From Patescibacteria group bacterium (GTDB taxonomy: Bacteria > Patescibacteriota > Saccharimonadia > CAILAD01 > BJGX01), in NCBI GenBank assembly GCA_026397045.1, contig JAPLVO010000010.1, forward strand, positions 15,858 through 79,857: a stretch of DNA of 64,000 nucleotides, in the 5' to 3' direction. How positions within the stretch are numbered: the first letter of the stretch is position 1; each line of letters begins with the position of its first letter. Under the pieces are notes generated by a model. It saw only the letters and a program-made list of their open reading frames with translations. It was not told the DNA's origin and made no database searches. Positions 1 to 64,000 of this stretch are shown one piece after another. The translations under genes and the position numbers were made by a program.

Positions 1-625
1 CAAGCGAAGCCACATTGGTTCCACCACCAACTCCATTGCCATCAATGCTGGCAACACCAGCTGAACCAGGGCACCAGCTGGCATTGATAAAGTTTGGTTG
101 TAAAAAGCAGTTTTTCCACAGCCAATAATCGTATATTTTTCTGGTAGAGTTATCTATCACTGTCAGGTGATGGTCATTGCCAAGCTGTCTAATGGGGTTA
201 TCTGGGATTGGAACTGGGCTAGAGGATATGGCATCGCACGCATAAACATAGCAGAAAACAGTTGATTTGTTTGTGGTGGAATCCACATCGTAGATCGGCA
301 AGGACCAGGTCAGAAGAGAAGTCACTGCTGGTGGCTGGGCGTCTTGGATACGAAGCTGCCCGTCCGCGCGGTATCTAACATCGGCTGGGATGATTTGGTT
401 GAGTGGGCTATCGGCCGTAAACATCCTGCCGGACGGTTTTTTTGTGGCATTATCATAGCTATATTTCATAGTGCTAGCCATGCCTCGGTAGATTAAAAAT
501 ATGCCAGCGAAAATTACCGTAGCAATAATTATTATCGCTAATACTTTAGATGTTTTGATTTTGGCCAAGCTTGTCGATGTTGCGCGGGACTTTGTACTGA
601 CTTTTTGTTTTTTTGTATTTTTCAT
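1..625 (-). CDS. Hypothetical membrane-anchored protein, 5'-partial in this window. It starts at the ATG at 625-623 on the minus strand and runs off the window start.
   Basis: Manual minus-strand translation from the ATG at 625-623 gives MKNTKKQKVSTKSRATSTSLAKIKTSKVLAIIIIATVIFAGIFLIY, a basic N-terminus followed by a TM helix. The reading frame stays open to position 1. It is absent from the ORF track, apparently because no stop codon falls inside the window. Confidence 0.4.
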   Translation of the reverse strand, partial: MKNTKKQKVSTKSRATSTSLAKIKTSKVLAIIIIATVIFAGIFLIYRGMASTMKYSYDNATKKPSGRMFTADSPLNQIIPADVRYRADGQLRIQDAQPPAVTSLLTWSLPIYDVDSTTNKSTVFCYVYACDAISSSPVPIPDNPIRQLGNDHHLTVIDNSTRKIYDYWLWKNCFLQPNFINASWCPGSAGVASIDGNGVGGGTNVASL

Positions 626-724
626 AATATTTATGTTTATAATACACTAAAAATAATTTATCAACAATATTTTTTAAGAAAAAATATTACCGCAGCTCAG
701 TACCTGCGCCAGCAAGAGCACTAT

Positions 725-1165
725 TTATTCTTTTTTCCGAATATGAAGCGTTTTGCTGGCGCTACGCATAGCCTTGCGGGGGTCTATCGCGGGTGCTGGC
801 GACTTAATTACTGCAAGATCTAATTTGACCTTGCTTAGGCTAATTACAAACATTCCTACTGGAGCAGCTGCAGTCAGCCAAAAGCTAGAAAACGCCGTAC
901 CCTTGCCAAAGACCTTACCAAGCCTAATCGCGATGGCAACAGAGTAGACAGTACCCGCATAGGGAACAATGGATGCTCCATACCAGGATTTAGGTAGCCC
1001 CAGTGCGTTGATAAGACTGAAGTAATTTATCATCGGTATAAAGGCTCTCCACCTTGGGGTACTAAGTTTCTTAAATACCAACGAAAGCCCTATACAGTAA
1101 ACCAAGTACAGAAACATCATCGCAGCTATTACGAGGATACCAGCACTAATTATTGCTTTGATCAT
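725..1165 (-). CDS. Hypothetical integral membrane protein
   Basis: 146-aa ORF with several hydrophobic segments. It is on the same strand as the upstream partial ORF. The overlapping plus-strand ORFs are short and rich in Ala/Arg. Confidence 0.35.
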   Translation of the reverse strand: MIKAIISAGILVIAAMMFLYLVYCIGLSLVFKKLSTPRWRAFIPMINYFSLINALGLPKSWYGASIVPYAGTVYSVAIAIRLGKVFGKGTAFSSFWLTAAAPVGMFVISLSKVKLDLAVIKSPAPAIDPRKAMRSASKTLHIRKKE

Positions 1166-1294
1166 GTACTAATTATATATCATCGAGAGGCCTTATTGGC
1201 GTGCTTAGCTAATAATTTTCCACAGGCTGTTATAAAGTAATTTGCTGTTTTGTAGCAAAATTCTAGGCATAAGACATATGTTACTATTGTATTA

Positions 1295-2560
1295 ATGAAA
1301 AAAGTTATCAAAACTTCTAAATCCTTCTTCATTCGCCATAAAATCATTAGCTCATTGATTATTATTTTAGCTGTGCTGGTCGTGGGCGCTACTATTATAA
1401 GCCTAATCGACAGATCTAAAACGGCCATATATCAGTCTTCGATAGCTAGCTTTTATGATACTTCCAATATTGACATTGATGGGCCAGTTGGCCAGATGGT
1501 AAGATCCGAGCCAACAGCCACTAGCCTTAAAAACGGTACGGCTACAAGGGTAATTTATAGAACTCAAAAGGCCGATGGAACCAATACCTTTAGCTCTGGC
1601 ATGGTATACATACCAAGTACAAATTCACCTACCCCTAGGCCAGTAGTGGCCTGGGCTCACGGCACACTGGGGATGGGGGATGATTGTGCCCCATCAAGGC
1701 AACAAGATACTATAGCGAGCACTGGAATGGGTTGGGTCGATACAATGCTACAAAGAGGCTGGGTGGTTACCGCAACAGACTACGCTGGTTTTGGCACACC
1801 TGGCATTGAGGCATATTTAGTTGGGCAGGCAGAAGCTCATGATGTACTTAATAGCATTAGGGCACTTAGGGATTTGCCCGCAGCAAATGCTGGCAGCAGG
1901 TATGCTATTTGGGGGCATTCACAGGGAGGGCATTCGGCATTGTTTAGCTCGGATATGTCCACAGCCTACCTGCCAGAATATGAGCTAGTAGGTACCGCCG
2001 CCACGGCGCCAGCTGCTCAGCTTGAGTCGCTCTTATCCCAGCAATTTACAACTGCCGTTGCCTGGCTAATAGGCCCAGAAGTTGTGGTGTCTTGGCCCAA
2101 TAATTATAGCGGCTTGAGCCCTGAACAAGTACTGACCAAGCCCGGGCTCAACAACTATAAATCTATGGCCCAAGCCTGCATCAAGTCTGTAGCCATAGAT
2201 GGCATCATTAGACAGAAGATCGGACAAGATTTTTTTTCCCCCGAATTATTAAAATTGCCAGCCTGGAAGCAAGTTATTGCTGAGCAAACTGCACCAGTTC
2301 TAGGATCCAATCGGCCTCTTTTGGTAGGCGAGAGCCTGACTGATCAAGTGGTGCTGCCCAATACCACAGCTCAATACATACAGCGAGCTTGCCAATCGGG
2401 ATCCGACTTGACTTCAATATGGCTAACTGGTGTCGGCCATGTACAGCTACAATCAGTTATTTCCCCGAGTGTAATTAATTGGCTGGGCGATAGATTCGCA
2501 AACATACCCACATCACCTACCTGCAATCAGCCCCTGCCTATTACCCCGTCGCAGTCTTAG
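1295..2560 (+). CDS. Secreted lipase/esterase, alpha/beta-hydrolase fold
   Basis: N-terminal TM or signal anchor (IISSLIIILAVLVVGATII). Nucleophile-elbow pentapeptide GHSQGG in the sequence YAIWGHSQGGHSALF. Length fits LIP-type secretory lipases. Confidence 0.55.
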   Translation: MKKVIKTSKSFFIRHKIISSLIIILAVLVVGATIISLIDRSKTAIYQSSIASFYDTSNIDIDGPVGQMVRSEPTATSLKNGTATRVIYRTQKADGTNTFSSGMVYIPSTNSPTPRPVVAWAHGTLGMGDDCAPSRQQDTIASTGMGWVDTMLQRGWVVTATDYAGFGTPGIEAYLVGQAEAHDVLNSIRALRDLPAANAGSRYAIWGHSQGGHSALFSSDMSTAYLPEYELVGTAATAPAAQLESLLSQQFTTAVAWLIGPEVVVSWPNNYSGLSPEQVLTKPGLNNYKSMAQACIKSVAIDGIIRQKIGQDFFSPELLKLPAWKQVIAEQTAPVLGSNRPLLVGESLTDQVVLPNTTAQYIQRACQSGSDLTSIWLTGVGHVQLQSVISPSVINWLGDRFANIPTSPTCNQPLPITPSQS

Positions 2561-2609
2561 CTATTTAATATGTTTTATATAAACATATATTTAGTAGTAC
2601 AATATATAT

Positions 2610-3668
2610 ATGAGTTCAAATATTAATGAAATAAGCAATAATACCATTGTTAGGATTCTGGCCATCATAGTGGCCTTTGTCATAGCTGTTTTTTTGATTG
2701 TCACGCTTAGGCAGCCACTTGTCTGGGTGGGTATATCTTTCTTTTTTGCTCTCGCCCTGGAGCGTCCTGTAGATTGGCTAAGTAGCAAGCTACCTCGTAA
2801 AAGCCGAGGTTTGGCAGTACTTATCGTGGTCGCTGGGGCAATCCTCGGAATCGCATATTTCGTATCTACGATAGCACCCCCACTATTTCGGCAGTTTAGC
2901 GAGATGTTAAAAAATTTGCCAGGATACTATTCAGACTTTCTAAGTAATGATAACCCAGTTTCGGACTATCTTGCTAAGAATGATATCAGCAATACATTAT
3001 CTTTAAATGGCGAACGCATAACGAATTTCTTTACAACAGCCAGCGGCGGAGTTGTTAATGTCTTTACGGGGATATTCAGTAGTATTTTTGCATTTTTCAC
3101 GATTATTGTTTTTACATTTTTTATGGTTTTAGAGTGGCCTAAATTCCACGATCTATTCTGGCGATACCAAGACCCAAGCAAGCGCAGCCATCGTAAGCAC
3201 CTGTATTCCCGAATGCAAAAGACAGTTAGCGGGTATATTGGTGGCAACTTACTGACTAGCTTAGTGGCAGGTGCTGTAACGCTGATATTTCTATTATTAC
3301 TGAAAAACCCATATGCATTTTCGCTGGCATTTACAGTCGCTGTTCTGGACCTAATACCGATGTTCGGAGCACTGCTGGCATCTATAATAGCAGTTTCTGT
3401 GGTGCTGGTTTACGGTGGTGTCCCCCCAGCTATCGCTGCAGCTATTTTCTTTCTGGTGTACCAACAAATAGAGAATAATATTCTGCAGCCCTATGTATTT
3501 TCCAAAACCGTCAATATATCTCCGTTAATTGCCGGGATAGCGGCCTTGTTTGGCGCCAGCCTCGGCGGGCTAGTGGGGGCCTTGGTCGCAATACCAATCG
3601 CCGCATCCTCACAAATACTAATTAAGGACTACCTCGAGAGAAAGTACCCAAATAAACATAGCAAATAG
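2610..3668 (+). CDS. AI-2E family transporter (UPF0118/PerM-like)
   Basis: 352 aa with about 8 TM segments. Shows the LDLIPMFGALLA and YQQIENNILQP motifs typical of the AI-2E family. Confidence 0.6.
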   Translation: MSSNINEISNNTIVRILAIIVAFVIAVFLIVTLRQPLVWVGISFFFALALERPVDWLSSKLPRKSRGLAVLIVVAGAILGIAYFVSTIAPPLFRQFSEMLKNLPGYYSDFLSNDNPVSDYLAKNDISNTLSLNGERITNFFTTASGGVVNVFTGIFSSIFAFFTIIVFTFFMVLEWPKFHDLFWRYQDPSKRSHRKHLYSRMQKTVSGYIGGNLLTSLVAGAVTLIFLLLLKNPYAFSLAFTVAVLDLIPMFGALLASIIAVSVVLVYGGVPPAIAAAIFFLVYQQIENNILQPYVFSKTVNISPLIAGIAALFGASLGGLVGALVAIPIAASSQILIKDYLERKYPNKHSK

Positions 3669-3706
3669 TTTATTAGTTGCTTGGGATCTAGTATAATAAT
3701 TATCTA

Positions 3707-4858
3707 ATGACAACTAATAGCTCACCAAACTACCAACAACTCGCCCTAGAACTCCACAAAAAACTAAAAGGCAAAATCACTAGCCAAAGCAAGTTAGAGG
3801 TAAAAACTGAAGCTGATCTTAGCTTGGTCTACACGCCGGGGGTGAGTGCAGTATCGCAGCTATTGGCAGAGAAGCCAGAGTTGGCCCCAGATTACACCAT
3901 AAAACACAATACTGTAGCAGTTATTTCAGACGGCTCAGCAGTACTTGGCCTTGGTAACATCGGCCCACTTGGTGCATTGCCTGTGATGGAAGGCAAAGCT
4001 ATGCTTTTTTCTCAGCTAGCTGGGCTTAACTCTTTTCCTATAGTACTAGACACTCAAGACACAGATGAAATAGTACAAACCATTATAAACATCGCACCAG
4101 CTTTTTCTGCTATCAACCTAGAAGATATACAGGCGCCCAAATGTTTTGAGATTGAAAAACGCCTGCAAGAAGCTCTAAGTATTGCCGTTGTGCACGACGA
4201 CCAGCACGCTACCGCCATAGTAGTGTTAGCCGGGCTAATAAATGCTCTCGAGGTGGTAGGCAAAGCCGCCAATACAAGTAAGGTAGTGATATTGGGTGCT
4301 GGCGCGGCTGGTGTGGGCGTGGCGAGCTTGCTTGTAGAATACGGCTTTGAAGATATTGTTGTGGTAGACAGCAAAGGAATAATATCTAGCTCACGAAATG
4401 ATCTTAACAAAGAAAAACAAGTAATAGCTGGGCTAACCAACAAACATGACCAGCAGGGTGATCTAAAAGATGCACTAGAAAACAGCGATATATTTATTGG
4501 TCTTTCTAGTGGTGGCAAGTTGCCTTCAGAACTCATTAAAACTATGAATCCAAAAAGTATTATTTTTGCTCTAGCCAATCCAGAGCCAGAGATTTTGCCA
4601 GATTTGGCCCTAGAGGCTGGGGCTATGATTGTTGCGAGCGGAAGATCTGACTTTGCGAACCAAATAAATAATGTACTGGTTTTCCCAGGTCTTTTTAAGG
4701 GTCTTATAGACAATAATATAGTAAAGGTTTCTAGCAAGGTAAAGATTGAGGCCGCCGTGGCTTTAGCTGGCGTCGTAGAACAACCTACAGCGGATAATAT
4801 TATACCTTCTGTATTTGACCCATCAGTTGTTGGGGCTATTGCGAAAAGTATTCTATAG
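3707..4858 (+). CDS. NAD(P)-dependent malic enzyme, small form
   Basis: VYTPGV, VHDDQHATAIVVLAGLINAL (the malic enzyme HDDQ signature) and the GAGAAGVG Rossmann motif. A length of 383 aa matches small prokaryotic malic enzymes. Confidence 0.7.
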   Translation: MTTNSSPNYQQLALELHKKLKGKITSQSKLEVKTEADLSLVYTPGVSAVSQLLAEKPELAPDYTIKHNTVAVISDGSAVLGLGNIGPLGALPVMEGKAMLFSQLAGLNSFPIVLDTQDTDEIVQTIINIAPAFSAINLEDIQAPKCFEIEKRLQEALSIAVVHDDQHATAIVVLAGLINALEVVGKAANTSKVVILGAGAAGVGVASLLVEYGFEDIVVVDSKGIISSSRNDLNKEKQVIAGLTNKHDQQGDLKDALENSDIFIGLSSGGKLPSELIKTMNPKSIIFALANPEPEILPDLALEAGAMIVASGRSDFANQINNVLVFPGLFKGLIDNNIVKVSSKVKIEAAVALAGVVEQPTADNIIPSVFDPSVVGAIAKSIL

Positions 4859-4917
4859 TATTACCATAATAAGTAAAGTATCATCAAGATTAGTAATATA
4901 GAAAGTTAAAATAATAT

Positions 4918-5619
4918 ATGTCACCAGAAAAAGAGCCAGATAATATTTCGAAAACAGAACCAATAGAAACTCAAACTCAAGAGCCAGCAACAGTATCATC
5001 CACAAATGAAAAAACTAGCGGACTTGCCATCGCCGCTCTTGCAATGGCGTTTTTAGCTCCGGTAGTTGGCTTCATACTGGGTATCTTAGCCCTAGGCAGT
5101 ATTAAGAAAAATAAAGAAGCTGGCCGAGGCTTGGCTATCTCTGCGATCGTTGTTTCAGTGGTAATTACACTTGTTACTATAGCTATAGGGCTTTTTTTCG
5201 TGATAGTAATAGGCGTAGCCAGCAACGAAGATAGCCTCCGCACAGAAAATAACAGCGTTTCAATAAGCGGGGAGAACGGCAATGAGGCCGAGATTGGTTC
5301 GTCCAAAATTCCAGATGGCTTCCCGAAAGATGTCCCTATATATCCTGGTGCCAAAGTACTGGCTTCTACTAGCATAGATGGCAACTATAGTGTCGCCCTT
5401 AGTACTCCAGACTCTAAAAGCCAGGTAGAAGCTTATTACAAAACAACCCTAGCAAATAATGGCTGGGTGTCTGAAAATGGTAGCTCAAGCGCAGAATTTG
5501 GGGGCTTTAGCTCGCTAGCATTGGTGAAGGATGGCTCTAGGGTTGGCGTAACCATTGGCGAGAGCACCGATAAAAATCAAACCACAGTAACTATTTCGGT
5601 ATCCCAGATTAAAGACTAA
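4918..5619 (+). CDS. Membrane protein with a DUF4190-like N-terminal TM region and a conserved C-terminal extracytoplasmic domain
   Basis: GLAIAALAMAFLAPVVGFILGILALGSIKKNKEAG resembles DUF4190. The C-terminal segment IPDGFPKDVPIYPGAKV...SKSQVEAYYKTTLANNGW is shared with the next gene. Confidence 0.4.
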   Translation: MSPEKEPDNISKTEPIETQTQEPATVSSTNEKTSGLAIAALAMAFLAPVVGFILGILALGSIKKNKEAGRGLAISAIVVSVVITLVTIAIGLFFVIVIGVASNEDSLRTENNSVSISGENGNEAEIGSSKIPDGFPKDVPIYPGAKVLASTSIDGNYSVALSTPDSKSQVEAYYKTTLANNGWVSENGSSSAEFGGFSSLALVKDGSRVGVTIGESTDKNQTTVTISVSQIKD

Positions 5620-5779
5620 TCAGTAGAGTTATAAGCAAACTGGTGTAGATTATTTTAGAGCTCCTAAGGCCAGAAGTAAGCTTGAGCCAAATAACCAAGT
5701 ATAGTAGAGTTAAGTGTATAAATAATAATGAAACATAGAGATAAAATATTAGATACAGCACAGCCCAAAAAGGCTAAAA

Positions 5780-6298
5780 ATGCCTGATCCAGCCAAACAG
5801 GGAGCTCCGAGTTTTAGATTTATAGTGTGGCTTACTGCATTTTTGTTTGCGGGAGTACTGATAATAGCTTTTATTACTTTATTAAAACCCAATAATCAGC
5901 AAAAAGAGCTTACAGGTACAATACAAAACGGTAACAATAACAACTCTGCAAAGTCTTCGCAACAAAATAATAATAATGTCGATTCTACTAGCCTGCCAGC
6001 CGATTTTGCAAAAGACATCCCAATATACCCCGGTTCACGCGTCATAGAATATAGCAAAGAAAATAATCTGACTGGCCTTAAGCTAACTAGTAAAGATTCC
6101 AAAGAGCAGGTGGATGGTTATTATAATTCTGCACTAATAGAGAGTGGCTGGACAGCTGAGCCAGGGGCATCCACTTTTGATTTGGGCGGGCTAAAAGCTA
6201 AATCAGTGACTAAAAACAGCTCTCGGCTGACCACTATATCTGCCACAGATCCCGCAACAAAAACTACTAATATAATCATATCGGTCAATAGGCAGTAG
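5780..6298 (+). CDS. Membrane-anchored paralog of the preceding gene; the C-terminal domain is shared
   Basis: LPADFAKDIPIYPGSRV...SKEQVDGYYNSALIESGW aligns with the C-terminus of the 4918-5619 product. It has a single N-terminal TM and an Asn-rich linker. Confidence 0.4.
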   Translation: MPDPAKQGAPSFRFIVWLTAFLFAGVLIIAFITLLKPNNQQKELTGTIQNGNNNNSAKSSQQNNNNVDSTSLPADFAKDIPIYPGSRVIEYSKENNLTGLKLTSKDSKEQVDGYYNSALIESGWTAEPGASTFDLGGLKAKSVTKNSSRLTTISATDPATKTTNIIISVNRQ

Positions 6299-6301
6299 CT
6301 A

Positions 6302-6892
6302 GTGAACATCACAAAGCAAGACTTACTCAGAATATTAATTCCTAGCAAGCGTGAGGCATGGATAATCATCTTTCTGGTGCTGCTTGTTTTTGTGGTTTTT
6401 GAGGGAAATTTGGTGTATTTAAGATTAACTCAGGAAACAATATTTTCTGACACAAAACTGCAGGATAGCTTTAGTGCCCAGATAGATGCGATATTCGCCG
6501 ATAATAAATTTGCCAATACAGCCAGCTTGGTCGTATTTTGGGCCGGAGTCGGCCTGGTGGCTTATAGCGTAATTTGGTCCATCCATTCTTTTTTTGCGGA
6601 GGCAAGAGGGGAGGCTGAGGTAGGCCAGAAATTTATAAACCAAAGCGCCAAGCAAGATCAGCTCCATAGATCTCTAGTACAGGCAGGCGCGCTAGCTGGC
6701 ATAATCGCCCTGGGCCTGCTCAGCCTTAATGTTACAGTCCCGTTCTTTATAAGTATGTGGACTGGGGGCATATTGACAGTCGGCTATGAATTGATTTTTG
6801 GCTCACTGCAGATTATCGCTGGATTTATAGGTATGTTTGTCAATTTTTATTTATTCAAGGTGTTGATGGATTGGATAATTATACTGGAGTAG
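6302..6892 (+). CDS. Hypothetical membrane protein
   Basis: 196-aa ORF with a GTG start and about 4 TM helices. Consistent codon usage. Confidence 0.35.
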   Translation: MNITKQDLLRILIPSKREAWIIIFLVLLVFVVFEGNLVYLRLTQETIFSDTKLQDSFSAQIDAIFADNKFANTASLVVFWAGVGLVAYSVIWSIHSFFAEARGEAEVGQKFINQSAKQDQLHRSLVQAGALAGIIALGLLSLNVTVPFFISMWTGGILTVGYELIFGSLQIIAGFIGMFVNFYLFKVLMDWIIILE

Positions 6893-6902
6893 CGAAAGGC
6901 TC

Positions 6903-7526
6903 CTAGTACTTGCGAATTAAACCAATAAGCACGCCTTGTATCTTTATTGGGGTCCCCTTTTCTACATATATTGGCTCCATAGTAGAGTTAGCCGGCTGTA
7001 GCCTGATTCTATTGGGCTCCTTATAATATCTTTTGAGCGTTGCTTCGTTATTATTGACTAGCGCTACCACGGTGTCCCCATTACTAGGAACTGATTTTTC
7101 CTGAACAACCACATAATCCCCATCGTGTATGCCATCTTCGATCATGCTTTGGCCCTTCACCTGAAGCACATAAGAGTTCTTGCTACCCACCATAAAAGCG
7201 GGGACTTCTAGGGTCTCCTTGTGGCCTGTGACAGTTTCTATGGGGCTTCCCGCGGCAATCATGCCTAAAATTGGCAACCCTATACCAGGCTCATTGATGG
7301 AGGACTGTACCTCAAGTACTGGGATAAGTGACCGAGCCGAATTTGCACCTTTCTCTAGGAAACCCTTATCTACAAGAGTATCTATATGCTGGGCCACGGT
7401 GGCTACGGAGTTGAGCTTAAGCCCGTTAGCGATCTCGCGGTAGCTAGGGGAGTATCCCTTCTGCTCTATAAAGGTCGTTATGAAGTCGAGTGTCTTGCGC
7501 TGTTTTTTGGTTAATGCTGGTTTCAT
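6903..7526 (-). CDS. lexA: LexA repressor (SOS regulator, S24 peptidase)
   Basis: N-terminal winged-HTH region (KQRKTLDFITTFIEQKGYSPSYREIANGLKLNSVATVAQHIDTLVDKGFL). C-terminal S24 region with the Ala-Gly cleavage site (MIAAGSPIE), Ser in KGQSM and Lys in the ATLKR motif. Confidence 0.85.
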   Translation of the reverse strand: MKPALTKKQRKTLDFITTFIEQKGYSPSYREIANGLKLNSVATVAQHIDTLVDKGFLEKGANSARSLIPVLEVQSSINEPGIGLPILGMIAAGSPIETVTGHKETLEVPAFMVGSKNSYVLQVKGQSMIEDGIHDGDYVVVQEKSVPSNGDTVVALVNNNEATLKRYYKEPNRIRLQPANSTMEPIYVEKGTPIKIQGVLIGLIRKY

Positions 7527-7567
7527 TTATATTTACCTCCAAGTTTTATATCGCTTTTAATTATAGC

Positions 7568-7582
7568 GAACATAGAACGAAC
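7568..7582. promoter_or_regulatory. Candidate LexA operator: direct repeat GAAC-N7-GAAC immediately upstream of lexA
   Basis: gcGAACatagaacGAACc lies 42-56 bp upstream of the lexA start codon. A third GAAC sits at 7575. It is a direct repeat rather than a palindrome, which resembles the alphaproteobacterial-type SOS box. This is inference only. Confidence 0.3.
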
Positions 7583-7785
7583 CTGTCAAGCACTATAGCA
7601 TAAGTTTCTTGCGGTTAATTCAGCCCTAATCAATATTCCAGATACAGCCTTGCAGCTGTGTTTCCTCTGCGATGCCTGCAATCACCACCAGTAGCCGATA
7701 AAAATTCAGGCTCTTTCTATTGACATAAGATTGTACCTGGAATAACCTAGACTACATAGTAATATTTAATGGAGGAAACAGAACA

Positions 7786-7986
7786 ATGGCATTTTCACAT
7801 GTTAATTCAAAAGGTCAGACATATTATCTTCACTCACGAGAGGTTACTCTTAAGGGTGGACGATTGCAAAGGATATTCTTTTTTGGTCGCGAAGCCAAAG
7901 AAGGCGCAATAGATGCACTTCCAGAGGGCTATATCATTGTTGAAAATACTCGAACCGGCCTACCTATCTTGAAAAAAGACAGATAG
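7786..7986 (+). CDS. Small hypothetical protein, divergent from lexA
   Basis: 66-aa ORF preceded by a GGAGG Shine-Dalgarno sequence (ttaatGGAGGaaacagaacaATG). Confidence 0.35.
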   Translation: MAFSHVNSKGQTYYLHSREVTLKGGRLQRIFFFGREAKEGAIDALPEGYIIVENTRTGLPILKKDR

Positions 7987-8103
7987 TCTAGATAAAGTAG
8001 CACTTAGCTACTGGCAAAAAAGCACCAACGCAAGAAGGTGCTTTTTGCTTATATAGATAATTTGCGGTAATATACCAGCTGGTATTTATTAAGTTCTTTA
8101 GCT

Positions 8104-8131
8104 TGAAAAATATGTCAATTTACTTGATAAT
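8104..8131 (+). promoter_or_regulatory. Putative sigma70-type promoter for the tRNA gene
   Basis: TTGAAA (8104-8109), a 16-nt spacer, then GATAAT (8126-8131). The tRNA 5' end is 8 nt further downstream. Confidence 0.35.
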
Positions 8132-8139
8132 TATATCAA

Positions 8140-8212
8140 GGGCCCGTAGCTCAGTGGTTAGAGCAGTCGGCTCATAACTGATTGGCCGTTGGTTCAAATC
8201 CAACCGGGCCCA
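8140..8212 (+). tRNA. tRNA with CAT anticodon (Met elongator, or Ile2/lysidine type); the CCA at 8213-8215 is encoded
   Basis: Manual fold: acceptor gggcccg/cgggccc, D arm gctc-agtggtta-gagc, anticodon loop cuCAUaa, T arm gttgg-ttcaaat-ccaac, discriminator A followed by CCA. Confidence 0.8.
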
Positions 8213-8299
8213 CCATAGTAGAATAAGGTCGCTTATGTGATCTTTTTTTATTGTCTAAAACTTGCCCTTACAACATAAGCCCTTTACAATAAATAGTCT

Positions 8300-9037
8300 A
8301 TGGTAAAAAAACAAAACACACGGGCAGCTTATAAGCCAGATCATCCCTACCTCAAAACGCTTAGCATACAAAAGAGCTCGGGCTTCGGCCGAAATAAGAT
8401 GCTGGCCATGAGGTCTGCGGTAATTATAGCTTTATTCTTGCTGGAAGGGGTGGTGATGTTAGCCGTGGTTGATTCGAAGATCAGCCATAGCCCTATAAAG
8501 AGTGATGTAGCGGTGGTCGCTAAATCCCCCAAAGCCAAGCCTAAGACCGAAGTAAAAGCAGTTTCTGAGCCAGCCCTGCCTGCCCCAGCCTTGGCTGTAT
8601 CCGATATGTCCTTAGTGATACCTAAGCTATTTATTAACGCTCCAATCGACCCTGTTGGGCTCAATACAAAAGGCGAAATGGCTACTTCACCCAGCCTTCA
8701 AAGGCTGGCTTGGTACAAGGATGGTGCAGTACCGGGCCAAATAGGCACTGCAGTTTTTGCAGGCCATTATGGCGGACCCAACGAAATAGGGGTGTTCAGA
8801 TCGCTAGATCAGCTCAAAAACGGGGATGTTTTAGAGGTCAAAAGCAAGGCCGGCAAAATACAAAAGTACTCGGTCTATAATATAGGTAAATACGCCTTGG
8901 CTGATGTGCCGCTGCAAGAGCTTTTTAATAAAAATGACGGCAAATATCTTAACCTTGTGACTTGCGTGGGGACTTGGAGTAATGGCACTAGTAGTTACGA
9001 CCAACGCTACATTGTTTTTTCTAGGCTAATAGAGTAG
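8300..9037 (+). CDS. Sortase family transpeptidase
   Basis: N-terminal TM anchor. Catalytic His context (TAVFAGHYG). TLxTC-type active site LNLVTCVG. A later conserved Arg. Confidence 0.6.
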   Translation: MVKKQNTRAAYKPDHPYLKTLSIQKSSGFGRNKMLAMRSAVIIALFLLEGVVMLAVVDSKISHSPIKSDVAVVAKSPKAKPKTEVKAVSEPALPAPALAVSDMSLVIPKLFINAPIDPVGLNTKGEMATSPSLQRLAWYKDGAVPGQIGTAVFAGHYGGPNEIGVFRSLDQLKNGDVLEVKSKAGKIQKYSVYNIGKYALADVPLQELFNKNDGKYLNLVTCVGTWSNGTSSYDQRYIVFSRLIE

Positions 9038-9108
9038 TTGACAACCCAAAGCAATTTGAATACAATTAATCATAAGCGTAATTATAAATCTAAGTAGAAT
9101 AGGAAAAA

Positions 9109-10857
9109 ATGAAAATCAACATGACTCGCCGTACAAATATACTATCCTTAGCGGTATTAAGCCTCCTTATACCAGGAATGTTCTTGCTCGCGAAGCCAGC
9201 TAGCGCGCAGTATAGTGGCACTAATGGCCGAATAGTATTTTTGCAGGAGCGATCAGCTGGATTACCAAATACCGTGGAGGTCTGGTCTGCTAACCCAGAT
9301 GGTAGCGCTTTGGTTCAGCTCACTAGCGATGATGAGGCCAATGGTTACCCAGGGGTCTCTAGTGATGGCACAAAGATAATTTATACAAGCTATGACGCTA
9401 CTACTTCTGGTACTTATAGAATTCGGATGATGAATATTGACGGCTCTGGCAAGGTAATATTGCAAGGTACTCAGTCGGCCCCCAATGATTATTATGGGGA
9501 GCCTAAGTTTAGCAAGGACGGCTCTAAGATTGTTTTTGTAGCAGCAGCAGTTACTGGTTTGGCTGGCAATGAAGTGTTTACCGCCAATGCCACAGTAGGT
9601 GCAACCAAAACCCAGCAAACCTCTGGCAGTTCTAGCTCCAATACATCTATGTACCCGATCTTTAATAACGCCGCAACCAATATCTACTACTCCGCCTCAA
9701 ATTCTGGTACTCCTGGCCAAACCAACATATGGAGAGTTGCAGTAACTACCTCTACAATCAATTCCCCATTCCTTTTAACGCAGATAAACTTTGGTGGTGT
9801 TCAGATATCAGCGGCACCAGATTTAAGCCCGGATAATACTAAGCTCATATTCCATAAGAATACTTTTGCCGACCCCGGCATTTATCGTCTATTTTATTTA
9901 AGCAATCCAGAAACTATATCCACTACACAAAATTCAGCGACGCTTGTCACTTTTTCTACACCCCTAGGTGCAACAGACTCTGTTGCAAATCCTATCTTTT
10001 CGCCTGACGGAAATCGAATAACCTACACCCTTTCAGATAGTACAGGATCAGGGTACCAAGTTCAGTTTGCCGATTACTCTTCAGCGAATGTAGTAACTAA
10101 TCGTAGAGCGTTGATTTTAGGCAATGACCTTACTGACCCGAACACTATATTATCATACTGGGGTGCAATGCCTGCAATTCTGAATTGGCGTGGTGATTAT
10201 TCGGCCACACTGCTTTATGCGCCCAATGATGTTGTGTTTTATAGTGGTTCTTCCTATGTTTGTGTCACTGCAAGCTGTTCTGGTAGTACACCATCTAGCA
10301 CATCTACCGATTGGGATCTTATGGCTTCGCAAGGGACCCCTGGAACCAATGGAACCAATGGAACCAATGGAACCAATGGAACCAATGGAACCAATGGAAC
10401 CAATGGAACCAATGGAACCAGCTTTACATGGCTGGGGACTTTTAGCCCCACGACAATCTATACTGCCAGGCAAACGGTATTTTATAATGGGTCTTCATAT
10501 GTTTGCGACCCTGTTTCTCCGGCAACTACATGCCCAGCGGGCACCACACCTACTACTGCAAACGGCTGGGACCTATTGGCTCAACAGGGTATTGCTGGCC
10601 CAACTGGCGTAGCTGGCCCAACTGGCCCACAGGGTGCGACGGGTGCAACAGGCGCAACAGGTTCTGCTGGTTCTGCTGGTTCGGGCAGTTCCGCATCTGG
10701 TTCATCTACCCCCGGCGCTCCCAACGCATCTGTGGCTACATTGGTCAGAACTAGCTCCCCGGTGGCGTTAGCAGGAGTCGCAGTAGCTATGGTTATTGGT
10801 CTAGCTGGGTTCTGGATTAGTATCGAGATCAAATCCTCTAGGTTGGCTAAGCGATAA
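9109..10857 (+). CDS. Large secreted or cell-surface protein. It combines a TolB-like beta-propeller region, two CBM5/12-like chitin-binding modules, a (GTN)8 repeat, a collagen-like G-X-Y repeat and a C-terminal TM anchor.
   Basis: Signal peptide MKINMTRRTNILSLAVLSLLIPGMFLLAKPASA. Propeller-like repeats (DGSKIVFV, SPDGNRITYT). Two W..Y....V.Y.G..Y.C......W modules (NWRGDYSATLLYAPNDVVFYSGSSYVCV...WDL and the second FTWLGTFSPTTIYTARQTVFYNGSSYVCD...WDL). PGTNGTNGTN...GTS encoded by an exact 9-bp DNA repeat. GIAGPTGVAGPTGPQGATGATGATGSAGSAGS. C-terminal hydrophobic segment plus the basic tail KSSRLAKR. Confidence 0.6.
   Translation: MKINMTRRTNILSLAVLSLLIPGMFLLAKPASAQYSGTNGRIVFLQERSAGLPNTVEVWSANPDGSALVQLTSDDEANGYPGVSSDGTKIIYTSYDATTSGTYRIRMMNIDGSGKVILQGTQSAPNDYYGEPKFSKDGSKIVFVAAAVTGLAGNEVFTANATVGATKTQQTSGSSSSNTSMYPIFNNAATNIYYSASNSGTPGQTNIWRVAVTTSTINSPFLLTQINFGGVQISAAPDLSPDNTKLIFHKNTFADPGIYRLFYLSNPETISTTQNSATLVTFSTPLGATDSVANPIFSPDGNRITYTLSDSTGSGYQVQFADYSSANVVTNRRALILGNDLTDPNTILSYWGAMPAILNWRGDYSATLLYAPNDVVFYSGSSYVCVTASCSGSTPSSTSTDWDLMASQGTPGTNGTNGTNGTNGTNGTNGTNGTNGTSFTWLGTFSPTTIYTARQTVFYNGSSYVCDPVSPATTCPAGTTPTTANGWDLLAQQGIAGPTGVAGPTGPQGATGATGATGSAGSAGSGSSASGSSTPGAPNASVATLVRTSSPVALAGVAVAMVIGLAGFWISIEIKSSRLAKR
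10342..10413 (+). repeat. Perfect tandem repeat (GGAACCAAT)x8 inside the coding sequence, followed by one degenerate unit
   Basis: Read directly from the sequence. The 9-bp unit keeps the reading frame, and each unit encodes G-T-N. Confidence 0.9.
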
Positions 10858-10943
10858 TAGCCGATAAATGGCGGTATCTCGCGACCAGGCTACCCGCCCC
10901 AATTATCAAGCACTACATTAAGTTGATAGGAGACTAAAATATC

Positions 10944-11750
10944 TTGAAGGATGGCAGGATTGATCTAGCACATAGCCCCCTTTCTGGTGAGTTAAATCAA
11001 TCACAGAACAAGCCTCTGGGTGCAGGATCGCAAGGCAACCAAGTGCCAGCTGGCTCGCCATCTGAAAGCCTCGGCTCGGGCAGTGACCCGGCACCAAACA
11101 GTGATGCGGCGCTGGAAGCCGAAATATCTGCGCGCGTTAGGGCTCGCGAAGCAGACAACCAAGCCAATAATGCATTTAACCCTAGCGTGAGGCGATTTAA
11201 TAAGACCCCTAAAGCAAATAAAATCTTAAAGTATCTTCTTGCCGTGGTGATAACTATATCTATAGTTGCTAGCGCAGTGTTTGGAGCAATGTATTATATG
11301 AGTATTCGCAAGCCAACCCAGCCTGTGCCGGCAAACAACAAGCCCCAATCTGAAGAAAACTCATCACAGGATAATGCGGCAACTAATACCGATCCTAGCA
11401 AATATACTCCTGAACAGATCAAGGCAGTGTCGAAAAGCGAACTGTTTTTATCGTCCCTAAAGGCTCAAGAATACGACAAGGCCTTCGCCCAGCTGGCTCC
11501 AGAACTTAAAAAAGAGTACACCGATGGCATCGAGGGCTTTGCTAGTGACGCCAAGGGGGCAAACCTAAGCCTTATCGACGGTTGGCAGATCGCATCTGTG
11601 AGTACTAACGATTCAGGCGACCGAGTCGTGGTAAAGGGTACGCTTAGCTTTGCTCAATCCACACCTGATGGTAGTTTCGAATTCGGTTTCTACAAAGACG
11701 GCTCCGATTCTGTATTTCTTTTTCAGTGGCAGATAACCCCCGGGGCTTAG
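10944..11750 (+). CDS. Hypothetical membrane-anchored protein, Pro/Ser/Ala-rich at the N-terminus
   Basis: 268-aa ORF with a TTG start as called. Single TM helix ILKYLLAVVITISIVASAVFGAMYYM. The start codon is uncertain. Confidence 0.3.
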   Translation: MKDGRIDLAHSPLSGELNQSQNKPLGAGSQGNQVPAGSPSESLGSGSDPAPNSDAALEAEISARVRAREADNQANNAFNPSVRRFNKTPKANKILKYLLAVVITISIVASAVFGAMYYMSIRKPTQPVPANNKPQSEENSSQDNAATNTDPSKYTPEQIKAVSKSELFLSSLKAQEYDKAFAQLAPELKKEYTDGIEGFASDAKGANLSLIDGWQIASVSTNDSGDRVVVKGTLSFAQSTPDGSFEFGFYKDGSDSVFLFQWQITPGA

Positions 11751-11813
11751 CTAGGTACCAGCCTAAGCCAGCTTATAGACAGCAGGGTGGGCTGTGGCTT
11801 AAAATAGCAGGAT

Positions 11814-12866
11814 ATGATAATCCAAACACTGGAATTAAAAATAAGCGAATCCGTCCGTATCTTGGTTTTGAGTGATATACATTTGATGCTGCCCACTACA
11901 CCCGAGCTTGATTTGATTGAGAAATCATTAGTAGCAAGGATTGTCGACTTGTCCAAAAGCAAAGATGCGATATTAGTGCTTAACGGGGATATATTTGAGC
12001 TGTGGGAGCAGAAGGACCAAACTATCGCCGACATAATCGCTGGGTTCGAGGCCCTTGATGCTGCCATTAAGAACTTCAGTGGCGGAAGGGGGCACAGATT
12101 ACTTTACTGCGTCGGTAATCATGATGAGCTTTTGGCCACCAGCGCAAATGATAGGGCGGTACTACTAAAGCAATGGGGTGCCGAGATAGCCAGCTCCATA
12201 GAGCTCAGACAGGGCCGTAGGCTTATCAGGATTGAACACGGCCATGAGCACGACCATTACAACAAGACGAGTCCAACAGGCGTGTCTTATGGCAAGAGGC
12301 TAGTTCAGCACACCCTTCCTATGCTTCAGCTATATGCCCCAACTTTATTTAAAGGTATCGGGGATGTTGTCGGTCGTGAACTTCTCCCGAGCTATGTTTT
12401 GAGCAATCTAGTGTACGGCCTAGTTGTGCCACTGCTAGTTCCACTCGTGCTGGGGTTGTCCATGGCGGCGGCACTGTATGAGCGAGACCCCAGATATTTG
12501 TTTTCAGCATTGGCTGTGCTTGTGGCGGCATGGCTAGCGACCTTACTTTTCGACAGAGTCTTGAGGCTATTAGCAGCTAGAGTTTTTGGGGGTGGGACAC
12601 GATTCATGGATTCTATATTTGAATACCAGAAGCGTAATCGGTATGATGTTTTGATTTTAGGCCATACACATAGGGGAGCGGTCGTTAAGCGAGGCAAGTA
12701 TTACTATGCCAATAGTGGCTGTAACGATATCATTGCAATTCCCAAAAATGGCTGGCTGGGGCTTGTAAAATTTAATCGCTTTGTGCAGATGAGCGATATC
12801 AGACTTAACAATAAGCAAAAAGAGTTCGTTAAATACCACGAAGATATTATAACTTTGCTAAAATAG
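11814..12866 (+). CDS. Calcineurin-like metallophosphoesterase with internal TM segments
   Basis: Metal-binding motifs: LSDIHL, LNGDIFELW, GNHD, GHEHD, GHTHR. Confidence 0.55.
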   Translation: MIIQTLELKISESVRILVLSDIHLMLPTTPELDLIEKSLVARIVDLSKSKDAILVLNGDIFELWEQKDQTIADIIAGFEALDAAIKNFSGGRGHRLLYCVGNHDELLATSANDRAVLLKQWGAEIASSIELRQGRRLIRIEHGHEHDHYNKTSPTGVSYGKRLVQHTLPMLQLYAPTLFKGIGDVVGRELLPSYVLSNLVYGLVVPLLVPLVLGLSMAAALYERDPRYLFSALAVLVAAWLATLLFDRVLRLLAARVFGGGTRFMDSIFEYQKRNRYDVLILGHTHRGAVVKRGKYYYANSGCNDIIAIPKNGWLGLVKFNRFVQMSDIRLNNKQKEFVKYHEDIITLLK

Positions 12867-12870
12867 GTGT

Positions 12871-13266
12871 ATGCGTAAGTATCTAAAATCTGGAAAAATA
12901 ATATTGTGGGCTGGCGCGATCGCCCTAGTCTATATGTTTGTGATCTTAGCGAGTGAAACCAGCCGTAACTATCAGCTTAGAAGTAAGGCCGACGAGCTAG
13001 ATTCGCAGATTTCCAGGCTTGAAGGGCAGGTTGAAGATCTTGGCTATAAAATAACATATTATAAGACCGATTCATTCCGCGAAAAACTGGCTCGGGAAAA
13101 GCTAAATGTTGCTGGAGCCGGTGAGTCGGTCGTGATTATTAAAGATGATAAGCGCGACCGAGCCGAAGATTCGAGTCAGTCCAAGATAGAACTAAAGTCC
13201 GACGAACAGGTGCTTTCCGAAAAACCCAATTACCAGCAGTGGTCGATTTTTATTTTTGATAAATAA
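12871..13266 (+). CDS. Septum formation initiator (FtsB/DivIC family)
   Basis: N-terminal TM helix, then the coiled coil ELDSQISRLEGQVEDLGYKI, then a conserved FREKLAREKLNVAGAGESVVII block. Confidence 0.55.
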   Translation: MRKYLKSGKIILWAGAIALVYMFVILASETSRNYQLRSKADELDSQISRLEGQVEDLGYKITYYKTDSFREKLAREKLNVAGAGESVVIIKDDKRDRAEDSSQSKIELKSDEQVLSEKPNYQQWSIFIFDK

Positions 13267-13300
13267 AATACCTCTAGATAAGTTTAGAGGTATTTTATGG

Positions 13301-13374
13301 TGGCTGGAGGAGGATTTGAACCTCCGACCTCAGGCTTATGAGTCCCGCGCTCTAACCAACTGAGCTACCCAGCC
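13301..13374 (-). tRNA. tRNA with CAT anticodon. Position 1-72 is fully paired, so this is elongator Met or Ile2. CCA is encoded at 13298-13300.
   Basis: Reverse complement: ggctgggtagctcagttggttagagcgcgggactCATaagcctgaggtcggaggttcaaatcctcctccagcc-a-cca. Confidence 0.75.
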
Positions 13375-13513
13375 TAACTACCATTGATGAAAAAATCCTA
13401 AAAAAGACTGTTTTCAAGCTGTTATTATTACATATTGACCCTGTAATTTCAAGCTAGTAGGGGGCATATCGCCAAAGTAAAAACCCAACGCATAGGTTGG
13501 GTTTTTACTTTGG

Positions 13514-13587
13514 TAGCGGGGGCAGGATTTGAACCTGCGACCTCCAGGTTATGAGCCTGACGAGCTACCAGACTGCTCTACCCCGCG
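13514..13587 (-). tRNA. tRNA with CAT anticodon and a C1:U72 mismatch, making it a candidate initiator tRNA. CCA is encoded at 13511-13513.
   Basis: Reverse complement: cgcggggtagagcagtctggtagctcgtcaggctCATaacctggaggtcgcaggttcaaatcctgccccgct-a-cca. An unpaired first acceptor base pair is typical of bacterial initiator tRNA. Confidence 0.7.
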
Positions 13588-13694
13588 GCATTTTAGAGAA
13601 TGGTAATTATTTTAGCCCAAATATAGCAATTGGTCAAGCTAGTTAAGCTGGTCGGGGCGTTTATTATATTGCCCATATCCTCTACAATAGAAGC

Positions 13695-15011
13695 ATGCTA
13701 AGTAATTTACATAAACACTTGCAGGATCGTAAACTCCTACCCAAGCATAGCAAGATATTGGTAGCCGTTTCTGGTGGTGTCGATTCGGTTGTTTTACTCG
13801 ATCTTATTAACGGCCTTAGAGCAGAATATGGCTGGAAGCTGGCTGTCGCTCACTATAACCACGGCATGAGGCCTGATGCTAGCCAGGATGCCATGCTTGT
13901 AGGGGAGCTAGCCGACAAGTACGGCATTCCTTATTATATGGGCAAGTATGAATATACTAATTTCACCGAAGCCACCCTGCGCAAGTATAGGTATGAGTTC
14001 TTAGAAGAAATTCGCCGTGACTTAGCCTTTGACTATATTATCACCGCCCACCATAATAACGACTTCATAGAAACTGCAATATTTAATACCATTAGAGGCT
14101 CAGATAGGGAGGGCATGGTGGCCTTGAAGCCAAGGAGAGGCTCGATTATTAGGCCACTCCTGCCGTTTTCTAAGGCAGAGATTATAGTTTATGCCGGCCT
14201 TAAGGGCCTTAAATATCGCGAGGATAGCACCAATAGCGACCTCGGGTATAGCCGTAATTTCGTACGCAATATCCTTATCCCTCACGGTAGTATTGCGTAT
14301 CGTAATTTTCACCACAACATGAATCGCAGGCTATCTAGCCTTACGGACATTAACAGGAAGGTTAACCTTGGGCTGGGCCGAGTCGCCCGAACGCTGGTGG
14401 AATATGAAGATGATAAATCTCTGCAGATATCGGCTCAAAGGTTCGGCCAGCTACCATATTCTATCCAGAAAAGCCTACTCGTTTTCCTGGTGAAGCGACT
14501 TAGGCCTGTGCACGGTCTGTCCAGTGTTGGCGTAACCAAGGCTGTTAAATTTATAAACACATCCAAGACGGGCTCGCAAATGTCCCTGCCAGATGGCTTG
14601 CAACTAATTAATACCTATGATAAGTTTGTAATCACTTCAGATAAAAAAGACTTCTCCAGTGAAGCCGATGATAGCCTTCATATCTTCAGAACAGATAGGC
14701 CATTTCACAACAAGCTGTTTCGCCTTTCCATAAGCACTAAAGGCAGTGCAGGAACGAAGATCCCAGCGCGAAAATTATATGTTAGGTATAGGCAGGCAGG
14801 GGATAGGGTTAGGCCCATGGGCATGTCTGGCTCAAAGAAGCTCCAGGATGTTTTCGTGGATGCTAAAGTGCCTAGGCACCTGAGGGCTATTTGGCCAGTC
14901 GTCGTGACTGCTTCAAACGAAATCGTATGGGTCCCTAATGTAGTCAAGGATAGAAGATTTTTTGATGTATCAACCGATAATTATCAGTATTTAAATTGCG
15001 AGGTAGTATGA
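13695..15011 (+). CDS. tilS: tRNA(Ile)-lysidine synthetase
   Basis: PP-loop SGGVDS in ILVAVSGGVDSVVLL, plus a TilS C-terminal domain. The conserved tilS-ftsH gene order supports the call. Confidence 0.8.
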   Translation: MLSNLHKHLQDRKLLPKHSKILVAVSGGVDSVVLLDLINGLRAEYGWKLAVAHYNHGMRPDASQDAMLVGELADKYGIPYYMGKYEYTNFTEATLRKYRYEFLEEIRRDLAFDYIITAHHNNDFIETAIFNTIRGSDREGMVALKPRRGSIIRPLLPFSKAEIIVYAGLKGLKYREDSTNSDLGYSRNFVRNILIPHGSIAYRNFHHNMNRRLSSLTDINRKVNLGLGRVARTLVEYEDDKSLQISAQRFGQLPYSIQKSLLVFLVKRLRPVHGLSSVGVTKAVKFINTSKTGSQMSLPDGLQLINTYDKFVITSDKKDFSSEADDSLHIFRTDRPFHNKLFRLSISTKGSAGTKIPARKLYVRYRQAGDRVRPMGMSGSKKLQDVFVDAKVPRHLRAIWPVVVTASNEIVWVPNVVKDRRFFDVSTDNYQYLNCEVV

Positions 15012-16873
15012 AAAAAGTTCCAAAAAATGTCTGGTATGCAGTTGCGGCTTTTGTAGTACTAGTGGTGCTTGTTTTGAGTATGGGCAATGGCTCTTTACTG
15101 ACCAAGGCCCCAGAAGAAGTGCCTTTTAGCACTGTTCTAGATGAAACCAAGCAAGACAAGGTAGAAAAAATCCAAGTATCCGGTGATGAGATAATCGTTA
15201 CACTTAAGGATGGAACAAAGCAAAAATCTTACAAGGAATCATTCAAGAGTCTTAGTGATTTTGGCGTGGACTATAACAAGGTAAAGGTAGAGGCTAAGAA
15301 CCCAGACGCAGGCGGCGGCAGATGGCTGGACGTGCTACTAGCTATTATTCCTATTGTGCTAATAGCAGGATTCTTTTATGTCATTATGCGTCAAGCTCAA
15401 GGCAGTAATAGCCAGGCTATGAGCTTTGGCAAATCTAAGGCCAGGGTATTTGGTATGGAAAAAAACAAGGTTAAGTTCAAGGATGTTGCAGGCGTACAGG
15501 AGGCCAAGCTGGAACTAGAAGAGATAGTGGAATTCTTGAAGTTTCCGGCTAAGTTCGAAGCCTTAGGGGCCAAGATACCCAAAGGGGTCCTGCTTTTCGG
15601 ACGCCCCGGCACAGGTAAGACCTTGCTGGCTCGAGCAGTAGCAGGAGAGGCCGATGTACCATTTTTTAGCATCTCTGGATCAGAGTTCGTGGAGATGTTT
15701 GTGGGTGTGGGGGCGAGTCGCGTAAGGGATCTATTTGCCCGCGCAAAAAAGAACTCCCCCTGTATTATATTTATAGACGAAATCGACGCAGTTGGTCGGC
15801 AGCGCGGAGCTGGAATGGGGGGCGGAAACGACGAAAGAGAACAGACTCTAAACCAAATCCTTGTAGAGATGGATGGGTTCGAGCAGGGCACGAATGTAAT
15901 AGTAATTGCCGCTACTAACCGACCCGATGTATTAGACCCAGCCCTACTTCGACCAGGCAGATTTGACAGGAGAGTTACCCTAGATGTGCCAGACATGAAG
16001 TCTCGGCAGGAGATTTTGGAGGTTCATACCAGGAAAAAGCCACTAGAGAAAGGCATAGATTTCAAGGAAGTTGCTCGAAAGACCCCAGGCGTATCTGGTG
16101 CTGATTTGGCTAATATAGCTAATGAGGCAGCTATATTTGCAGCTCGCTCCAACCGTAAAAAGATATCCCTAGCCGACTTCCATGAAGCAGTCGAAAAGAT
16201 AGCATTAGGGCCAGAGCGCAGAAGTCATATTTTGAGCGATAAGGAAAAGAAGGTGACTGCATATCATGAAGCTGGCCATGCACTTATTGGCTATTTGCTA
16301 CCTAACTGCCACCCAGTACATAAGGTATCTATTGTTAGTAGAGGGATGGCAGGGGGTGTAACCTGGAGTCTTCCTATTGAAGACAAGCACCTTCATTCAC
16401 TGGCTGATTTCAAGGATGATATCGCCATGTCGCTAGGTGGCCGAACAGCAGAGAAGATTGTCTTCGGCGAACAAAATATCACTACGGGAGCAGAGAGCGA
16501 TCTTAAGCACGCCAATGGTCTTGCTAGGCGTATGGTGACAGAGTATGGCATGAGTAAGTCTTTGCAGAATAGATTTTTTGGGGACGATCAAGGCTCAATG
16601 TTCATGGGCCGAGCAATGCCACAAGAGCGAGGCTACTCCGAAGATATGGCGCGAAAGATAGATAGCGAAATAGAAAAAATCATTAATGAAGCAACCAAGC
16701 TTGCCGAATCGACTATATTAAAGTACCGAAGTGAGCTAGATATTATTGCCACCACCCTGCTTAAAAAGGAAACTATTGAAGGCAAGGACTTCGATAAGTT
16801 GCTAACATCGGTTAAGAACCAAATCAAAAAAGAGACCGCAGCAACCAAAAAACCTAAGAATAAGACCACCTAA
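15008..16873 (+). CDS. ftsH: ATP-dependent zinc metalloprotease FtsH
   Basis: Walker A GRPGTGKT, the second-region-of-homology motif, and the HEAGH zinc site. The ATG at 15008 overlaps the tilS stop (ATGA). Confidence 0.9.
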
Positions 16874-16982
16874 GGAGCTAGTAGGACTATCTCGGACAAT
16901 CTAACACAATCGAGCCAGCAAGGGGCTTGTTCGGCTATTGTAGGTTATATTGCACTCCCATCTGGTAGTATAATAAACTATC

Positions 16983-18569
16983 GTGAATAATTTATTAAAC
17001 AAAATCAACAAATCGCGGACCATGGGAATGGCCGCATTTGTTATCTCGTTTTCTTATTTTCTGAGTAGGGTCCTGGGGCTTGTCAGGGATAGATTGCTAG
17101 CTAGTAATTTTGGAGTTAGCCCGCAAACCGATGCCTATACGGCAGCCTTTAAGATCCCCGACCTCCTATTCACGCTGATCGTTTCTGGGGCCTTTGCAGT
17201 ATCCTTTATACCAGTATTTATTGGTTATCTGGAAAAAAAGCAAGAGCGAGAGGCTTGGGTGGTGGCCAACTCGGTACTAAACATACTTCTACTGACTGTG
17301 GGCTTTGCCAGCATCCTGGCCTTTATTTTCGCTAGCCCACTCGTAACACTCTTGACCCCAGGATTTGATACTTACAGGCACGATTTGACAGTTAATATTA
17401 CCAGGATGATGCTTGCAGCACCGTTGTTTTTTGTGATATCGAGTGTGTTTGGAGCAATCCAGCAATCCTATAATCGTTTCTTGATTTACGCTATGTCGAG
17501 TGTGTTTTATAATTTCGGAATAATTATCGGTATCATATTCTTTAGTAGGTTCTTTGCAGGGGAGCCGATATATGGCGTAGCGATCGGCGTGGTCGCCGGA
17601 ACCGCAATGCAGGCAGTATTACAATTTATTGGTGCATTTGGGTTAGGTTATAAATACAAGCTTACCATGCAGTATAAAAACAAGGGTGTGATTAAGATAA
17701 TTAAGCTGATGATACCAAGATCATTAGATCTTGCAATAGATCAGATCAATTGGATAGTCCAGACAGCAATAGCTTCCAACCTAGCTTCAGGCAGTTTGTC
17801 ATCATACTATTACGCCAATAACCTTAAAAATGTACCTGTGGCATTATTCGGCGCCGCAATGAGCACTGCTTTTTTCCCTTCTTTGGTAAGGGCCGCTGGG
17901 AACAAGGATAAATCTAAGCTGGCATCGGCTATTGTTAAGGACCTCAGCATCCTGATGTTTTTTGTAGTGCCATCAGCCTTTATCGCTATAGTGATGAGAG
18001 GCTACATAGTGCGCATTTTATTTGGCTTTAGCGATCAAGTCACCGCAGATACACTAGGCTTACTAGCTGGCTCAATAATTGCCACTAGTTTGTTTTTTAT
18101 GGTAGCCAGAGTGTTCTATGCTTTGGAGGACACCAAAACTCCTCTGTTCGTTAGTTTGGCATCGATTATATTAAATGTATCTATCAGTATTCCACTCTCC
18201 AGGATGTATGGGGTCGCGGGCCTTGGGCTGGCGCTATCTATAACTGGTTTTGCTGAACTAATAATATTGCTGGCGCTACTAAGGCGCAAAATAGGCGATT
18301 ATGGCCTATCTTCTATTTTTAAGTCAGCATTAAAAATAACTACAGCTTCCCTTGCTATGTCGACCCTGATGTATCTGATGGTGAGGTACTTGTTCCCGCT
18401 GAATAAATCCGATATTGGGTTCTCTCAGCTCGCACCGCAGTTTACCCTAATTTGTTTAATCGGCTTAATATTGTTTTATATTTCAGCCCGATCTCTGGGT
18501 GTTCCCGAAATACAGACCGTAACTAAGATTGTGCGTAAAAATATCAATAAGGTGGTGCATCGTGGATAA
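16983..18569 (+). CDS. murJ: Lipid II flippase MurJ (MviN)
   Basis: 528 aa with about 14 TM helices. MurJ-like N-terminus (RVLGLVRDRLLASNFGVSPQTDAYTAAFKIPD). Confidence 0.75.
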   Translation: MNNLLNKINKSRTMGMAAFVISFSYFLSRVLGLVRDRLLASNFGVSPQTDAYTAAFKIPDLLFTLIVSGAFAVSFIPVFIGYLEKKQEREAWVVANSVLNILLLTVGFASILAFIFASPLVTLLTPGFDTYRHDLTVNITRMMLAAPLFFVISSVFGAIQQSYNRFLIYAMSSVFYNFGIIIGIIFFSRFFAGEPIYGVAIGVVAGTAMQAVLQFIGAFGLGYKYKLTMQYKNKGVIKIIKLMIPRSLDLAIDQINWIVQTAIASNLASGSLSSYYYANNLKNVPVALFGAAMSTAFFPSLVRAAGNKDKSKLASAIVKDLSILMFFVVPSAFIAIVMRGYIVRILFGFSDQVTADTLGLLAGSIIATSLFFMVARVFYALEDTKTPLFVSLASIILNVSISIPLSRMYGVAGLGLALSITGFAELIILLALLRRKIGDYGLSSIFKSALKITTASLAMSTLMYLMVRYLFPLNKSDIGFSQLAPQFTLICLIGLILFYISARSLGVPEIQTVTKIVRKNINKVVHRG

Positions 18570-20334
18570 GATTAGGAATTTTTGCATTATAGCTCATATT
18601 GATCATGGCAAATCCACTTTGGCAGATCGCCTACTTGAGATTACAGGAACCGTAGCCAAACGCGACATGAAGGCCCAGCTACTCGACACTATGGAGCTGG
18701 AACGAGAAAAAGGAATAACCATCAAGCTGCAGCCTGCTCGCATGAATTGGAAGGGACACGAGTTAAATCTAATTGACACCCCTGGGCATGTTGATTTTAG
18801 CTATGAGGTAAGCCGATCGCTTGAGGCCGTCGAAGGAGCAATCCTAGTGGTGGATGCAAGCCAAGGTATACAAGCCCAGACCTTAGCAAATGTGTATATG
18901 GCTATTGAGGCTGGGTTACATATAATCCCGGTAATGAACAAAATCGATCTTCCTGCGGCTGAGCCAGAAAGGGTTGCGCAAGAAATTGGTAATCTTTTAG
19001 GGGTAGATCCACTGAGCGTTAGCAGTATATCTGCAAAGACCGGAGAGGGAGTAGATGATCTTCTCGACAGAATAATAAAAGATGTCCCGGCACCTACACA
19101 CGAAGAAGGTCCAACCAGAGCTTTAATATTTGACTCAATCTATGATGGCTATCGAGGGGTAATACTCTATGTGCGAGTAGTTAGTGGTACTATTTTTACC
19201 AATTCCGAGATCACTCTGATGCAGTCTGAAAGCGATTCTCTGGCCTTGGAGGTTGGTCATTTATCGCCAGCTAGAGTCGAGGATCCCGAGATAGGCCCCG
19301 GTCAGATAGGATTTATCACCACCAATATTAAGTCGGTACAGTTCGCTAGGGTTGGAGACACTGTGACCTTGGCCGAGAATAGAGCAACCGAGCCTTTGCC
19401 GGGCTATAAAAAAGTTCAGCCTTTAATCTTTGCTAGCTTCTACCCAATTAGCCAAGAGGAGTTTCCTAAGCTCAAAGACTCGCTTGAAAAACTCTCGCTA
19501 AATGATGCCTCGCTATCCTATACTACTGAAAACTCAGCTGCCCTGGGTTTTGGCGTGAGGATCGGTTTTCTTGGGCTGCTGCACTTAGAGATAATTAAAG
19601 AGCGACTGGACAGGGAGTTTGATCTGGATCTAATCGTCACAAGTCCAAGTGTTAGCTATGAGGTTTCGTTGACCAACGGAAGCAAGGAGAGGGTCGAGCA
19701 AGCCAGTGCTCTGCCAGATGAATCCCAAATACTGAGCATTGCAGAACCTTGGGTAAGAGGGGAGATCGTAACTCCCTCGGAATATATTGGCCCTGTACTA
19801 GGGCTTATTATTGATGCTAGAGGCAAGCAGACCAAGCTCGAATACTTCGACCAATCGCGCGCCGTAATCGGTTTCGAAGCCCCATTGGCTGAAGTTATAA
19901 CTGATTTTTATGATGTCCTTAAGAGCCAATCTTCTGGCTTCGCATCGCTGACCTATGAATGGGACAGATACGAAACTGGTGATCTTGTAAAAGTAGATAT
20001 TCTGCTGGCGGGGGAGAAAGTTGATTCCCTCGGTGTAATTATTGCTCGAGCCAAAGCAGAAAACTATGGCCGAGATCTTTGCGAAAGATTAAAAAAGTTG
20101 ATCCCCCGTCAAAATTTTGAAGTGGCCGTGCAGGCCGCAATTGGAGCAAAATTCATCGCCCGCGAAACAATCTCGGCAGTCCGAAAGGATGTCACGGCAA
20201 AGCTCTACGGAGGCGATATTAGCCGCAAAAAGAAGCTTTTACAAAAGCAGAAGAAGGGTAAGGCCCGCATGAAACAAATAGGCAAGGTTTCTATACCATC
20301 TAGTGTTTTTATGGACCTTATTAAGAAAGCTTAA
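18562..20334 (+). CDS. lepA: Elongation factor 4 (LepA)
   Basis: IRNFCIIAHIDHGKSTLADRLL, DTPGHVDF, NKIDL, plus the LepA-specific C-terminal domain. The likely GTG start at 18562 overlaps the end of murJ. Confidence 0.9.
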   Translation: MDKIRNFCIIAHIDHGKSTLADRLLEITGTVAKRDMKAQLLDTMELEREKGITIKLQPARMNWKGHELNLIDTPGHVDFSYEVSRSLEAVEGAILVVDASQGIQAQTLANVYMAIEAGLHIIPVMNKIDLPAAEPERVAQEIGNLLGVDPLSVSSISAKTGEGVDDLLDRIIKDVPAPTHEEGPTRALIFDSIYDGYRGVILYVRVVSGTIFTNSEITLMQSESDSLALEVGHLSPARVEDPEIGPGQIGFITTNIKSVQFARVGDTVTLAENRATEPLPGYKKVQPLIFASFYPISQEEFPKLKDSLEKLSLNDASLSYTTENSAALGFGVRIGFLGLLHLEIIKERLDREFDLDLIVTSPSVSYEVSLTNGSKERVEQASALPDESQILSIAEPWVRGEIVTPSEYIGPVLGLIIDARGKQTKLEYFDQSRAVIGFEAPLAEVITDFYDVLKSQSSGFASLTYEWDRYETGDLVKVDILLAGEKVDSLGVIIARAKAENYGRDLCERLKKLIPRQNFEVAVQAAIGAKFIARETISAVRKDVTAKLYGGDISRKKKLLQKQKKGKARMKQIGKVSIPSSVFMDLIKKA

Positions 20335-20384
20335 TTGCGATAGAGGCTGAACTCTTTTATAATTACTAATCAAAGGAGGTATAA

Positions 20385-20996
20385 ATGGAAGATCAAAACT
20401 TAGACAATACTACTGAAACAAACATAGCCGAGCGAAAGGTCGATAAGAAAACAGTGATCACACTCGTGGTTTTATTGGTGCTAGTTGTAATGGGTGGAGT
20501 TGGGTCGTGGTTTTGGCAACAGAGAATTATCAATTCCCAGAAGGCTAGTTCCCAAAAACAAATAGATGATCTTAGCGCAGAACTGAAAGCTGTACAGGCA
20601 GAGCAAGCCAACGACACTAAAAAAGACCAAGTGCTGGCCGAGGTGGATCAAAAAGCCATAACAGATCAAGTTCAGGCTATCTATAAGTACTGGATAGATA
20701 ATAAGGACAAAGATATTAATTATCTATTAAAAAATAATCTTATTACGCCTGCACTTGTGGAGCAATATAACTCTGGCTTGTCTTACGACCTAATATCGTG
20801 TAGCCAAAACACATTAGACAAATCTAGCGACTATACCTTTAGCCTGCCCACAATTACATCCCCAACCTCCGCTTCGATGCAAATAAGCGGTGAGTACCCG
20901 GGCGCAGGTACCCCATCTACACTCATAATAAATCTCGATATGAAAAAGGATAGCCAAGTATGGAAGCTTAATAAGGTCTCTTGCCCCAAAAGCTAG
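20385..20996 (+). CDS. Hypothetical membrane-anchored protein
   Basis: 203-aa ORF. Single N-terminal TM helix (VITLVVLLVLVVMGGVGSWFW) followed by a coiled coil. Confidence 0.35.
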   Translation: MEDQNLDNTTETNIAERKVDKKTVITLVVLLVLVVMGGVGSWFWQQRIINSQKASSQKQIDDLSAELKAVQAEQANDTKKDQVLAEVDQKAITDQVQAIYKYWIDNKDKDINYLLKNNLITPALVEQYNSGLSYDLISCSQNTLDKSSDYTFSLPTITSPTSASMQISGEYPGAGTPSTLIINLDMKKDSQVWKLNKVSCPKS

Positions 20997-21020
20997 AAAA
21001 ACAGAATAAATTATTTCTTA

Positions 21021-21047
21021 TTAGCACTCTTGACATTAGAGTGCTAA
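21021..21047. promoter_or_regulatory. CIRCE operator (HrcA binding site), perfect consensus, overlapping a sigma70-like promoter
   Basis: TTAGCACTC-ttgacatta-GAGTGCTAA equals the consensus TTAGCACTC-N9-GAGTGCTAA. A -35 TTGACA lies in the spacer (21031-21036), with a TATTAT -10 near 21053-21058. A second, degenerate copy TTAGCACTC-taatgtgtt-GACTGCCAA lies at 21068-21094. Confidence 0.85.
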
Positions 21048-21119
21048 TTTATTATTATGGTTATACATTAGCACTCTAATGTGTTGACTGCCAATAGTAC
21101 AAGTACTATTATTAACATT

Positions 21120-21818
21120 ATGACAGATAGACAAAGCAGCATCCTAGCCGAAATAGTAAGGCTTTACGCTGATAGTGCCGAACCAGTTAGTTCCCGTGAG
21201 CTGGCCAGCCACTTCGGCCTTAGTTCTGCTACGCTTCGATCTGATATGTCGACGCTAGAGGATTCGGGGTATATTTACCAGCCTCATGTGTCTTCTGGGC
21301 GTGTTCCCACCGACGCCGGCTATCGACATTTTGTAAATGAAATAGCCGATCGGCCAGCTATCAGTGGCCGTAGCATGCAGACCATATCTAAGCGGGTTGA
21401 TAGCTTCAAGGACCGCACCGATGGTGCAATCAAGATCGCCGCCGAGACGCTAAGCGATATGACAGGAAATATGACCTTTGCTACACTTAGCGATTCAGTT
21501 TATTTTCACGGCATGAACCAGCTTTTTAGCCAGCCAGAATTTACCGATATAGCCCAGGTTAGCCAGGCCGCCAAATTACTTGATTCTATGCAAACCTGGC
21601 TAGCTAGTGCTGATATAGAGAACATGCAGGTATATATAGGACAAGAGAACCCCATAACCCGTAGCAGTGGCCTAACTATGGTCCTCAATCGGTTCAGAAG
21701 CCCCTATTCGGATCGAAGCTACATCGGTATCGTCGGCCCCACCAGGCAGAGTTACGAGAAAGTTCTTGACTTAGTAGAGGGCACTAGCAGAGCCCTGCAG
21801 GAAGTATTTAGCGAGTAA
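21120..21818 (+). CDS. hrcA: Heat-inducible transcription repressor HrcA
   Basis: Follows the CIRCE operator. N-terminal winged helix (SSILAEIVRLYADSAEPVSSRELASHFGLSSATLRSDMSTLEDSGYI). The hrcA-grpE-dnaK-dnaJ gene order supports the call. The ORF track starts at GTG 21081; the ATG at 21120 is more likely. Confidence 0.8.
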   Translation: MTDRQSSILAEIVRLYADSAEPVSSRELASHFGLSSATLRSDMSTLEDSGYIYQPHVSSGRVPTDAGYRHFVNEIADRPAISGRSMQTISKRVDSFKDRTDGAIKIAAETLSDMTGNMTFATLSDSVYFHGMNQLFSQPEFTDIAQVSQAAKLLDSMQTWLASADIENMQVYIGQENPITRSSGLTMVLNRFRSPYSDRSYIGIVGPTRQSYEKVLDLVEGTSRALQEVFSE

Positions 21819-21832
21819 AGGAAGGCAATATT

Positions 21833-22342
21833 ATGACAAAGCAAAACCCAAGCCCAAAGCCTAAAAAATCCAAGACCAAGCTAACAGTTGATTATAGACT
21901 GCGATCAGTGGAGCTGACAGAGGCTCTCCAGAGGCTCCAAGCCGAGTTCGAAAACTACAAAAAACGACAGCAGGAGGAGCAGGCTAGCACTATGTCCAGG
22001 GCAAAAGAATCCGTGCTCAATGAGCTACTTCCAGCTCTAGATAACTTTGACCTTGCATCGTCACATTTGCCAAAAGAGCTGGAGTCCAACTCTTGGGCGC
22101 AAGGTATGCAATATATTGGCCAGCAGCTCACCCAAAAGCTAGATGATCTAGGGGTTATAAAGCTTAATCCTATTAGTGAGCAATTTGATCATAATATCCA
22201 CGAAGCAATCGACCATGTCCAATCTGATAAACCGGAGGGGATCATAACCGATGTGCTCACTCCGGGCTACCAGATTGGAGAAAGAGTCGTCCGCCCGGCT
22301 CGTGTAAAAGTAAGTGGCGGAAATACTAAAGCTAGTAATTAA
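21833..22342 (+). CDS. grpE: Nucleotide exchange factor GrpE
   Basis: Coiled-coil N-terminus and a GrpE C-terminal beta domain (DHNIHEAIDHV...GYQIGERVVRPARVKV). Confidence 0.85.
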   Translation: MTKQNPSPKPKKSKTKLTVDYRLRSVELTEALQRLQAEFENYKKRQQEEQASTMSRAKESVLNELLPALDNFDLASSHLPKELESNSWAQGMQYIGQQLTQKLDDLGVIKLNPISEQFDHNIHEAIDHVQSDKPEGIITDVLTPGYQIGERVVRPARVKVSGGNTKASN

Positions 22343-22356
22343 ATAGTAAAAAATAA

Positions 22357-24315
<1,959 letters not shown>

Positions 24316-24340
24316 CCTTCTTAGGCTAATATAGACGCCA

Positions 24341-25252
24341 ATGAACAAGCGTGATTACTATGAAGTACTTGGTGTAAGTAAGACAGCCACCCAAGAGGAA
24401 ATTAAAAAAGCCTTTAGGAAAAAGGCAGTTGAGCTCCATCCTGACAGAGGTGGTGATGAGACTAAATTCAAAGAAGCTAATGAAGCCTACGAAGTACTCA
24501 AAGATACCTCCAAAAGACAAGCCTACGATCAGATGGGCCATGCCGCAGGCGCCGACCAGGCCGGGGGCGGTAACCCTTATTCTGGCTTCCAGGGCGGTCA
24601 AGGATTCGACCCCAATGAAATTAGATTTGATTTTGGCGGTGGCGCAGGTGGGGGTGGCCTAAATGACATATTTGATATGTTTTTCAGAGGAGGCAATGGC
24701 AACCAAACAAGAGATGTCGAGCTGTCATTGACGATAGACTTCAAAGAAGCAATTAGCGGTGCCACAAAAGAGCTCAGCCTCAGGGTTGCGGACAATAAAA
24801 ATGGCGGTCGCAAACAGGAGAATATAAAAATCAAAATACCTGCAGGCATAGACACCGGCCAAGCTATTAAGCTAGAAGGTAAAGGGGAAATAAACCAACA
24901 AGGTATGCGTGGAGATTTGTATGTAAGATTTCTAGTTAGGCCCGATAGTAGGTTTGAGCGCGATGGCGATAACATTTTATCCAAGATAAAAATAGATATG
25001 GTTCAGGCCGCACTTGGAGTAGATTATCCGATCGAGACTATATGGGGGGATGTGAAGCTTAAAATACCTGCCGGTACTCAGCCGAATAAGATATTTAAGC
25101 TCACTGGCAAAGGGATGCCACTTATAAACTCAGAGCGCAAGGGAGATCATATAGTCATAGCTGAAGTGTCGATACCAACTAAGCTCAGCAGTAAGCAGAA
25201 AAGTATTCTCCAGGAATTAGCCAAAGCATCAAGCAAACATCGTTTTTGGTAG
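24341..25252 (+). CDS. dnaJ: DnaJ-class co-chaperone: J domain plus G/F region, with no Cys-rich zinc-finger domain (type II, CbpA-like architecture)
   Basis: [35 protein letters not shown] with the HPD motif. A Gly-rich linker follows. No CxxCxGxG repeats are present. Confidence 0.8.
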
Positions 25253-25289
25253 CCTTACAATATCCTGGCCGTAGGTCTATAATAAGCTT

Positions 25290-25769
25290 ATGAACATTGG
25301 TTTTGATATTATATTTTTGTCCTTGGTAGCAGTGTCAACTGGTGCAGGATTCCTGATTGGCGACGAAAGGTCACAGCGCATGGCGGTAGGGGTTGTGATA
25401 GGTACACTAGCTGCACTGGAGTTTGCTAAGCCGATCACAGAACTGACAGCTAGCAAACTAGACTTCATTAGCCCAGCCATAGTGGCAATCTGCCTATTGG
25501 TACTGTCTGTGGCGGCCTGCCTAATAGGCAAAAATGTCCGCGACCCAAAGTGGCCAAAAAATAAGATCAAAGCCCTTGTATCTGGGTTTGTATCTAGCCT
25601 TGTAGCTGCTGGAGTAATAATATCTAGCCTCGAACCTTCGGTCAGGGAAAAGCTGGTGACTGATTATAACCTAGCGGCGCTAGCTTACGACTTAAGGCTT
25701 ATCACTCTTGCGGCTCTGATAATATCGATAATAGTGGGGTATCTGGCCATCGGCAAGGCAAAAAAGTAG
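25290..25769 (+). CDS. Hypothetical membrane protein
   Basis: 159-aa ORF with 4 predicted TM helices. Confidence 0.3.
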   Translation: MNIGFDIIFLSLVAVSTGAGFLIGDERSQRMAVGVVIGTLAALEFAKPITELTASKLDFISPAIVAICLLVLSVAACLIGKNVRDPKWPKNKIKALVSGFVSSLVAAGVIISSLEPSVREKLVTDYNLAALAYDLRLITLAALIISIIVGYLAIGKAKK

Positions 25770-25878
25770 TTGACTAGAAGGTGTTTTGATCTGTATTATT
25801 GCTAGGTTAATTAATAAACTATATTTTATACTTATTTTGAACTAGAATTATAGATGAGTATTAAAAAGAAAGGCCAAG

Positions 25879-26784
25879 ATGAAGATAATAGTATTAGCCC
25901 GGCCTAATCGCAAAAACGGAGCCGAACGACTACTAGAAGCTGCTACCAAGCGAGGCCATGATGCCCGAATAGTGAATTACACTAAGTGCTACTGTAATGT
26001 CGTAAAGAGCAAGCCACAGGTATATTACGAAGGCAAGCCGCTAGAGGGAATTGATGCAATCATACCTAGAATTTCGATAGCCAGCCAGGCATATGGTAGT
26101 GCAATAATTAGGCAGTTTGAGATGATGAATGTATTCTCTACGACAGGTTCACTTGCCTTCATTAGAACCAGAGATAAATTACGAAGCATGCAACTTTTAG
26201 CAAGGCACGATATCGATATCCCCAAGACAGTTGTTGCCAATAACACAGATGCGCTCGACGAGCTTATTGCGATGGTTGGCGGCGCACCCTTAATTGTCAA
26301 AGTTGCCAGGGGAAGCCAAGGAATGGGGGTTATGCTAGCTGAAACTCGCAGTGCAGCCAAAGCGATAATCCAGGCGTTTTATTCCCAGAATGTAAATATT
26401 TTGGTTCAAGAATTCATTAAAGAATCTAATGGTAGCGATGTCAGAGCTTTTGTTGTCGATGGCAAAATAGTCGCAGCCATGAAGCGACAGGGCCCAGAGG
26501 GCGAGTTTAGATCTAACATACATTTGGGCGGCGAGGGTGTACCTATAAAACTAACTAGGGCAGAGAGGCTCATATCCTTAGGCGCTGCCAAGGCTATGAA
26601 TCTTAACATCGCCGGCGTGGATCTTTTACAGTCAGAGCGAGGCCCCTTGGTAATGGAGGTCAACGCATTTCCGATGTTTGGCGAAATAGAATCAGTTACT
26701 AGCCAGGATATTGCAGGGGAGATAATTGAGCATGTCGAAGACCATGTGCCTCGCAAAAGGAAGAGAGATAGAGTAGGGGCTTAA
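25879..26784 (+). CDS. rimK: RimK-type ATP-grasp alpha-L-glutamate ligase (ribosomal protein S6 modification)
   Basis: Collinear with E. coli RimK across its full length. RDKLRSMQLLARHDIDIPKT, MVGGAPLIVKVARGSQGMGVMLAETR, ILVQEFIKE, EFRSNIHLGG and GPLVMEVNAFP all match the RimK family, not merely a generic ATP-grasp. Confidence 0.8.
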   Translation: MKIIVLARPNRKNGAERLLEAATKRGHDARIVNYTKCYCNVVKSKPQVYYEGKPLEGIDAIIPRISIASQAYGSAIIRQFEMMNVFSTTGSLAFIRTRDKLRSMQLLARHDIDIPKTVVANNTDALDELIAMVGGAPLIVKVARGSQGMGVMLAETRSAAKAIIQAFYSQNVNILVQEFIKESNGSDVRAFVVDGKIVAAMKRQGPEGEFRSNIHLGGEGVPIKLTRAERLISLGAAKAMNLNIAGVDLLQSERGPLVMEVNAFPMFGEIESVTSQDIAGEIIEHVEDHVPRKRKRDRVGA

Positions 26785-26854
26785 ACGCTGCGGCTGGGCC
26801 AATTAACTATTCAATACTCCACCCTACAACGGCTAATATAGTTAGGTTAAAAAA

Positions 26855-27451
26855 TTGAAGTTACTACTTATAAATAATAATACATACTACAAGAATAGGC
26901 TTAAAGACCTACTCATTAAGCATGAGCTGGATATCATAGATTATGATGAATTGGCTGGGTTTGACTTACAAAAATACGATATAGTAGTGTTGTCTGGCGG
27001 CGGGATAAAGGTTGAGGGTAAAAAGCGATCTCTCAAGAGATTTAGCCACCTTTACGAAGATCAAATTGAGCTGGTCAGAGAATCCAATAAGCCAGTTGTC
27101 GGGATTTGTTTAGGATGCCAGATCATTGGCCACAGTTATGGGGCAGAGCTGCATAGGTTTTTTACCACTCGGCGCAAGGGTTTATTCCCTATAGTAGCCA
27201 TTAAGAAAAATAAGCTCATGGCTGGCAAAGATGAAGCTATGGTTTTCCAATCTAATCGCTGGATGATTACTGAATTACCCGAGGAACTAATCTGTATAGC
27301 CGCCTCCAACGAAGGCGCTGAAATAATCAAACACAAAACAAAACCCATCTATGGCGTCCAGTTCCACCCTGAGAGAGAGAAGCCAGGTGGCGAGGGGCGT
27401 AAAATATTTAATAGAATTCTCAAACAAATTTACGATGAAGAGGTTTCTTGA
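26855..27451 (+). CDS. Stand-alone class I glutamine amidotransferase-like protein (GATase1; TrpG/PabA/GuaA-small-subunit-like)
   Basis: Catalytic Cys in GICLGCQI and His-Glu in GVQFHPE. About 198 aa with no synthase domain. Confidence 0.6.
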   Translation: MKLLLINNNTYYKNRLKDLLIKHELDIIDYDELAGFDLQKYDIVVLSGGGIKVEGKKRSLKRFSHLYEDQIELVRESNKPVVGICLGCQIIGHSYGAELHRFFTTRRKGLFPIVAIKKNKLMAGKDEAMVFQSNRWMITELPEELICIAASNEGAEIIKHKTKPIYGVQFHPEREKPGGEGRKIFNRILKQIYDEEVS

Positions 27452-28145
27452 ATTCAGCGCTTAGATGGTAGAAGTTATAAATTATCTTCTCAGCAACTTC
27501 AGGGTTATACCTCGGAGGCATATCTATGTTCGTGAACCATCTGAATGGCACTCGGTGTTTTAGCCAGCTATTGACCTTAAGTGTGCCCCGATGCGCAGTA
27601 TATTCCGGGTGGAATTGCACGCCAAATATTGGCTTATATTTATGCTCATAAGCCTGGATATTTTTACCATTAGATAGAGCAGTTAATCTAAGTTCTGGGG
27701 GTAGATGAACTACATTTGAAGTGTGGCTCTCGAAAGCATAGAACTTTTTCGGGATATTCCTGAACAGTCGAGATGGGCTAGTCTGGTATATTTTAGTCCA
27801 CCCAATCTCGGGGTTTTCATAGTGTTCGATGCTAGTAAAATCTGAGAGAGCCGCGACAATAGCTTGAAAGCCAAAGCATATACCTAGGATTGGTATGCCT
27901 TCTCTTTCGGCCTTTTGTATCAATGGCTTTAGCCTAGAGTATATTATGCTACTTTCGTCGACGCTGCTGCCCGAACCAGTCAGGATTATATGACTATAGC
28001 GGTCTAGCTGCTGAGGTAGTGGCCCTTCAATACTATGCAGTACGCTGGTCTTGGCACTGAAGTGCCTATGGAATTGACTGCACTTAATACACTTGTGTTT
28101 AAAGGAGTTATCAACAATGAGGATTTTTTTATTCATACATAACAA
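27420..28145 (-). CDS. Second stand-alone class I glutamine amidotransferase-like protein. It is convergent with the previous gene, and their 3' ends overlap.
   Basis: GICFGFQAIV and GVQFHPE motifs. 241 aa. Its 3' end overlaps the previous gene by 32 nt. Confidence 0.6.
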   Translation of the reverse strand: MLCMNKKILIVDNSFKHKCIKCSQFHRHFSAKTSVLHSIEGPLPQQLDRYSHIILTGSGSSVDESSIIYSRLKPLIQKAEREGIPILGICFGFQAIVAALSDFTSIEHYENPEIGWTKIYQTSPSRLFRNIPKKFYAFESHTSNVVHLPPELRLTALSNGKNIQAYEHKYKPIFGVQFHPEYTAHRGTLKVNSWLKHRVPFRWFTNIDMPPRYNPEVAEKIIYNFYHLSAEFKKPLHRKFV

Positions 28146-28271
28146 TTATAGCAAGTATATTTGGCAAACACAGATTTAAGTTAGCTCGGGCTAACACTTG
28201 ATTTGTATGCTCGAGAGAAGTATACTCGTTTAAATTTGTATTCTGCAAGTTTGTACCTTCAGGAGGTTAAC

Positions 28272-28823
28272 ATGATTTTTGCAAGTTATGTAGATTTGAG
28301 CTTAGACAGTGCATATCGACGCCTAGGCATCCAAGAGCCAAGCTTTGGAAACCCAAGGATTAAGATTTTAAACAACTGTAAAATTGATCGCTGGAAGTTT
28401 GTTTATTCTAGGCCGCCAGGCCTCGAGCAACAGCAGGCCACAGCCGACATCAAACCAAGCCTTGAGGACTCACTAATGGTTATGGTTATGGATATTCCCA
28501 GCACGCTTATCGATAGGCTCTGCCTTGCTAATGGGGTTTACTCTGGCTTGCGACGCTTCGATAGCGTTTATACCGAGAGTGAAGATATAGCAGTATTGCG
28601 TTTTTGCAAGCCAATCGCCTTAAAGCCATCTGTTACCTATGTAGCTAACCTGGTGGCAAATCTTTTAGAGGCTGGGATAACCCCGAGCTATGTAGAGACC
28701 ATTATTTCTAATGCTGGTTTCGATAAATCCGACATAGAAACAATGTTTTCCGAAACCAACTACAAAGATACTGCCGAGTCTGGTAGTTTTATGCGCGAAT
28801 GGGCGCTCAAAAATCTGTGCTAA
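28272..28823 (+). CDS. Hypothetical cytoplasmic protein
   Basis: ORF with no recognisable motif. A GGAGG sequence precedes the ATG at 28272; the ORF track starts earlier, at 28203. Confidence 0.3.
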   Translation: MIFASYVDLSLDSAYRRLGIQEPSFGNPRIKILNNCKIDRWKFVYSRPPGLEQQQATADIKPSLEDSLMVMVMDIPSTLIDRLCLANGVYSGLRRFDSVYTESEDIAVLRFCKPIALKPSVTYVANLVANLLEAGITPSYVETIISNAGFDKSDIETMFSETNYKDTAESGSFMREWALKNLC

Positions 28824-28873
28824 TTCTTTAGCCCAGCCAAATCACCTTGGCTGGGCTAAAAAAATATTATAAT

Positions 28874-29254
28874 TTAGTAGGTTTTAAAAAAATACCCAGC
28901 CTGAGTATCGGCGTAACAGATATCAAAGGTGCCTTTGGGGGCCTGAGACTCTGGGAGATAAAATTCAACCTCTTTTCCAGAGTTTAACCTAGGGACTAAA
29001 ACGCAGTCTTTCCCAGTAATCTTGGTAGGCCCGGGCACCTTACCGTTACCCGTGGCGTTTATAGTGAAGCTCTTACCTGACTTATCTAGCACTACTATTT
29101 GGTATTGGCCAAATGATGTTCGGGATAAATCGTACCTTGCACTAACAACTTTGCCTTTTATGCTAGGCTTCTTTGAAAGTAATAGTATGGCAGAGATTAT
29201 ACCTACTATTAAAATTAAGCTCGCAGCTGCGATGAAAAATATTTTTTTATTCAT
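28874..29254 (-). CDS. Small secreted or membrane-anchored hypothetical protein
   Basis: 126 aa with an N-terminal signal anchor (IFFIAAASLILIVGIISAILLL). Confidence 0.3.
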   Translation of the reverse strand: MNKKIFFIAAASLILIVGIISAILLLSKKPSIKGKVVSARYDLSRTSFGQYQIVVLDKSGKSFTINATGNGKVPGPTKITGKDCVLVPRLNSGKEVEFYLPESQAPKGTFDICYADTQAGYFFKTY

Positions 29255-29314
29255 AATCTATATTATAGCAAAGTCTGACACCACATGCTCGTAGTCGCCG
29301 CCCTACCTTTTGGC

Positions 29315-30160
29315 TCAAGATAAACTAAGGTCTTTTGTGGTATAGCGCCAGTAAGCAATGATAAGTAAGACCATACTCAGCCCAAAGAGAGCCAGCATAT
29401 ACCAAATATCTGCACTACTAAACTTATATCCTGCAGTAGTAGCTTCAAATACAAAAGTAGGAGCAAGGTATTTTAGTTTTTCTTGTTGGGGCTGTATTTG
29501 TGCATACACCCCAACTAGGAAGCTGATAAAGAAGGCCGCAACTACCACCATATTTCTTTTTGATGTTCGCCTAGATATCGCAGTTAGTGAAAATGCTAAA
29601 GTGCCAAAGAATAGGTAAACCAAAAATGTCTTGATTGTAAGCCTTGTTAGCTCATATATAAATGGGCTACCATCTTTATTGAGCGCAGGTATTAATATGC
29701 AGCCGACGATAAATAAACCCAGTGTAATTAATATAATGAATGTAACCAGAGCTTTGTATTTGGCCAGAATAATGGAGCTTTTCATTATTGGCTTAGTCGC
29801 AAGATAGTCTATATGATTTTCATTATTTTCTTTGGCCAAAATGTTGGAGCCAAGATTTATCGAATATATAATTATCGCTATAACAAAAAATTGGCTCATA
29901 TAGCTAAAAAAGAAGAATATGTCTTGAAAGCTAACACCCGTGATGCCGCCGAGCCCAAAGGCAGCACCAAATCCCTTGGGTAGTGCATTAATTTTTGCAT
30001 TTACTAGTTCAAGGTAGTCTGACGATTTGAAAGAGGGGAAGGTGAGCATGAACAAGGTCATTATGATTAAGATAGCTGCCAACCAAACTAAAAATGGCTT
30101 ATAGTTTTGCTTTATTTCAAATTTATATAGGTTCCAGTAGCTTTTCTGGCTTTGTCTCAT
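29315..30160 (-). CDS. ABC-2 type transporter permease
   Basis: 281 aa with 6 TM helices. The 4-nt overlap with the upstream ATPase gene suggests translational coupling. Confidence 0.5.
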   Translation of the reverse strand: MRQSQKSYWNLYKFEIKQNYKPFLVWLAAILIIMTLFMLTFPSFKSSDYLELVNAKINALPKGFGAAFGLGGITGVSFQDIFFFFSYMSQFFVIAIIIYSINLGSNILAKENNENHIDYLATKPIMKSSIILAKYKALVTFIILITLGLFIVGCILIPALNKDGSPFIYELTRLTIKTFLVYLFFGTLAFSLTAISRRTSKRNMVVVAAFFISFLVGVYAQIQPQQEKLKYLAPTFVFEATTAGYKFSSADIWYMLALFGLSMVLLIIAYWRYTTKDLSLS

Positions 30161-31038
30161 TGGGCTGCTCCTTCGTAGTATTCATCGAATATATCTTCGA
30201 GCTTAACATCTGAAATTCTTAAATATTCCAGCTTATATTTAGATAGGTAATAGATGAGTTCATTGACATTGCCTTTATAGGCAAAGGTGATGGCGCCGGT
30301 GCCTATCGAGCCATGTTTAATATTGTGCTTTTGAAGGAACCCAGGGTTGAGCTTTTGTTTTGTTTTGATAGTGATTTGTACGCCATTAGCATCGATTATC
30401 TTTTTGACATTGTCCTTTTTAATAATTTTCCCCTCACGGATAATAGCGATATTCTTACAATATGTTTGGACTTCTTCTAGGTTGTGACTAGAGAAAAATA
30501 TAGTCGTGCCCAGCTTGTTTAGTCTTATAAGTTCAGCAAATAGAGCCTTTTGCATTATAGGATCTAGACTATTGGAGACTTCATCGAAGACAAGTAGCTT
30601 GGGTTTGTTCATCAGTGCGCAAACTATCGATACTTTCTTTTTGTTGCCAAGAGAAAGTTCAGATATTTTTTTTCTATCATCTACAAGGAACATTGTTTTG
30701 AGTTCATTAAGATAGCCCTGATCTATCTCATCGAAAAATCTACCAAAATAGTTTATTTGATCTTTAACCCTCAGGTTTTCGTACAGATTGGCTTCGCCCG
30801 GAACATAACCGATGTTCGCCTGAAATTTATTTTGTTTAATATCTTTACCGAATAACTTAATTTCCCCATCGTATGGGTTTAGCAGATTAAGCATAGTTTT
30901 TATAGTGGTAGTTTTTCCGGCACCATTAGGTCCGATGAAACCAAAGAAATCTCCATAGCTGATATCCAGATTAATATTATCTACGGCGGTTAGTTTGCCG
31001 TATTTCTTGCTGAATTGATTGATGCTGATAGCTTTCAT
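30157..31038 (-). CDS. ABC transporter ATP-binding protein
   Basis: Walker A GPNGAGKTT, the ABC signature LSLGNKKK, and Walker B LLVFDE. Confidence 0.8.
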   Translation of the reverse strand: MKAISINQFSKKYGKLTAVDNINLDISYGDFFGFIGPNGAGKTTTIKTMLNLLNPYDGEIKLFGKDIKQNKFQANIGYVPGEANLYENLRVKDQINYFGRFFDEIDQGYLNELKTMFLVDDRKKISELSLGNKKKVSIVCALMNKPKLLVFDEVSNSLDPIMQKALFAELIRLNKLGTTIFFSSHNLEEVQTYCKNIAIIREGKIIKKDNVKKIIDANGVQITIKTKQKLNPGFLQKHNIKHGSIGTGAITFAYKGNVNELIYYLSKYKLEYLRISDVKLEDIFDEYYEGAAQ

Positions 31039-31135
31039 ATTTATTAACCTTAAGTATTATATTAACATGCCAGGGTAGTTAAAATAACATAAGCCCTCCA
31101 AATAAAAAACTCCCTAAAAGGAGTTCTTTATTTGG

Positions 31136-31209
31136 AGGGCCCAGTGAGACTCGAACTCACGACATGCTGCTTAAAAGGCAGCCGCTCTAACCAACTGAGC
31201 TATGGGCCC
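31136..31209 (-). tRNA. tRNA-Lys (anticodon TTT). CCA is encoded at 31133-31135.
   Basis: Reverse complement: gggcccatagctcagttggttagagcggctgcctTTTaagcagcatgtcgtgagttcgagtctcactgggccc-t-cca. Confidence 0.8.
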
Positions 31210-31577
31210 TCGTCGAACTATTGCTTAAGTTTATGTAAAATTAGTATAAACTAATTTACTTCAACCACCGCAACAGTTCTCCTCTCGATGTAACAAACAG
31301 AATTTAAGGTCTTGGTTTGTTCCATCGTAGAAAAGGTAAACCTTCAAAAGCTTGCACCAGCGCTTTATTTCTCGTCTCGATTTACGAAACAGACTTGGGG
31401 TCTTGGTTTCATAAATCGTTTAAGAAAAATAATCTAAAAAAAGTTTAGGAGCGTATATTTTAAGCTATTATGTATCTTTTATAACCTCAACATTATAAGT
31501 TTTATGTAATAATAAATCAATATCTGTACAGCCCTCATGCTTGGCCGCAACGAGCTTAAGCCGATAGAGTAGAGATT

Positions 31578-33008
31578 ATGCGAAGGCCAACTATAATAAT
31601 ATTATCCTGCATGAGCTTCATAGCTGGAACTATAGTTGGCTATAATTTTTTGTTCAGCCCTAACTTTTGGTGGACTGTATTCTGTATCTTTTCTGCGTTG
31701 GCCAGTCTGCTATTGTCGCGCAGATTAAAGTTTATACCGATTGTCCTATGCGGCGCTGTTCTGGGGCTGGCAATCATAACATATCAGCAAAACTATATAT
31801 CGCAATATGGCCTTTCGGGGTCGACCTACAAAAAGCTAGAGATTTCAGGGGATGTTAAGGGCGACCCCTATTGGGACAAAGATAGAAATTATGTTTTTAC
31901 ATTAACAAATCTTAATGTCGATGGATCTAGTAGGGTGGGCGATGTACGTATAAAAACATTTTCATCGGCCGTAAAAGAGGGCTATAGGGTAACGGTGGTC
32001 GGTAAGATATTCCCGATTATGGCTAAGCCAGGCTATCAAATAAGTTATGGCACAGTAAAGATCGCATCATTTAATCAGCCAGTAATGGTGATGGCCAAGC
32101 AGTTGTTCTATTCTGGGATAGATAGATCTCTCGAGGAATCCCCAGCCGGCTTTCTCAAGGGTATCCTAGTTGGAGCTAGGAGCTCATTGCCTCTACCCCT
32201 ACAGCAAACATTAAATGAAGTAGGCCTCTCGCATATTGTTGCGGTATCTGGGTATAACCTAACAATATTGGTGGTAATTCTCCAAAGACTATTAAAAAAG
32301 CGCTGGCTTTGGGCGAGCTTAATAATATCGCTCGCACTTGTCTGGAGCTTTACGATTCTAACAGGAGCCTCAGCTTCTATTTTGCGAGCTGCAGTAATGG
32401 CCACAGTGTTTTTGATAGCCAGCTACTATGGCCGGCCGTTGAGTGTTTTTACATGTATAAGTATTACCGCGGCTATAACATTATTAATTAATCCATCCTC
32501 TGCGGTAGAGGACATAGGCTGGCAATTATCATTTTTATCACTCACCGGGATAGTGGTACTGGCCCCAATTATAACTACCATACTTCCCAAAAAGACCCCA
32601 TTACTTAGCGATCTTGTGGCTGTTACTTTTGCCGCTCAAATTGCTACCGTTCCGTATTTACTATACTTATTCGGTAGCTACTCTATTGCCTCAATTATAT
32701 CTAATATGGTACTAATGCCCATCATTCCGCTAATGATGTTGGCCGGCTTTCTTATCGCTATTGTGGGTATACTAGCCCCTAGCTGGGGGTATATATTGGC
32801 GAGTCCACTGGCAAAGCTGATAAGTATTATCTTCGATTTCTTACAATATTTACAGTCTCAAAAGGGGTTAATAGTGGTTGTAAGACCGCAGACCTATGTA
32901 TTAGTTATATGGTACCTACTTATTTGTATACTTGGGGCTATAGTCTATCACCACAATCTCGATACCAGCCTTGCATCTTTCCAAATGCCAGATCGCTTGG
33001 TAAAATAA
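31578..33008 (+). CDS. comEC: Competence protein ComEC/Rec2 family: membrane channel domain only, with no metallo-beta-lactamase domain
   Basis: DUF4131-like N-terminus with OB-fold region. Competence-domain motif GLSHIVAVSGYNLTILV. Multi-pass TM. 476 aa. Confidence 0.6.
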   Translation: MRRPTIIILSCMSFIAGTIVGYNFLFSPNFWWTVFCIFSALASLLLSRRLKFIPIVLCGAVLGLAIITYQQNYISQYGLSGSTYKKLEISGDVKGDPYWDKDRNYVFTLTNLNVDGSSRVGDVRIKTFSSAVKEGYRVTVVGKIFPIMAKPGYQISYGTVKIASFNQPVMVMAKQLFYSGIDRSLEESPAGFLKGILVGARSSLPLPLQQTLNEVGLSHIVAVSGYNLTILVVILQRLLKKRWLWASLIISLALVWSFTILTGASASILRAAVMATVFLIASYYGRPLSVFTCISITAAITLLINPSSAVEDIGWQLSFLSLTGIVVLAPIITTILPKKTPLLSDLVAVTFAAQIATVPYLLYLFGSYSIASIISNMVLMPIIPLMMLAGFLIAIVGILAPSWGYILASPLAKLISIIFDFLQYLQSQKGLIVVVRPQTYVLVIWYLLICILGAIVYHHNLDTSLASFQMPDRLVK

Positions 33009-33041
33009 CACCATTCTAATCTGTTAACAGAAAGGCTTACA

Positions 33042-33779
33042 ATGTCAGGACATAGCAAATGGGCCAGCATTAAACATAAAAAGGGTGCTACAGATGCAAA
33101 GCGCGGTAAGATTTTTACTAAAATGGCTGCCGAAATCGCACTTGCCGCACAGGGTGGCGCTGATCCTACGATGAACTTCAAGCTTAGGTTGGCTATTCAG
33201 AAGGCCAAGTCTGCGAATGTTCCGGCCGGCAATATCGAGCGGGCAATTGCCAAGGGTAGCGGGCAGGGTGGGGCCGCCAAGCTAGAGGAACTGTTGTATG
33301 AGGGGTACGGACCAGCCGGCGTGGCGATTATGGTTAAGGCTCTAACTGATAATCATAACCGCACCGGACCAGATGTTAAATCGACCTTCACCAAGCACGG
33401 TGGCAATCTTGGCTCGCAGGGCTCAGTGGCTTATATGTTTGAGCAAAAAGGTGTAATCGTATGCAGGCCAAATATCGACAATGACAGTGCAGAGCTCAGC
33501 GCAATCGATGCCGGCGCCGATGATATCGACGATAGCGGCGATCAGCTCGTGGTGCTAACTTCGCCAGGCAAGCTCGAGGCGGTGCGTGATGCAATCGGCG
33601 AAGACAATGTTGAGAGTGCTGAAGTACAGCAAACACCCAGCCAGAGCGTGATGGTCGACGACGAGTCTAAGGCCAAGACTCTACTAAACCTCATAGACTC
33701 ACTCGAGGATCTAGACGATGTGATAGAGGTTACAGGCAATTTTGACATTCCCGAAGACATATTGAATAAATTGCAATGA
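33042..33779 (+). CDS. yebC: YebC/PmpR family DNA-binding transcriptional regulator
   Basis: MSGHSKWASIKHKKGATDAKRGKIFTKMAAEI is the family hallmark. Confidence 0.85.
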   Translation: MSGHSKWASIKHKKGATDAKRGKIFTKMAAEIALAAQGGADPTMNFKLRLAIQKAKSANVPAGNIERAIAKGSGQGGAAKLEELLYEGYGPAGVAIMVKALTDNHNRTGPDVKSTFTKHGGNLGSQGSVAYMFEQKGVIVCRPNIDNDSAELSAIDAGADDIDDSGDQLVVLTSPGKLEAVRDAIGEDNVESAEVQQTPSQSVMVDDESKAKTLLNLIDSLEDLDDVIEVTGNFDIPEDILNKLQ

Positions 33780-34246
33780 AGATTTTAGGTGTGGACCCGG
33801 GTACTGCGACAACCGGCTTTGGTCTAATAAACAAGGTCGGCCATAAGCTCAGCTTACTAGATTGTGGGGTAATTTTGACTTCTAAGGATTTAGAAATGCC
33901 GAACCGACTTAAGATAATATATGATGACCTAGCTCAGCTAGTGGCTCATCATAAACCCGATGCGATAGCGGTTGAGAAATTATTTTTTACAAATAATATC
34001 ACTACAGCTATGACCGTAAGCCAAGCTAGAGGCATAATATTGCTCGTTGCCTCTCAAAATAATGTGCCAATCGCCGAATACACCCCCCTGCAAGTCAAGA
34101 TGTCGGCCACTGGATATGGTAAGGCGACAAAAAAACAAGTCCAGGAAATGGTAAAAAAAATTCTTAAACTTAATGTTATCCCGAAGCCCGATGATGCAGC
34201 AGATGCCATAGCAATTGCAATTTGCCATGGGGCAAATATAGCTTGA
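33776..34246 (+). CDS. ruvC: Crossover junction endodeoxyribonuclease RuvC
   Basis: ILGVDPGTATTGFGL, AVEKLFF and a C-terminal DAADAIAIAICH motif. A 4-nt overlap with yebC matches the conserved yebC-ruvC pairing. Confidence 0.85.
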   Translation: MKILGVDPGTATTGFGLINKVGHKLSLLDCGVILTSKDLEMPNRLKIIYDDLAQLVAHHKPDAIAVEKLFFTNNITTAMTVSQARGIILLVASQNNVPIAEYTPLQVKMSATGYGKATKKQVQEMVKKILKLNVIPKPDDAADAIAIAICHGANIA

Positions 34247-34277
34247 CCATCTTGGGTCTCTACATCATACTTAGCAC

Positions 34278-34727
34278 ATGGACGCAATTACTATTTTTGG
34301 GACACTCTCACTATTTATACCCTTTGCCCTTATAGCCTTAATCGTATATTTGGCAGTTAATTTTTCTAAGCCCAATTTCTCTTTACTACGCAATATGATC
34401 ATCACCACCACCATACTGTCCGCACTATTTAGCGGCGTTACAGCCTTTTATTATTTTCCAACAGAAGTACTAGGCTCTACAGAAGGTTCTCTTAGCTTTG
34501 GTATAAGAGTTGCTTTCGGGGTGGCAGTTATAATATCAGGCCTGTTCTTGAGAAATGGCATACAGAAGTATTTCTTACTGGTATTTGGCCTCATACTGTT
34601 GGCTCTGCAGGCGCCATACATATTTGATAATTTTGGCACTTTGGGCGCATTATTTGTTGTGATAATGGCATTTGTAGCCTTAACTGGGGTGACGGTATGG
34701 CTTACAATGAGGCCAAAACATGAATAG
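34278..34727 (+). CDS. Hypothetical membrane protein
   Basis: 149 aa with 4 TM helices. Confidence 0.3.
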   Translation: MDAITIFGTLSLFIPFALIALIVYLAVNFSKPNFSLLRNMIITTTILSALFSGVTAFYYFPTEVLGSTEGSLSFGIRVAFGVAVIISGLFLRNGIQKYFLLVFGLILLALQAPYIFDNFGTLGALFVVIMAFVALTGVTVWLTMRPKHE

Positions 34728-35409
34728 ATTCGTCAAAATTATTCTTGCCATCGCTATAGGCATTATGTACCCAGTACTAATATTCACCCTATCTTTAAAT
34801 CTTTTCCCGGACATAAAGCCGCAACCTAACAGTGCCAATGATAATACATTCCAGGATACATTCGAGGAATGCGATGCCATACGCCGGGTTGAAAACGCAC
34901 CCAAAAATAATTATAAATATAATAGCGATGAATACGATAATTGCATTAGAGTCGGAGACGAAAAGCGTGATGCCCTCGTCAAGGCCGAAAACGCGCTCAA
35001 AAATAATGTGGTAATAAATAGGATTAACCTCGCTCTTGTATCAGCCTTGATAGGCTTTACTTTGGTTATTGTCCTGAGCTCAGTTTCACCGTTAGCCGCT
35101 GGTATGTCTGGTGGATCGATGATGATTATAATTATATCCACGGGCCTTGCATTAAGTGTAAAATCAAATGGTAATCTTGGCCCTCTACCGGTCGCATTGT
35201 TTACCACCTGCTTTGCTTTCCTAGTTGTAGTTTTGTTTATGATAGATACCAAGTTTCCCAGGCTCAATAAACCCGAGGCGAGCAAAGATATGAACAACAC
35301 AGCACCGTATGCCAATCAAAGCCCGGCTGATTCCCCGCAGGTAAGTAGCAGTACAACTCATGAGCTAAAAGAGACTATAATTCCTCCAGAAAAACCCGAA
35401 GCCAAATAG
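34720..35409 (+). CDS. Hypothetical membrane protein
   Basis: 229 aa with an N-terminal TM, 3 central TM helices and a Pro/Ser-rich tail. Confidence 0.3.
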   Translation: MNRFVKIILAIAIGIMYPVLIFTLSLNLFPDIKPQPNSANDNTFQDTFEECDAIRRVENAPKNNYKYNSDEYDNCIRVGDEKRDALVKAENALKNNVVINRINLALVSALIGFTLVIVLSSVSPLAAGMSGGSMMIIIISTGLALSVKSNGNLGPLPVALFTTCFAFLVVVLFMIDTKFPRLNKPEASKDMNNTAPYANQSPADSPQVSSSTTHELKETIIPPEKPEAK

Positions 35410-35484
35410 GCTACCCGTGCCTTGTTGAAATTATCTACCAAAATATGTTCGGCATATGTTTAATCTACTGTTATAATTATCGGT

Positions 35485-36042
35485 ATGATAGCCAAAATAA
35501 CAGGTGAAGTAGAAGATAAATTGCCCCAAGGTGTTGTCGTCGGAGTCGGCGGAATAGGCTATGAAGTTGTGGTACCGAGTAACTATTTGTTGGGGATATC
35601 TATAGGGGATAGAGTTAGCTTCCATATCGCCGAGAATATCAAAGAAGATGAATACACTTTATTCGGCTTTCCCGATATATCTTCAAAAACAATATACTAT
35701 AAGCTCAGGAGCGTAAACGGTATTGGGCCAAAGGCGGCAATTGCAATATTGTCGGCCAACAATGCTCAGCAAATACAAGATGCAATTATTAAGGACGATA
35801 TCATGGTGTTTAGTAGTGTAGCAGGTGTAGGCAAAAAAACTGCCCAGAGAATAATCCTAGAATTAAAGGGCAAATTAGTGGAGGCCGAAACTTCTGGATC
35901 AAACCCTGAAGATCAGGCATATCTTGCCCTCATAAGCCTAGGTTTTTCCGCTAAAGACGCCAGTACTGCGCTAAGAGGTGTGAACACAGAATTATCTACC
36001 CAGGATAGGATTAAACTAGCCCTAAAAGGTGCAACAAAGTGA
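35485..36042 (+). CDS. ruvA: Holliday junction DNA helicase RuvA
   Basis: MIAKITGEV start. HhH motifs (LRSVNGIGPKAAIAIL, VAGVGKKTAQRIILEL). Confidence 0.8.
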   Translation: MIAKITGEVEDKLPQGVVVGVGGIGYEVVVPSNYLLGISIGDRVSFHIAENIKEDEYTLFGFPDISSKTIYYKLRSVNGIGPKAAIAILSANNAQQIQDAIIKDDIMVFSSVAGVGKKTAQRIILELKGKLVEAETSGSNPEDQAYLALISLGFSAKDASTALRGVNTELSTQDRIKLALKGATK

Positions 36043-37058
36043 TAGAGCGCCAAGAACAGCTCGCCCACCCTGCCAAAGAAGTTGCCCAGGAAGCTGTGTT
36101 CGAGTTATCCCTGAGGCCTAAAACATTCCAACAGTACATTGGGCAAGAACAGATTAAAAAAGCTCTTAAAGTGGCTATTGAGGCTACAAAAAAGCGTAAT
36201 GAAGCGCTCGACCATATTTTGCTATACGGGCCACCCGGGCTAGGCAAAACTACCCTTGCTCATGTTATCGCCAACGAGCTTGATGGTAATTTGAGGGTAA
36301 CGAGTGGACCCGCTGTAGAAAAAGCCGCCGATCTAGCATCCCTACTCACTAGCCTGGAGGATGGAGATATATTATTCATCGATGAGATACATCGGCTCCC
36401 CAGGAATGTAGAAGAGATTCTATACTCTGCGATGGAGGATTATGTTATAGATATAATGCTAGGAAAAGGCCCTTCAGCTCAAAACCTACGCCTTGATCTG
36501 CCCAAATTCACTCTGATTGGCGCTACCACACGCTATGGAGCATTATCATCGCCGTTGCGCGATAGGTTTGGTATTGTTAATAGGCTTAACTATTATCTGG
36601 AGGAGGAAATAGAGGAAATTATCGCTCGCTCTGCGAAGTTAATGGATATACAGATCGGCAATGATGCCCTGGCAAAGATGTCTCGTCGTTCAAGGCTAAC
36701 TCCCAGAATAGCCAATCGGCTTCTAAAGCGCGTGAGGGATTGGGCTCAAGTACACGGCGATAATACTATAAATACCCTGGCGCTAGAAGGCACACTGGCT
36801 ATTCTCGAGATAGACAGCAAGGGTCTCGATCAGTCTGATCGGCGGATATTAGACACAGTTATTAGTAAATACTCGGGTGGTCCGGTTGGGGTCAGCGCTA
36901 TAGCTGCCGCTTCTGGAGAAGAGCGCCAAACTATTGAGGATGTTAATGAGCCCTATTTGATACAGCTTGGATTCCTGGAGAGAACTAGCCGAGGCCGCAA
37001 GGTCACGAAGAGTGGCTATTTGCACCTTGGGCTGGAGCCCCCAGAAGATACTTCATAA
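36039..37058 (+). CDS. ruvB: Holliday junction DNA helicase RuvB
   Basis: LRPKTFQQYIGQE, the Walker A motif GPPGLGKTTLA, and ILFIDEIHRL. Confidence 0.9.
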   Translation: MIERQEQLAHPAKEVAQEAVFELSLRPKTFQQYIGQEQIKKALKVAIEATKKRNEALDHILLYGPPGLGKTTLAHVIANELDGNLRVTSGPAVEKAADLASLLTSLEDGDILFIDEIHRLPRNVEEILYSAMEDYVIDIMLGKGPSAQNLRLDLPKFTLIGATTRYGALSSPLRDRFGIVNRLNYYLEEEIEEIIARSAKLMDIQIGNDALAKMSRRSRLTPRIANRLLKRVRDWAQVHGDNTINTLALEGTLAILEIDSKGLDQSDRRILDTVISKYSGGPVGVSAIAAASGEERQTIEDVNEPYLIQLGFLERTSRGRKVTKSGYLHLGLEPPEDTS

Positions 37059-37086
37059 GATGAGCTTATTAGGATAAAATATTAGT

Positions 37087-37659
37087 ATGAAACAAATGAT
37101 TCCAAATAAAATAACTTATCCTGGCCAGCCAGAAGGGGAGATTACCCAAAGGGTGGTGTATAAAAGCATTATGACTATTGGGCCAATACTGGCCGCTATG
37201 GCCCTAGTATTATTGGGGTATATAGTAGTCGTAATAGCTTACGATAAGAACTCAGCCCAGATAAATGCCATTATACCTAAGGGCTTTATTAGCGTCCTAG
37301 GCTTTTTACTAATTGGGTCTGTAGTATTTTTACTACTTGGAACGGTCTGGATTTGGCGTCGTAATAAGATAATTATAACCAACTCTCATGTTGTAGATAT
37401 GGATCAAATTGGGCTTTTTAATATGTCTCTATCGACTCTGAGCCTATATGAGATACAAGATATCAAGTCTAGTATCAAAGGGCCCATCCAGACATTTCTA
37501 AATTATGGAACTGTTGTGATCCAGACTGCTGGAGAGACAGAGAATTTTGTATTCGATTTTATAGCAGATCCAAATGAACTAAAGCAGTATATCTTGTCGG
37601 CTCGAAAAATATTCTACTCTTCTAAGGCCGTCCAGAAATCCACCAATACAATAGTTTAA
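37087..37659 (+). CDS. Hypothetical membrane protein (two TM helices followed by a PH-like/YdbT-like domain)
   Basis: ORF of 190 aa. The topology is reminiscent of bacterial PH-domain membrane proteins. This is weak. Confidence 0.3.
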   Translation: MKQMIPNKITYPGQPEGEITQRVVYKSIMTIGPILAAMALVLLGYIVVVIAYDKNSAQINAIIPKGFISVLGFLLIGSVVFLLLGTVWIWRRNKIIITNSHVVDMDQIGLFNMSLSTLSLYEIQDIKSSIKGPIQTFLNYGTVVIQTAGETENFVFDFIADPNELKQYILSARKIFYSSKAVQKSTNTIV

Positions 37660-38087
37660 TTTGTGCTAGTGACTCTATAAATACCCTTAGCCTGGTCACT
37701 ACCTAAAGTCTTGAGGTCTTTATCATTTTTGTTCTCTAGTTCGGCGTCTAGATAGAAGCTACTAGGGGGAGTGCCACTAACCACATAAATGTAGTCATTC
37801 CCTGATTTTGGGTCTTTGGGCAGTTTCTTGATAAATGGCACAGCGCCACTTTCTAGCTCTGCAAGAGTTGCTGGGTATGAGCCCTTTTCAGTGTAGTAGT
37901 TTTCTAATGAAGACTTGATTACCCTCAAATCGCTCTTGCGTGAAGAATCGCGAGCCCTAGATGGCCCGCTAACTAGCCCTGGTACTATAAGAACCGCAAA
38001 AAACCCAACCACAATAGCCACAACCACTACATCTAATATCGTGAAGCCAGCCGGCTTATTTGAGAATCTTTGTTTCAATGAAAACAT
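37656..38087 (-). CDS. Type IV pilin-like protein (prepilin-type N-terminal cleavage/methylation domain)
   Basis: KPAGFTILDVVVVAIVVGFFAVLIVP shows a G-F-T-I-L class III signal with a hydrophobic helix, except that Asp replaces the usual Glu at +5. 143 aa. Confidence 0.5.
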   Translation of the reverse strand: MFSLKQRFSNKPAGFTILDVVVVAIVVGFFAVLIVPGLVSGPSRARDSSRKSDLRVIKSSLENYYTEKGSYPATLAELESGAVPFIKKLPKDPKSGNDYIYVVSGTPPSSFYLDAELENKNDKDLKTLGSDQAKGIYRVTSTN

Positions 38088-38184
38088 GATACAGCTATTG
38101 TATAACCCTTATGATTTATAGGTCAATAGCAGTTTTATTTTTGCTATGCTTTACATTTTACTTTGATAGACCTATCATGTCGCC

Positions 38185-39468
38185 ATGAAGCATATAATAA
38201 TATCATTGATAGTAGTTATGACGGTAGTTGTAATGATGCCATCTAGAGCTCTATCAGCCTCTAAGCCAGTACTGATTAGTGAGGTTCAGACTGGCTCTTT
38301 GATATCCGCAGGGGAAGAGTTCATCGAGATTTTCAATAGTAGCACCTCAGCCATAGATGTAACTGGCTGGAGCCTTTATTACCGATCGGCTACCGGCGTT
38401 GTATGGTCCAAGAAAGGTACTATAGCGTCTGGCAGTGTAGATCCTGGAGATTTTTGGGTCTTGGCGGCCAACACTGTGGGTAATAGCCCGTTTACTAGCG
38501 GCCTAGCACAAAGTGGGGGTAGTATTGAGCTTAGGGACAAACAAGGCGCAGCAGTGGATCAGTTTGGCTGGGGTACGGCAAATACTGCACTTATAACTCC
38601 CGGAAGTGAATCGAAGCCTGGCGAGAGCATGTATCGTTTGTATGATTTTGGCTTAAAGGAAATGGTAAATAGTGATAATAATTTCGCTGATTTTGATATA
38701 TCTAATTCCCCAACACCTGGCATGGCTCCAGCTCAGGAAATAATAGAAGTAGAGGAGCCAGTACAAACATACCCTAACTTAGAGCTAAGCGAACTATTCC
38801 CTGATCCAGTCTCACCTTTAAGTGATGCGAGCGATGAGTTTATCGAGATATACAACCCCACAGCAGAGGCCGTAGATCTTTCGGGCTGGAAACTAAGAGA
38901 TGAATCGGGGGGAGAATACTTAATAAAAGGCAAGACAATCCTGGCATATGGCAGGATAGCAATAATGTCGAGCGAATCAAAGATTACACTTAACAATACA
39001 GGGGACATAATACTTCTGATCGACCCTAACGATAAAGTGGCTGATGAATCTAGCAATTATGGAGCAGCTGAAGAAGGCTTAGGCTGGACAAAGCAAGCTG
39101 GACAATGGCAGTGGAGCATCAGCCCGACTCCTGGTGCAGCTAATTCCGCCATATATATAGATAGCTCTCTTAGCCCCGCCTCATCTGTTGCAAACATTAA
39201 GAAGTCATCAACCAAAAAACCGTCTTCAAAAACTATAACCAAAGCCAAGGCCAAAGCCAAAGCTAAGACCAAGATAAGCAAATTGAAGGCATCACCAAAT
39301 AGTAGCTCCAATCCAGCGTCGTACCCTACCGATGCTAATAAAACGCCAGCTTCAGGTTTGTGGCCCTGGTTGCTTGTATCGCTAGGAATCGCTACCATAG
39401 GTTATGGAATATATGAATACAGAACAGAAATTCAGCTTCAATTCAAAAAACTTAGATCAAAGTTTTAA
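38185..39468 (+). CDS. Secreted protein with two lamin-tail domains, a (KA)n repeat and a C-terminal TM anchor
   Basis: Signal peptide. LISEVQTGS...EEFIEIFNSSTSAIDVTGWSL and ELSELFPDP...DEFIEIYNPTAEAVDLSGWKL match the lamin-tail-domain pattern. KAKAKAKAKTK. C-terminal hydrophobic segment. Confidence 0.5.
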   Translation: MKHIIISLIVVMTVVVMMPSRALSASKPVLISEVQTGSLISAGEEFIEIFNSSTSAIDVTGWSLYYRSATGVVWSKKGTIASGSVDPGDFWVLAANTVGNSPFTSGLAQSGGSIELRDKQGAAVDQFGWGTANTALITPGSESKPGESMYRLYDFGLKEMVNSDNNFADFDISNSPTPGMAPAQEIIEVEEPVQTYPNLELSELFPDPVSPLSDASDEFIEIYNPTAEAVDLSGWKLRDESGGEYLIKGKTILAYGRIAIMSSESKITLNNTGDIILLIDPNDKVADESSNYGAAEEGLGWTKQAGQWQWSISPTPGAANSAIYIDSSLSPASSVANIKKSSTKKPSSKTITKAKAKAKAKTKISKLKASPNSSSNPASYPTDANKTPASGLWPWLLVSLGIATIGYGIYEYRTEIQLQFKKLRSKF

Positions 39469-39889
39469 TCTCGGAACTAAGCTAGCCAAATTAATCCATC
39501 CGCCAATTCTTATTGAATTAGTCGGTGATCTTGGCGGTGGAAAGACCGCACTCGTAAAGGCAATTGCCAAAGGCCTAGGTATAACTCAGACAGTCACTAG
39601 CCCTACATTTAATATTCATCGGGGTTACGAAGCACCCTCTGGAATTCGCTTAGAGCACTTCGACCTGTACAGATTAAACGACGATGAAATCGTAGAAAAC
39701 GAACTGCAAGATAGTCTTGCCAGCTCAAATACGATAGTCTGTACCGAATGGGCTAATCATTTCAGTAAGAATATGGCAGAAGATAGGCTAATGTTGGAGT
39801 GCCACTATATAGACGATAATACGCGGCGCTATGACTTTACCTCAACCGGGCCGATATCTTCCAAGATAATAAACGGACTTAAGCAATGA
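39404..39889 (+). CDS. tsaE: tRNA threonylcarbamoyladenosine biosynthesis protein TsaE
   Basis: P-loop in ELVGDLGGGKTALVKAIAKGLG; TsaE/YjeE family. The called start overlaps the 3' end of the preceding gene by 65 nt, so the true start may lie downstream. Confidence 0.7.
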   Translation: MEYMNTEQKFSFNSKNLDQSFNLGTKLAKLIHPPILIELVGDLGGGKTALVKAIAKGLGITQTVTSPTFNIHRGYEAPSGIRLEHFDLYRLNDDEIVENELQDSLASSNTIVCTEWANHFSKNMAEDRLMLECHYIDDNTRRYDFTSTGPISSKIINGLKQ

Positions 39890-40278
39890 TACTGGCGCTA
39901 AGATCCGACAAGCCAGAGGCAGAGCTATATCTATTTGATGATGGCAAAAAAATAGCTGAAATAAAATGGGAGGCTCATCGCGAGCTTGCCGATACAATAC
40001 TAGGCAAGATAAAAGAAATTTTAGTAAATAATAATATCGCTGATAAAGATATAACCGGAATTATCATGCATACTGGCGAAGGGTCTTTTACTGGGCTGCG
40101 CATCGGAACGACTGTGGCCAATGCTATGTCCTATAGTTTGGGTGTTCCAATCGTTGAGGCAGAAGGCGACAATTGGATAAATGAGGGCCTCGGCAAAATT
40201 ACAAGCTCAAAGCCAGGGAATTTAGTAGTACCAAAGTATAACGCCGAACCAAATATCTCTCAGCCCAAAGACTCTTAA
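39886..40278 (+). CDS. tsaB: TsaB (YeaZ)-like protein, short form
   Basis: MILALRSD...TGEGSFTGLRIGTTVANAMSYSLGVP matches the TsaB N-terminal domain. Only 130 aa. Confidence 0.55.
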   Translation: MILALRSDKPEAELYLFDDGKKIAEIKWEAHRELADTILGKIKEILVNNNIADKDITGIIMHTGEGSFTGLRIGTTVANAMSYSLGVPIVEAEGDNWINEGLGKITSSKPGNLVVPKYNAEPNISQPKDS

Positions 40279-40399
40279 GCTTGAATATAGGCCCAAATAG
40301 TTGTTAAATAGTAGTAGTCTTATATTGTTATTTAGAATTTAATTTTAGAAAATCAGTTTTTACTTTAATACGGGTGAAAACAACTACTTAGAAAGGTAG

Positions 40400-41923
40400 G
40401 TGTTTATGGAAATACTCTTTGCAGTACTTGCCTTAGCTATAGGTGGGGGAGCTGGCTATGGTGCTAATTCCTATATCTCAAAACAAAAAGCTTCTGATGC
40501 AGACTCAAAAGCCAAGAAGCTTTTAGACGATGCCAAGGAAGAAGCAAAAAATAAAGTTTTAGATGCCCAGCAAGAGGCTGTCAAAATTAATGGTGAATTG
40601 AAACAAGAAGAACGCGAAAGGCGTAATAAAATTGATGCTTCAGAAAAGCGCGTAGCCGACCGTGAGACGCTATTAGATAATAAGCTCGATCAAATAGAGA
40701 AACGCACTGAAGCTCTGGGTAGATCCGAAAAAGAGATTGAAGCTATTAAAGAAGAGATTCGGGCAATTAGAACTCGCCAAGAAAATAATTTAGAAAAAAT
40801 AGCCAAGCTTAAAAAAGAAGATGCTCAAAAGAAACTTATGGAAATGACCGAGCGCGATATTAAAAATGATTTAGTAGAATACATAGAGAAAAGAAAGCGC
40901 GATGCGACTGAAAATGCTGATGAAATAGCCAAGGACATTATGTCTCAGGCAATGGAGCGTCTGGCTACAGGCACAGCATCGGAGCGCACAATTAGCACAG
41001 TGGCAATACCAAACGATGGCGATAAGGGGAAGATTATCGGTAAGGAAGGTCGTAACATTCAGACCCTTGAGCGCCTCACGGGGGTAGAGATTATTATAGA
41101 TGAAAGCCCAGGGGTAATTACTATTTCTGGCTTTAATCCTATTCGCCGCCAGGTTGCCAAAAAGGCCTTAGAGGCGCTTGTTAAGGACGGCCGAATCCAC
41201 CCAGCCAAGATAGAAGAAACTGTCGAAAAGGCTCAGAGAGAAATCGACGAAGAGGTGAAGGTTGCCGGGGAACAGGCTGCCCGTGAAGCTAAGGTACTAG
41301 GGCTGCCATCAGAAATATCAAAGACTATGGGAATGCTAAAGTTCCGCACTAGCTATAGCCAAAATGTATTGCACCACTCTGTCGAAATGGCCCACTTAGC
41401 CGCAATGATTGCCGAAGAAATCGGCGCCGATGTACAGGTATCTCGCACAGCTGCATTTTTGCATGATCTTGGTAAGGCAGTTAGCCATGAAGTAGAAGGC
41501 AAACACCACCATATCACTGGCGATATGATGCGCAAGGCCGGTTTCGATGAAGCCACCACCCATGCGGCCGAAGCGCACCATGATGATATAGAGGCTACTA
41601 CGTCAGAAGCTCTGATAGTCAGAGTAGTCGATGCATTAAGTGGCGGTCGGCCAGGAGCCAGGGGCGATAAGCTAGAAAACTATGTAAAACGCATGACTGA
41701 TTTAGAAAATGTCGCAAATGCGTTTAGTGGAATCAAAAAAAGCTATGCGATAAGTGCCGGTAGAGAGATTCGAGTATTTGTGGATCCCGAGGAGATAGAT
41801 GATCTCTCGGCCATAAAATTGGCTCGTGATGTAGCCACTAAGATTGAGGCATCCCTAAAGTACCCGGGAACAATTAAGGTAAATGTAATTCGTGAAACTA
41901 GAGCAGAGGAGTACGCAAAATAA
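40400..41923 (+). CDS. rny: Ribonuclease Y
   Basis: N-terminal TM, long coiled coil, KH domain (IIGKEGRNIQTLERLTGV) and HD domain (HSVEMAHLAAMIAEEIG...HDLGK). Confidence 0.85.
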   Translation: MFMEILFAVLALAIGGGAGYGANSYISKQKASDADSKAKKLLDDAKEEAKNKVLDAQQEAVKINGELKQEERERRNKIDASEKRVADRETLLDNKLDQIEKRTEALGRSEKEIEAIKEEIRAIRTRQENNLEKIAKLKKEDAQKKLMEMTERDIKNDLVEYIEKRKRDATENADEIAKDIMSQAMERLATGTASERTISTVAIPNDGDKGKIIGKEGRNIQTLERLTGVEIIIDESPGVITISGFNPIRRQVAKKALEALVKDGRIHPAKIEETVEKAQREIDEEVKVAGEQAAREAKVLGLPSEISKTMGMLKFRTSYSQNVLHHSVEMAHLAAMIAEEIGADVQVSRTAAFLHDLGKAVSHEVEGKHHHITGDMMRKAGFDEATTHAAEAHHDDIEATTSEALIVRVVDALSGGRPGARGDKLENYVKRMTDLENVANAFSGIKKSYAISAGREIRVFVDPEEIDDLSAIKLARDVATKIEASLKYPGTIKVNVIRETRAEEYAK

Positions 41924-41969
41924 TGAAAATATCACAAGAAGAAATTAGAAATAATAGAAGACTAAAAAT

Positions 41970-42764
41970 ATGAAAATTTTATATATCGGCGACATAGTCG
42001 CAAAAATAGGTAGGCGAGCAGTTGGGCAAGTATTGCCAAAGCTAAAAGAAGAAAGGCAAATCGATTTTGTAATTGCACAATCCGAGAATATGAGCACCGG
42101 TAATGGCATAACTAAAAAATCCATTAAGGAAATGAAGGATGCAGGAGTGGATTTCTTTAGCGGTGGAAACCATAGCTTCAAAAAGCCTGAAGGTGTGGAT
42201 ATGCTCAATGATCCAAGCGAGCCGATAATACGCCCCGCAAACTATCCTGGCAAAACTCCGGGTCGAGGTTGGAAGATTGCCGAAACACCATTTGGCCGAA
42301 TATTAGTCATCAATTTGCTTGGCCAAACTTTTAATGGCCCACAATTAGACCACCCCCTAAAAGTAGTAGATGCAATACTCGAAGAAAATAAACATGAAAA
42401 GCTAGCTGCCACCATAGTTGATTTACATGCTGACTTAACATCTGAAAAAGTGGCGATTGGATTTTACCTAGATGGTCGAGTCAGTGGTGTGGTTGGTAGC
42501 CACATTCATGTAAGCACCGCCGATGCAAAAGTTCTGCCGGGCGGAACTGCGCATATTAGCGATGTCGGTATGACAGGCCCAATAGATTCCGTACTTGGCG
42601 TTAAAAAAGAAATTATAATCGAAAAGTGGCTCAATCAATTGCCAAACAGATTTGATTGGCCTAAAACCGGTATCGTGCAATTTAGCTCTGTACTAATTGA
42701 TGTCGGTAGCGATGGCAAAGCTAGGAGTATTGAACAGATATTAATTAGTACTGAGGTAAATTAA
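41970..42764 (+). CDS. ymdB: YmdB-like metallophosphoesterase (TIGR00282 family, 2',3'-cyclic-nucleotide phosphodiesterase)
   Basis: MKILYIGDIVAKIGRRAV and GNHSF motifs. The conserved rny-ymdB gene order supports the call. Confidence 0.75.
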   Translation: MKILYIGDIVAKIGRRAVGQVLPKLKEERQIDFVIAQSENMSTGNGITKKSIKEMKDAGVDFFSGGNHSFKKPEGVDMLNDPSEPIIRPANYPGKTPGRGWKIAETPFGRILVINLLGQTFNGPQLDHPLKVVDAILEENKHEKLAATIVDLHADLTSEKVAIGFYLDGRVSGVVGSHIHVSTADAKVLPGGTAHISDVGMTGPIDSVLGVKKEIIIEKWLNQLPNRFDWPKTGIVQFSSVLIDVGSDGKARSIEQILISTEVN

Positions 42765-43045
42765 TGATAAAGCCCGAGCTAATACAGGCCATAGCCAATA
42801 AAACTAAGATGCCTAAAAAGCAGATAGAAGTAGTTATCGACACTATGGTTGAAACCATCACAACAGAAGTTAAAGACGGCCACAAGGTGCTGATTAGTGG
42901 CTTTGGCTTATTTTACTCGGCCAATCGAAAGTCTCGTAATGGGATTAACCCCGTCACTAAGGCACCTATACGAATAAAAAGTATGCAGATGCCTAAATTT
43001 AGGGCTGGGGAGCGTTTCAAAAGAGTTGTCCGAAGCAAAAGTTAG
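42764..43045 (+). CDS. hup: HU/IHF family nucleoid-associated DNA-binding protein
   Basis: MIKPELIQAIANKT...GFGLFYSANRKSRNGINPVTKAPIRI is the HU arm motif region. Confidence 0.8.
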   Translation: MIKPELIQAIANKTKMPKKQIEVVIDTMVETITTEVKDGHKVLISGFGLFYSANRKSRNGINPVTKAPIRIKSMQMPKFRAGERFKRVVRSKS

Positions 43046-43084
43046 GCCTGTTTATTATAAGCCCTAGGCTATATAATACTAGAT

Positions 43085-44341
43085 ATGAAATACTCTTTTG
43101 TAGACGAAAAAGTAGTTAATAAAATAAATGCTAGCCGAAACCGAAAGTTAGATATATTTAGGGATTCCGAACCAGCGCAGAAAGGGTTTTTGCTGCTTGC
43201 TCTACCCAAGCAAACAGCCCATAAGATTATTAACGATCTTGATAACAGAGAGATCCTGGATATCATAGGTACCTTAGACCCAAACAAATCCACTCGATTA
43301 TTGCATGAACTATCTTCCACAAGAGCTCGCCATATTATTGAAAAGCTTAAAGCTGAAGACAAAGAGAAAATCGACTTATTGCTCAGCTTCAGCCCTAAGA
43401 CCGCAGCTGGGCTTATGGGCCTTGACTACATTATCGCCTCACCGAGTATGCATTTCAGCGATCTATCCATCGATTTAGCAGCCCATGAAAAAGCAACTGG
43501 AAGGTTCCCTTCCATATTTGTTGTCGAGAACGGTAGCTTGGTAGGAGAGATACCTGGCCATATATTATCTCAGCATCCTGGGAGCGAGAAGGTAGGCCAG
43601 TATGCCACTCGAGTGCCTCACATCAAGTATGATATTGATGAGCATAAAGTTATCGATACCTTCCTCAAACACCCACACGATAAAGTAGTAGTACTGGGCG
43701 ATAAAGAAGATATCATTGGTGTCATAAACTCCAATGATCTACTCAGCTTGCTAGACAAAAAGCGAGCCAGTGATATTTATGGACTGGCGGGAGTTAGCAA
43801 TGATGAGGCTGCCATGGATACTGTATTTAGTAAAGTAAGGCACAGGTGGCTCTGGCTTATACTGAATCTTGGGACGGCATTTTTGGCGGCTTCGATAGTA
43901 GGTATGTTCGAGGGCACTATAGCTCAGATAACTCTTTTAGCAGTATATATGCCAATTGTTGCAGGCATGGGGGGCAATGCCGCCACTCAAACCCTTGCTG
44001 TGACAGTTCGCGGAATTGTTATGCACGAAGTATCGCTTGCTAGCTGCGGAGTCTTTATAGGCCGTGAAATAGCCGCAGGGGTTATAAATGGAGCAATTAA
44101 CGGAACCTTAGTGGCACTTGTTGCTATCCTACTAAATAAAAACCCCATGCTTGGGTTTGTATTGGCTGTTGCGATGATTTGTAATTTGTTTATTGCGGCT
44201 TTTGCTGGCGCGCTAATACCTCTGATAATGAAGAAGCTCGGCAAGGACCCTGCAACATCTGCGACAATCCTAATTACAACATGCACTGATGTCGGCGGTT
44301 TCTTCATATTCCTTAGCTTAGCAAAGGTATTTTTGACATAA
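43085..44341 (+). CDS. mgtE: Magnesium transporter MgtE
   Basis: N-terminal MgtE-N domain, CBS pair, then a TM domain carrying PIVAGMGGNAATQT. Confidence 0.8.
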   Translation: MKYSFVDEKVVNKINASRNRKLDIFRDSEPAQKGFLLLALPKQTAHKIINDLDNREILDIIGTLDPNKSTRLLHELSSTRARHIIEKLKAEDKEKIDLLLSFSPKTAAGLMGLDYIIASPSMHFSDLSIDLAAHEKATGRFPSIFVVENGSLVGEIPGHILSQHPGSEKVGQYATRVPHIKYDIDEHKVIDTFLKHPHDKVVVLGDKEDIIGVINSNDLLSLLDKKRASDIYGLAGVSNDEAAMDTVFSKVRHRWLWLILNLGTAFLAASIVGMFEGTIAQITLLAVYMPIVAGMGGNAATQTLAVTVRGIVMHEVSLASCGVFIGREIAAGVINGAINGTLVALVAILLNKNPMLGFVLAVAMICNLFIAAFAGALIPLIMKKLGKDPATSATILITTCTDVGGFFIFLSLAKVFLT

Positions 44342-44358
44342 ATAGTAAGGAGTAATAG

Positions 44359-45438
44359 ATGGCGGACAATAAGACAAGAAACAAACCAAACACAAAAACT
44401 GAAGATACCAGTAAAAATCTTCAAGACACAAACGACACCGCTGCTAGCCTAAAAGTGCAAACAAACGCCGAAGAAGTGGATCCTCAAATATCCAAACCCA
44501 AGGTAAGATTGTACAAGAAATTTTCGTTTTGGCTTATACTTATTTCGGCTATTGTATTACTGGGCTTAGTAGCATTGGGTGGAATCTATATATCCAACCA
44601 AAATAACAACAAAAAGCTGATCAAAGAAGGGTGGGGTTCTATAGTTCGAAAATCTGAATCACTCGTATCGCTCTCTGAAAAGGTCCAGGACAAAGAAACA
44701 TTTGAGAACTACATTATCGAGCTAAAAAATCTTACCTTTCTGGTCTCCGATAGCAAGCTAGCTGCTGAAAAGCTAAAACAAGGAGCCCAGGACGCCCAGC
44801 TGTATAAAATATTTTTGAATGATTTTTATGCCTATACTACCGACAGTCTGGACCATGCCAATAGAATTAACGATTTCACGGACTCCAATGCCGAAGCCCT
44901 AAAAGCTAACTCCTTAATTTCTAAGGACTCTTCAGAAACTCTAAAAAATAGCACGAAGTATCTTACCGAGTCTATGCCCGATGGTGCGTTTGATATTCAG
45001 TCTCTGCTTTCCAGAATAAGCAAAGTATTGCTGGTAAAAGATCTAGCTATAAAATCAAAAGAGCTAGCTGAACAAGATAAGTCTGCCAAAGACATGGCTG
45101 ATAAGAAACTTGTCGAGGCTTCCATAGACGGTTATATGAGCAACTTTTTAATAGGCAACGCAGCTAAAATTCGTCAGTACATGACCGAAGAGTATCAAAA
45201 AGAGTTTGACTTTAACCAGCTCACCGCACAGGCTCGTGAGTATAGCTACCCCTCTGGTTTTAGGGTGCTATCAACTCAAAAATCTGATGGTGGTAAATAC
45301 AAGAGCGAGGCAAACATCATTTATAAGCTAAGGGATGGGTCAAGTCAGTACACCGTCGGCAACGAGATAAATTTGGTCTATAATGCTGATACTGCTAGCT
45401 GGCTAGTAAATAGCATCAGAGAATCTAGCGGGTATTAA
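44359..45438 (+). CDS. Hypothetical membrane-anchored protein
   Basis: ORF of 359 aa with a single N-terminal TM helix (FWLILISAIVLLGLVALGGIYI). Confidence 0.3.
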   Translation: MADNKTRNKPNTKTEDTSKNLQDTNDTAASLKVQTNAEEVDPQISKPKVRLYKKFSFWLILISAIVLLGLVALGGIYISNQNNNKKLIKEGWGSIVRKSESLVSLSEKVQDKETFENYIIELKNLTFLVSDSKLAAEKLKQGAQDAQLYKIFLNDFYAYTTDSLDHANRINDFTDSNAEALKANSLISKDSSETLKNSTKYLTESMPDGAFDIQSLLSRISKVLLVKDLAIKSKELAEQDKSAKDMADKKLVEASIDGYMSNFLIGNAAKIRQYMTEEYQKEFDFNQLTAQAREYSYPSGFRVLSTQKSDGGKYKSEANIIYKLRDGSSQYTVGNEINLVYNADTASWLVNSIRESSGY

Positions 45439-45512
45439 CACCTGGCTTCAGCCTAAAGACATAATAATAACCCCCATTAAAAAATGCCAGCTTTACTGGC
45501 ATCTTTTAATGG

Positions 45513-45587
45513 GGCGAGTGATGGGGCTTGAACCCACGACCTCCTGGACCACAACCAGGCGCTCTAACCAACTGAGCTACACCCGCC
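45513..45587 (-). tRNA. tRNA-His (anticodon GTG) with an encoded G at position -1. CCA is encoded at 45510-45512.
   Basis: Reverse complement: g-gcgggtgtagctcagttggttagagcgcctggttGTGgtccaggaggtcgtgggttcaagccccatcactcgc-c-cca. G-1 pairs with C73, a His identity element. Confidence 0.8.
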
Positions 45588-45623
45588 ACGGCGTCAGACA
45601 ACTACTTTGAAAATACTTTATGG

Positions 45624-45697
<74 letters not shown>

Positions 45698-45759
45698 TTA
45701 CATAGTTATTATACCCCAGATATAAATTAATCCCGGCAAGCGGGATAAATTTTTCATGG

Positions 45760-45831
45760 AGCGGGTAGCGGGGATCAAACCCGCATCTCCTGCTTGGAAG
45801 GCAGGAATAATAATCATTATACGATACCCGC
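45760..45831 (-). tRNA. tRNA-Gly (anticodon TCC). CCA is encoded at 45757-45759.
   Basis: Reverse complement: gcgggtatcgtataatgattattattcctgcctTCCaagcaggagatgcgggtttgatccccgctacccgc-t-cca. It has a U73 discriminator and a short D arm that closely resemble E. coli tRNA-Gly(UCC). Confidence 0.8.
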
Positions 45832-46055
45832 AAACAGAAGTGACGCACGAATGCGTCACTTACTGGATCAAATTGATTATTTCTACCAATTTGGGATATG
45901 AAAAGAAATAAAAGGTACAAGGACTAAAAATAAGCGCCTATAGTTAAAAAATTATATACTATTTATGAACTTACCGCAATATTACAGTTAGTAAGCAGAT
46001 CATTATTGTTAAAATTGTGTCATAATGGTATCAATAAATAATAACGAAAGGAAGT

Positions 46056-46445
46056 ATGAATAAATTAAAAAAATTAGCGGCAGTTATCACGGCACTAGCG
46101 AGCACTTTGCCAGTTTCTGCATTTGCTCAGGACGGATATGTATCTAGCTCATTATCGGATAATGCCCAACAAAATTCTGTTGGAGCAACAGGGGCGTTTT
46201 TATTATTCTTTATTGTACTATATGGAATATTTATTATTATTGGGATGGTACTATTCGTATTCTGGATTTTTATGTTGGTAGATGTATTCAAAAGAACCAA
46301 CTGGAAACAGGAAAACGATAAAACACTCTGGATTTTATTAGTTATATTGCTTTACCCAATAGGCTCAATTTTATATTTCTTCTTAGTAAAGAGAAAACTC
46401 GATAATAACAAAAACACCCTTACCGCCCCTCCAAGTGCGACCTAA
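46056..46445 (+). CDS. Small hypothetical membrane protein with a signal peptide
   Basis: 129-aa ORF sitting between two divergent tRNA clusters. Signal peptide plus 2 TM helices. Confidence 0.3.
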   Translation: MNKLKKLAAVITALASTLPVSAFAQDGYVSSSLSDNAQQNSVGATGAFLLFFIVLYGIFIIIGMVLFVFWIFMLVDVFKRTNWKQENDKTLWILLVILLYPIGSILYFFLVKRKLDNNKNTLTAPPSAT

Positions 46446-46566
46446 GTATATTAAAATACGAAAATATTTCAGCTACCAATTGCTAGCCGCTACAAAGCAC
46501 GGCCCCATACGGAATAGTTTTACTGGTAGATTGTTTCGCTTCTATATGCTAAAATAACCAAGATTA

Positions 46567-46640
46567 GCGCCCTTAGCTCAGCTGGATAGAGCGTCTGACT
46601 TCGGATCAGAAGGCCGGGGGTTCGAATCCCTCAGGGCGCA
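46567..46640 (+). tRNA. tRNA-Arg (anticodon TCG). CCA is encoded at 46641-46643.
   Basis: gcgcccttagctcagctggatagagcgtctgactTCGgatcagaaggccgggggttcgaatccctcagggcgc-a-cca. Stem tctga/tcaga, loop ctTCGga. Confidence 0.7.
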
Positions 46641-46673
46641 CCATAAAGTATTTTCAAAGTAGTTGTCTGACGA

Positions 46674-46747
46674 GGGCCAGTAGCTCAGTTGGTTAGAGCG
46701 GCTGCCTCTTAAGCAGCATGTCGCGGGTTCGAATCCCGCCTGGCCCT
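46674..46747 (+). tRNA. tRNA-Lys (anticodon CTT). CCA is encoded at 46748-46750.
   Basis: gggccagtagctcagttggttagagcggctgcctCTTaagcagcatgtcgcgggttcgaatcccgcctggccc-t-cca. Confidence 0.8.
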
Positions 46748-46849
46748 CCATAGTGTTTGCCTTCCTTTGCGATGGAACAAACCAGATTCTATATTCTGCT
46801 TGTTGCATCGAGGGGAAGACAAGTTAAGCTTACGAAAGCGATTTGGCAA

Positions 46850-46923
46850 CGGGGTGTGGCGCAGTTGGCTAGCGCGCGTCGTTTGGGACGATGAGGTCGA
46901 AGGTTCGAGTCCTTTCACCCCGA
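46850..46923 (+). tRNA. tRNA-Pro (anticodon TGG). CCA is encoded at 46924-46926.
   Basis: cggggtgtggcgcagttggctagcgcgcgtcgttTGGgacgatgaggtcgaaggttcgagtcctttcaccccg-a-cca. G37 fits Pro. Confidence 0.75.
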
Positions 46924-46934
46924 CCATAAAAAAT

Positions 46935-46962
46935 ACTCCAGCTTGTCTGGAGTCTTTTTTAT
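46935..46962 (+). terminator. Rho-independent terminator after the tRNA-Pro gene
   Basis: 7-bp stem actccag/ctggagt with loop cttgt, followed by CTTTTTTAT. Confidence 0.7.
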
Positions 46963-47019
46963 GACCAGAGAAAGGACGAGAAACCCAAAGGTTTGGTGCA
47001 CGAGGCAGCAAGAGCAGCT

Positions 47020-47571
47020 TTAGCTGCTTTTAAGTTTGGTAGCTAGCCCCTTGCGTAGCTTGGTGTTCTCGAGCAGTGCATCGATACTGCATATTATTCC
47101 AAAGCCCAGGCCACTGATTATTAGCAGAGTGGTCGTACCCGACACCGTAAATACCACCAGTGCTAAAAAGGCATACAGGCTAGCCAATAAAAAATAGCTT
47201 AAATTAAATTTGTATATCACGGCAATAATTATCATCGCTACTGCACAGGTTGCTGGCCAGCCCGCAAAGCCATTACCGATTACTGGCGCTAGGCCTTGAT
47301 ATTCAAAATAATTAAACACAAAGCCAGGCAGCACTATTACTAGCAGCCAAAGGGCCTGTATCAGCTTGGTCTTATTATCACCAAAGCCTCCTAGCTTTAG
47401 CTGAACTACCAGCGCAATCGTTATTAGAATTGCCCAAATTGTAAAAAACTGTACTGTATTTTGAAATGTTATAACACTAATAAAATATCCAAGCGACAAT
47501 GTAGCCGCCCAGGTGAATAGTATTATTTGATAGTTGTTCAGTTTTTTGGCTTGCTTGGTGATTTTTTTCAT
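47020..47571 (-). CDS. Hypothetical integral membrane protein
   Basis: ORF of 183 aa with about 6 TM helices. Confidence 0.3.
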   Translation of the reverse strand: MKKITKQAKKLNNYQIILFTWAATLSLGYFISVITFQNTVQFFTIWAILITIALVVQLKLGGFGDNKTKLIQALWLLVIVLPGFVFNYFEYQGLAPVIGNGFAGWPATCAVAMIIIAVIYKFNLSYFLLASLYAFLALVVFTVSGTTTLLIISGLGFGIICSIDALLENTKLRKGLATKLKSS

Positions 47572-47779
47572 AACACCAGTATAGCAGATATAAACATAAG
47601 TTAATTTAATGAATTACTAAAACAATAAAATAATCATGAATTATGCGCCATAATAGTCACGCAGTAGAGTCAGCTTATTATCCATTAGTAACCCATTTAA
47701 GCCCACTGTCTGCTTTCCCCCATACCAAATACTGTATTACTTAATTAATCCTAAGTAGGCCAATGATGATAATTACCTC

Positions 47780-48058
47780 TTAGGCCACCCAGGCAACTTG
47801 GGCTGTGATTATTGCTAAGTCCTTGTGCTTAAGGCCATACCATAGCCATATAGAGGTAGCGATAAGATAGGCCACCCAGGATATTATAGATACACCCTTT
47901 TCTTGCAAAATCCATATAGAGTACACCTGAGGTATAGTCAGTAAGGGCCCAATAGTAATTGCGAAATAAATTAATTTATCAACTTCAGATTTTTTATTCT
48001 TGTTTTTGTTTTTATTCTTATTCTTTTTTGAATACGCGCGTATTTTGTGTATAGACAT
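47780..48058 (-). CDS. Small hypothetical membrane protein with a (KN)n low-complexity N-terminus
   Basis: 92 aa. KNKNKNKNKNKK, then 2 TM helices. Confidence 0.25.
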   Translation of the reverse strand: MSIHKIRAYSKKNKNKNKNKNKKSEVDKLIYFAITIGPLLTIPQVYSIWILQEKGVSIISWVAYLIATSIWLWYGLKHKDLAIITAQVAWVA

Positions 48059-48164
48059 AGACTATATTTTATCAAACAACTAGGCTTATTAGTAGTTATT
48101 TATACCTACTAGCTGTTGGGTGCTGCTTTCACTTAACAATCTTATGCTATATAATATTAAAAAA

Positions 48165-48764
48165 ATGCAGTACACAATTAATTCAGCTCCTTCTCATAGA
48201 GTAAGAACTAGAAGAAACCGATGGGCGTTCGCAGTTATTGGTTTATTTCTGCTCATTTTGGGAGTTTATTTATCCATTCTATTAATTACGCCTAAAATCC
48301 AGAAGAAGTCACCTCAGCAGATCCAGAAGTCTGCTAGCGAACTACCGGTTTACGACAAGAATACTATATTTATACCGTCAGTAGGTGTCCAGTCCGAAAT
48401 AGGCCAGGGTGGGCCGGGTGTTTTAGATAAGGGCTTAGCCTGGAATCGACTCCCCGAGCAGGGTAACCCAATTAAAGGCGGCAATATGATAATTACTGGC
48501 CATAGTTTTGTATGGGGCTACGACCCATCGCAGGTTACAAAAAGATCCATTTTCTATGACCTTAAAAATGCCAAAGTTGGCGGTGATGTACTAATAAATT
48601 GGTATGGCAAACAGTATAAATATACTATTACTAAAGTAAAGACAGTTAAACCCAGCTCTGTTGAAATTGAAAATCAAAGTAGTGAACCAATGCTCACTAT
48701 CTACACCTGCACCTTGGGAGGGTCGGCCGATGGCAGGGTAGTAGTAATCGCTAAGCCCAGTTAG
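48165..48764 (+). CDS. Sortase family transpeptidase (second copy)
   Basis: N-terminal TM anchor. His in ITGHSFVW. TLxTC-type active site LTIYTCTLGG. The ORF may begin at 48120. Confidence 0.55.
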   Translation: MQYTINSAPSHRVRTRRNRWAFAVIGLFLLILGVYLSILLITPKIQKKSPQQIQKSASELPVYDKNTIFIPSVGVQSEIGQGGPGVLDKGLAWNRLPEQGNPIKGGNMIITGHSFVWGYDPSQVTKRSIFYDLKNAKVGGDVLINWYGKQYKYTITKVKTVKPSSVEIENQSSEPMLTIYTCTLGGSADGRVVVIAKPS

Positions 48765-48805
48765 TTATGGGTGACATATCTTGATAATAATAGTATAAAT
48801 AGTAT

Positions 48806-49027
48806 ATGGATTTAAATTTAATAGTTCAAAATAATATATGGTGGCTTATTGTTATATACATTTGGGCAACTGCCTGGAAGGCATGGGCACTTTGGATTGC
48901 CGCTAAAAAAGACCAGAAAGTATGGTTCTTGGTTTTTATAATAGTTAGTACTGCAGGCATTCTAGAAATATTTTATATATTCTATTTTAGCAAGCAAGAT
49001 AAGAGCACTATAAAGGCCAATAAGTAG
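48806..49027 (+). CDS. Small hypothetical membrane protein
   Basis: 73 aa with 2 TM helices. Confidence 0.25.
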   Translation: MDLNLIVQNNIWWLIVIYIWATAWKAWALWIAAKKDQKVWFLVFIIVSTAGILEIFYIFYFSKQDKSTIKANK

Positions 49028-49033
49028 CTTGCT

Positions 49034-49504
49034 CTACCACCCCTCTGTCTGATAAACCGCCGAGACAAGTACGCTGGTTGGCCGACCTTTGCAGGTCGTA
49101 CCCTTTATAGACATTTGTATCTCACTCCATTTATCATTTGGTCTGCTCGCAGTCATGTGATTAAGAGAGTTAGATATCATATCCTCAAGGCCTTTTTGTG
49201 TATTGCTATGATGCTCTACAAAGAGGCCTTTTTTAGTGCTAGCTTCTTGAACCCAGCCTATGCCAACCCACATCTCTTGGCCGGCGGTTGAGCTGCGGAC
49301 TTCAGATATTACAACATAAAGCTTGCTACCGAAATCTTTTGGCGTAAAAGAAGGCTTTTCGAATACGATATTGCTACCAGGCGGAATTACGGAGCTTAGA
49401 CAGATCAGGTTCTGATCTCCAATGCCAGCACTCATTAGGGCTGAATCAAAGGCCGACAGTTCAGTGGGGCCAGTGCCACTGCCTTTTGTGATTTGTATAT
49501 TCAT
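49034..49504 (-). CDS. pdaD: Pyruvoyl-dependent arginine decarboxylase (PdaD/AaxB family)
   Basis: GSGTGPTELSAFDSALMSAGIGDQNLICLSSVIPPGSNIV aligns with the archaeal PdaD region [29 protein letters not shown]. That alignment includes the Ser-Ser self-cleavage site, which generates the pyruvoyl group. About 156 aa, matching the family size. Confidence 0.7.
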   Translation of the reverse strand: MNIQITKGSGTGPTELSAFDSALMSAGIGDQNLICLSSVIPPGSNIVFEKPSFTPKDFGSKLYVVISEVRSSTAGQEMWVGIGWVQEASTKKGLFVEHHSNTQKGLEDMISNSLNHMTASRPNDKWSEIQMSIKGTTCKGRPTSVLVSAVYQTEGW

Positions 49505-49563
49505 AATAGCCTAATTGTAACCTAAAAATATTATTTGTAGTATAATAATCGCAATTCGCCAGA

Positions 49564-50073
49564 TTGGTGTTGGTACCTAGAAAGGGAGCCTCAATGGTTG
49601 CTGAAGTGGCATATAAGACACCAAGCACAGTTAAGGCCATGGTCTTTGTTGTGCCTGTCTTGGTGGTTAACTCTGCATTTTTCTACTTAGGAATGTGGAT
49701 CTGGCTAAGGGTCATGGTTAGCTTGGCACTAGTATTACTACTTGTGCTAGCACGCAGCCACGTCTTTAGGGGCCTAGACAAGCTCAACCGTAAAGCGGTA
49801 GAGGAGTACCATGTAAAGTTTGAAATATTTATTGGGCTTTATGTGTTTTCTTTTTTGCCATTTTACCTTGGCATTTTTATGACCGTTCAAGGGACACTTA
49901 ATAACGCCTGGCTGATAGCAGTCTTGGGCGTTATTATCAATCGTCTAGCTTGGGCCTTGCCATATCTGTACCCGCTAGTTTGCGGCACGCTTCCCAAGAA
50001 GTTGCAAATTGGTATTTGGTTATGGATAGCTAGTGGAGTCATCTACGGCATAGCAAAGGCTATGCTCCAATGA
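49564..50073 (+). CDS. Hypothetical membrane protein
   Basis: ORF of 169 aa with 4 TM helices. Confidence 0.3.
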   Translation: MVLVPRKGASMVAEVAYKTPSTVKAMVFVVPVLVVNSAFFYLGMWIWLRVMVSLALVLLLVLARSHVFRGLDKLNRKAVEEYHVKFEIFIGLYVFSFLPFYLGIFMTVQGTLNNAWLIAVLGVIINRLAWALPYLYPLVCGTLPKKLQIGIWLWIASGVIYGIAKAMLQ

Positions 50074-50657
50074 GGAGAGATATGGAAATAACTAGAGAAA
50101 CCCAAGTGGATATTGAGCTAGAAGACAAATTCTGGCTGCTCTACAACACTGCATTTGCAGATCTCAGAACCGCCTCGCCTTGCAGACAGTACATGCACGA
50201 AAGTGAGTTTAGAGAAGAAATGTCAGATGAGCGCATGCTCAAATTTGTACTCTGGGAAGACGATACGGCTCTAGCTATGGCTCTTGTAGCGGTAGATCTT
50301 ACAGCAATCGACTGGATTTCACCAGAGTTTTTTGAGAAGAAGTACCCGGATCAATACAAGCAAGGCACCATCTTTTATTTTGGTGCGTTGCTTGTAGTCC
50401 CAGGCCTTCAAGGCCTGCATTACAGCGAGCTTTTGCTGGCCGAGCTCATTAACTTTGTCGTTAGAAATAATGGCGTTGCAGCATTTGACTGTTATTCAAA
50501 AAACAGCGATTGGCTACCTAGTCACATAGAGCAAATGGGTGATAAGGTGGCGGTTGTAGAACTGAGTGAACTCGACTACCAAGCTTATTACGCGATTGAG
50601 TCTAAGGGCTTTAAGAACCAGAAAGAGCCAAGCGCATTTGTTTGGCTAGAAAAATAA
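50070..50657 (+). CDS. Hypothetical cytoplasmic protein; possibly an acyl-CoA N-acyltransferase-like fold, which is a weak guess
   Basis: 195-aa ORF. The 4-nt overlap with the upstream gene suggests translational coupling. No clear motif. Confidence 0.3.
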   Translation: MRRDMEITRETQVDIELEDKFWLLYNTAFADLRTASPCRQYMHESEFREEMSDERMLKFVLWEDDTALAMALVAVDLTAIDWISPEFFEKKYPDQYKQGTIFYFGALLVVPGLQGLHYSELLLAELINFVVRNNGVAAFDCYSKNSDWLPSHIEQMGDKVAVVELSELDYQAYYAIESKGFKNQKEPSAFVWLEK

Positions 50658-50660
50658 TCA

Positions 50661-50689
50661 TTAACCCCCGGCATTACGCCGGGGGTTAA
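50661..50689. terminator. Perfect 12-bp stem-loop; the likely terminator of the upstream two-gene operon
   Basis: ttaacccccggc-attac-gccgggggttaa, lying 4 nt after the stop codon. No strong T tract follows. Confidence 0.5.
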
Positions 50690-50729
50690 TCGCCTTTAAA
50701 GTGTTATTTTTTGCTAAAATATAAGTGTT

Positions 50730-52910
50730 ATGCTTACTAACCTTTCATTACTCATCACCACCGTGCTAACATTTTTTCTAGGTATTTTGGTGTATACCAA
50801 TAACCCTAAGAAGCCTTCTAACAGAAACTTTTTTTACTTCACTTCTTCATTATCACTTTGGGCTATAACCAATCTAATGGCTAATATCTCTGCAGAGCCC
50901 AGCCTGGCACTTTTTTGGTCGAGAGCCGCTATTGTAGGGGCAGCGCTGCTGATATACTTTTTCTTATTATTTAGCATGACATTTACTAGCGATAAGCAGC
51001 TGAGCCGTGCGCTAAGACTAATATTATTTATTCCAGCTTTTATTATTATTTTGTTTAGCCCCACAGCCGCCAATGTAGTCTCATCTAATGCCTATGCCCA
51101 GCAGATACAGACCGGCTGGCTGTATATTTTTGTGATTGCCTACTTGCCTACTTACACTATCTGGGGGGTAGCACTGTTTATAAAAGCCCAGCGTAGCTCT
51201 GCAGGGCATAGAAAAGACCAAATCAAATATATCTTGATGGGTACAGCCCTTATCGCTATTCCTGGATTTATTTTTAATGCCATTTTACCAGCACTGGGGA
51301 TCACATCCCTTTCGTCATTTGGGCCAATATTTATTTTACTTTTGGTGGCCATGATAGCTTACTCAATACTTCGTCATCAGCTTATGGACATAAGATTTAT
51401 CGTTACAAGGTCACTGGCTTTTGCCTCGTCTATATTTATTATCGCAGCCGTATTTGGACTAGTCAGCTTTCAGATAGTTGATGTTATATTGCCAGCGAAT
51501 GCCTCACAAGTTACCATTAGGCTTTCTTATACCGTTATAGCTATTTTGCTGGCCTTTGCATTTAATCCACTAGTAAGATTTTTTGAAAAAATAACAGCTA
51601 AGTTGTTTTTTCGTGGCCAATACGACCCACAGAAGCTGACTGACCAAATTGGTGGTATTTTGTCTAGCGAAATAGACCTAGACAAGCTAAGCACCCGAGT
51701 ACTAAGTGAAATAACTACTCAAATGAAAATCAATATTTCTGAGATTGTAGTATTTAGCAAAGACAGAGTGTTTTATGAAAAGATACCTCTCAAGAATAGT
51801 CAAAAAGAAATAAGCCACAAACAATTACAAAAGCTCGGTAGAGTTACGCTGATTGTTGAAAATCTTAAGCCTGGTGAACGCAGAGATATCTTAAAAGAGT
51901 TTGGTTTTAGTCTTAGTATCCCGCTGCGCACCAGCGAGAAGTTTATAGGCTATTTACTTTTGGGCGAAAAAAAGAACGGTGAGATTTTTGGCTCTCAAGA
52001 TTTGGCGGTACTAAAATCTATTGCCAATGAAGTAAGCGTTGCTATGGCCAACGCCCTAAGCTACAAAGAAATTCAACTTTTTACAGAGACGCTTTCGGAA
52101 AAAGTTCGCCAGCGTACTGCTCAGCTCAACACCGCCAACAGCCAGCTAAGAGAGCTAGACCAGGCCAAAGATGAATTTATTTCTATGGCATCTCACCAGC
52201 TCAGAACTCCACTAACGACTGTAAAGGGGTACATTAGCATGCTTGATGATGGGGATTTCGGCAAGCTAACGAAAGAACAAAAGCAAAGTATTGAGCTGGC
52301 TTTGGATGGAAGCAATAGAATGGCACGATTAATCGATGACTTATTGAATATCAGTCGTATGGAGGCGGGTAAATTCTATATAGATGCCCGGAAAGTAGAT
52401 CTTAGTAAGCTTGTAAGCGAGGAGGTTAAAGCCCTACAGTTTATGGCAAAATCTCAAAAAGTTATTATCAGATACAAAGCCCCAACGAAAGCAATCCCAC
52501 TAATCAACTTAGATGAAAATAAGACTCGGCAGGTAGTGATGAATATATTAGATAATGCAATCCATTATAGCCAGCCCCCTAAAGGAGGCGGCGTGGTTGA
52601 AGTTTCGCTTCTGCACTCTGGTGGTAGTGTGAGCTATATTGTTAAAGACAATGGCATTGGGGTGCCTAGAGATCAGCAGTCCATGCTCTTTACCAAGATG
52701 TTTAGGGCCAAAAATGCTAAAGATATGCGCCCTGATGGAACTGGGCTAGGGCTATATATGGTTAAGCGTGTGGTTGAAGACCAAGGAGGAAAGGTGCTAT
52801 TTGAATCCAAATACGGCAAGGGCAGTCTTTTTGGATTCAAAATACCAGTCCACAATCATATAGAAATAGATGCCAAAGCCCAGGCAAAACTAAAATCTCA
52901 AATTAATTAG
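50730..52910 (+). CDS. Sensor histidine kinase with a multi-pass (about 7TM) N-terminal membrane domain. No response regulator gene is adjacent.
   Basis: The HisKA H-box (ISMASHQLRTPLTTVKGYISML) and HATPase_c motifs (ILDNAIHYS; DNGIGVP; GTGLGLYMVKRVVEDQGG). No response regulator ORF within the window. Confidence 0.75.
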   Translation: MLTNLSLLITTVLTFFLGILVYTNNPKKPSNRNFFYFTSSLSLWAITNLMANISAEPSLALFWSRAAIVGAALLIYFFLLFSMTFTSDKQLSRALRLILFIPAFIIILFSPTAANVVSSNAYAQQIQTGWLYIFVIAYLPTYTIWGVALFIKAQRSSAGHRKDQIKYILMGTALIAIPGFIFNAILPALGITSLSSFGPIFILLLVAMIAYSILRHQLMDIRFIVTRSLAFASSIFIIAAVFGLVSFQIVDVILPANASQVTIRLSYTVIAILLAFAFNPLVRFFEKITAKLFFRGQYDPQKLTDQIGGILSSEIDLDKLSTRVLSEITTQMKINISEIVVFSKDRVFYEKIPLKNSQKEISHKQLQKLGRVTLIVENLKPGERRDILKEFGFSLSIPLRTSEKFIGYLLLGEKKNGEIFGSQDLAVLKSIANEVSVAMANALSYKEIQLFTETLSEKVRQRTAQLNTANSQLRELDQAKDEFISMASHQLRTPLTTVKGYISMLDDGDFGKLTKEQKQSIELALDGSNRMARLIDDLLNISRMEAGKFYIDARKVDLSKLVSEEVKALQFMAKSQKVIIRYKAPTKAIPLINLDENKTRQVVMNILDNAIHYSQPPKGGGVVEVSLLHSGGSVSYIVKDNGIGVPRDQQSMLFTKMFRAKNAKDMRPDGTGLGLYMVKRVVEDQGGKVLFESKYGKGSLFGFKIPVHNHIEIDAKAQAKLKSQIN

Positions 52911-52934
52911 TAATCGAAGTGATATAATATACCT

Positions 52935-54119
52935 ATGGCCAAACTGCTTACACTAAAAGATATTGATTATGCGGGTAAAAAAGTATTTTTGCGAGTCGAT
53001 TATAATGTGGTGGTTAACGGCAAAGTGATCGATGAGTTTAGGGTCGCTCAAAGCCTCGCAACCATCAGTAAGCTGCTTTCTAGCGGCTGCTCTGTTATTT
53101 TGGCCAGCCATAATGGCCGACCAGAAGGAGAGCCAGATCCAAAACTAAGCCTCAGGCCAGTAGCCCAGGTTTTGGCTCAATTAATTAAGAGGCCAGTTGG
53201 TTTCGTCCCAGACTGTGTAGGCCCTGATACGGCTAAGGAGTCTAGGGCACTTAAGCCTGGGGAGCTGCTTTTATTGGAAAACTTACGGTTTCATGCAGCC
53301 GAGGAAAAAAACACTGTAGCCTTCGCCAAATCTCTGGCTAGCTTGGCCGAGGTCTATGTGGATGATGCCTTCGCCAACGCCCATAGACCGCACGCCAGCA
53401 TGATCGGTGTGCCACAGTACTTACCCCACGCCGCTGGGCTGCTAATGGAAAAGGAATATCTAAGAATAATATCTCTTACTAAATCTCCGAAGCGACCTTA
53501 TGTGGCAATAGTAGGGGGTGCTAAGATATCCACCAAGATAGAGGTATTACAGAGTTTGACAAAAAAGGTTGATACGCTTGTTATCGGAGGTGCAATGGCC
53601 AATACCTTCTTGCAGGCTCAGGGCTATAATGTGCAGTCCAGCATGACGGAGCCTGACCATGTAGGCACAGCCGCGGCTATAATAAAATTAGCCCATAAAA
53701 ATAATGTCAGCCTAATACTGCCTACCGATGTTGTCGTAGCAGAAAGAGTTGAGCATGGAGCCAGCCATCGGCAGATTGGAGTGGGTAAGATATCCGCCAA
53801 TGAGCTTGTCCTGGACATCGGTAAGAATACTATGAAGGGTATTTTACCTATCATATCTTCTGCCAAGACAGTTTTCTGGAACGGCACACTTGGCGTAGCT
53901 GAAATACCAGAGTTCGCCTGGGCTAGCAGGGACTTGGCTCACATGATCGCACTCAGAAAAAACAAAGCAGATACGATTGTCGGTGGGGGGGATACAGAAG
54001 CTTTTGTAGCTAAATTAGGTATGACCAATAGATTCGGTTTCGTTAGCACTGGTGGAGGTGTGTGTTTAGAGCTCTTAGCCGGGGATAAGCTCCCTGCAAT
54101 TGAAGTATTAATGAGCTAA
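52935..54119 (+). CDS. pgk: Phosphoglycerate kinase
   Basis: KKVFLRVDYNV, HNGRPEG, VGGGDT and a GGGV-containing C-terminus. Confidence 0.9.
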   Translation: MAKLLTLKDIDYAGKKVFLRVDYNVVVNGKVIDEFRVAQSLATISKLLSSGCSVILASHNGRPEGEPDPKLSLRPVAQVLAQLIKRPVGFVPDCVGPDTAKESRALKPGELLLLENLRFHAAEEKNTVAFAKSLASLAEVYVDDAFANAHRPHASMIGVPQYLPHAAGLLMEKEYLRIISLTKSPKRPYVAIVGGAKISTKIEVLQSLTKKVDTLVIGGAMANTFLQAQGYNVQSSMTEPDHVGTAAAIIKLAHKNNVSLILPTDVVVAERVEHGASHRQIGVGKISANELVLDIGKNTMKGILPIISSAKTVFWNGTLGVAEIPEFAWASRDLAHMIALRKNKADTIVGGGDTEAFVAKLGMTNRFGFVSTGGGVCLELLAGDKLPAIEVLMS

Positions 54120-54147
54120 AATAAGCTACTTACAAAAAAGTCAGCCG

Positions 54148-55980
54148 CTAAAGCGCGCTAGCAGGCCCATTATTATTTGCACTTGCTGTATTGTCTTCGA
54201 ATTCATCTCTGGATCTATTCAGTGGATTTAGTTCATTTACAGCTTCCGGAAATCCCGATACCAATGTGCTTGAAGGAGTGGCCGGTATTGTAATCGGCTG
54301 GCTCGCAGGGGCTGTATTGGGCAATACCACTGGATGCTCGGCCGATTGGGTGCTAGATGTTATCGCAGGAGCTATGACAGGAGACGGCATTGCGGGTGGT
54401 ATTGAAGTAGGTATGATGTCGCTATCATTACTTTGCCCGATAACGGGTGCTTTTGTCTCTGATGGCTGAGGAGGAATTAGCGGGGGCTTGGGGGCCTTGG
54501 CAATGGGCGTAGGAGGCTCTAAATTAGAGATTGGCGGTGTTACTCTTGGGGGCTGAGGGGGAAAATTATTTGTATTAGCAAATTTATTATCTCTTGTCGC
54601 AGAGGGGGTTACCGGCCTGGGTGGAGTCATGGCTTTTGGTGGTGCCTGGATGTCGCCATCGATACTTTTTAGGGGCTTTGGCCTAGGCCCATCAATGGTG
54701 TTAAGAACAGCACTTTGGGTCGGCATATTTGCTGATTCTTTCGAAGGCTGAGTGGAATCTAGTGAATATTGGATTTCTAGCAAGCGATTATATTTTGCTA
54801 TTCGTTCACCTCTGACAGGAGCCCCAACTTTTATTCCATAGGCGCCTACTCCATAGGCTAAATCCACAATAAAATCATCATTACTTTCACCACTTCTGTG
54901 GCTAATTATGACCTCATTGCCTACCTCTCGAGCCATATCGATAGCAGCAAACATTTCCGATATGCTTCCAACTTGGTCGGGCTTGATAATTATCCCGTCA
55001 AAGACCTTTTCTTTTGCGAAATCATTAATCTTGCGTGAGTCTGTAACTGTAAAATCGTCTGATATTATCTGGAAGGGCTTACTTTCTGAGGGGATGCTCT
55101 TGAGTAGCTCGAGACCTTCAAGATCGGTTTCAGCAAATGGGTCTTCTAGCGAGAAAAGATCAAACTTTTGATCCCATGCCTGGTAGGCTGCAAGTAAATC
55201 GCTAGCGTGTGCGTTGTTTCCCTCAAAAACATAATTTTTACCGTTGTAAAAGCTGTTGGCAGCAATATCTAGGGCTATTTCAAATTTCGAATCCATTTTT
55301 TCTCTGAGGTTGGCAATTGCTTCTAGGACTACTTCTGTTCTAACACCAACTGGCGCGATGGCACCCTCGTCGCCTACTAGCTGGGCCGCTGGGCCATACA
55401 AACTAACCATTATTGTCTTGATGGTTTGATAAACCTGAACTATCATTTCTATAGATTCTATTGGGTTGGTTGATTTAGGGACAATCATAAACTCCTGAAT
55501 ATCCAGTCCGGGGGCGTGTTTACCACCACTAACTAAATTAGCGTATATTCTAGGAAACTTAGGAGTGGTTTTTCGATTTTCAGCAATGTATTGCCAGAGG
55601 GGTTTTTTACTGAGCTTGGCACTTAGCTTAAAGTAGGCACCTGAGAGCGCCAAAATTGTATTTGCGCCCAAGTTCTGCTTATTATCTGTCCCGTCTAGAG
55701 CGATTACTAGGCTATCGAAGTCATCTTGATGTTTTAGCGGATACCCAATAAACTTGGGTGAAACAATTTTATTGATTAAATCCACGCACGAGGCTACACT
55801 CTTTCCGCCGTAGCTATCGCCGTTATCAGTCTTTTTTTCTGCTTCACCTATACCCAAGCTAGAGCCTGCGGGCACAATAAACCATGATGAAGTACCATTT
55901 TCAGCTACCATCCTGACTTTTAGCGTCGGCTCACCGTTAGAATTTAGTACCTGCGAGGGTACAATGCTTTTAATTCCCAT
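54148..55980 (-). CDS. eno: Enolase carrying a C-terminal Pro/Ser/Thr-rich extension of about 185 aa
   Basis: The enolase core is roughly residues 1-425: SHRSGESNDDFIVDLAYGVGAYGIKVGAPVRGERIAKYNRLLEIQ, and IKPDQVGSISEMFAAIDMA. The low-complexity tail (PPKAMTPPRPVTPS...PPQPPRVTPP...) is encoded by 54148-54705. Confidence 0.85.
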   Translation of the reverse strand: MGIKSIVPSQVLNSNGEPTLKVRMVAENGTSSWFIVPAGSSLGIGEAEKKTDNGDSYGGKSVASCVDLINKIVSPKFIGYPLKHQDDFDSLVIALDGTDNKQNLGANTILALSGAYFKLSAKLSKKPLWQYIAENRKTTPKFPRIYANLVSGGKHAPGLDIQEFMIVPKSTNPIESIEMIVQVYQTIKTIMVSLYGPAAQLVGDEGAIAPVGVRTEVVLEAIANLREKMDSKFEIALDIAANSFYNGKNYVFEGNNAHASDLLAAYQAWDQKFDLFSLEDPFAETDLEGLELLKSIPSESKPFQIISDDFTVTDSRKINDFAKEKVFDGIIIKPDQVGSISEMFAAIDMAREVGNEVIISHRSGESNDDFIVDLAYGVGAYGIKVGAPVRGERIAKYNRLLEIQYSLDSTQPSKESANMPTQSAVLNTIDGPRPKPLKSIDGDIQAPPKAMTPPRPVTPSATRDNKFANTNNFPPQPPRVTPPISNLEPPTPIAKAPKPPLIPPQPSETKAPVIGQSNDSDIIPTSIPPAMPSPVIAPAITSSTQSAEHPVVLPNTAPASQPITIPATPSSTLVSGFPEAVNELNPLNRSRDEFEDNTASANNNGPASAL

Positions 55981-56018
55981 GATATATAAATTATAGCATA
56001 AGCATTATAAAGTGCTAA

Positions 56019-57035
56019 CTAATTTGTCTTTATAATGTTCTGAAGCTGACCAGAAAGGAAGCCGAGAATATTTGTTGCTGTGGTCTTGCGGATAATTGCC
56101 AACCCTTCAGTGGAGTTGAAGGCATTATGGGGGGATAATATCACATTGTTCATTTTTGATAAAATATCAAGCTCAGCTATATCGTAGGGAGCCTTTTTGT
56201 TGCCTAGGTATAAGTCAGTTTCAATATCGAGGTCTAGGGCCCTCTCTCCCTCCACGACATCTAGCCCTGCCCCGGCTATTTGCTTGGATCGAAGAGCCTC
56301 AATCAAATCGGAGGTATTAACAAGCTGGCCACGAGCTGTATTTATTAATACCGAGTGGGGGCTCATCAAAGCGAGAGATTTGGAATTAATAAGTTGCTTA
56401 GTACTTGGGTTCAACGGCGCATGCAGACTTATATAATCACTCCCTCTGAGCAGCTCGGGCATTGTCACTAAGCTAAAGCCAAGCTGCTTGGCCGCATTTT
56501 CATCTGGGTAGGGGTCGTAGGCAATTGCATGCATTCCCATTGCTTTGGCGATACTAATTACCCGTAAACCAATCTTGCCAGTCCCGACCACCCCAAGTAT
56601 TTTGCCGTTCAGCGTGGAGCCAGTTAGCTTTCGGTAGTCAATTTGGCCGTCCTTTACCGAGCTAAGCACTGCTGGCATTTTGCGGGCCAGCATAAGCATA
56701 AGCAGTATCGTATATTCAGCAACTGTTGTCTGCCCATAAGCTGGCACATTACTCACCACAACAGCCTTTTGCTTGCAAGCCCTGAGATCTACATTATCAA
56801 CACCTGTCGACCGGCAAGCCACAAAGCCTAGACTCGGCATATGAGCTATGGCGGCTTCATCTACATTGCTAGATGAAGAAACACTAATAACCTTAGCTTC
56901 CTTATATTCGTAGGCTGGCACTTTATTTATCTCCTCATGGAAAAATAAGAGCTTGTATTTACTACCTATAAAGTAGTGCTCAAAAGAGCTTTTCTCTTTG
57001 CTGGTAGTGTCAAAAAATGCGATTGTTGTAGCCAT
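56019..57035 (-). CDS. D-isomer-specific 2-hydroxyacid dehydrogenase (D-lactate dehydrogenase-like)
   Basis: NAD-binding motif GVVGTGKIGLRV, plus catalytic Arg/Glu/His positions (TARGQLV...LDVVEGE...SPHNAF). Confidence 0.75.
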   Translation of the reverse strand: MATTIAFFDTTSKEKSSFEHYFIGSKYKLLFFHEEINKVPAYEYKEAKVISVSSSSNVDEAAIAHMPSLGFVACRSTGVDNVDLRACKQKAVVVSNVPAYGQTTVAEYTILLMLMLARKMPAVLSSVKDGQIDYRKLTGSTLNGKILGVVGTGKIGLRVISIAKAMGMHAIAYDPYPDENAAKQLGFSLVTMPELLRGSDYISLHAPLNPSTKQLINSKSLALMSPHSVLINTARGQLVNTSDLIEALRSKQIAGAGLDVVEGERALDLDIETDLYLGNKKAPYDIAELDILSKMNNVILSPHNAFNSTEGLAIIRKTTATNILGFLSGQLQNIIKTN

Positions 57036-57293
57036 AAGTTTTATCCTTTATTCAATACTACAATAAAATCAGAAACATTGGCAGTAATCTTATTTATTTT
57101 ATATGTTACATTTATCGGTCCTAGAGTTTTATAGCTTCTATTATTAGTGTAGCTGTGTCTTGGCGCACCTTAGCCTATTTGGCTGGGCACAAGCTGACCG
57201 AACTTTTTAATATATATGAGCGAACAATTGTAGCATTATTGAAGTTTTAGAAGATATTGTGTTATCTTTAAAATAATTAAATCAGGAGGAAAT

Positions 57294-57902
57294 ATGAGTG
57301 AGTTAGGTAGATATAATCCAAATAATTCAGAAAAAAATCGAAACCAATTTTCTAGAAGAAAACTTGGAGCAGCTTTTATCGCTGCAGCACTTGGCGCGGG
57401 TGCCATTATGGGGACAGATAAGAGTGATGTAAAAAAAGATAAATCGGGCGAGCTGGCTTTAGATGAAAAAATAGATAAAATGTTTGAAGAAGCAGGAATC
57501 CAAAAGGGTTCAATAATCAATGTCATAGCAGCCGAATTAGTAATAAATACTGAAAAAGTAAATGTCAGGGAAGGCTATGATGTTTCCGACTTTAACAAGA
57601 TTACTTCTAGCGAGCTCATAGGGGTAAGTGGTGCAATCATGATACCCCTCACTGACGACGACCCTAATGGCTCAAGATATATGGCTATATTGAAAGGCCC
57701 CAATGGAGAAAGAACATTGATTAGTTTTGTAGTTGAGGTGGATGGTGTATCTTATGCTGCAACTGGCAAGCCGTATGATGGAGTAACAACGAAAATGATA
57801 TATGAAGGATCTAAGGATGGTCAGCCAATGGCCATCGAAGAAGGCGGAGCAGAAATACTCGTAGCAACAGCCCAAGAATTAGGTAAGAATAAGTCTAAGT
57901 AG
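57294..57902 (+). CDS. Hypothetical exported protein (possible twin-arginine-like signal)
   Basis: N-terminal SRRKLGAAFIAAALGAGAIMG resembles a Tat signal. Otherwise no motif. Confidence 0.3.
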   Translation: MSELGRYNPNNSEKNRNQFSRRKLGAAFIAAALGAGAIMGTDKSDVKKDKSGELALDEKIDKMFEEAGIQKGSIINVIAAELVINTEKVNVREGYDVSDFNKITSSELIGVSGAIMIPLTDDDPNGSRYMAILKGPNGERTLISFVVEVDGVSYAATGKPYDGVTTKMIYEGSKDGQPMAIEEGGAEILVATAQELGKNKSK

Positions 57903-58060
57903 TTTTCGTTCGAAAAAACAGTTGGTGATCCCACGGAGAAGGCGGGCTAGCGCCCTTTTCCCTGCGGTGCTCGGTAAATATTTAAGTGAACTTGATATTT
58001 ACGCTGCGCTCCTCGTGCACCGAACTCCTTTGGTAGTTCAATTCGTCGAGTCGAATACGC

Positions 58061-58096
58061 AAAAAAAAAGCCCGAGACGAGCTCAGGCGTTTTTTA
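58061..58096. terminator. Bidirectional rho-independent terminator
   Basis: AAAAAAAAA-gcccgag-acgag-ctcaggc-GTTTTTTAT is a stem flanked by A and T tracts. It terminates the plus-strand gene 57294-57902 and the minus-strand tRNA-Glu. Confidence 0.7.
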
Positions 58097-58099
58097 TGG

Positions 58100-58171
58100 T
58101 GATCCCACGGAGAATCGAACTCCGGTTGCCGGGATGAAAACCCGGTGTCCTAACCGCTAGACGATGGGACC
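58100..58171 (-). tRNA. tRNA-Glu (anticodon TTC). CCA is encoded at 58097-58099.
   Basis: Reverse complement: ggtcccatcgtctagcggttaggacaccgggttTTCatcccggcaaccggagttcgattctccgtgggatc-a-cca. The GUCCC...UCGUCUAG body is typical of tRNA-Glu. Confidence 0.8.
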
Positions 58172-58304
58172 ATCAACTATTTTTTTACGAAATAACCATA
58201 CAATTTTAACACATTTAGGTTCTTATTTCAATCTGTAAATTGGACATTTTAAGCTAAAGCGTGTATATATTATAAGCATTAGATAATTATGGATCAAGCC
58301 AAAC

Positions 58305-58706
58305 ATGACACAAACTACACTAGATAACATCAAGCCCACACAGCCACTTTCTCAATCTGGCCAGCAAGACTCTACAATCGATCTTAGGACGCCAGAGGGA
58401 GAAGCCCAAAAATTAAGGGATAAAGAATCTAGAACACGAGCTATACAGAATCAAGCAAATCGGTCTAATGTTTTGCCGAGGGTCGGCCTAGACGGCATGC
58501 GTCGCACCAGACCTAGCCCTGGGGCTACAGCCACTTCTACTGGCCCACCATCCGAAGGTTCGGCTTTCATACTACCCAAAGAGCAGCTAGAACAGCCGCC
58601 GGTTGTGGTATCTAACCCTAGCACCAGTACCGAGGCCCAGCCTATCGACCAACAGCAAGAGCAAAAGAAGCCAGGCTTTTTTGCCAGAATGTTTGGGAAA
58701 AAGTAA
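58305..58706 (+). CDS. Hypothetical low-complexity protein
   Basis: 133-aa ORF rich in Q/S/T/P. This may not be a real gene. Confidence 0.2.
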   Translation: MTQTTLDNIKPTQPLSQSGQQDSTIDLRTPEGEAQKLRDKESRTRAIQNQANRSNVLPRVGLDGMRRTRPSPGATATSTGPPSEGSAFILPKEQLEQPPVVVSNPSTSTEAQPIDQQQEQKKPGFFARMFGKK

Positions 58707-58824
58707 CCATATTACAGCCTTGGCTGCTTGTTAAATTTTATATTTATTAGGTAGCTTCCCTGCAAAATTAGATGTTATTGTTACGCTTTTACTAATACTC
58801 TAAAAACCATTACAATATAAACAT

Positions 58825-60360
58825 ATGCAGCATGAAAAATTAGACGCCACAAAGTATAAAAAAACTAAGATTATAGCTACACTAGGGCCTGCAAGCCAAG
58901 AAAAGATTGGCGCATTGCTTGTTGCTGGAGTTAATGGAATAAGATTGAATTTTAGCCACAATACACATAAATGGCATTGCGATGTAGCACTCCGTGTGCG
59001 AAGTGAAGCCAAAAAGCTCGACAGGTCGGTAGCGATTATACAAGATTTGCCTGGTCCGAAAATGGTGCTTGGCAAGCTGCCAAGTGGTGGTATCGAAATT
59101 GCGGCTGGCCAAACTATAAAATTCAAGCACGGCGACGACAGCACTGAGGGTATCCTGCCGATACAATACGATTTTGCCGCCCAAGTAAAAAAAGGCGAAC
59201 GACTATTTTTAAGAGATGGCCAGATTCAAACCGAGATTACATCAGTAGAGAAAAAAGTAATTACAGCCAAAGCTCTTAACTCTGGAAAGATATTGAGTGG
59301 CCATGGCATTAATCTGCCAGACACAGTTTTTAAAAATGGTGTAATAAGCGAGAAAGACAAAAATGACCTGACTGTTACCCATAAGTTAGACGCTGATTAT
59401 GTTGCCGTTAGCTTTGTAAATAGGGCGCAGGATATCCATGATGTTCGCAATGAGCTAGCTAAGCATAAAGCCAACGCCAAGATTATCGCTAAAATTGAAA
59501 CAAAAGCTGCGGTCGAAAATCTCGAAGAAATAATTAAAGCTAGCGATGTAGTGATGATTGCGCGTGGGGATTTAGCAATCGAGGTAGGACCTGAACGAGT
59601 ACCAATTATTGGCAGAGAAATAATCCTGCTTTGTAGAAGGTATAAGAGGCCGGTAATTATGGCGACCCAAATGATGGAGAGCATGATAACAAGCTTAACT
59701 CCCAGTAGAGCCGAGGCCAACGATGTAGCCACCGCAGTTAGTCTTGGGGTTGATAGCTTGATGTTGTCTGGCGAGTCGGCTATCGGGCAATTCCCAGTCG
59801 AAACGGTAGCGATGATGAAAAAAATAATCTTGAGCGCTGAACAATATTTTGTCAATTCATCAGCCTCAATAGATCTATCAAGCGGCGATACAGATGTAGT
59901 TTCGGTAATTGAATCGAGCGGGGACAGTATGCTAAATAAAATAGGCCAAAAAACACGATTGGTATTCTCAAAGCAACCTAAACTATCACCAAATATTTCA
60001 TCGGAAGCAGCTCAGACCAGTGTTAGTTTTGCGGCAATAACTCTTGCCAACCAATTGAATGCAAAAGTAATTCTGGCAGAAACCCTTACTGGCTCCACAG
60101 CCCTAAGTATTTCTAGCCTTCGCCCTAATTGCCCGATTATAATAATTAGCCCGACTGCTAAGGTCTGTAATCAATGCTCTATTGTTTGGGGTGGTAAAAC
60201 ATTTTTGATTTCTAAATCTAAGAATCGTAAAGCTACGATTATAAGAAAGCTCAAAGACAGAAAAAGCATCAGTAAGGGGGACTGGGTGGTCGAAGCCTTT
60301 GGTCGCAATGAAGATGTTGCGGGTGGAACTGACACAGTAAGACTATTGGAGGTTGAATGA
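58825..60360 (+). CDS. pyk: Pyruvate kinase
   Basis: KIIATLGPAS, RLNFSHN, MIARGDLAIEVGPERVP and MLSGESA, plus a C-terminal regulatory domain. Confidence 0.85.
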   Translation: MQHEKLDATKYKKTKIIATLGPASQEKIGALLVAGVNGIRLNFSHNTHKWHCDVALRVRSEAKKLDRSVAIIQDLPGPKMVLGKLPSGGIEIAAGQTIKFKHGDDSTEGILPIQYDFAAQVKKGERLFLRDGQIQTEITSVEKKVITAKALNSGKILSGHGINLPDTVFKNGVISEKDKNDLTVTHKLDADYVAVSFVNRAQDIHDVRNELAKHKANAKIIAKIETKAAVENLEEIIKASDVVMIARGDLAIEVGPERVPIIGREIILLCRRYKRPVIMATQMMESMITSLTPSRAEANDVATAVSLGVDSLMLSGESAIGQFPVETVAMMKKIILSAEQYFVNSSASIDLSSGDTDVVSVIESSGDSMLNKIGQKTRLVFSKQPKLSPNISSEAAQTSVSFAAITLANQLNAKVILAETLTGSTALSISSLRPNCPIIIISPTAKVCNQCSIVWGGKTFLISKSKNRKATIIRKLKDRKSISKGDWVVEAFGRNEDVAGGTDTVRLLEVE

Positions 60361-61109
60361 AGAGAATTATAATCGGCAACTGGAAGATGAATCTGACTGC
60401 CAAGCAATCAGAAATATTAATAAACAGGCTAGTAGAAAACACCGAAAGGCCATCTGCAGATATCGTGCTTTGCCCTAACTTTGTCCAGCTTGCTAATATT
60501 AATATGTTACTCAAGGCGAAGCCGGGTAATAAATTTAAGCTTGGCGTACAAAATATCAATAATCATGACTTAGGAGCATTCACCGGTGAAGTCAGCGCCC
60601 CTATGATCAAGGGTTTAGCCAGCTATGCGATTGTAGGGCACTCCGAGAGGAGGGTTAACTTTGGTGAGACAGATGAGATGATATCAAAAAAGGTTTCAGC
60701 CTGTTTACGCAATAAAATAATCCCGATACTCTGTGTCGGCGAGAACTTACACGAAAGACAAGAGGGTTTAGCAAAGCGAACTGTCCTGGACCAGCTCGAG
60801 GAGGACCTATCCGAGATAACATCAGCCGAATCAGCCAAAATAGTGATTGCTTACGAGCCAGTATGGGCAATAGGTACTGGCAAAACAGCTAGTCCTTATG
60901 ATGTAGAGGATATGCTAGAGGGTATCTATCGGTACTTAGTTAACAAATATACTGAGCCTCGGGCAGACAAAATAAGCCTTCTTTATGGTGGCAGTATCAA
61001 TGCTGAAAATGCTAAGAGCTTCTTGGATCTGAATAAATCTGGAGGGTTATTGGTGGGCGGGGCCAGCCTCAACTATAAGGCTTTTAGTAGTATTTGCCAG
61101 CTGGGATAG
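60357..61109 (+). CDS. tpiA: Triosephosphate isomerase
   Basis: IIGNWKMN, VGHSERR, AYEPVWAIGTGKTA and YGGSI. Confidence 0.9.
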   Translation: MKRIIIGNWKMNLTAKQSEILINRLVENTERPSADIVLCPNFVQLANINMLLKAKPGNKFKLGVQNINNHDLGAFTGEVSAPMIKGLASYAIVGHSERRVNFGETDEMISKKVSACLRNKIIPILCVGENLHERQEGLAKRTVLDQLEEDLSEITSAESAKIVIAYEPVWAIGTGKTASPYDVEDMLEGIYRYLVNKYTEPRADKISLLYGGSINAENAKSFLDLNKSGGLLVGGASLNYKAFSSICQLG

Positions 61110-61179
61110 CTAGTGTGGCTGTTGGATGGTGGATGGTGGGCTATTTATGATAGTATACTAGTGTAAATAAGGAGCAGTA

Positions 61180-61707
61180 ATGACCGAACTTAGCTATGGC
61201 GAAAAGTCACCAGAAGTTGTTAATTTAGTAATAGAAATTCGTAAGGGCGAAAAAAATAAATATGAATATGACAAAGAAACTGGCCGGCTTTTTCTAGACA
61301 GAGTAAATGGCACAGCCCTGGGCTATCCTACTGATTATGGCTTCGTGCCAAACACTCTTTGTGATGATGGCGACCCACTAGACGGCTTACTAATAATAGA
61401 TGAGTCTGTACCACACGGCACCGTCGTGCCAGCCAGGCCTATTGGCGTTTTGTACATGATAGATGACGGCGAAGGTGACGAAAAGCTTATTTGTGTTGCG
61501 GCTGATGATGTCAGCAAAGACCACATCAAAGACCTAAGTGATCTAGGCGAAAACTTTCCAAAAGTAATAGAGCATTTTTATACTCACTACAAAGACTGGA
61601 AAAACAACTGGAGTGGGGTGAGCGTGAGCTTTAACGGCTGGGGAGACGCCCAGGCTGCCAAAAAAGTAATTGCCGAAAGTATTGCTAGCGCCAAAAAAAG
61701 TGGCTAA
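61180..61707 (+). CDS. ppa: Inorganic pyrophosphatase (family I)
   Basis: EIRKGEKNKYEYD, YPTDYGFVPNTLCDDGDPLDGLLI, plus the acidic metal-binding cluster. Confidence 0.85.
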   Translation: MTELSYGEKSPEVVNLVIEIRKGEKNKYEYDKETGRLFLDRVNGTALGYPTDYGFVPNTLCDDGDPLDGLLIIDESVPHGTVVPARPIGVLYMIDDGEGDEKLICVAADDVSKDHIKDLSDLGENFPKVIEHFYTHYKDWKNNWSGVSVSFNGWGDAQAAKKVIAESIASAKKSG

Positions 61708-61857
61708 TTAAATTTAAAGCCATAATTGAACATCCTAATGGTAGGGTGCTCACGATTGCCTTTTTTATTTTCGCCTCTCATCCTTTGGCACACCCTGGGA
61801 GAGTATTGGGAAATTTTATACTTATCATACCCAGGTATAAAGGTGTATCATATATAA

Positions 61858-63321
61858 ATGAATAAATTATTAGAAGGCTTAAACGACGCTCAAGTTGAAG
61901 CAGTAGTTAAGACCGATGGCCCAATATTGATGCTGGCTGGCGCTGGTAGCGGTAAAACTAAAACCCTAACCCATCGCATGGCCTATTTAATATCCGAAAA
62001 GAAAGTGCCACCATCATGCATCTTGGCAGTAACTTTTACCAATAAGGCAGCAGGCGAGATGCGCTCGAGGGTATCTAGGCTACTTGGGTTTGATGAGAAC
62101 GGAACTAACCCAATACCGTTTCTTGGTACCTTCCACTCGGTTGCTAATAAAATACTCAGGTATGAAGCCGATCGAATGGGCCTTGGGAGCAATTTTTTAA
62201 TATATGATTCTGGGGATTCACAGGCCTTAATCAAAAAAATCATGAAGTCCCTGCATATTGATGATAAGAGCATCACCCCCTCTGGTATAGGCTGGATGAT
62301 ATCCTCTGCTAAAAACGAATTAATAGGCCCAGAAAAGTATCGATCCACCACAACCAATCGTGCTGGCCTTATTGCCGCCGATGTATATCCTATTTACCAG
62401 AGAGAATTGCGCAAAGCAATGGCTTTTGATTTTGATGACCTTATAATGGAGCTAGTTAAATTGCTTCAAATCGAGCCCGATATACTCGAGAAATATCAGA
62501 AACAATTCCAGTACATATTGGTTGATGAATACCAGGACACTAACCACGCCCAGTACAAGCTTATTCAGCTGCTAGCCAAAAAACACAAAAACATTTGCGT
62601 TGTGGGCGACGACTGGCAGAGTATTTATTCTTGGCGCGGAGCAAACTACCAAAATATTCTAAATTTCGAGAAGGACTACCCATCCGTGAAGGTTATTAAG
62701 CTGGAGCAAAACTACCGATCCACTCAGATGATACTAGACGCCGCACATTCTGTGATTACTAAGAATATCTCGCGTAGCAGCAAGAAATTATGGACCGACT
62801 TAGGACTTGGCGACAAAGTCCATGTTGTTTCGACAATCGATGAGGTTAATGAAGGCAGAACAATTATTCAGACTATTGAAAGGCTAAGGAGCACGAACCC
62901 GAGTATGACTCTTAAAGATGTAGCGATTCTTTATCGAACTAATGCCCAGTCGCGAAGCCTAGAAGAAAGCTTGCTTCGCTATAATATACCCTATCAAGTT
63001 ATAGGAGGAACGAGGTTTTACGATAGGCGCGAAATAAAAGATATTTTGGCTTATATGAGAGTTATATTCCAGCCCAACGATACTGTTAGCTTGGCCAGAA
63101 TACTAAATGTACCAATCAGGGGAGTTGGAGCCAAGAGTTCATCTGCAATTATCGACTTCTTAGATAAAAACGAAGCCGATACAATCCAGACCTTGCGCCA
63201 ACCTGAGGACATACCGGGCCTTAGGGGCAAGGCCCTAGTAGAGATCCGCAATTTAGGAGTTATCCTAGATGATATTAGCAATAAGCCAGACCTAAATGCA
63301 TTCAAGTTATGGAGTCATTAA
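61858..63321 (+). CDS. uvrD: UvrD/PcrA-family DNA helicase, N-terminal portion. The reading frame is interrupted; see the next entry.
   Basis: Walker A LAGAGSGKTKTL. Motifs II-IV (YILVDEYQDTNHAQYKLI, VVGDDWQSIYSWRGA, LEQNYRST). The frame-1 ORF stops at TAA 63319-63321. Confidence 0.8.
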   Translation: MNKLLEGLNDAQVEAVVKTDGPILMLAGAGSGKTKTLTHRMAYLISEKKVPPSCILAVTFTNKAAGEMRSRVSRLLGFDENGTNPIPFLGTFHSVANKILRYEADRMGLGSNFLIYDSGDSQALIKKIMKSLHIDDKSITPSGIGWMISSAKNELIGPEKYRSTTTNRAGLIAADVYPIYQRELRKAMAFDFDDLIMELVKLLQIEPDILEKYQKQFQYILVDEYQDTNHAQYKLIQLLAKKHKNICVVGDDWQSIYSWRGANYQNILNFEKDYPSVKVIKLEQNYRSTQMILDAAHSVITKNISRSSKKLWTDLGLGDKVHVVSTIDEVNEGRTIIQTIERLRSTNPSMTLKDVAILYRTNAQSRSLEESLLRYNIPYQVIGGTRFYDRREIKDILAYMRVIFQPNDTVSLARILNVPIRGVGAKSSSAIIDFLDKNEADTIQTLRQPEDIPGLRGKALVEIRNLGVILDDISNKPDLNAFKLWSH

Positions 63322-64000
63322 TTGAAAGGATAGATTATATTAGCTATCTTCAGGATGGCTCCATATCGGCCGAGGATAGAGTGGAGAATGTTCAGGAACT
63401 ACTAGGGGTAGCTAAAAACTACGAGGATATGGACCTCGAAACCTTTCTGACTGAAGTCGCCTTGGTTTCAGACCTTGATTCGCTAGATAGAAATACCCAG
63501 AAGGTTAGCTTGATGACACTGCACGCAGCAAAAGGCCTAGAGTTTGATGTGGTGTTTATGGTCGGCATGGAAGAGGGTGTATTCCCACACGCCAGAAGCC
63601 TTTTTGAGCCGAGTGAACTAGAAGAAGAGCGCCGGCTCTGCTATGTGGGTATGACTCGCGCCAAGCAGCAGCTGTATATGATCCATGCATCATCTAGAAC
63701 ACTGTATGGCAAAACCCAGCACAATGTTCCCTCAAGGTTTATATCAGACATTCCAGAAGAAATCATCGAACAGCCGCTTGGGTCTGGTGCTACAAGTGCA
63801 AGAGGGCAGGTTGCCCGAGAGAGCTTTGATACTGACTTCCCAGACGATGTTAGCAGTGTCAATGTCGCGACAGGTGACAAGGTCATTCACCCCACATTTG
63901 GTGTCGGTGTAGTGGAGAGAATAGACGATCTAGAGGCAGCTATAAGGTTTGAAAAATCAGGACTCAAAAATTTAAATCTTCAATATGCCCCTCTCAGGAA
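63309..64000 (+). CDS. uvrD: UvrD/PcrA helicase C-terminal portion (domain 2A/2B continuation) in a different reading frame. 3'-partial at the window end.
   Basis: Manual translation of frame 0 from the ATG at 63309: MESLIERIDYISYLQDGS...VSLMTLHAAKGLEFDVVFMVGMEEGVFPHARS...RLCYVGMTRAKQQLYM, carrying helicase motifs V/VI. An upstream stop at 63282-63284 sits in this frame, and there is no stop before 64000. Confidence 0.7.
   Translation, partial: MESLIERIDYISYLQDGSISAEDRVENVQELLGVAKNYEDMDLETFLTEVALVSDLDSLDRNTQKVSLMTLHAAKGLEFDVVFMVGMEEGVFPHARSLFEPSELEEERRLCYVGMTRAKQQLYMIHASSRTLYGKTQHNVPSRFISDIPEEIIEQPLGSGATSARGQVARESFDTDFPDDVSSVNVATGDKVIHPTFGVGVVERIDDLEAAIRFEKSGLKNLNLQYAPLR

Follow-up and report, generated by a model that had tools for sequence, protein, structure and literature searches.

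We consider it reasonably probable that the gene at positions 9109–10857 of the window (the whole 64-kb stretch of DNA analyzed here) encodes a cell-surface fiber or adhesin in a bacterium of the Candidatus Saccharimonadia (Patescibacteria/CPR), and that the sortase gene just upstream specifies an enzyme dedicated to this protein as its substrate. The 582-residue product contains, in order, a signal peptide, a TolB-like propeller, and a pair of CBM5/12-fold modules that alternate with two Gly-X-Y tracts. A hydrophobic transmembrane (TM) segment and a basic tail form the C-terminus, and an intact sortase adjoins the gene. The features of the sortase and surface-protein genes described below lie on the forward (+) strand.

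Overall organization of the locus

The gene was taken from the ORF list and has syntenic orthologs (P0001, P0002 and the L009 allele); the public gene index holds no entry identical to the 582-residue protein. The initial annotation had described a secreted mosaic surface protein beside a sortase, a description borne out by PD40, Collagen and CBM_5_12 matches that all exceed the Pfam gathering scores, including the two profiles (CBM5_12 and Collagen) that it had proposed for a search. The closest sortase loci belong to MAGs named Ca. Saccharimonadia and Patescibacteria, and the presence of MurJ among the genes of the window implies that the cell wall contains peptidoglycan.

A Sec-type signal peptide, read from the sequence, covers 9109–9210 (residues 1–34) and ends with PASA immediately before QYSGTNGR. 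The junction, A-x-A-Q-[YF]-x-G-x-N-G-R, is kept by every ortholog in the alignment, and the AF2 model places a helix at residues 12–24. A candidate promoter, TTGACA-17-TACAAT (9038–9066; 11/12 in a consensus scan), is located between the stop codon of the sortase and the start of the surface-protein gene.

The propeller head

The head (9220–10167, residues ~38–353) is a TolB-like PD40 β-propeller (PD40, PF07676, 4.7e-13). Both the PD40 repeats and a six-bladed fold are present: the AF2 model has pLDDT values of 80–95 in this region, and a Foldseek search pairs the model with the propeller of TolB (4r40_C; 300 columns, E 6.6e-17). Fold and repeat family are thus common to the head and to the TolB/PD40 propellers. 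The surface protein differs from TolB in having no TolB N-terminal domain and in its predicted placement at the cell surface, and it scores 47 bits with the TolB equivalog TIGR02800 (cutoff 343), where the propeller part alone aligns. It is not a Tol-Pal component. The bacterium that carries it presumably has no outer membrane.

The loops of the head are hypervariable and mosaic, with clusters of variable positions seen in a comparison of 11 alleles, in all of which the tail is invariant. By crude counting on one allele pair, the surface protein has 89.6% amino acid identity and a dN/dS of ~0.6, compared with 96.5–100% and 0–0.47 for eight neighboring genes. Judged by these sequence comparisons, the propeller head is the part of the locus that evolves fastest. 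A search with the propeller alone (residues 1–350) retrieved at least 120 PD40 proteins; among those listed, the C-terminal tail is present in P0102 only.

CBM5/12-fold modules and the stalk cassette

Module 1 spans 10180–10332 (residues ~358–408, with Cys385 and Cys390) and contains the best CBM_5_12 stretch, at residues 365–402. Module 2, which provides the second stretch, spans 10423–10587 (residues ~439–493, with Cys466 and Cys475). The CBM_5_12 profile (PF02839) matches at 7.6e-7 with 29.5 bits (cutoff 26.2), and the AF2 model is confident for both modules (pLDDT ~87–94 and ~84–92, respectively). Residues 448–483 of module 2 also match the chitin-binding domain of chitinase A1 (1ed7) weakly in a phmmer search of the PDB (E 0.64). 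By fold, the modules resemble chitin-binding domains (2d49, TMt 0.71; 1e15, rmsd ~1.5 Å; Vibrio COD CBMs) as well as trimeric phage tail fibers (9rkv, 8fqc, 8kec rmsd 1.2 Å), with E-values that are weak (4e-3 at the lowest) for modules of ~50 residues.

The CBM5/12 fold also plays a structural role in phage tail fibers. Although the fold recurs there, a recent phage origin of the cassette finds no support in sequence: a tblastn search against 50,697 annotated phages gave zero matches.

The nearest relatives of the cassette are CBM5/12 plus Collagen (plus DNRLRE/PF24517) repeat proteins found in soil bacteria, Acidobacteria among them. These proteins share with it the supermodule W-x-G-x-Y...D-x-V-x-Y-N-G-S-x-Y...W-x-L-L-A-x-Q-G followed by (GXY)n, at 30–47% identity and E-values down to 7e-82. 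In these proteins, as in the consensus of the cassette family, the unit of CBM module and (GXY)n is reiterated 4–5 times, and a strict Gly period is found in the units of hundreds of family members. The soil-bacterial proteins have DNRLRE or 'TGF-beta propeptide' heads, unlike the propeller, and align over just 26–32% of the 582-residue query. Among the 120 matches listed, the C-terminal anchor occurs only in P0001, P0002 and P0102. More distant orthologs (379–412 residues) consist of propeller and tail without the CBM/collagen cassette, which marks the cassette as a lineage-specific stalk insertion. The locus is a clear case in which a "beads on a string" cassette of CBM5/12 and collagen-like units has extended the stalk of a surface protein that was already in place.

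Gly-X-Y tracts and their variation among strains

Tract 1 (10333–10422, residues 409–438) reads GTP-(GTN)8-GTS, ten triplets in all. The initial annotation had reported eight perfect in-frame 9-bp repeats here, and TRF indeed finds a perfect array, (GGAACCAAT)x8, at 10341–10420 (8.9 copies, 100% matches, score 160), which encodes (Gly-Thr-Asn)8. Elsewhere in the 64 kb, high-scoring arrays are confined to a 21-bp x2 repeat and the second collagen tract. Tract 2 (10588–10677, residues 494–523), also of ten triplets, reads GIA GPT GVA GPT GPQ (GAT)3 (GSA)2. Its collagen-like sequence had likewise been described as built from short DNA repeats, in agreement with three TRF entries within 10577–10682 (10577–10626, period 18; 10595–10629, period 9; 10660–10682, period 9, 100% matches). 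The Collagen profile (PF01391) matches at 2.8e-7, with 30.6 bits (cutoff 27.2), in two stretches: the top one, residues 409–436, is the GTN repeat itself and the second is tract 2. In P0102, a distant relative, GTN triplets occur within an ordinary GPQ/GPI/GAT collagen tract.

Both tracts vary among closely related strains. The window and the GROS21 contigs are 96–96.5% identical in nucleotide sequence over 8.5 kb (about 96–97% in the flanks), and four alleles were found among same-species contigs ~96% identical to the window. Repeat number differs among these contigs, as the initial annotation had predicted. Tract 1 has ten triplets in the window and 6–7 in sister alleles, where (GTN)8 is replaced by (GAP)2(GTN)2 or (GAP)3(GTN)2, so that the unit type changes as well (GGAGCCCCT versus GGAACCAAT). 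Tract 2 has ten triplets in the window and 11 in sister alleles, which contain an extra GPT unit (a 9-bp indel). In L001/L010 a whole module of ~54 residues (~160 bp) is duplicated, resulting in one additional CBM module. Slipped-strand mispairing had been put forward as the source of such variation. The change in copy number is real; slippage of single units is not the whole story, given the switch in unit type and the duplication of a ~54-residue module.

Every observed indel consists of whole triplets and leaves both the Gly period and the reading frame intact, which, with units of 9 bp, rules out on/off phase variation. What seemed a frameshifted allele, L008, proved to have a run of N at the repeat, where its scaffold is gapped. 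Two contigs, L011 and L012, stop within the duplicated CBM module; a break in assembly at the ~160-bp internal duplication is likelier than heterogeneity. Taken alone, the repeat is nothing unusual, being a collagen-like VNTR. Co-occurring strains differ in head and stalk and have an invariant anchor, the pattern expected of a determinant exposed to hosts or phages.

Whether the tracts form collagen-like helices is less certain. Pro and charged pairs stabilize bacterial collagens, and the GTN, GAT and GSA triplets have neither. With ten triplets each and few Pro or charged residues, the tracts may or may not support a stable triple helix; they are modeled with pLDDT below 50 in the AF2 monomer, and stability caveats apply to short collagen-like regions in general (PMC4565658). 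These features would fit tracts that are flexible low-complexity linkers, possibly O-glycosylated, in a monomeric protein without a triple helix, their repeat changes being near-neutral VNTR drift. We regard this as somewhat unlikely, since the Gly period is perfect in all alleles despite the indels, the module-plus-(GXY)n unit is reiterated with the same strict period in hundreds of proteins, and trimeric tail fibers contain the module fold too.

Sortase and candidate C-terminal sorting signal

The upstream ORF at 8300–9037 encodes a sortase of 245 residues with an N-terminal membrane anchor and a catalytic domain at residues ~100–245 (PF04203, 8e-19; 68.1 bits against a cutoff of 26.6), as the initial annotation had stated. 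His156, Cys222 and Arg236 are invariant in the alignment of orthologs, and the catalytic triad is thus intact. The best-matching class is F, at 105.4 bits, below the curated cutoff of 166 (class_F_sortase, NF033748, NCBIfam); orthologs score 112–119 bits. By these profile scores, the enzyme is class-F-like and not a certified member of class F.

Two loci were obtained from a search of genome contigs with the sortase, and three from a search of metagenome contigs with a sortase alignment; gene context comes mainly from contigs encoding orthologs, beyond these searches. A sortase followed by a secreted, tail-bearing protein is kept in nine independent Saccharimonadia loci, with sortase identity down to 43% (the window and L003/L006/L027, L018, L019-21, L022, L023, L024 and L025/26). 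Among the metagenome loci, the sortase of L007 (32% identity) has no substrate gene adjacent to it, and contig L005 is too short. An LTD protein encoded at 38185–39468 of the window may be a further substrate. A distant sortase, at 41% identity, adjoins a canonical LPNTG protein, which links the series of motifs to LPXTG.

In the C-terminal region of the surface protein, a candidate sorting motif, T-P-G-A-P-N-A-S, is located at 10708–10731 (residues 534–541), within SSTPGAPNASVATL, and was recognized from its conservation in orthologs. A-P-N-A-S takes the place of LPXTG, and Pro538 is invariant in the alignment. The motif is followed, after a spacer of ~10–11 residues, by the TM segment (10762–10824, residues 552–572, from a hydropathy scan), which ends in G-F-W-I-S-I, and by the charged tail EIKSSRLAKR with the stop codon (10825–10857), in which Glu573 is invariant. 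In many LPXTG proteins the motif is closer to the TM segment than ~11 residues. The end of the TM segment, G-[FYI]-[WYL], is conserved among orthologs, whose tails share the pattern TPG[AV]P[ND][TSA][ATS]...TM...E.K. The C-terminus had been singled out in the initial annotation as the place to look for the recognition motif, and T-P-G-[AV]-P-[ND]-[TSA]-[ATS] is indeed common to all substrates adjacent to a sortase, although their flanking linkers cannot be aligned. The substrate of L024 has another passenger domain, yet retains the TPG[AV]P[ND] motif. At motif position 4, the window has Ala and other species have Thr or Ser.

The C-terminus of the 582-residue protein contains neither LPXTG nor LAXTG, and the suggestion that anchoring might be non-canonical was well placed: TIGR01167 has no match at E≤10 in the tail of the window protein or in five orthologous tails. 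The LPNTG neighbor in L004 is the sole scorer (14.6 against a cutoff of 15.9). NCBIfam searches with the isolated tails at E≤10 returned no sorting-signal model, a GVDTG_CTERM match at E 2.2 being noise. The sequence 'LVRTS' (residues 545–549) was considered as a degenerate LPXTG and rejected because, unlike TPG[AV]PN, it is not conserved in orthologs.

The known sorting signals are LPXTG (classes A, C and F), (N/S/P)PXTG (B), LPXTA (D) and LAXTG (E) (PMC8225981). Characterized motifs in the table of that review have Thr at position 4 throughout and end in Gly, except for the LPXTA of class D; classes B and D are precedents for a first residue other than Leu and a last residue other than Gly, respectively (PMC8225981). 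The tail of the surface protein has the same layout as these signals, with Pro at position 2, a hydrophobic segment, a basic tail, and an adjacent sortase with His, Cys and Arg. It differs from them in the sequence [AV]-P-[ND]-[TSA]-[ATS] after a conserved T-P-G, in the absence of Leu and Gly, in the ~10-residue spacer, and in the conserved end G-[FY]-[WY]-x3-E-x-K. The anchoring signal of the surface protein is probably a sortase-signal variant that has not been catalogued before. CPR show an enrichment in sortases (PMC6744442), and our literature search for CPR sortase substrates or sorting motifs found nothing specific.

If the surface protein were not processed by the sortase, its hydrophobic segment and basic tail would be a permanent anchor in the cytoplasmic membrane and the sortase would serve other substrates. 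The absence of LPXTG and LAXTG, the silence of TIGR01167, the Ala in place of Thr at position 4, and the gene's own candidate promoter are what such an arrangement might predict. It is nonetheless unlikely: it leaves unexplained the adjacency of sortase and substrate in nine loci, the retention of TPG[AV]P[ND] amid unalignable linkers and after the passenger swap in L024, the sorting-signal layout of motif, TM segment and basic tail, and the pairing of a related sortase with an LPNTG protein.

The GTN repeat as a possible sequon array

The GTN repeat contains eight consecutive NGT, as the initial annotation had noted in describing an array of N-glycosylation sequons. It is very unlikely that the repeat exists to present these eight sequons to an HMW1C-like or PglB-like enzyme, with copy number tuning glycan load or antigenicity. 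PglB-type enzymes need the extended sequon D/E-X-N-X-S/T, and none of the 12 N-X-S/T sites in the protein has D/E at –2. A search for glycosyltransferase families, proposed with the sequon array, found none among the ~55 ORFs of the 64-kb window, which is one part of the genome. Two NGT units are kept by every allele, heavy glycosylation is a feature of collagen-like surface proteins such as BclA, and in Pasteuria Pcl7 infectivity correlates with a predicted N-glycosite that is polymorphic (PMC7743900). Against this, most GTN units are swapped for the sequon-free GAP in sister alleles, leaving two NGT, and Burkholderia collagen tracts made of a single sequon-free triplet (GAN, GAS) behave alike (PMC4565658). 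The strict Gly-X-Y register, the position of the repeat as the top Collagen stretch and the GAP substitutions argue for reading the GTN repeat as a Gly-X-Y tract of the collagen type in preference to a sequon array; the motifs themselves stand, and some may still be glycosylated.

Proposed mechanism and relation to known surface proteins

In the mechanism that we favor, Sec would export the surface protein, and the tripartite C-terminal signal (TPGAPNAS, a ~10-residue spacer, the TM segment and the basic tail) would hold it in the membrane. The sortase would cleave in or beside A-P-N-A-S and transfer the protein to peptidoglycan. The mature protein would present its TolB-like propeller head on a stalk in which two disulfide-containing CBM5/12-fold beads alternate with two Gly-X-Y tracts of ~10 triplets. 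This stalk probably forms trimers with short collagen-like helices, in the manner of collagen-like proteins of bacteria and the tail fibers of phages. Its length and composition would shift between strains as the 9-bp units and ~160-bp modules undergo replication slippage and unequal recombination, while the head loops would diversify through point mutation and recombination and the anchor would remain unchanged. The stalk cassette itself is likely a lineage-specific insertion into an older, conserved pair of sortase and substrate.

CPR/Patescibacteria account for a large share of bacterial diversity. To our knowledge, all cultivated members are attached to host cells, and the molecules by which they attach are poorly known, type IV pili excepted. 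We raise only tentatively the idea that the sortase and propeller protein form a conserved, dedicated surface-display pair of Saccharimonadia with an undescribed signal, whose cargo is a host-recognition adhesin of an episymbiont. The signal may be TPG(A/V)P(N/D)(T/S/A)(A/T/S), a spacer, and a TM segment ending in G(F/Y)(W/Y)xxxExK. Were this so, the mosaic propeller loops and the length-variable collagen/CBM stalk would reflect an arms race with host surfaces, and the locus would provide a concrete molecular handle on CPR host specificity. The conserved one-sortase, one-substrate pair has a recognizable, uncatalogued motif, from which an HMM could be built to survey the surface proteins of CPR, and its enzyme could be tried as a new specificity for sortase-mediated ligation.

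The surface protein falls among the bacterial collagen-like VNTR surface proteins and sortase substrates, as a variant. Scl1/Scl2 of S. pyogenes, BclA of B. anthracis, Lcl of Legionella, Bucl of Burkholderia and Pcl of Pasteuria are similarly secreted surface proteins with a globular head on a Gly-X-Y region; short tandem repeats in the DNA encode this region, and its number of triplets varies among strains. Scl proteins are anchored by sortase as well. Matches to the NCBIfam models SclB, SclA and Lcl are weak (E 0.009–0.04). The Scl1/Scl2 models give 15 bits (NF038329, cutoff 325) and 13.5 bits (NF038330, cutoff 400), and the LPXTG anchor is absent; scores so far below the equivalog cutoffs place the protein outside the Scl/Lcl families. 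Its tracts are far shorter (10 + 10 triplets) than those of the known proteins and are split by CBM5/12-fold modules, its head is a TolB-like propeller and not a V-domain or C1q-like domain, its anchor motif is APNAS and not LPXTG, and it belongs to a CPR bacterium. Among the known proteins, Bucl1 consists of pure GAN in 7–22 copies and Bucl3 mostly of GTS (PMC4565658), and the repeat number of Lcl correlates with adhesion and biofilm formation (PMC6460258).

Domain architecture and the nature of the repeat

The protein encoded at 9109–10857 (forward strand, 582 aa) can best be characterized as a surface protein of a Saccharimonadia bacterium that is associated with a sortase and contains a collagen-like VNTR. 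Pfam searches match it to three families, PD40 (4.7e-13), Collagen (2.8e-7) and CBM_5_12 (7.6e-7, two stretches), all exceeding the gathering scores, and the gene immediately upstream (8300–9037) encodes a sortase (PF04203, 8e-19). Tandem Repeats Finder identifies a 9-bp unit in 8.9 copies at 10341–10420 (100% matches, score 160); in the whole 64-kb window just two further arrays exceed the score threshold, one with a 21-bp unit in two copies and one of period 18 in the second Gly-X-Y tract. The C-terminus consists of a hydrophobic segment followed by a basic tail; a layout like that of a classical sorting signal occurs in no other ORF of the window. Neither LPXTG nor LAXTG is present in this C-terminus, and the LPXTG-anchor model gave no match. 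Every element listed in the initial annotation (9-bp array, collagen and CBM modules, upstream sortase, TM/basic tail, lack of LPXTG or LAXTG) is therefore real.

The top-scoring stretch of the Collagen profile (residues 409–436) is the GTN repeat itself. Tract 1 reads GTP-(GTN)8-GTS, ten Gly-X-Y triplets in perfect register, with a one-to-one correspondence between collagen triplet and 9-bp DNA unit. Tract 2, located after the second CBM module, also has ten triplets: GIA GPT GVA GPT GPQ (GAT)3 (GSA)2. GTN triplets recur in the collagen-like run of P0102, a distant propeller protein (GPQ GPI GAT GPQ GPA GQN GTN GTN).

The initial annotation had interpreted the repeat as an array of N-glycosylation sequons. 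The repeat does contribute eight of the 12 N-X-S/T sites in the window allele; sister alleles have 9–10 N-X-S/T sites, only 2 of them NGT, and D/E is found at −2 of none of the sites, so that the PglB-type extended sequon is not formed. Pfam scans of ∼55 ORFs of the window detected no glycosyltransferase family; the genes present include housekeeping ones (MurJ, DnaK/DnaJ/GrpE/HrcA, RuvABC, ComEC, RNase Y, glycolytic enzymes, UvrD). As these scans cover 64 kb only, the protein may still be glycosylated, and in BclA, Thr-rich collagen-like regions are O-glycosylated, according to work cited in PMC7743900. A sequon array is nonetheless not the most economical reading of the repeat.

Read as Gly-X-Y triplets, the repeat as such has known counterparts. 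The Burkholderia Bucl proteins likewise contain single-triplet collagen-like regions that vary in copy number between strains (Bucl1, pure GAN, 7–22 copies), with GAS triplets in Bucl8 and mostly GTS in Bucl3 (PMC4565658), and adhesion by Legionella Lcl scales with repeat number (PMC6460258). New here are the host lineage, a variant sorting signal that is absent from the catalogues and is backed by the conserved proximity of a sortase, and a stalk of CBM5/12 modules and collagen recently inserted into a conserved propeller cargo.

P0102 (425 aa), a PD40 propeller protein of an unrelated lineage, has a collagen-like tract of its own, a linker rich in S/T/G/N and a tail of similar type (PSTPDTSATSFLKSP-TM-...RGKNTWR). 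Its existence suggests more than one origin for the combination of propeller, collagen and tail, or else a wider distribution than a word-indexed search shows.

Strain variation

The first protein search yielded two full-length orthologues, P0001 (637 aa) and P0002 (586 aa), on contigs syntenic with the window, and the sortase P0239 (98% identical) led to ten further contigs of the same species. Over stretches of up to 8.5 kb these contigs share 96–96.5% identity with the window, and the predicted variation in repeat number is evident among them: in place of the (GTN)8 of the window allele, tract 1 reads GTT(GAP)2(GTN)2GTS in contig L009, GTT(GAP)3(GTN)2GTS in L002, and GTT(GAP)2(GTN)2GTS in L001/L010, where a complete extra CBM module precedes the tract. 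The window allele also lacks, in tract 2, one 9-bp CTGGCCCAA (GPT) unit present in L009, L002 and L001/L010. Since the differences involve whole triplets or whole modules in every case, the length and composition of the stalk change while the reading frame never does. On/off phase variation is ruled out by the reading frame, which is kept across all alleles. An N-gap exactly at the repeat in the L008 scaffold, and the termination of contigs L011 and L012 within the duplicated module, are consistent with assembly difficulty at repeats and are no proof of within-sample heterogeneity.

The protein diverges faster than its surroundings. Between the window and L009 it is 89.6% identical (dN 0.0615, crude dN/dS ∼0.6), compared to 96.5–100% identity and dN/dS of 0–0.47 for eight neighboring genes. 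When 11 alleles, full or partial, are aligned, substitutions concentrate in discrete propeller loops (roughly residues 47–57, 96–105, 147–151, 200–222, 233–240, 257–300 and 320–350), whose variants combine as mosaics; certain loop variants of the window recur in L012, others in L011. Little or no variation affects the second CBM module, second collagen tract, motif, TM segment and tail. A variable head, a length-variable stalk and a constant anchor are typical of an exposed adhesin or a phage- or host-targeted surface protein. A dedicated CPR surface-display system carrying a host-recognition adhesin is a more ambitious and rather unlikely reading.

Predicted structure and origin of the stalk

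An AlphaFold2 model based on a 64-sequence alignment is confident for the propeller (residues 40–335, pLDDT 80–95) and two small β modules (residues 358–410 and 438–492, pLDDT 85–90 each); the Gly-X-Y tracts and tail have low confidence, as expected when a monomer is modelled. The structural match for the propeller is the C-terminal propeller of TolB (4r40_C, E 6.6e-17, 300 columns). A model of the cassette only, i.e. the CBM modules and Gly-X-Y tracts (mean pLDDT 79), matches CBM5/12 chitin-binding domains, including the S. griseus ChiC CBD (2d49, TMt 0.71), Serratia ChiB (rmsd ∼1.5 Å) and the tandem CBMs of Vibrio COD, as well as the same fold within trimeric phage tail fibres (9rkv, 8fqc, and 8kec with an rmsd of 1.2 Å over 49 columns); the E-values are weak (≥4e-3), which is common for domains of ∼50 residues. 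The cassette sequence has no match in the phage database. Each module has a cysteine pair (385/390 and 466/475), consistent with an extracellular disulfide.

Over 100 proteins, many from Acidobacteria, repeat a "CBM module + (GXY)n" unit four to five times; they are 30–47% identical to the cassette and have nothing else in common with the protein. Orthologues from other Saccharimonadia have 379–412 residues (apart from L024, which has a different 214-aa passenger), and the P-[FY]-W-G-T-N end of their propeller runs straight into a short linker and the TPGxPN tail. Their lack of the cassette indicates that its ∼170 residues (∼356–525) are an insertion specific to this lineage, by which the stalk is lengthened.

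The sortase locus and a candidate sorting signal

The sortase has an intact His156/Cys222/Arg236 triad and is nearest to class F, at 105 bits, below the curated cutoff of 166. A scan of species-representative genomes found relatives in a Ca. Saccharimonadia MAG (48% identity) and in a Patescibacteria MAG (41%). The former precedes a secreted propeller protein of 399 aa that ends in SVGAPNTTTTNYLSKNYFP-[TM]-RKEFYGRKR; the neighbor of the latter ends in a canonical LPXTG signal (TLPNTGHGPSLPVSP-[TM]-RRFNPR). A homologue search gave 32 close relatives; all eight whose genomic context was inspected share the order LexA, small ORF, sortase, secreted tail-bearing protein, DUF4190/TM protein, Metallophos, DivIC and TilS.

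The tails of these sortase-adjacent proteins align with the consensus T-P-G-[AV]-P-[ND]-[TSA]-[ATS], then 8–11 residues of which Pro is often the last, a TM segment with G-[FYI]-[WYL] at its end, and x-x-x-E-x-K plus basic residues, which agrees with the earlier suggestion that anchoring is non-canonical. Pro538 and Glu573 are invariant. The linkers upstream cannot be aligned, so the conservation of the motif is selective. The L024 passenger is a different domain (Vgb_lyase/SGL-type repeat protein) with the same tail (TPGAPDTAD...); the tail thus behaves as a portable sorting module. Known motifs are LPXTG (classes A, C, F), (N/S/P)PXTG (B), LPXTA (D) and LAXTG (E) (PMC8225981). Compared to these, the CPR motif retains the invariant Pro, and Thr in most species, whereas both Leu and Gly are lost; the window pentapeptide is A-P-N-A-S. 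Judged from these comparisons, the sortase would probably process the protein at this candidate motif, and MurJ, encoded in the window, points to peptidoglycan as an available acceptor.

A secreted protein with two Lamin-tail domains (38185–39468, forward strand; PF00932, 9.4e-33) ends in KASPNSSSNPASYPTDANKTPASG-LWPWLLVSLGIATIGYGIY-EYRTEIQLQFKKLRSKF, where an xPN[S][S] motif is followed by a TM segment with G-I-Y at its end, then by E and a basic tail. This end resembles the sorting module, which makes the protein a possible second substrate. The gene just upstream (37656–38087, reverse strand) encodes a T2SSG-like pseudopilin. A second, divergent sortase (48120–48764, forward strand; 214 aa; PF04203, 1.5e-18) scores best with NCBIfam classes C and D, at no more than 38 and 28 bits. 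It is flanked by genes for small multi-TM proteins and for a pyruvoyl arginine decarboxylase, with no obvious substrate among its neighbors. Some related Saccharimonadia have an extra sortase paralogue after the substrate gene (L025 5698–6315, L026 5707–6324, L027 4609–5331), an apparent pseudo-sortase that lost the catalytic His (GHY to GYY/GYF) and Cys (TC to LI/LV) and kept the Arg; it is absent from the window.

Downstream of the surface protein gene, 10944–11750 (forward strand) encodes a 268-aa protein whose N-terminus is disordered; it has a single TM segment, and its conserved C-terminal domain ends in FEFGFYKDG...WQITPGA. The protein matches no Pfam family; counterparts in L018, L019 and L024 match DUF4190. 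Its place after the sortase substrate is kept in most related loci, and its crude dN/dS (0.47) is fairly high. LexA (6903–7526), which adjoins the sortase locus in all related contigs, is divergently oriented and preceded by a perfect 12/12 σ70 consensus, TTGACA-18-TATAAT (7560–7589, reverse strand). Three tRNA-Met(CAT) genes flank the locus within 5.5 kb (8140–8215, 13298–13374, 13511–13587); one lies directly between a 66-aa ORF and the sortase, preceded by the 21-bp x2 direct repeat (8097–8139).

Other features of the window

The enolase ORF (54148–55980, reverse strand; 609 aa) has an unexplained C-terminal extension of ∼200 residues, Enolase_N and Enolase_C ending near residue 409. A 130-aa ORF after TsaE (39886–40278, forward strand) is similar to the TsaD/Kae1 profile over no more than the N-terminal ∼60 residues of the latter, and could be a truncated partner resembling TsaB. 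Six tRNA genes cluster at 45510–46926.

Follow-up and report, generated by a model that had tools for sequence, protein, structure and literature searches.

Few dynamic modifications of the ribosome are known, and the glutamylation of ribosomal protein S6 by RimK is among them. E. coli RimK is a stand-alone S6 glutamate ligase that makes poly-α-glutamate in vitro. The RimABK system of Pseudomonas consists of the ligase RimK, the retropepsin-like protease RimB, and the c-di-GMP phosphodiesterase RimA. There, RimB trims glutamate tails and stimulates RimK, and the resulting writer/eraser pair reshapes the proteome. Pairings such as the one described here may already appear in Iyer et al. (2009), reportedly a survey of ATP-grasp neighbourhoods that include peptidases. 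In the accessible RimK literature we found no report of a GATase1/C26 fold as a RimK partner, and to our knowledge no peptidase C26 enzyme acts on α-linked RimK products or is linked to rimK. The E. coli rimK gene is solitary, without accessory genes (PMC10092738).

Here we describe a rimK locus in a 64,000-nucleotide stretch of DNA from a Patescibacteria group bacterium (Saccharimonadia), hereafter the window. Unlike that of E. coli, this rimK has two conserved neighbours, which encode proteins with the class-I glutamine amidotransferase (GATase) fold (Table 1). The layout resembles RimABK of Pseudomonas in that an orthologue-grade RimK shares an operon-like unit with genes for accessory hydrolases, but those of the window are Cys-His-Glu GATase1/C26 proteins. 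RimB (PF05618/NF052261) was absent from the window, as judged by tblastn with Saccharibacteria RimB and by Pfam searches of the window proteins, and RimA was also missing from the window.

Table 1. Features of the rimK locus, with positions counted from the first letter of the window
Feature	Position	Strand	Size	Description or basis
Promoter-like site	25770..25799	+		TTGACT-18 nt-TATTAT, 10/12 consensus matches; consensus scan and sequence only
rimK	25879..26784	+	301 aa	Pfam, NCBIfam, alignment to RimK structures
GATase A	26855..27451	+	198 aa	TTG start; stand-alone class-I GATase / peptidase C26 fold
GATase B	27420..28136	-	~238 aa	Stand-alone GATase1/C26; C-terminal helical extension
Downstream gene	28272..28823		183 aa	No Pfam match
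Downstream gene	28874..29254		126 aa	No Pfam match
ABC-2 exporter	29315..31038

The rimK product contains the RimK-type ATP-grasp domain (PF08443, 200.6 bits) and the pre-ATP-grasp domain Rimk_N (PF18030, 105.1 bits). Residues 1–289 were collinear with Pseudomonas RimK (7qys/7qyr, 316 bits), with 52% identity over 289 residues without gaps. Residues 1–291 were collinear with E. coli RimK (5zct/4iwx, 290 bits), in agreement with what the first-pass annotation had proposed for this gene. The protein passed the NCBIfam subfamily model rimK_fam (238.9 against a cut-off of 143.4) and fell 6 bits under the S6-glutamate ligase equivalog NF007764 (324.6 against 331 bits). The RimK of related locus L105, which like that of L110 is 66% identical to the window RimK, clears the latter model with 349 bits. 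By its sequence, the window protein is a full-length, genuine RimK-type ligase and an orthologue-grade match to characterised RimKs.

In P. aeruginosa RimK, poly-α-glutamate is contacted by S7, R8, S14, R64, S68, R189, and N262 (PMC10092738). The window RimK keeps R8, R64, R189, and N262, while the remaining positions are altered (S7A, S14G, and S68A). These substitutions, together with the change of NSSPG to NAFPM, also distinguish its substrate loops from those of E. coli RimK. With its ARPNRKN and NAFPM loops, it is a 'type 2' RimK of Saccharibacteria. A docking role specific to GATases was considered for the KDRVGA sequence at the RimK C-terminus and rejected, as both RimK subtypes carry this tail. 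A profile search of viral contigs with RimK gave no match.

Upstream of rimK, between it and a CvpA-like gene, lies a promoter-like site that is a candidate start of a rimK–GATase A transcript. GATase A begins 70 nt past the rimK stop codon, and a sequence scan of this gap found no terminator-like site. The two genes are probably carried on one transcript.

GATases A and B are convergent, and their 3′ ends share 32 nt (27420–27451). Gene calls on six further contigs from this organism show the convergent overlap as well, and a 60%-identical relative has the same arrangement with an overlap of 17 nt. We placed the start of GATase B at ATG 28136, where it is also called on identical contigs and where the N-termini of homologues (MxKKILIVDN) put it, and rejected TTG 28145 on the same evidence.

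Both proteins exceeded the Pfam gathering thresholds for PF00117 (82.4 bits for A and 87.3 bits for B against 22.8) and for Peptidase_C26 (PF07722; 34.3 and 45.2 bits against 20.5). PF00117 outscored PF07722 in each, and the PF07722 match comprised the C-terminal half of the model only (approximately positions 96–219). GATase A carries the motifs GICLGCQ and QFHPE with the triad C85-H171-E173, all three residues of which were invariant across 50 homologues. GATase B carries GICFGFQ and QFHPE with the triad C87-H176-E178; among its homologues C87 and H176 were invariant, and E178 was present in at least 90% of sequences. The two share 30% identity over 144 residues and are distant paralogues of the class-I amidotransferase / peptidase C26 fold with intact triads. 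The first-pass annotation had described two such paralogues of about 200–240 aa, convergent and with overlapping 3′ ends; its account of the pair was upheld, including by the profile searches it had suggested.

AF2 models of both proteins had the GATase fold (pLDDT 95.2 for A and 89.7 for B). The closest structures to the GATase A model were the glutaminase subunits Ta0944, Mj GuaA-A, TrpG, and PabA (TM 0.77–0.80). GATase B matched Arabidopsis gamma-glutamyl peptidase 1 (GGP1), a proven gamma-glutamyl peptidase, best (TM 0.77–0.78), with Ta0944 GuaA-A close behind; GGP1 ranked lower among the matches of GATase A. Judged from its model, GATase A has the look of a compact, minimal glutaminase subunit and not that of a peptidase whose leaving-group cleft is open. 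Both proteins share the fold, triad, and oxyanion architecture of C26 enzymes such as plant GGP1, PuuD, and folate gamma-glutamyl hydrolase, but the known members of that group cut gamma-glutamyl bonds. Among the matches listed in a profile search of genome contigs with a broad GATase A alignment, we saw generic GuaA/TrpG-type genes and no close relative, because the conserved motifs are common to all class-I GATases. Basic charge was rejected as a sign of poly-glutamate binding, since the pI values of the GATases (9.0/9.65) compare with a median of 8.9 for the window proteins.

The pairing of rimK with a GATase recurs in relatives. A GATase open reading frame begins 7–70 nt past the rimK stop codon in the window and in loci L007/L008, L009, L105/L110, and L101, with identities of 60% (L007/L008), 51% (L009), and ~39% (L105/L110). 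GATase B is missing from L009, which keeps rimK–GATase A. The rimK linkage of GATase B is limited to the window's own clade, and its more distant relatives lie elsewhere. A sister GATase clade (32–36% identity) sits between dnaJ and rimB–rimK in metagenomic loci, and in all 18 of the loci with at least 4.5 kb of sequence downstream of this GATase, RimK was encoded within 4.2 kb downstream. The dnaK-to-ruvC region is syntenic throughout these genomes, and part of the conservation of the rimK–GATase linkage is therefore by descent. The linkage is not due to chance, and it persists through rearrangements and across RimK subtypes. The synteny check suggested in the first-pass annotation thus found the linkage to be conserved in related genomes.

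RimB and a GATase following rimK excluded each other in our sample. RimB was present upstream and no GATase followed rimK in 28 of 31 RimK loci, the other three had a GATase directly after rimK and no RimB, and none had both or neither, although these loci are not phylogenetically independent. The cultivated Southlakia has rimB–rimK with no adjoining GATase. RimB is nevertheless found together with the sister GATase clade, so that the GATases are not simply RimB substitutes. A GGDEF gene adjoins the GATase in these sister loci, echoing the c-di-GMP control of Pseudomonas RimABK (PMC7343187, PMC11957791).

The variable genes of these islands all encode amino-acid ligases or peptidases. Related islands contain a second RimK-like ATP-grasp protein, a RimB–RimK hybrid, a MATCAP/QEGLA-like carboxypeptidase, a Mur-ligase-like protein, and a cyanophycin-synthetase-like ATP-grasp protein. 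They also include a peptidase S51 gene, likewise convergent and overlapping, in the position held by GATase B in the window. The locus resembles the cyanophycin synthetase/cyanophycinase system, in which the gene for an ATP-grasp poly-amino-acid synthetase lies beside one for a hydrolase of a class-I GATase-like fold, and the synthetase-like and S51 genes of the related islands add to this resemblance. However, the nucleophile of the window proteins is Cys and their S1 pocket is that of GATase/C26 proteins, whereas S51 peptidases are Ser enzymes, and the window polymer would be glutamate rather than the Asp-Arg of cyanophycin.

We tentatively read the locus as a lineage-specific version of the RimK system in which GATase-fold hydrolases would serve as eraser or recycler in place of RimB, a reading that we hold to be possible rather than probable. 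RimK would be the writer, an ATP-dependent ligase that attaches L-glutamate to the C-terminal carboxylate of ribosomal protein S6 or of a growing free poly-α-glutamate chain. Searches of the window and 180 loci for rpsF, ssb, and rpsR, using S6 of E. coli, B. subtilis, and Thermus, found none of these genes. In the window lineage, whose RimK has no RimB, GATase A following rimK and GATase B facing it would be glutamyl-amide hydrolases working with RimK, and would not provide ammonia for making nucleotides, folate, or tryptophan. We infer a physical or metabolic coupling to RimK, along with the substrate and the direction of the GATase effect: the GATases would free glutamate from RimK-made glutamyl conjugates, by trimming tails or by recycling oligo-glutamate. 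They would thus form the eraser/recycler arm that RimB provides elsewhere. A RimB-like role is suggested by the mutual exclusion with this protease among the 31 loci.

The first-pass annotation had also proposed a writer and an eraser. The RimK, the intact GATases, and their conserved linkage all fit that idea, but the expected chemistry fits it less well. C26 enzymes and class-I GATases share an S1 pocket for gamma-linked Glu/Gln with free α groups (PMC12958103), and the S1-pocket glutamine of GxCxGxQ is kept in both window proteins. The fold normally cleaves gamma-glutamyl or glutamine amides, whereas RimK makes α links; the proposal is therefore only partly supported, and direct tail trimming by the GATases would need an unprecedented specificity. 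Also weighing against our reading are the glutaminase-like form of GATase A, the lack of a RimK–GATase fusion among the best 120 matches to a concatenated query, and Tn-seq in Southlakia, where both rimK and rimB were dispensable.

Because GATase A is as compact as the glutaminase subunits of amidotransferases, a serious rival, and about as good a reading as erasing, is that free glutamine is hydrolysed by GATase A, and perhaps by B, which would be coupled to RimK either as the small subunit of a two-component enzyme or as a metabolic feeder; we regard it as possible but doubtful. Such an enzyme could supply glutamate for RimK polymerisation in an organism unable to make amino acids, could make glutamylation responsive to glutamine supply, or could pass ammonia to the RimK acyl-phosphate and thereby amidate or cap the end of the chain, in analogy to CarA with the ATP-grasp protein CarB. 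Its structural matches are two-component glutaminase subunits, whose genes normally lie beside that of their synthase, just as rimK adjoins a GATase at 7–70 nt in several lineages. The triad and S1 glutamine required for free Gln are retained, carbamoyl-phosphate synthetase is a precedent for pairing ATP-grasp with a class-I GATase, and the RimK substrate is the exact product of a glutaminase. Yet the window RimK is 52% identical to enzymes that require Glu and ATP only, and an ammonia-using RimK reaction is not known. A concatenated RimK+GATase A query retrieved no fusion among its best 120 matches, all of which were RimK-only proteins of 281–312 aa. A feeder role would hardly explain why an island has two or three different GATases, and the mutual exclusion with RimB favours a RimB-like role over one in supply. 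By analogy with CarA/CarB, RimK and GATase A might even be a two-subunit glutamine-dependent enzyme, but we consider this improbable. In it the GATase would dock on the ligase, link glutamine hydrolysis to tail chemistry, and either pass on nascent glutamate for polymerisation or channel ammonia to the acyl-phosphate, amidating and capping the C-terminus of S6 or poly-Glu. The first-pass annotation had instead offered as its alternative that the GATases are orphan subunits, such as a split GuaA (subunit A) or PabA, whose synthase partners would be found at other loci; TrpG belongs to the same reading. The subunit A of archaeal GMP synthase was indeed the best NCBIfam and PDB sequence match, the gene of GATase A lies beside that of an ATP-using enzyme, as in archaeal GuaA-A/GuaA-B, TrpG/TrpE, PabA/PabB, and CarA/CarB, and the partner search spanned 64 kb of the genome. 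However, the window GATases scored far under every equivalog cut-off (78.9 and 81.9 bits against 198 for GMP synthase subunit A NF001975, 69 and 84.5 against 172 for TIGR00888, and 38.8 and 39.6 against 121 for TrpG/PabA TIGR00566), and the neighbour, RimK, is no known ammonia-using synthase. The 64-kb window contained no GMP-synthase ATP-PPase, chorismate-binding, CPSase-L, or CTP-synthase domain and, except for TilS, no GMP_synt_C or PP-loop partner, which confirmed that a fused or neighbouring synthase is absent. Moreover, GMP synthase is unannotated in a complete cultivated Saccharibacterium, and the conserved rimK linkage also speaks against orphan subunits, which we consider quite unlikely.

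The GATases, especially B, might also be general gamma-glutamyl peptidases or glutaminases unrelated to RimK, which in the manner of GGP1 or PuuD would obtain glutamate from host gamma-glutamyl compounds, their proximity to rimK reflecting inherited gene order. GATase B groups with stand-alone proteins of ~235 aa (TM1158, SMU.1228c, and GGP1-like), its homologues at 32–34% identity occur in unrelated contexts, and the Southlakia counterpart adjoins Hsp20, far from rimK. In L008, GATase B is followed by a gamma-glutamylcyclotransferase-like AIG2_2 protein, and the rimK–GATase A unit of L009 lacks B. We nevertheless find scavenging unlikely, because the adjacency of GATase A to rimK outlasts changes of gene order and RimK subtype, and a relative at 60% identity has kept the convergent overlapping A/B pair too. 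Least probable of all is a produce-modify-export cassette, also raised in the first-pass annotation, in which a glutamylated peptide, made or modified by RimK and the GATases, would be exported by the ABC-2 transporter. The downstream genes were correctly listed there (183-aa and 126-aa proteins, an ABC-2 permease, and an ABC ATPase), and they lie close together with rimK in the window and in same-species contigs. However, lack of conservation contradicts the cassette: the 183-aa, 126-aa, and ABC-2 genes are absent from L007/L008 and L009, the 60%- and 51%-identity relatives that keep rimK and a GATase. In the window these genes are on the opposite strand or follow a divergent promoter region. 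The window has no precursor-like open reading frame with an acidic C-terminus, and none of its open reading frames near the module resembles an acidic C-terminal carrier or substrate (LysW-like). As a candidate gamma-glutamylcyclotransferase-like protein, the 183-aa product showed only weak C-terminal BLAST similarity to the L008 AIG2_2 protein (E = 0.044) and no Pfam match, and we left it out of the module.

These results indicate that Saccharibacteria retain RimK despite their minimal genomes, amid a changing set of ligases and peptidases, and that in one lineage amidotransferase-fold cysteine hydrolases occupy the slot of RimB. If the GATases act on RimK products, as we tentatively propose, these products would be an unexpected substrate class for the C26 fold, and the GATases a second, independent eraser of protein glutamylation. 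If their role is instead to feed RimK or to regulate it, glutamine supply would be linked to ribosome modification in an epibiont that relies on its host for amino acids. A two-subunit RimK–GATase A enzyme, if real, would represent a novel mode of writing or terminating the tail of a ribosomal protein, responsive to the nitrogen that the host supplies. Genetic tools exist for cultivated Saccharibacteria.

The linkage of GATase A to rimK is real. With every sizeable ORF in the 64-kb window annotated via Pfam or precomputed matches, all three ORFs of the first-pass annotation (rimK and two glutamine-amidotransferase-fold genes, GATase A and B) were present as described, in the order hrcA-grpE-dnaK-dnaJ, CvpA-like, rimK, GATase A, GATase B, two unknowns, ABC-2 exporter, comEC, yebC, ruvCAB. 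A promoter-like site matches the consensus immediately 5' of rimK, and a consensus scan found no terminator-like site between rimK and GATase A. The synteny on which the earlier proposal hinged was recovered in related loci: L007/L008 retain rimK, GATase A and convergent GATase B in the same order (GATase identity 60%), and L009 has rimK followed by GATase A without GATase B (51%). The window's DnaK matches exactly an NCBI protein assigned to a "Patescibacteria group bacterium", and relatives of RimK and GATase A are labelled Candidatus Saccharibacteria or Saccharimonadales.

A metagenome scan with GATases of the sister clade II (GICMGFE motif, 32-36% identical to GATase A) yielded 64 loci, which we surveyed by tblastn for RimK, RimB and GATase. 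The usual order was dnaJ-(GGDEF)-GATase-[variable genes]-rimB-rimK-DUF192. RimK lay within 4.2 kb downstream of the clade II GATase in 18/18 loci whose sequence runs on for 4.5 kb or more past it, and the 31 RimK-bearing loci had either RimB and no GATase after rimK (28) or the reverse (3), never both or neither; these counts are not independent events, because the region is syntenic throughout these genomes and the loci are mutually related. In the three loci without RimB (L101, L105 and L110), an additional GATase ORF begins 7-25 nt past the rimK stop. That of L105 and L110 clusters with GATase A (39% identity), and the RimK beside it belongs to the same subtype as in the window (66% identity). 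Of two more distant GATase A homologues, which lent no support, one had an uninformative context and the other was not rimK-linked. The cultivated Southlakia epibionticum has rimB-rimK with no adjoining GATase, both genes being non-essential by Tn-seq (PMC10633639 supplements).

The tie to rimK is less firm for GATase B. It falls in a separate clade, made up of stand-alone proteins of ~235 aa; homologues at 32-34% identity occur in unrelated contexts, and a GATase B-like protein adjoins Hsp20 in Southlakia. In the 60%-identity relative, GATase B is followed by an AIG2_2 protein (gamma-glutamylcyclotransferase-like, 41.5 bits), which the window's 183-aa protein resembles weakly at its C-terminus (E = 0.044).

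The window RimK contains RimK ATP-grasp (200.6 bits) and pre-ATP-grasp (105.1 bits) domains and aligned without gaps to Pseudomonas RimK (7qys/7qyr; 316 bits, residues 1-289, 52% identity over 289) and E. coli RimK (5zct/4iwx; 290 bits, residues 1-291). It exceeded the NCBIfam RimK-family cut-off and fell 6 bits under that of the S6-glutamate-ligase equivalog (324.6 vs 331), which a 66%-identical relative exceeded (349 bits). Seven residues of P. aeruginosa RimK touch poly-alpha-glutamate (PMC10092738); at these positions, R8, R64, R189 and N262 are retained and S7, S14 and S68 altered. Saccharibacteria carry two RimK subtypes that differ at these contacts: RimB-associated (L011/L102-type, Pseudomonas-like SKGPGN and NSSPG loops) and GATase-associated (the window, ARPNRKN and NAFPM loops).

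Both GATases exceeded the Pfam thresholds for GATase and Peptidase_C26. The claimed Cys-His-Glu triads were intact, in columns invariant or near-invariant among aligned homologues, and the genes converge as noted, their 3' ends overlapping by 32 nt. The proteins share only 30% identity, with confidently predicted folds (pLDDT 95.2 and 89.7 for A and B). The GATase A model resembles the compact glutaminase subunits Ta0944, Mj GuaA-A, TrpG and PabA (TM 0.77-0.80); the top match of GATase B was the gamma-glutamyl peptidase GGP1 (TM 0.77-0.78), with Ta0944 nearly level.

The genomic data speak for RimK and the GATases being functionally tied and against orphan GuaA, PabA or TrpG subunits, a reading we consider improbable. 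The gene layout is like that of two-component amidotransferases, but the GATases score far under the GuaA, PabA and TrpG family cut-offs, rimK linkage is conserved, and one complete Saccharibacterium has no annotated GMP synthase. The neighbouring synthase reported missing was indeed lacking: the 64-kb window held no GMP-synthase ATP-PPase, chorismate-binding, CPSase-L or CTP-synthase domain. A produce-modify-export cassette is very unlikely, since relatives that keep rimK and the GATase lack the unknown and ABC-2 genes.

Our first-ranked, still tentative reading is that the GATases would be RimK-coupled hydrolases freeing glutamate from RimK-made conjugates. RimK products are alpha-linked, and the weak point of this writer/eraser idea is its chemistry. 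According to the GGP1 structure paper (PMC12958103), the S1 site of class-I GATases and C26 peptidases alike takes gamma-linked Glu or Gln, and the Gln of GxCxGxQ holds the alpha-carboxylate. Both window GATases keep this Gln; clade II has Glu there. The observations of the first-pass annotation were confirmed, and its interpretation has partial support. That the GATases act as a glutaminase partner or feeder of RimK is rather less likely, and gamma-glutamyl scavenging independent of RimK, mainly by GATase B, less likely again.

Among known systems, RimABK (PMC7343187, PMC11957791) is nearest in working, but the window module cannot be assigned to it because RimB and RimA are absent from the window, which also lacks DUF192 and a second ATP-grasp. 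Cyanophycin synthetase/cyanophycinase is alike in logic. Full-text literature searches, which did not cover a 2009 survey of ATP-grasp neighbourhoods, returned no description of a RimK-GATase pairing, and the published RimK gene-context work examined does not mention it.

In sister loci, a variable set of genes, all of them for ligases or peptidases, separates the clade II GATase from rimB-rimK. Among them are ATP-grasp enzymes (a second RimK-like one and a cyanophycin-synthetase-like one, 209 bits), a RimB-RimK hybrid, a Mur-ligase-like protein and a MATCAP/QEGLA-like carboxypeptidase. By this gene content, the GATase-to-rimK region looks like a hotspot of non-ribosomal amino-acid ligation and reversal, of which the window is a minimal version. 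In L012, a peptidase S51 gene runs towards the GATase gene and extends over its 3' end, the layout of GATase B in the window, and two ATP-grasp ligases come next in place of RimK. In several loci, the gene immediately after the clade II GATase encodes a conserved protein of 312-344 aa; the L105 copy had no match in Pfam, NCBIfam or PDB-sequence searches, and the L116 copy none in Pfam. In several Saccharibacteria loci, the clade II GATase that precedes rimB-rimK has a divergent GGDEF (diguanylate cyclase) gene beside it. Given that RimK in Pseudomonas is under the control of c-di-GMP and the phosphodiesterase RimA (PMC7343187, PMC11957791), a similar link may, by analogy, exist in these loci.

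Coordinates of features in the window and in related loci (L-numbers)
Feature	Position	Strand	Remarks
RimK	25879-26784	+	301 aa
GATase A	26855-27451	+	198 aa; TTG start
GATase B	27420-28136	-	238 aa; ATG start as in gene calls and homologues
183-aa protein	28272-28823		
AIG2_2 protein	L008:9463-10017		
Island ligase/peptidase genes	L111:6616-8007; L118:4049-5383 (also L107, L152); L140:8888-10153; L105:7601-8656		
Peptidase S51 (cyanophycinase/PepE-like)	L012:6556-7341	-	weak NCBIfam matches
312-344-aa protein	L105:6605-7543; L101:6609-7562; L116:6603-7637; L128:6647-7657		
GGDEF genes	L011:7290-7799; L012:5137-5805; L101:5116-5625; L135:15-395		
Two sortase genes and 582-aa protein adjoining one	8300-9037; 9109-10857; 48120-48764		
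Seven tRNA genes	45513-46923	both	within 1.4 kb
tRNA pair	13301-13587		
Pyruvoyl-dependent arginine decarboxylase	49034-49504	-	
Malic enzyme	3707-4858	+	
Enolase	54148-55980	-	610 aa

Elsewhere in the window, which has 11 tRNA genes in total, the enolase domains stop near residue 410 of their ORF, and the C-terminal extension of ~200 aa had no Pfam match. The 582-aa sortase-adjoining protein has PD40, CBM_5_12 and collagen-repeat matches, which makes it a candidate sortase-anchored surface protein of the epibiont. Apart from the arginine decarboxylase and the malic enzyme, metabolism is minimal and glycolysis-centred, with PGK, enolase, PK, TIM and D-2-hydroxyacid dehydrogenase at 52.9-61.1 kb.

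What the first reader, a model, noticed from the sequence alone, without database searches (positions are those of the whole stretch)
31280..31420. Two tandem stem-loops with covarying stems upstream of comEC: candidate structured RNA element
Two blocks of about 45 nt lie in the intergenic region between tRNA-Lys(TTT) and comEC. Copy A is 31286-31327, cgatgtaacaaac-[agaatttaaggtcttg]-gtttgttccatcg. Copy B is 31378-31418, cgatttacgaaac-[agacttggggtcttg]-gtttcataaatcg. Each forms a 13-bp hairpin with a single mismatch. The loops are conserved (aga...ggtcttg). The stems differ between copies at 4-5 positions, yet each copy still pairs internally (gtaac/gttcc versus ttacg/cataa). That compensatory variation is what I would expect of a selected RNA structure, and not of an accidental palindrome. 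No ORF explains this region. It could be a tandem attenuator or riboregulator for comEC, a small RNA, or a miniature repeat family. A 15-nt exact reverse-complement of the copy-A stem arm (cgatggaacaaacca) recurs at 46770-46784 in a tRNA spacer.
Basis: seen in the sequence. Interest (0 to 1): 0.6.

Follow-up and report, generated by a model that had tools for sequence, protein, structure and literature searches.

The report
Structured hairpin modules inside tRNA precursor transcripts
The two hairpins are real, but they belong to the tRNA-Lys gene on the opposite strand, not to comEC: they are copies of an undescribed, repeated, structured RNA module found only in the leaders and spacers of tRNA transcription units in a group of freshwater Saccharibacteria-like bacteria.

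Summary
**Observation:** confirmed. Both 13-bp hairpins sit at the stated coordinates, and the 15-mer at 46770 is part of a third full copy.

**Interpretation:** partly right. It is a covarying RNA structure and a repeat family, but it is not a comEC element.
- Each copy is a longer hairpin of about 24 bp (HP1). In complete units a second hairpin domain (HP2) follows.
- All three window copies lie on the strand of an adjacent tRNA. Two are in the 5' leader of tRNA-Lys(UUU). One is between tRNA-Lys(CUU) and tRNA-Pro.

**Family:**
- Pattern scans and covariance-model searches found about 90 copies in 45 loci from Saccharibacteria-like Patescibacteria MAGs and lake metagenomes.
- In 80 of 80 cases with a tRNA in reach, the copy is upstream of that tRNA and on its strand. 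The nearest copy ends 49-62 nt from the tRNA in all but one case (window copy C, 15 nt).
- Stems covary, G·U pairs far outnumber A·C, and loop length varies.
- A conserved TTGATT-N17-TATAAT promoter lies upstream of all copies at tRNA-Lys(UUU) loci. Copy number per locus ranges from 0 to 4.
- Rfam has no match.

**Best reading:** a co-transcribed pre-tRNA leader/spacer module, released by RNase P. HP1 is probably a recognition hairpin for a dsRNA nuclease or another protein. The function is inferred, not shown.

**Main rival:** a selfish or neutral repeat that spreads by recombination.

The parts
31492..31520 (-). Sigma-70-type promoter TTGATT-N17-TATAAT of the tRNA-Lys(UUU) transcription unit, upstream of both hairpin units
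   Evidence: 10 of 12 matches. Both hexamers are invariant in 10 tRNA-Lys(UUU) loci from different genomes, whether 1, 2 or 3 units follow (alignment A8).
31365..31432 (-). This is the type-2 stem variant CGAUUUAUGAAAC/GUUUCGUAAAUCG. Model match 31353-31440.
   Evidence: -25.0 kcal/mol, z -5.6; 88 bits.
31336..31364 (-). Remnant of unit B's 3' domain (GAGAAAUAAAGCGCUGGUGCAAGC..., the start of a class III HP2) plus the linker to unit A
   Evidence: Alignment A4: win_B shares the AAUAAAGCG.UGGUGCA start of class III units and then stops.
31279..31335 (-). Layout: outer helix CUUUUCU/AGAGGAG, bulged A, CGAUG/CAUCG, a G·A mismatch, AACAAAC/GUUUGUU, a CA bulge, an apical AGA/UCU helix. Model match 31261-31349.
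   Evidence: (100.6 bits).
31215..31278 (-). HP2 of unit A (class II): P2 AACUGUUGC/GCAAUAGUU, internal loop GGUGG, P2b, and P3 GUAAAUUAGU/ACUAAUUUUAC
   Evidence: Class II and class III versions keep the same architecture, with 12 HP2 pairs changed on both sides.
31133..31209 (-). tRNA-Lys(UUU), the gene the leader belongs to. It is preceded by the conserved ...UCGACGA junction.
31093..31140 (-). Intrinsic terminator (core hairpin 31108-31125 followed by a U run) that closes the tRNA-Lys unit
46756..46823 (+). HP1 of unit C, in the spacer between tRNA-Lys(CUU) and tRNA-Pro(UGG). It contains the 15-mer at 46770-46784. Model match 46748-46835. Its 3' domain is short.
   Evidence: -28.5 kcal/mol, z -3.6; 88.5 bits.
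46567..46953 (+). The tRNA operon that carries unit C: tRNA-Arg(UCG) 46567-46643, tRNA-Lys(CUU) 46674-46750, unit C, tRNA-Pro(UGG) 46850-46926, terminator 46935-46953

Best explanation
The hairpins are copies of a modular structured RNA element that is part of tRNA precursor transcripts in a clade of Saccharibacteria-like Patescibacteria. Shown or directly supported: a unit consists of HP1 and usually a second hairpin domain, HP2. HP1 is a hairpin of about 65 nt and about 24 bp with a conserved base (A / CGAU...AUCG / AGA), a purine-purine mismatch, a CA bulge 13 bp above the basal loop, and a variable apical loop. HP2 comes in several interchangeable sequence classes. Units sit only in 5' leaders and inter-tRNA spacers, always in the sense orientation of the tRNA, downstream of the operon promoter. 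Inferred mechanism: the units are transcribed with the tRNA and fold co-transcriptionally into stable hairpins. RNase P cuts them off at the tRNA 5' end, at the conserved ...GACGA junction. HP1, a two-turn duplex with sequence-conserved irregularities, is then the recognition site for a double-strand-specific endonuclease (RNase III class) or another RNA-binding protein. That factor would open the spacer so that the CCA-encoded 3' end of the upstream tRNA can be trimmed and the leader cleared. Copy number changes by unequal recombination and gene conversion between tRNA loci.
For: 1. Orientation and position. All 3 window copies, and 80 of 80 copies elsewhere that have a tRNA within reach, lie on the tRNA's strand and upstream of it. 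The proximal copy's model end is 49-62 nt from the tRNA 5' end in all but one case (window copy C, 15 nt). The tRNAs are Lys-UUU, Lys-CUU, Pro-UGG, Pro-GGG, Met, His, Asp and Gln.
2. Structure.
- 96.2% of cells are paired, against 92.5% in shuffles (0 of 500 shuffles reach it) and 42-58% when partners are slid.
- Compensatory changes occur in the inner helix (GC>UA, AU>UG, CG>GC) and the apical helix (AU>CG in 21 of 76 distinct copies).
- HP2 classes II and III keep three helices, with 12 HP2 pairs changed on both sides.
3. RNA-level, strand-specific selection.
- G·U cells number 171 against 55 A·C cells; in the inner helix the count is 30 against 5.
- The tRNA-sense strand folds 13.5 kcal/mol better over the whole leader.
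- The gap between the 13-bp arms varies from about 14 to 24 nt. A hairpin tolerates that; a dimeric DNA-binding site would not.
4. Transcription.
- The TTGATT-N17-TATAAT promoter is invariant upstream of the most distal unit at ten tRNA-Lys(UUU) loci with 1 to 3 units.
- No other minus-strand promoter-like site lies between it and the tRNA in the window.
- Unit C lies inside an Arg-Lys-Pro operon that ends in a terminator.
5. RNase P RNA (class A) is encoded in related genomes.
6. Orientation follows the tRNA, not replication. Copies lie on both strands of a window whose cumulative GC skew rises monotonically.
Against: - There is no expression or end-mapping data, so transcription is inferred from promoters and operon layout.
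- The element is not universal. Only 2 of the 6 tRNA transcription units in the window carry it.
- The same spacer holds 0 to 3 copies in related genomes. That argues against an essential processing signal.
- RNase III was not found in the window or in the roughly 400 kb of fetched loci. That is uninformative rather than negative, but its presence in this lineage was not verified.
- The very high sequence conservation of HP1 is more than an RNase III site needs.
- Many copies are orthologues or tandem duplicates, so the counts overstate the number of independent events.
- Class I HP2 contains a conserved TGTTAAAAT that could be an extended -10 promoter rather than, or as well as, an RNA hairpin.
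Confidence: 0.45

Rival explanations
1. A selfish or neutral repeat. The module does nothing for the host. It persists in tRNA leaders and spacers because they are non-coding safe sites, and it spreads and shrinks by unequal crossing-over and gene conversion between units already present at several tRNA loci. Stable hairpins are retained only because unstructured or misfolding inserts next to a tRNA would be harmful.
For: - Presence is polymorphic. The Arg(UCU)-His spacer has 0 units in the window, 1 in L009 and 2 in L016. The Arg(UCG)-Lys spacer has 0 in the window, 1 in L014 and 2-3 in L006. The Met-Met spacer has 0 in the window and 2-3 in L007, L015 and L021.
- Different HP2 classes occupy the same locus in different genomes.
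- Truncated half-copies occur next to full ones.
- Up to 4 tandem units occur (L036).
Against: - Strong conservation of specific unpaired features (A/AGA loop, G·A mismatch, CA bulge) persists in divergent members whose stems have covaried (L040, L038).
- Position and orientation are strictly constrained.
- The elements persist in roughly 1-Mb streamlined genomes.
- No transposase, target-site duplication or non-tRNA copy was seen.
Confidence: 0.25
2. A tRNA-hitchhiking small RNA. The units use strong tRNA promoters and RNase P or 3'-end processing to be made and excised as abundant, stable RNAs of about 65-140 nt. These would act in trans, for example by binding or titrating a protein.
For: - Excision by RNase P is expected from the architecture.
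- The folds are very stable.
- HP1 has sequence-conserved irregularities at a fixed 13-bp spacing, typical of a protein-binding surface.
- Tandem arrays would raise the dose.
- RtT RNA of the E. coli tyrT operon and 3'ETS-leuZ are precedents (from my own knowledge, not tested here).
Against: - No conserved single-stranded seed is available for base pairing, because the loops vary.
- No partner protein was identified.
- Copy number variability, including loci with zero copies, suggests dosage is not tightly held.
- There is no expression evidence.
Confidence: 0.18
3. A DNA-level element: a palindromic operator or activator site, or a promoter-carrying cassette, for tRNA genes.
For: - The distance to the tRNA is fixed.
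- Class I units carry a conserved TGTTAAAAT about 30 nt before the tRNA, with HP1 ending 29 nt upstream of it.
- Copy C has a weak promoter-like match inside it.
Against: - Arm spacing varies by about 10 bp.
- G·U pairs exceed A·C pairs, a strand asymmetry that is meaningless for duplex DNA.
- Class II and III proximal units have no promoter-like site, yet they sit between the conserved promoter and the tRNA.
- The 23-24 bp arms are far longer than transcription-factor half-sites.
Confidence: 0.07
4. One reading: a tandem attenuator or riboregulator in the 5' UTR of comEC.
For: Adjacency in the window only. The plus strand also folds, but less well.
Against: - No plus-strand promoter lies upstream of the hairpins.
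- The conserved minus-strand promoter lies between comEC and the hairpins.
- The family occurs next to eight kinds of tRNA, mostly without comEC.
- No U tract follows the hairpins.
Confidence: 0.02

Closest known systems
RtT RNA (Rfam RF00391) and the repeated units of the E. coli tyrT operon (comparison from my own knowledge)
   Same: Repeated structured units embedded in a tRNA operon transcript and released by tRNA processing. Function uncertain.
   Different: No match to RF00391 or any other Rfam model. The units here lie upstream of or between tRNAs rather than in a 3' trailer. The sequence and fold differ. They occur at many different tRNA loci and in a different phylum.
Spacer-derived small RNAs such as 3'ETS-leuZ and the metZWV internal spacer of E. 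coli (from my own knowledge)
   Same: By-products of pre-tRNA processing that could have their own function.
   Different: Those are single-copy, largely unstructured base-pairing sponges made by RNase E. Here there is a multi-copy hairpin module with variable loops and no conserved seed.
RNase III processing hairpins (rRNA precursor stems, phage T7 R1.1-type sites). RNase III also co-purifies with rRNA and tRNA operon RNAs in S. aureus (PMC3386247).
   Same: An imperfect duplex of about 22-25 bp with internal loops or bulges inside a stable-RNA precursor.
   Different: Cleavage is untested. The sequence conservation and repeat-family behaviour are not typical of RNase III sites.
REP/BIME elements and hairpin-forming MITEs (for example Correia elements of Neisseria)
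   Same: Short, multi-copy, hairpin-forming intergenic repeats that are transcribed. Copy number varies between strains.
   Different: REPs and MITEs are dispersed among many gene contexts and in both orientations, often as inverted pairs. This family is confined to tRNA leaders and spacers and is always in sense orientation. No transposase partner or target-site duplication was seen.
tRNA-linked hairpin RNAs of eukaryotic systems (MHV68 tRNA-miRNA units, plant tRNA-snoRNA dicistrons) (from my own knowledge)
   Same: Hairpin RNAs that use a tRNA's promoter and tRNA-processing enzymes for their biogenesis.
   Different: Different domain of life, different enzymes and different gene order. The analogy is only functional.

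Membership tests
Any Rfam 15 family (including RtT RF00391, T-box, known leaders and ribozymes) | Score at or above the family's gathering threshold on the covariance model | tested here: not met
   Only tRNAs reach threshold in the window. At E<=10 the only overlapping hits are spurious miRNA or lncRNA models far below threshold. The same holds for complete units in L015 and for 18 related loci.
RtT-like tRNA-operon repeat RNA | Repeated unit located inside a tRNA transcription unit | tested here: met
RtT-like tRNA-operon repeat RNA | Released as a discrete RNA by tRNA processing | not testable with these tools
   Needs RNA-seq or Northern blots.
Intrinsic terminator or attenuator | G+C-rich hairpin followed directly by a U run | tested here: not met
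   HP1 is followed by GAGAAC.../GAAGACAAG.... The terminator scan finds sites only after the tRNAs.
REP/BIME | Many copies dispersed in varied intergenic contexts, commonly as inverted pairs | tested here: not met
   All copies are next to tRNAs and in one orientation relative to the tRNA.
REP/BIME | Associated RAYT (TnpA-REP) gene in the genome | not tested
MITE | Terminal inverted repeats flanked by a target-site duplication; empty and filled sites differ by a clean insertion | tested here: inconclusive
   Empty spacers in the window and filled spacers elsewhere share only the 3' AAGUAGUUGUCUGACG tail. No duplication was recognisable.
IS200/IS605-derived palindrome elements (PATE) | Hairpins recognised as single-stranded DNA, with orientation tied to the replication strand, and a related transposase-bearing element | tested here: not met
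   Copies lie on both strands of a window with monotonic GC skew, each matching its tRNA. No copy is next to a transposase in about 400 kb of loci.
Integron attC | R''/R' core sites (RYYYAAC / GTTRRRY) and cassette ORFs between the sites | tested here: not met
   By reading: the arms do not fit GTTRRRY (GTTACAT), and there are no ORFs between copies.
CRISPR array or type III antitoxin RNA array | Short repeats with unique spacers and cas genes, or tandem repeats directly upstream of a toxin gene | tested here: not met
   Units are 90-140 nt with shared, not unique, inter-hairpin sequence. The downstream gene is always a tRNA.
RNase III substrate | About two turns (20 bp or more) of largely regular dsRNA | tested here: met
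   Predicted hairpin of 23-24 bp. This rests on prediction only.
RNase III substrate | Cleaved by RNase III; enzyme encoded in the genome | not testable with these tools
   No RNase III signature in the window or in the loci held. Complete genomes were not searched.

The most novel reading that the evidence does not exclude
A previously unrecognised class of bacterial RNA that hitchhikes on tRNA genes. Tandem HP1-HP2 modules would use tRNA promoters and RNase P to be produced and excised as abundant stable RNAs. Those RNAs would bind a lineage-specific protein and have their own trans-acting role in Saccharibacteria, a prokaryotic counterpart of tRNA-linked snoRNA or miRNA biogenesis.
Probability: 0.18. 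Interest if true: 0.75.

Novelty: new variant of a known kind. Interest (0 to 1): 0.55.

Why it matters
Patescibacteria have very small genomes with little non-coding DNA. Even so, this clade keeps roughly ten copies per genome of a 90-140-nt structured module, placed only in tRNA precursors. If the module is a processing or stability signal, it shows a lineage-specific addition to tRNA maturation in organisms whose RNA metabolism is almost unstudied. If it is an excised stable RNA, it would be a new biogenesis route for bacterial small RNAs. If it is selfish, it is a rare case of a repeat family restricted to one class of transcription unit. In any of these cases it is a well-defined candidate for a new Rfam family: about 75 distinct sequences, clear covariation, and a simple context rule.

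Tried and rejected
- **Rfam.** Searches of the window, the region, a complete unit in L015 and 18 related loci found nothing but tRNAs and RNase P RNA.
- **More copies in the window.** An unfiltered covariance-model search found only the three. The weak palindrome at 13473-13512 is an ordinary terminator between two tRNA-Met genes.
- **Viral contigs.** The pattern scan found no match.
- **RNase III.** A scan for its signature in the window's six frames and in the loci found none. This is uninformative because only fragments of genomes were available.
- **Literature.** Five full-text searches gave no description of the element. The 2026 paper on tRNA introns in Patescibacteria (PMC13011429) does not mention it.
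- **Small ORF behind the SD-like GAGGAG.** Considered and rejected, because no reading frame is conserved between the HP2 classes.
- **boxA/Nus antitermination site.** Considered and rejected: resemblance is poor and the sequence is buried in a helix.
- **K-turn at the basal loop.** Considered and rejected: the opposite strand lacks the required G·A pairs.
- **T-box, attC, CRISPR and type III antitoxin.** Rejected; see the membership table.
- **Class I HP2 structure.** RNAalifold gave an unconvincing consensus. Manual counting supports a 5-bp CUACG/CGUAG helix only weakly. Whether this segment is an RNA hairpin, an extended -10 promoter or both stays open.

Full report
**1.

The sequence and the repeat finder show two inverted repeats with 13-nt arms: 31286-31298/31315-31327 and 31378-31390/31406-31418. 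Each is 92% complementary, with gaps of 16 and 15 nt. The 15-mer CGATGGAACAAACCA recurs exactly at 46770-46784. Two independent assemblies from other samples are identical to the window over 31135-31580, so this is not an assembly artefact.

**2. The element is larger than described and lies on the other strand**

- The direct repeat extends to about 90 nt per copy (family D1; alignment A1).
- The match at 46770 is a complete third copy at 46748-46835 in the opposite orientation.
- The 13-bp stem continues outward. A pyrimidine-rich 5' flank pairs with AGAGGAG or AGGGGAAG on the 3' side, which gives a hairpin of 23-24 bp that I call HP1.
- The two copies in the finding are in the sense orientation of tRNA-Lys(UUU) (31133-31209, minus strand) and lie upstream of it. 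The third copy lies between tRNA-Lys(CUU) and tRNA-Pro(UGG) on the plus strand.
- Folding favours the tRNA-sense strand for each copy: -22.5, -25.0 and -28.5 kcal/mol against -18.1, -19.1 and -27.1.
- It also favours that strand for the whole 277-nt leader: -76.9 kcal/mol (z -5.5) against -63.4 (z -4.2).
- A covariance model of the three copies finds no further copy in the window.

**3. It is a family, and the family is tied to tRNA genes**

- A degenerate pattern scan of one genome per species returned 19 loci from seven MAGs labelled Patescibacteria (UBA4664), Candidatus Saccharibacteria or simply "bacterium".
- A scan of metagenome contigs returned 26 more loci. A scan of viral contigs returned none.
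- Covariance-model searches of these loci give about 82 strong copies (51-96 bits) and about 10 weaker or divergent ones. The opposite strand of each copy scores only 22-42 bits.
- I combined the hits with ARAGORN results. Every copy that has a tRNA in reach (80 of 80) is upstream of that tRNA and on its strand.
- The copy nearest the tRNA ends 49-62 nt from the tRNA 5' end in all but one case (window copy C, 15 nt).
- The tRNAs are Lys-UUU, Lys-CUU, Pro-UGG, Pro-GGG, Met and His. In more divergent contigs they are Asp (L040) and Gln (L038, L045).
- Copies that lack a tRNA in reach are all at contig or locus ends.
- These copies are not independent events, because many are orthologues or tandem duplicates. 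Even so, eight different tRNA contexts show the same rule.

**4. Evidence for a selected RNA structure**

- On 41 copies, 96.2% of cells form standard pairs, against 92.5% in column shuffles (0 of 500 shuffles reach it) and 42-58% when partners are slid.
- A minority stem variant, which includes window copy B, changes three inner pairs together: GC>UA, AU>UG and CG>GC. It also closes the G·A mismatch.
- The apical helix switches AU>CG in 21 of 76 distinct copies.
- One-sided changes are almost always to G·U. There are 171 G·U cells against 55 A·C cells. Most of the A·C cells fall at three outer-helix positions whose register is ambiguous. In the inner helix the count is 30 against 5.
- The apical loop varies from 4 to about 20 nt.
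- Some unpaired features are kept even in L040 and L038, whose stems have covaried: the bulged A and the AGA at the base, the purine-purine mismatch, and the CA bulge exactly 13 bp above the basal loop.
- This pattern fits an RNA hairpin recognised by a protein. It does not fit a duplex-DNA operator, which would need fixed arm spacing and would gain nothing from G·T pairs.

**5. Complete units have a second domain**

Alignments of whole units (A4 and A5) show several classes of sequence following HP1.

- Class II (window copy A, 31215-31278) and class III share a three-tier hairpin: P2, internal loop GGUGG, P2b and P3. Twelve HP2 pairs are changed on both sides between the two classes (15 across the whole structure), and 95.7% of cells in the whole structure are paired.
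- Class I has a short CUACG/CGUAG helix around a very conserved CAGAAUUUGUUAAAAUUAUG. Support for pairing there is weak. The segment could instead, or also, be an extended -10 promoter (TGTTAAAAT).
- Every unit next to a tRNA ends in ...GACGA or a close variant immediately before the tRNA.

**6. Transcription context**

- In the window, the only promoter-like site on the tRNA strand within 450 nt upstream of tRNA-Lys(UUU) is TTGATT-N17-TATAAT at 31520->31492, upstream of both units. A terminator follows the tRNA.
- I aligned the region upstream of the most distal unit from ten tRNA-Lys(UUU) loci. Both hexamers are invariant while the surrounding sequence varies, and one, two or three units lie between this promoter and the tRNA.
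- Unit C lies inside an Arg-Lys-Pro operon that has a single terminator after tRNA-Pro.
- Class A RNase P RNA is encoded in related contigs, so cleavage at the tRNA 5' end should release the leader.
- All of this is inference from sequence. I had no expression data.

**7. Dynamics**

- The same spacer holds different numbers of units in related genomes. Arg(UCU)-His has 0 in the window, 1 in L009 and 2 in L016. Arg(UCG)-Lys(CUU) has 0 in the window, 1 in L014 and 2-3 in L006. Met-Met has 0 in the window and 2-3 in L007, L015 and L021. One short contig, L036, has up to 4 tandem units.
- The same locus carries different HP2 classes in different genomes. The same 55-nt class II tail precedes tRNA-Lys in the window and tRNA-Met in L015.
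- Truncated half-copies lie next to full ones.
- Spacers without a unit still carry the 3' tail AAGUAGUUGUCUGACG.
- This points to unequal recombination and gene conversion among units. No transposase, target-site duplication or non-tRNA copy was seen.

**8. Mechanism**

- Best-supported: a cis element of pre-tRNA transcripts. It is co-transcribed, folds into stable hairpins and is cut off by RNase P.
- I infer that HP1 is a recognition hairpin for a double-strand-specific nuclease of the RNase III class, or for another protein.
- Such a cut would be useful in spacers. HP1 begins about 10 nt after an encoded CCA end and would otherwise block 3' exonucleolytic trimming.
- I put about 0.85 on [quoted passage not shown] and about 0.45 on the full mechanistic statement.
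- The main rival, at 0.25, is a selfish or neutral repeat confined to tRNA leaders. The presence/absence polymorphism favours it.
- A released trans-acting stable RNA gets 0.18, a DNA-level operator or promoter cassette 0.07, and a comEC riboregulator 0.02.

**9. Comparison with known elements**

- No Rfam family matches, and five full-text literature searches found no description.
- The closest known kinds are the repeated RtT units of the E. coli tyrT operon and spacer-derived small RNAs, which share the position in a tRNA transcript. These comparisons are from my own knowledge.
- RNase III processing hairpins share the shape. REP and MITE families share the repeat behaviour.
- This element differs from each of them in a defining respect (see the membership table). 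I therefore class it as a new variant of a known kind, namely a new RNA family of the tRNA-operon spacer type.

**10. Verdict**

The finding is real and more substantial than described, but its assignment to comEC is wrong. Interest is moderate to fairly high (0.55). It is a clean, previously unannotated structured-RNA family with an unusual, strict context in a poorly understood phylum. It has no demonstrated function.

Noticed in passing
window 45591-45620 (-) and 46644-46673 (+): The spacers that follow tRNA-Arg(UCU) and tRNA-Arg(UCG) are nearly identical (TAAAGTATTTTCAAAGTAGTTGTCTGACG). They end in the same AAGUAGUUGUCUGACG tail that closes class I hairpin units elsewhere. They look like 'empty' or collapsed versions of unit-bearing spacers.
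   Followed up: partly
window 31093-31140: The terminator after tRNA-Lys(UUU) sits inside a longer 14-nt inverted repeat (GCCCTCCAAATAAA / TTTATTTGGAGGGC). One arm of that repeat is the 3' acceptor end of the tRNA itself.
   Followed up: no
L008 407-998, L004 5595-6194, L017 4844-5243: Class A RNase P RNA genes in related MAGs span about 590-600 nt against a 367-position model. This implies large insertions. They lie about 5 kb from tRNA-Pro(GGG) loci that carry the hairpin units.
   Followed up: no
L038 2640-3000 (-) and L045 6300-6480 (+): After a divergent HP1 leader comes a tRNA-Gln 5' part (UGGGGUGUAGCCAAGUGGU). It is interrupted after the D arm by about 160 nt, and then a complete tRNA-Gln follows. 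This could be an intron-containing gene or a rearranged or duplicated one. Group I introns in Patescibacteria tRNAs are described in PMC13011429, but not at this position as far as I checked.
   Followed up: partly
L009 4705-4730, L016 1345-1368, L015 about 1660-1680 (-), L006 6400-6440 (-): Truncated or degenerate half-copies of HP1 (GAGAAACCAAGACCCC...) lie directly upstream of the first full unit. They look like scars of unequal recombination.
   Followed up: partly
window 46767-46795 (+): A weak sigma-70-like match (TTGCGA-17-TATATT, 9 of 12) lies inside hairpin copy C. Its -10 falls in a loop sequence unique to this copy. It is probably chance, but it could give tRNA-Pro its own promoter.
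   Followed up: no
window 31578-33008 (+): The comEC-like ORF has 476 aa and only the Competence and DUF4131 domains. The metallo-beta-lactamase domain of full-length ComEC is absent.
   Followed up: no
L001, L047, L048 (Logan assemblies of SRR20698640, SRR20698643, SRR20698644): Independent short-read contigs of this genome all end inside or next to tRNA-Lys(UUU), not in the hairpin units.
   Followed up: no
window 45510-46926: The divergent tRNA clusters Gly-Arg-His (minus strand) and Arg-Lys-Pro (plus strand) keep the same order in the related genomes (L006, L009, L016, L027, L032, L035). Their spacers differ mainly in the number of hairpin units.
   Followed up: partly
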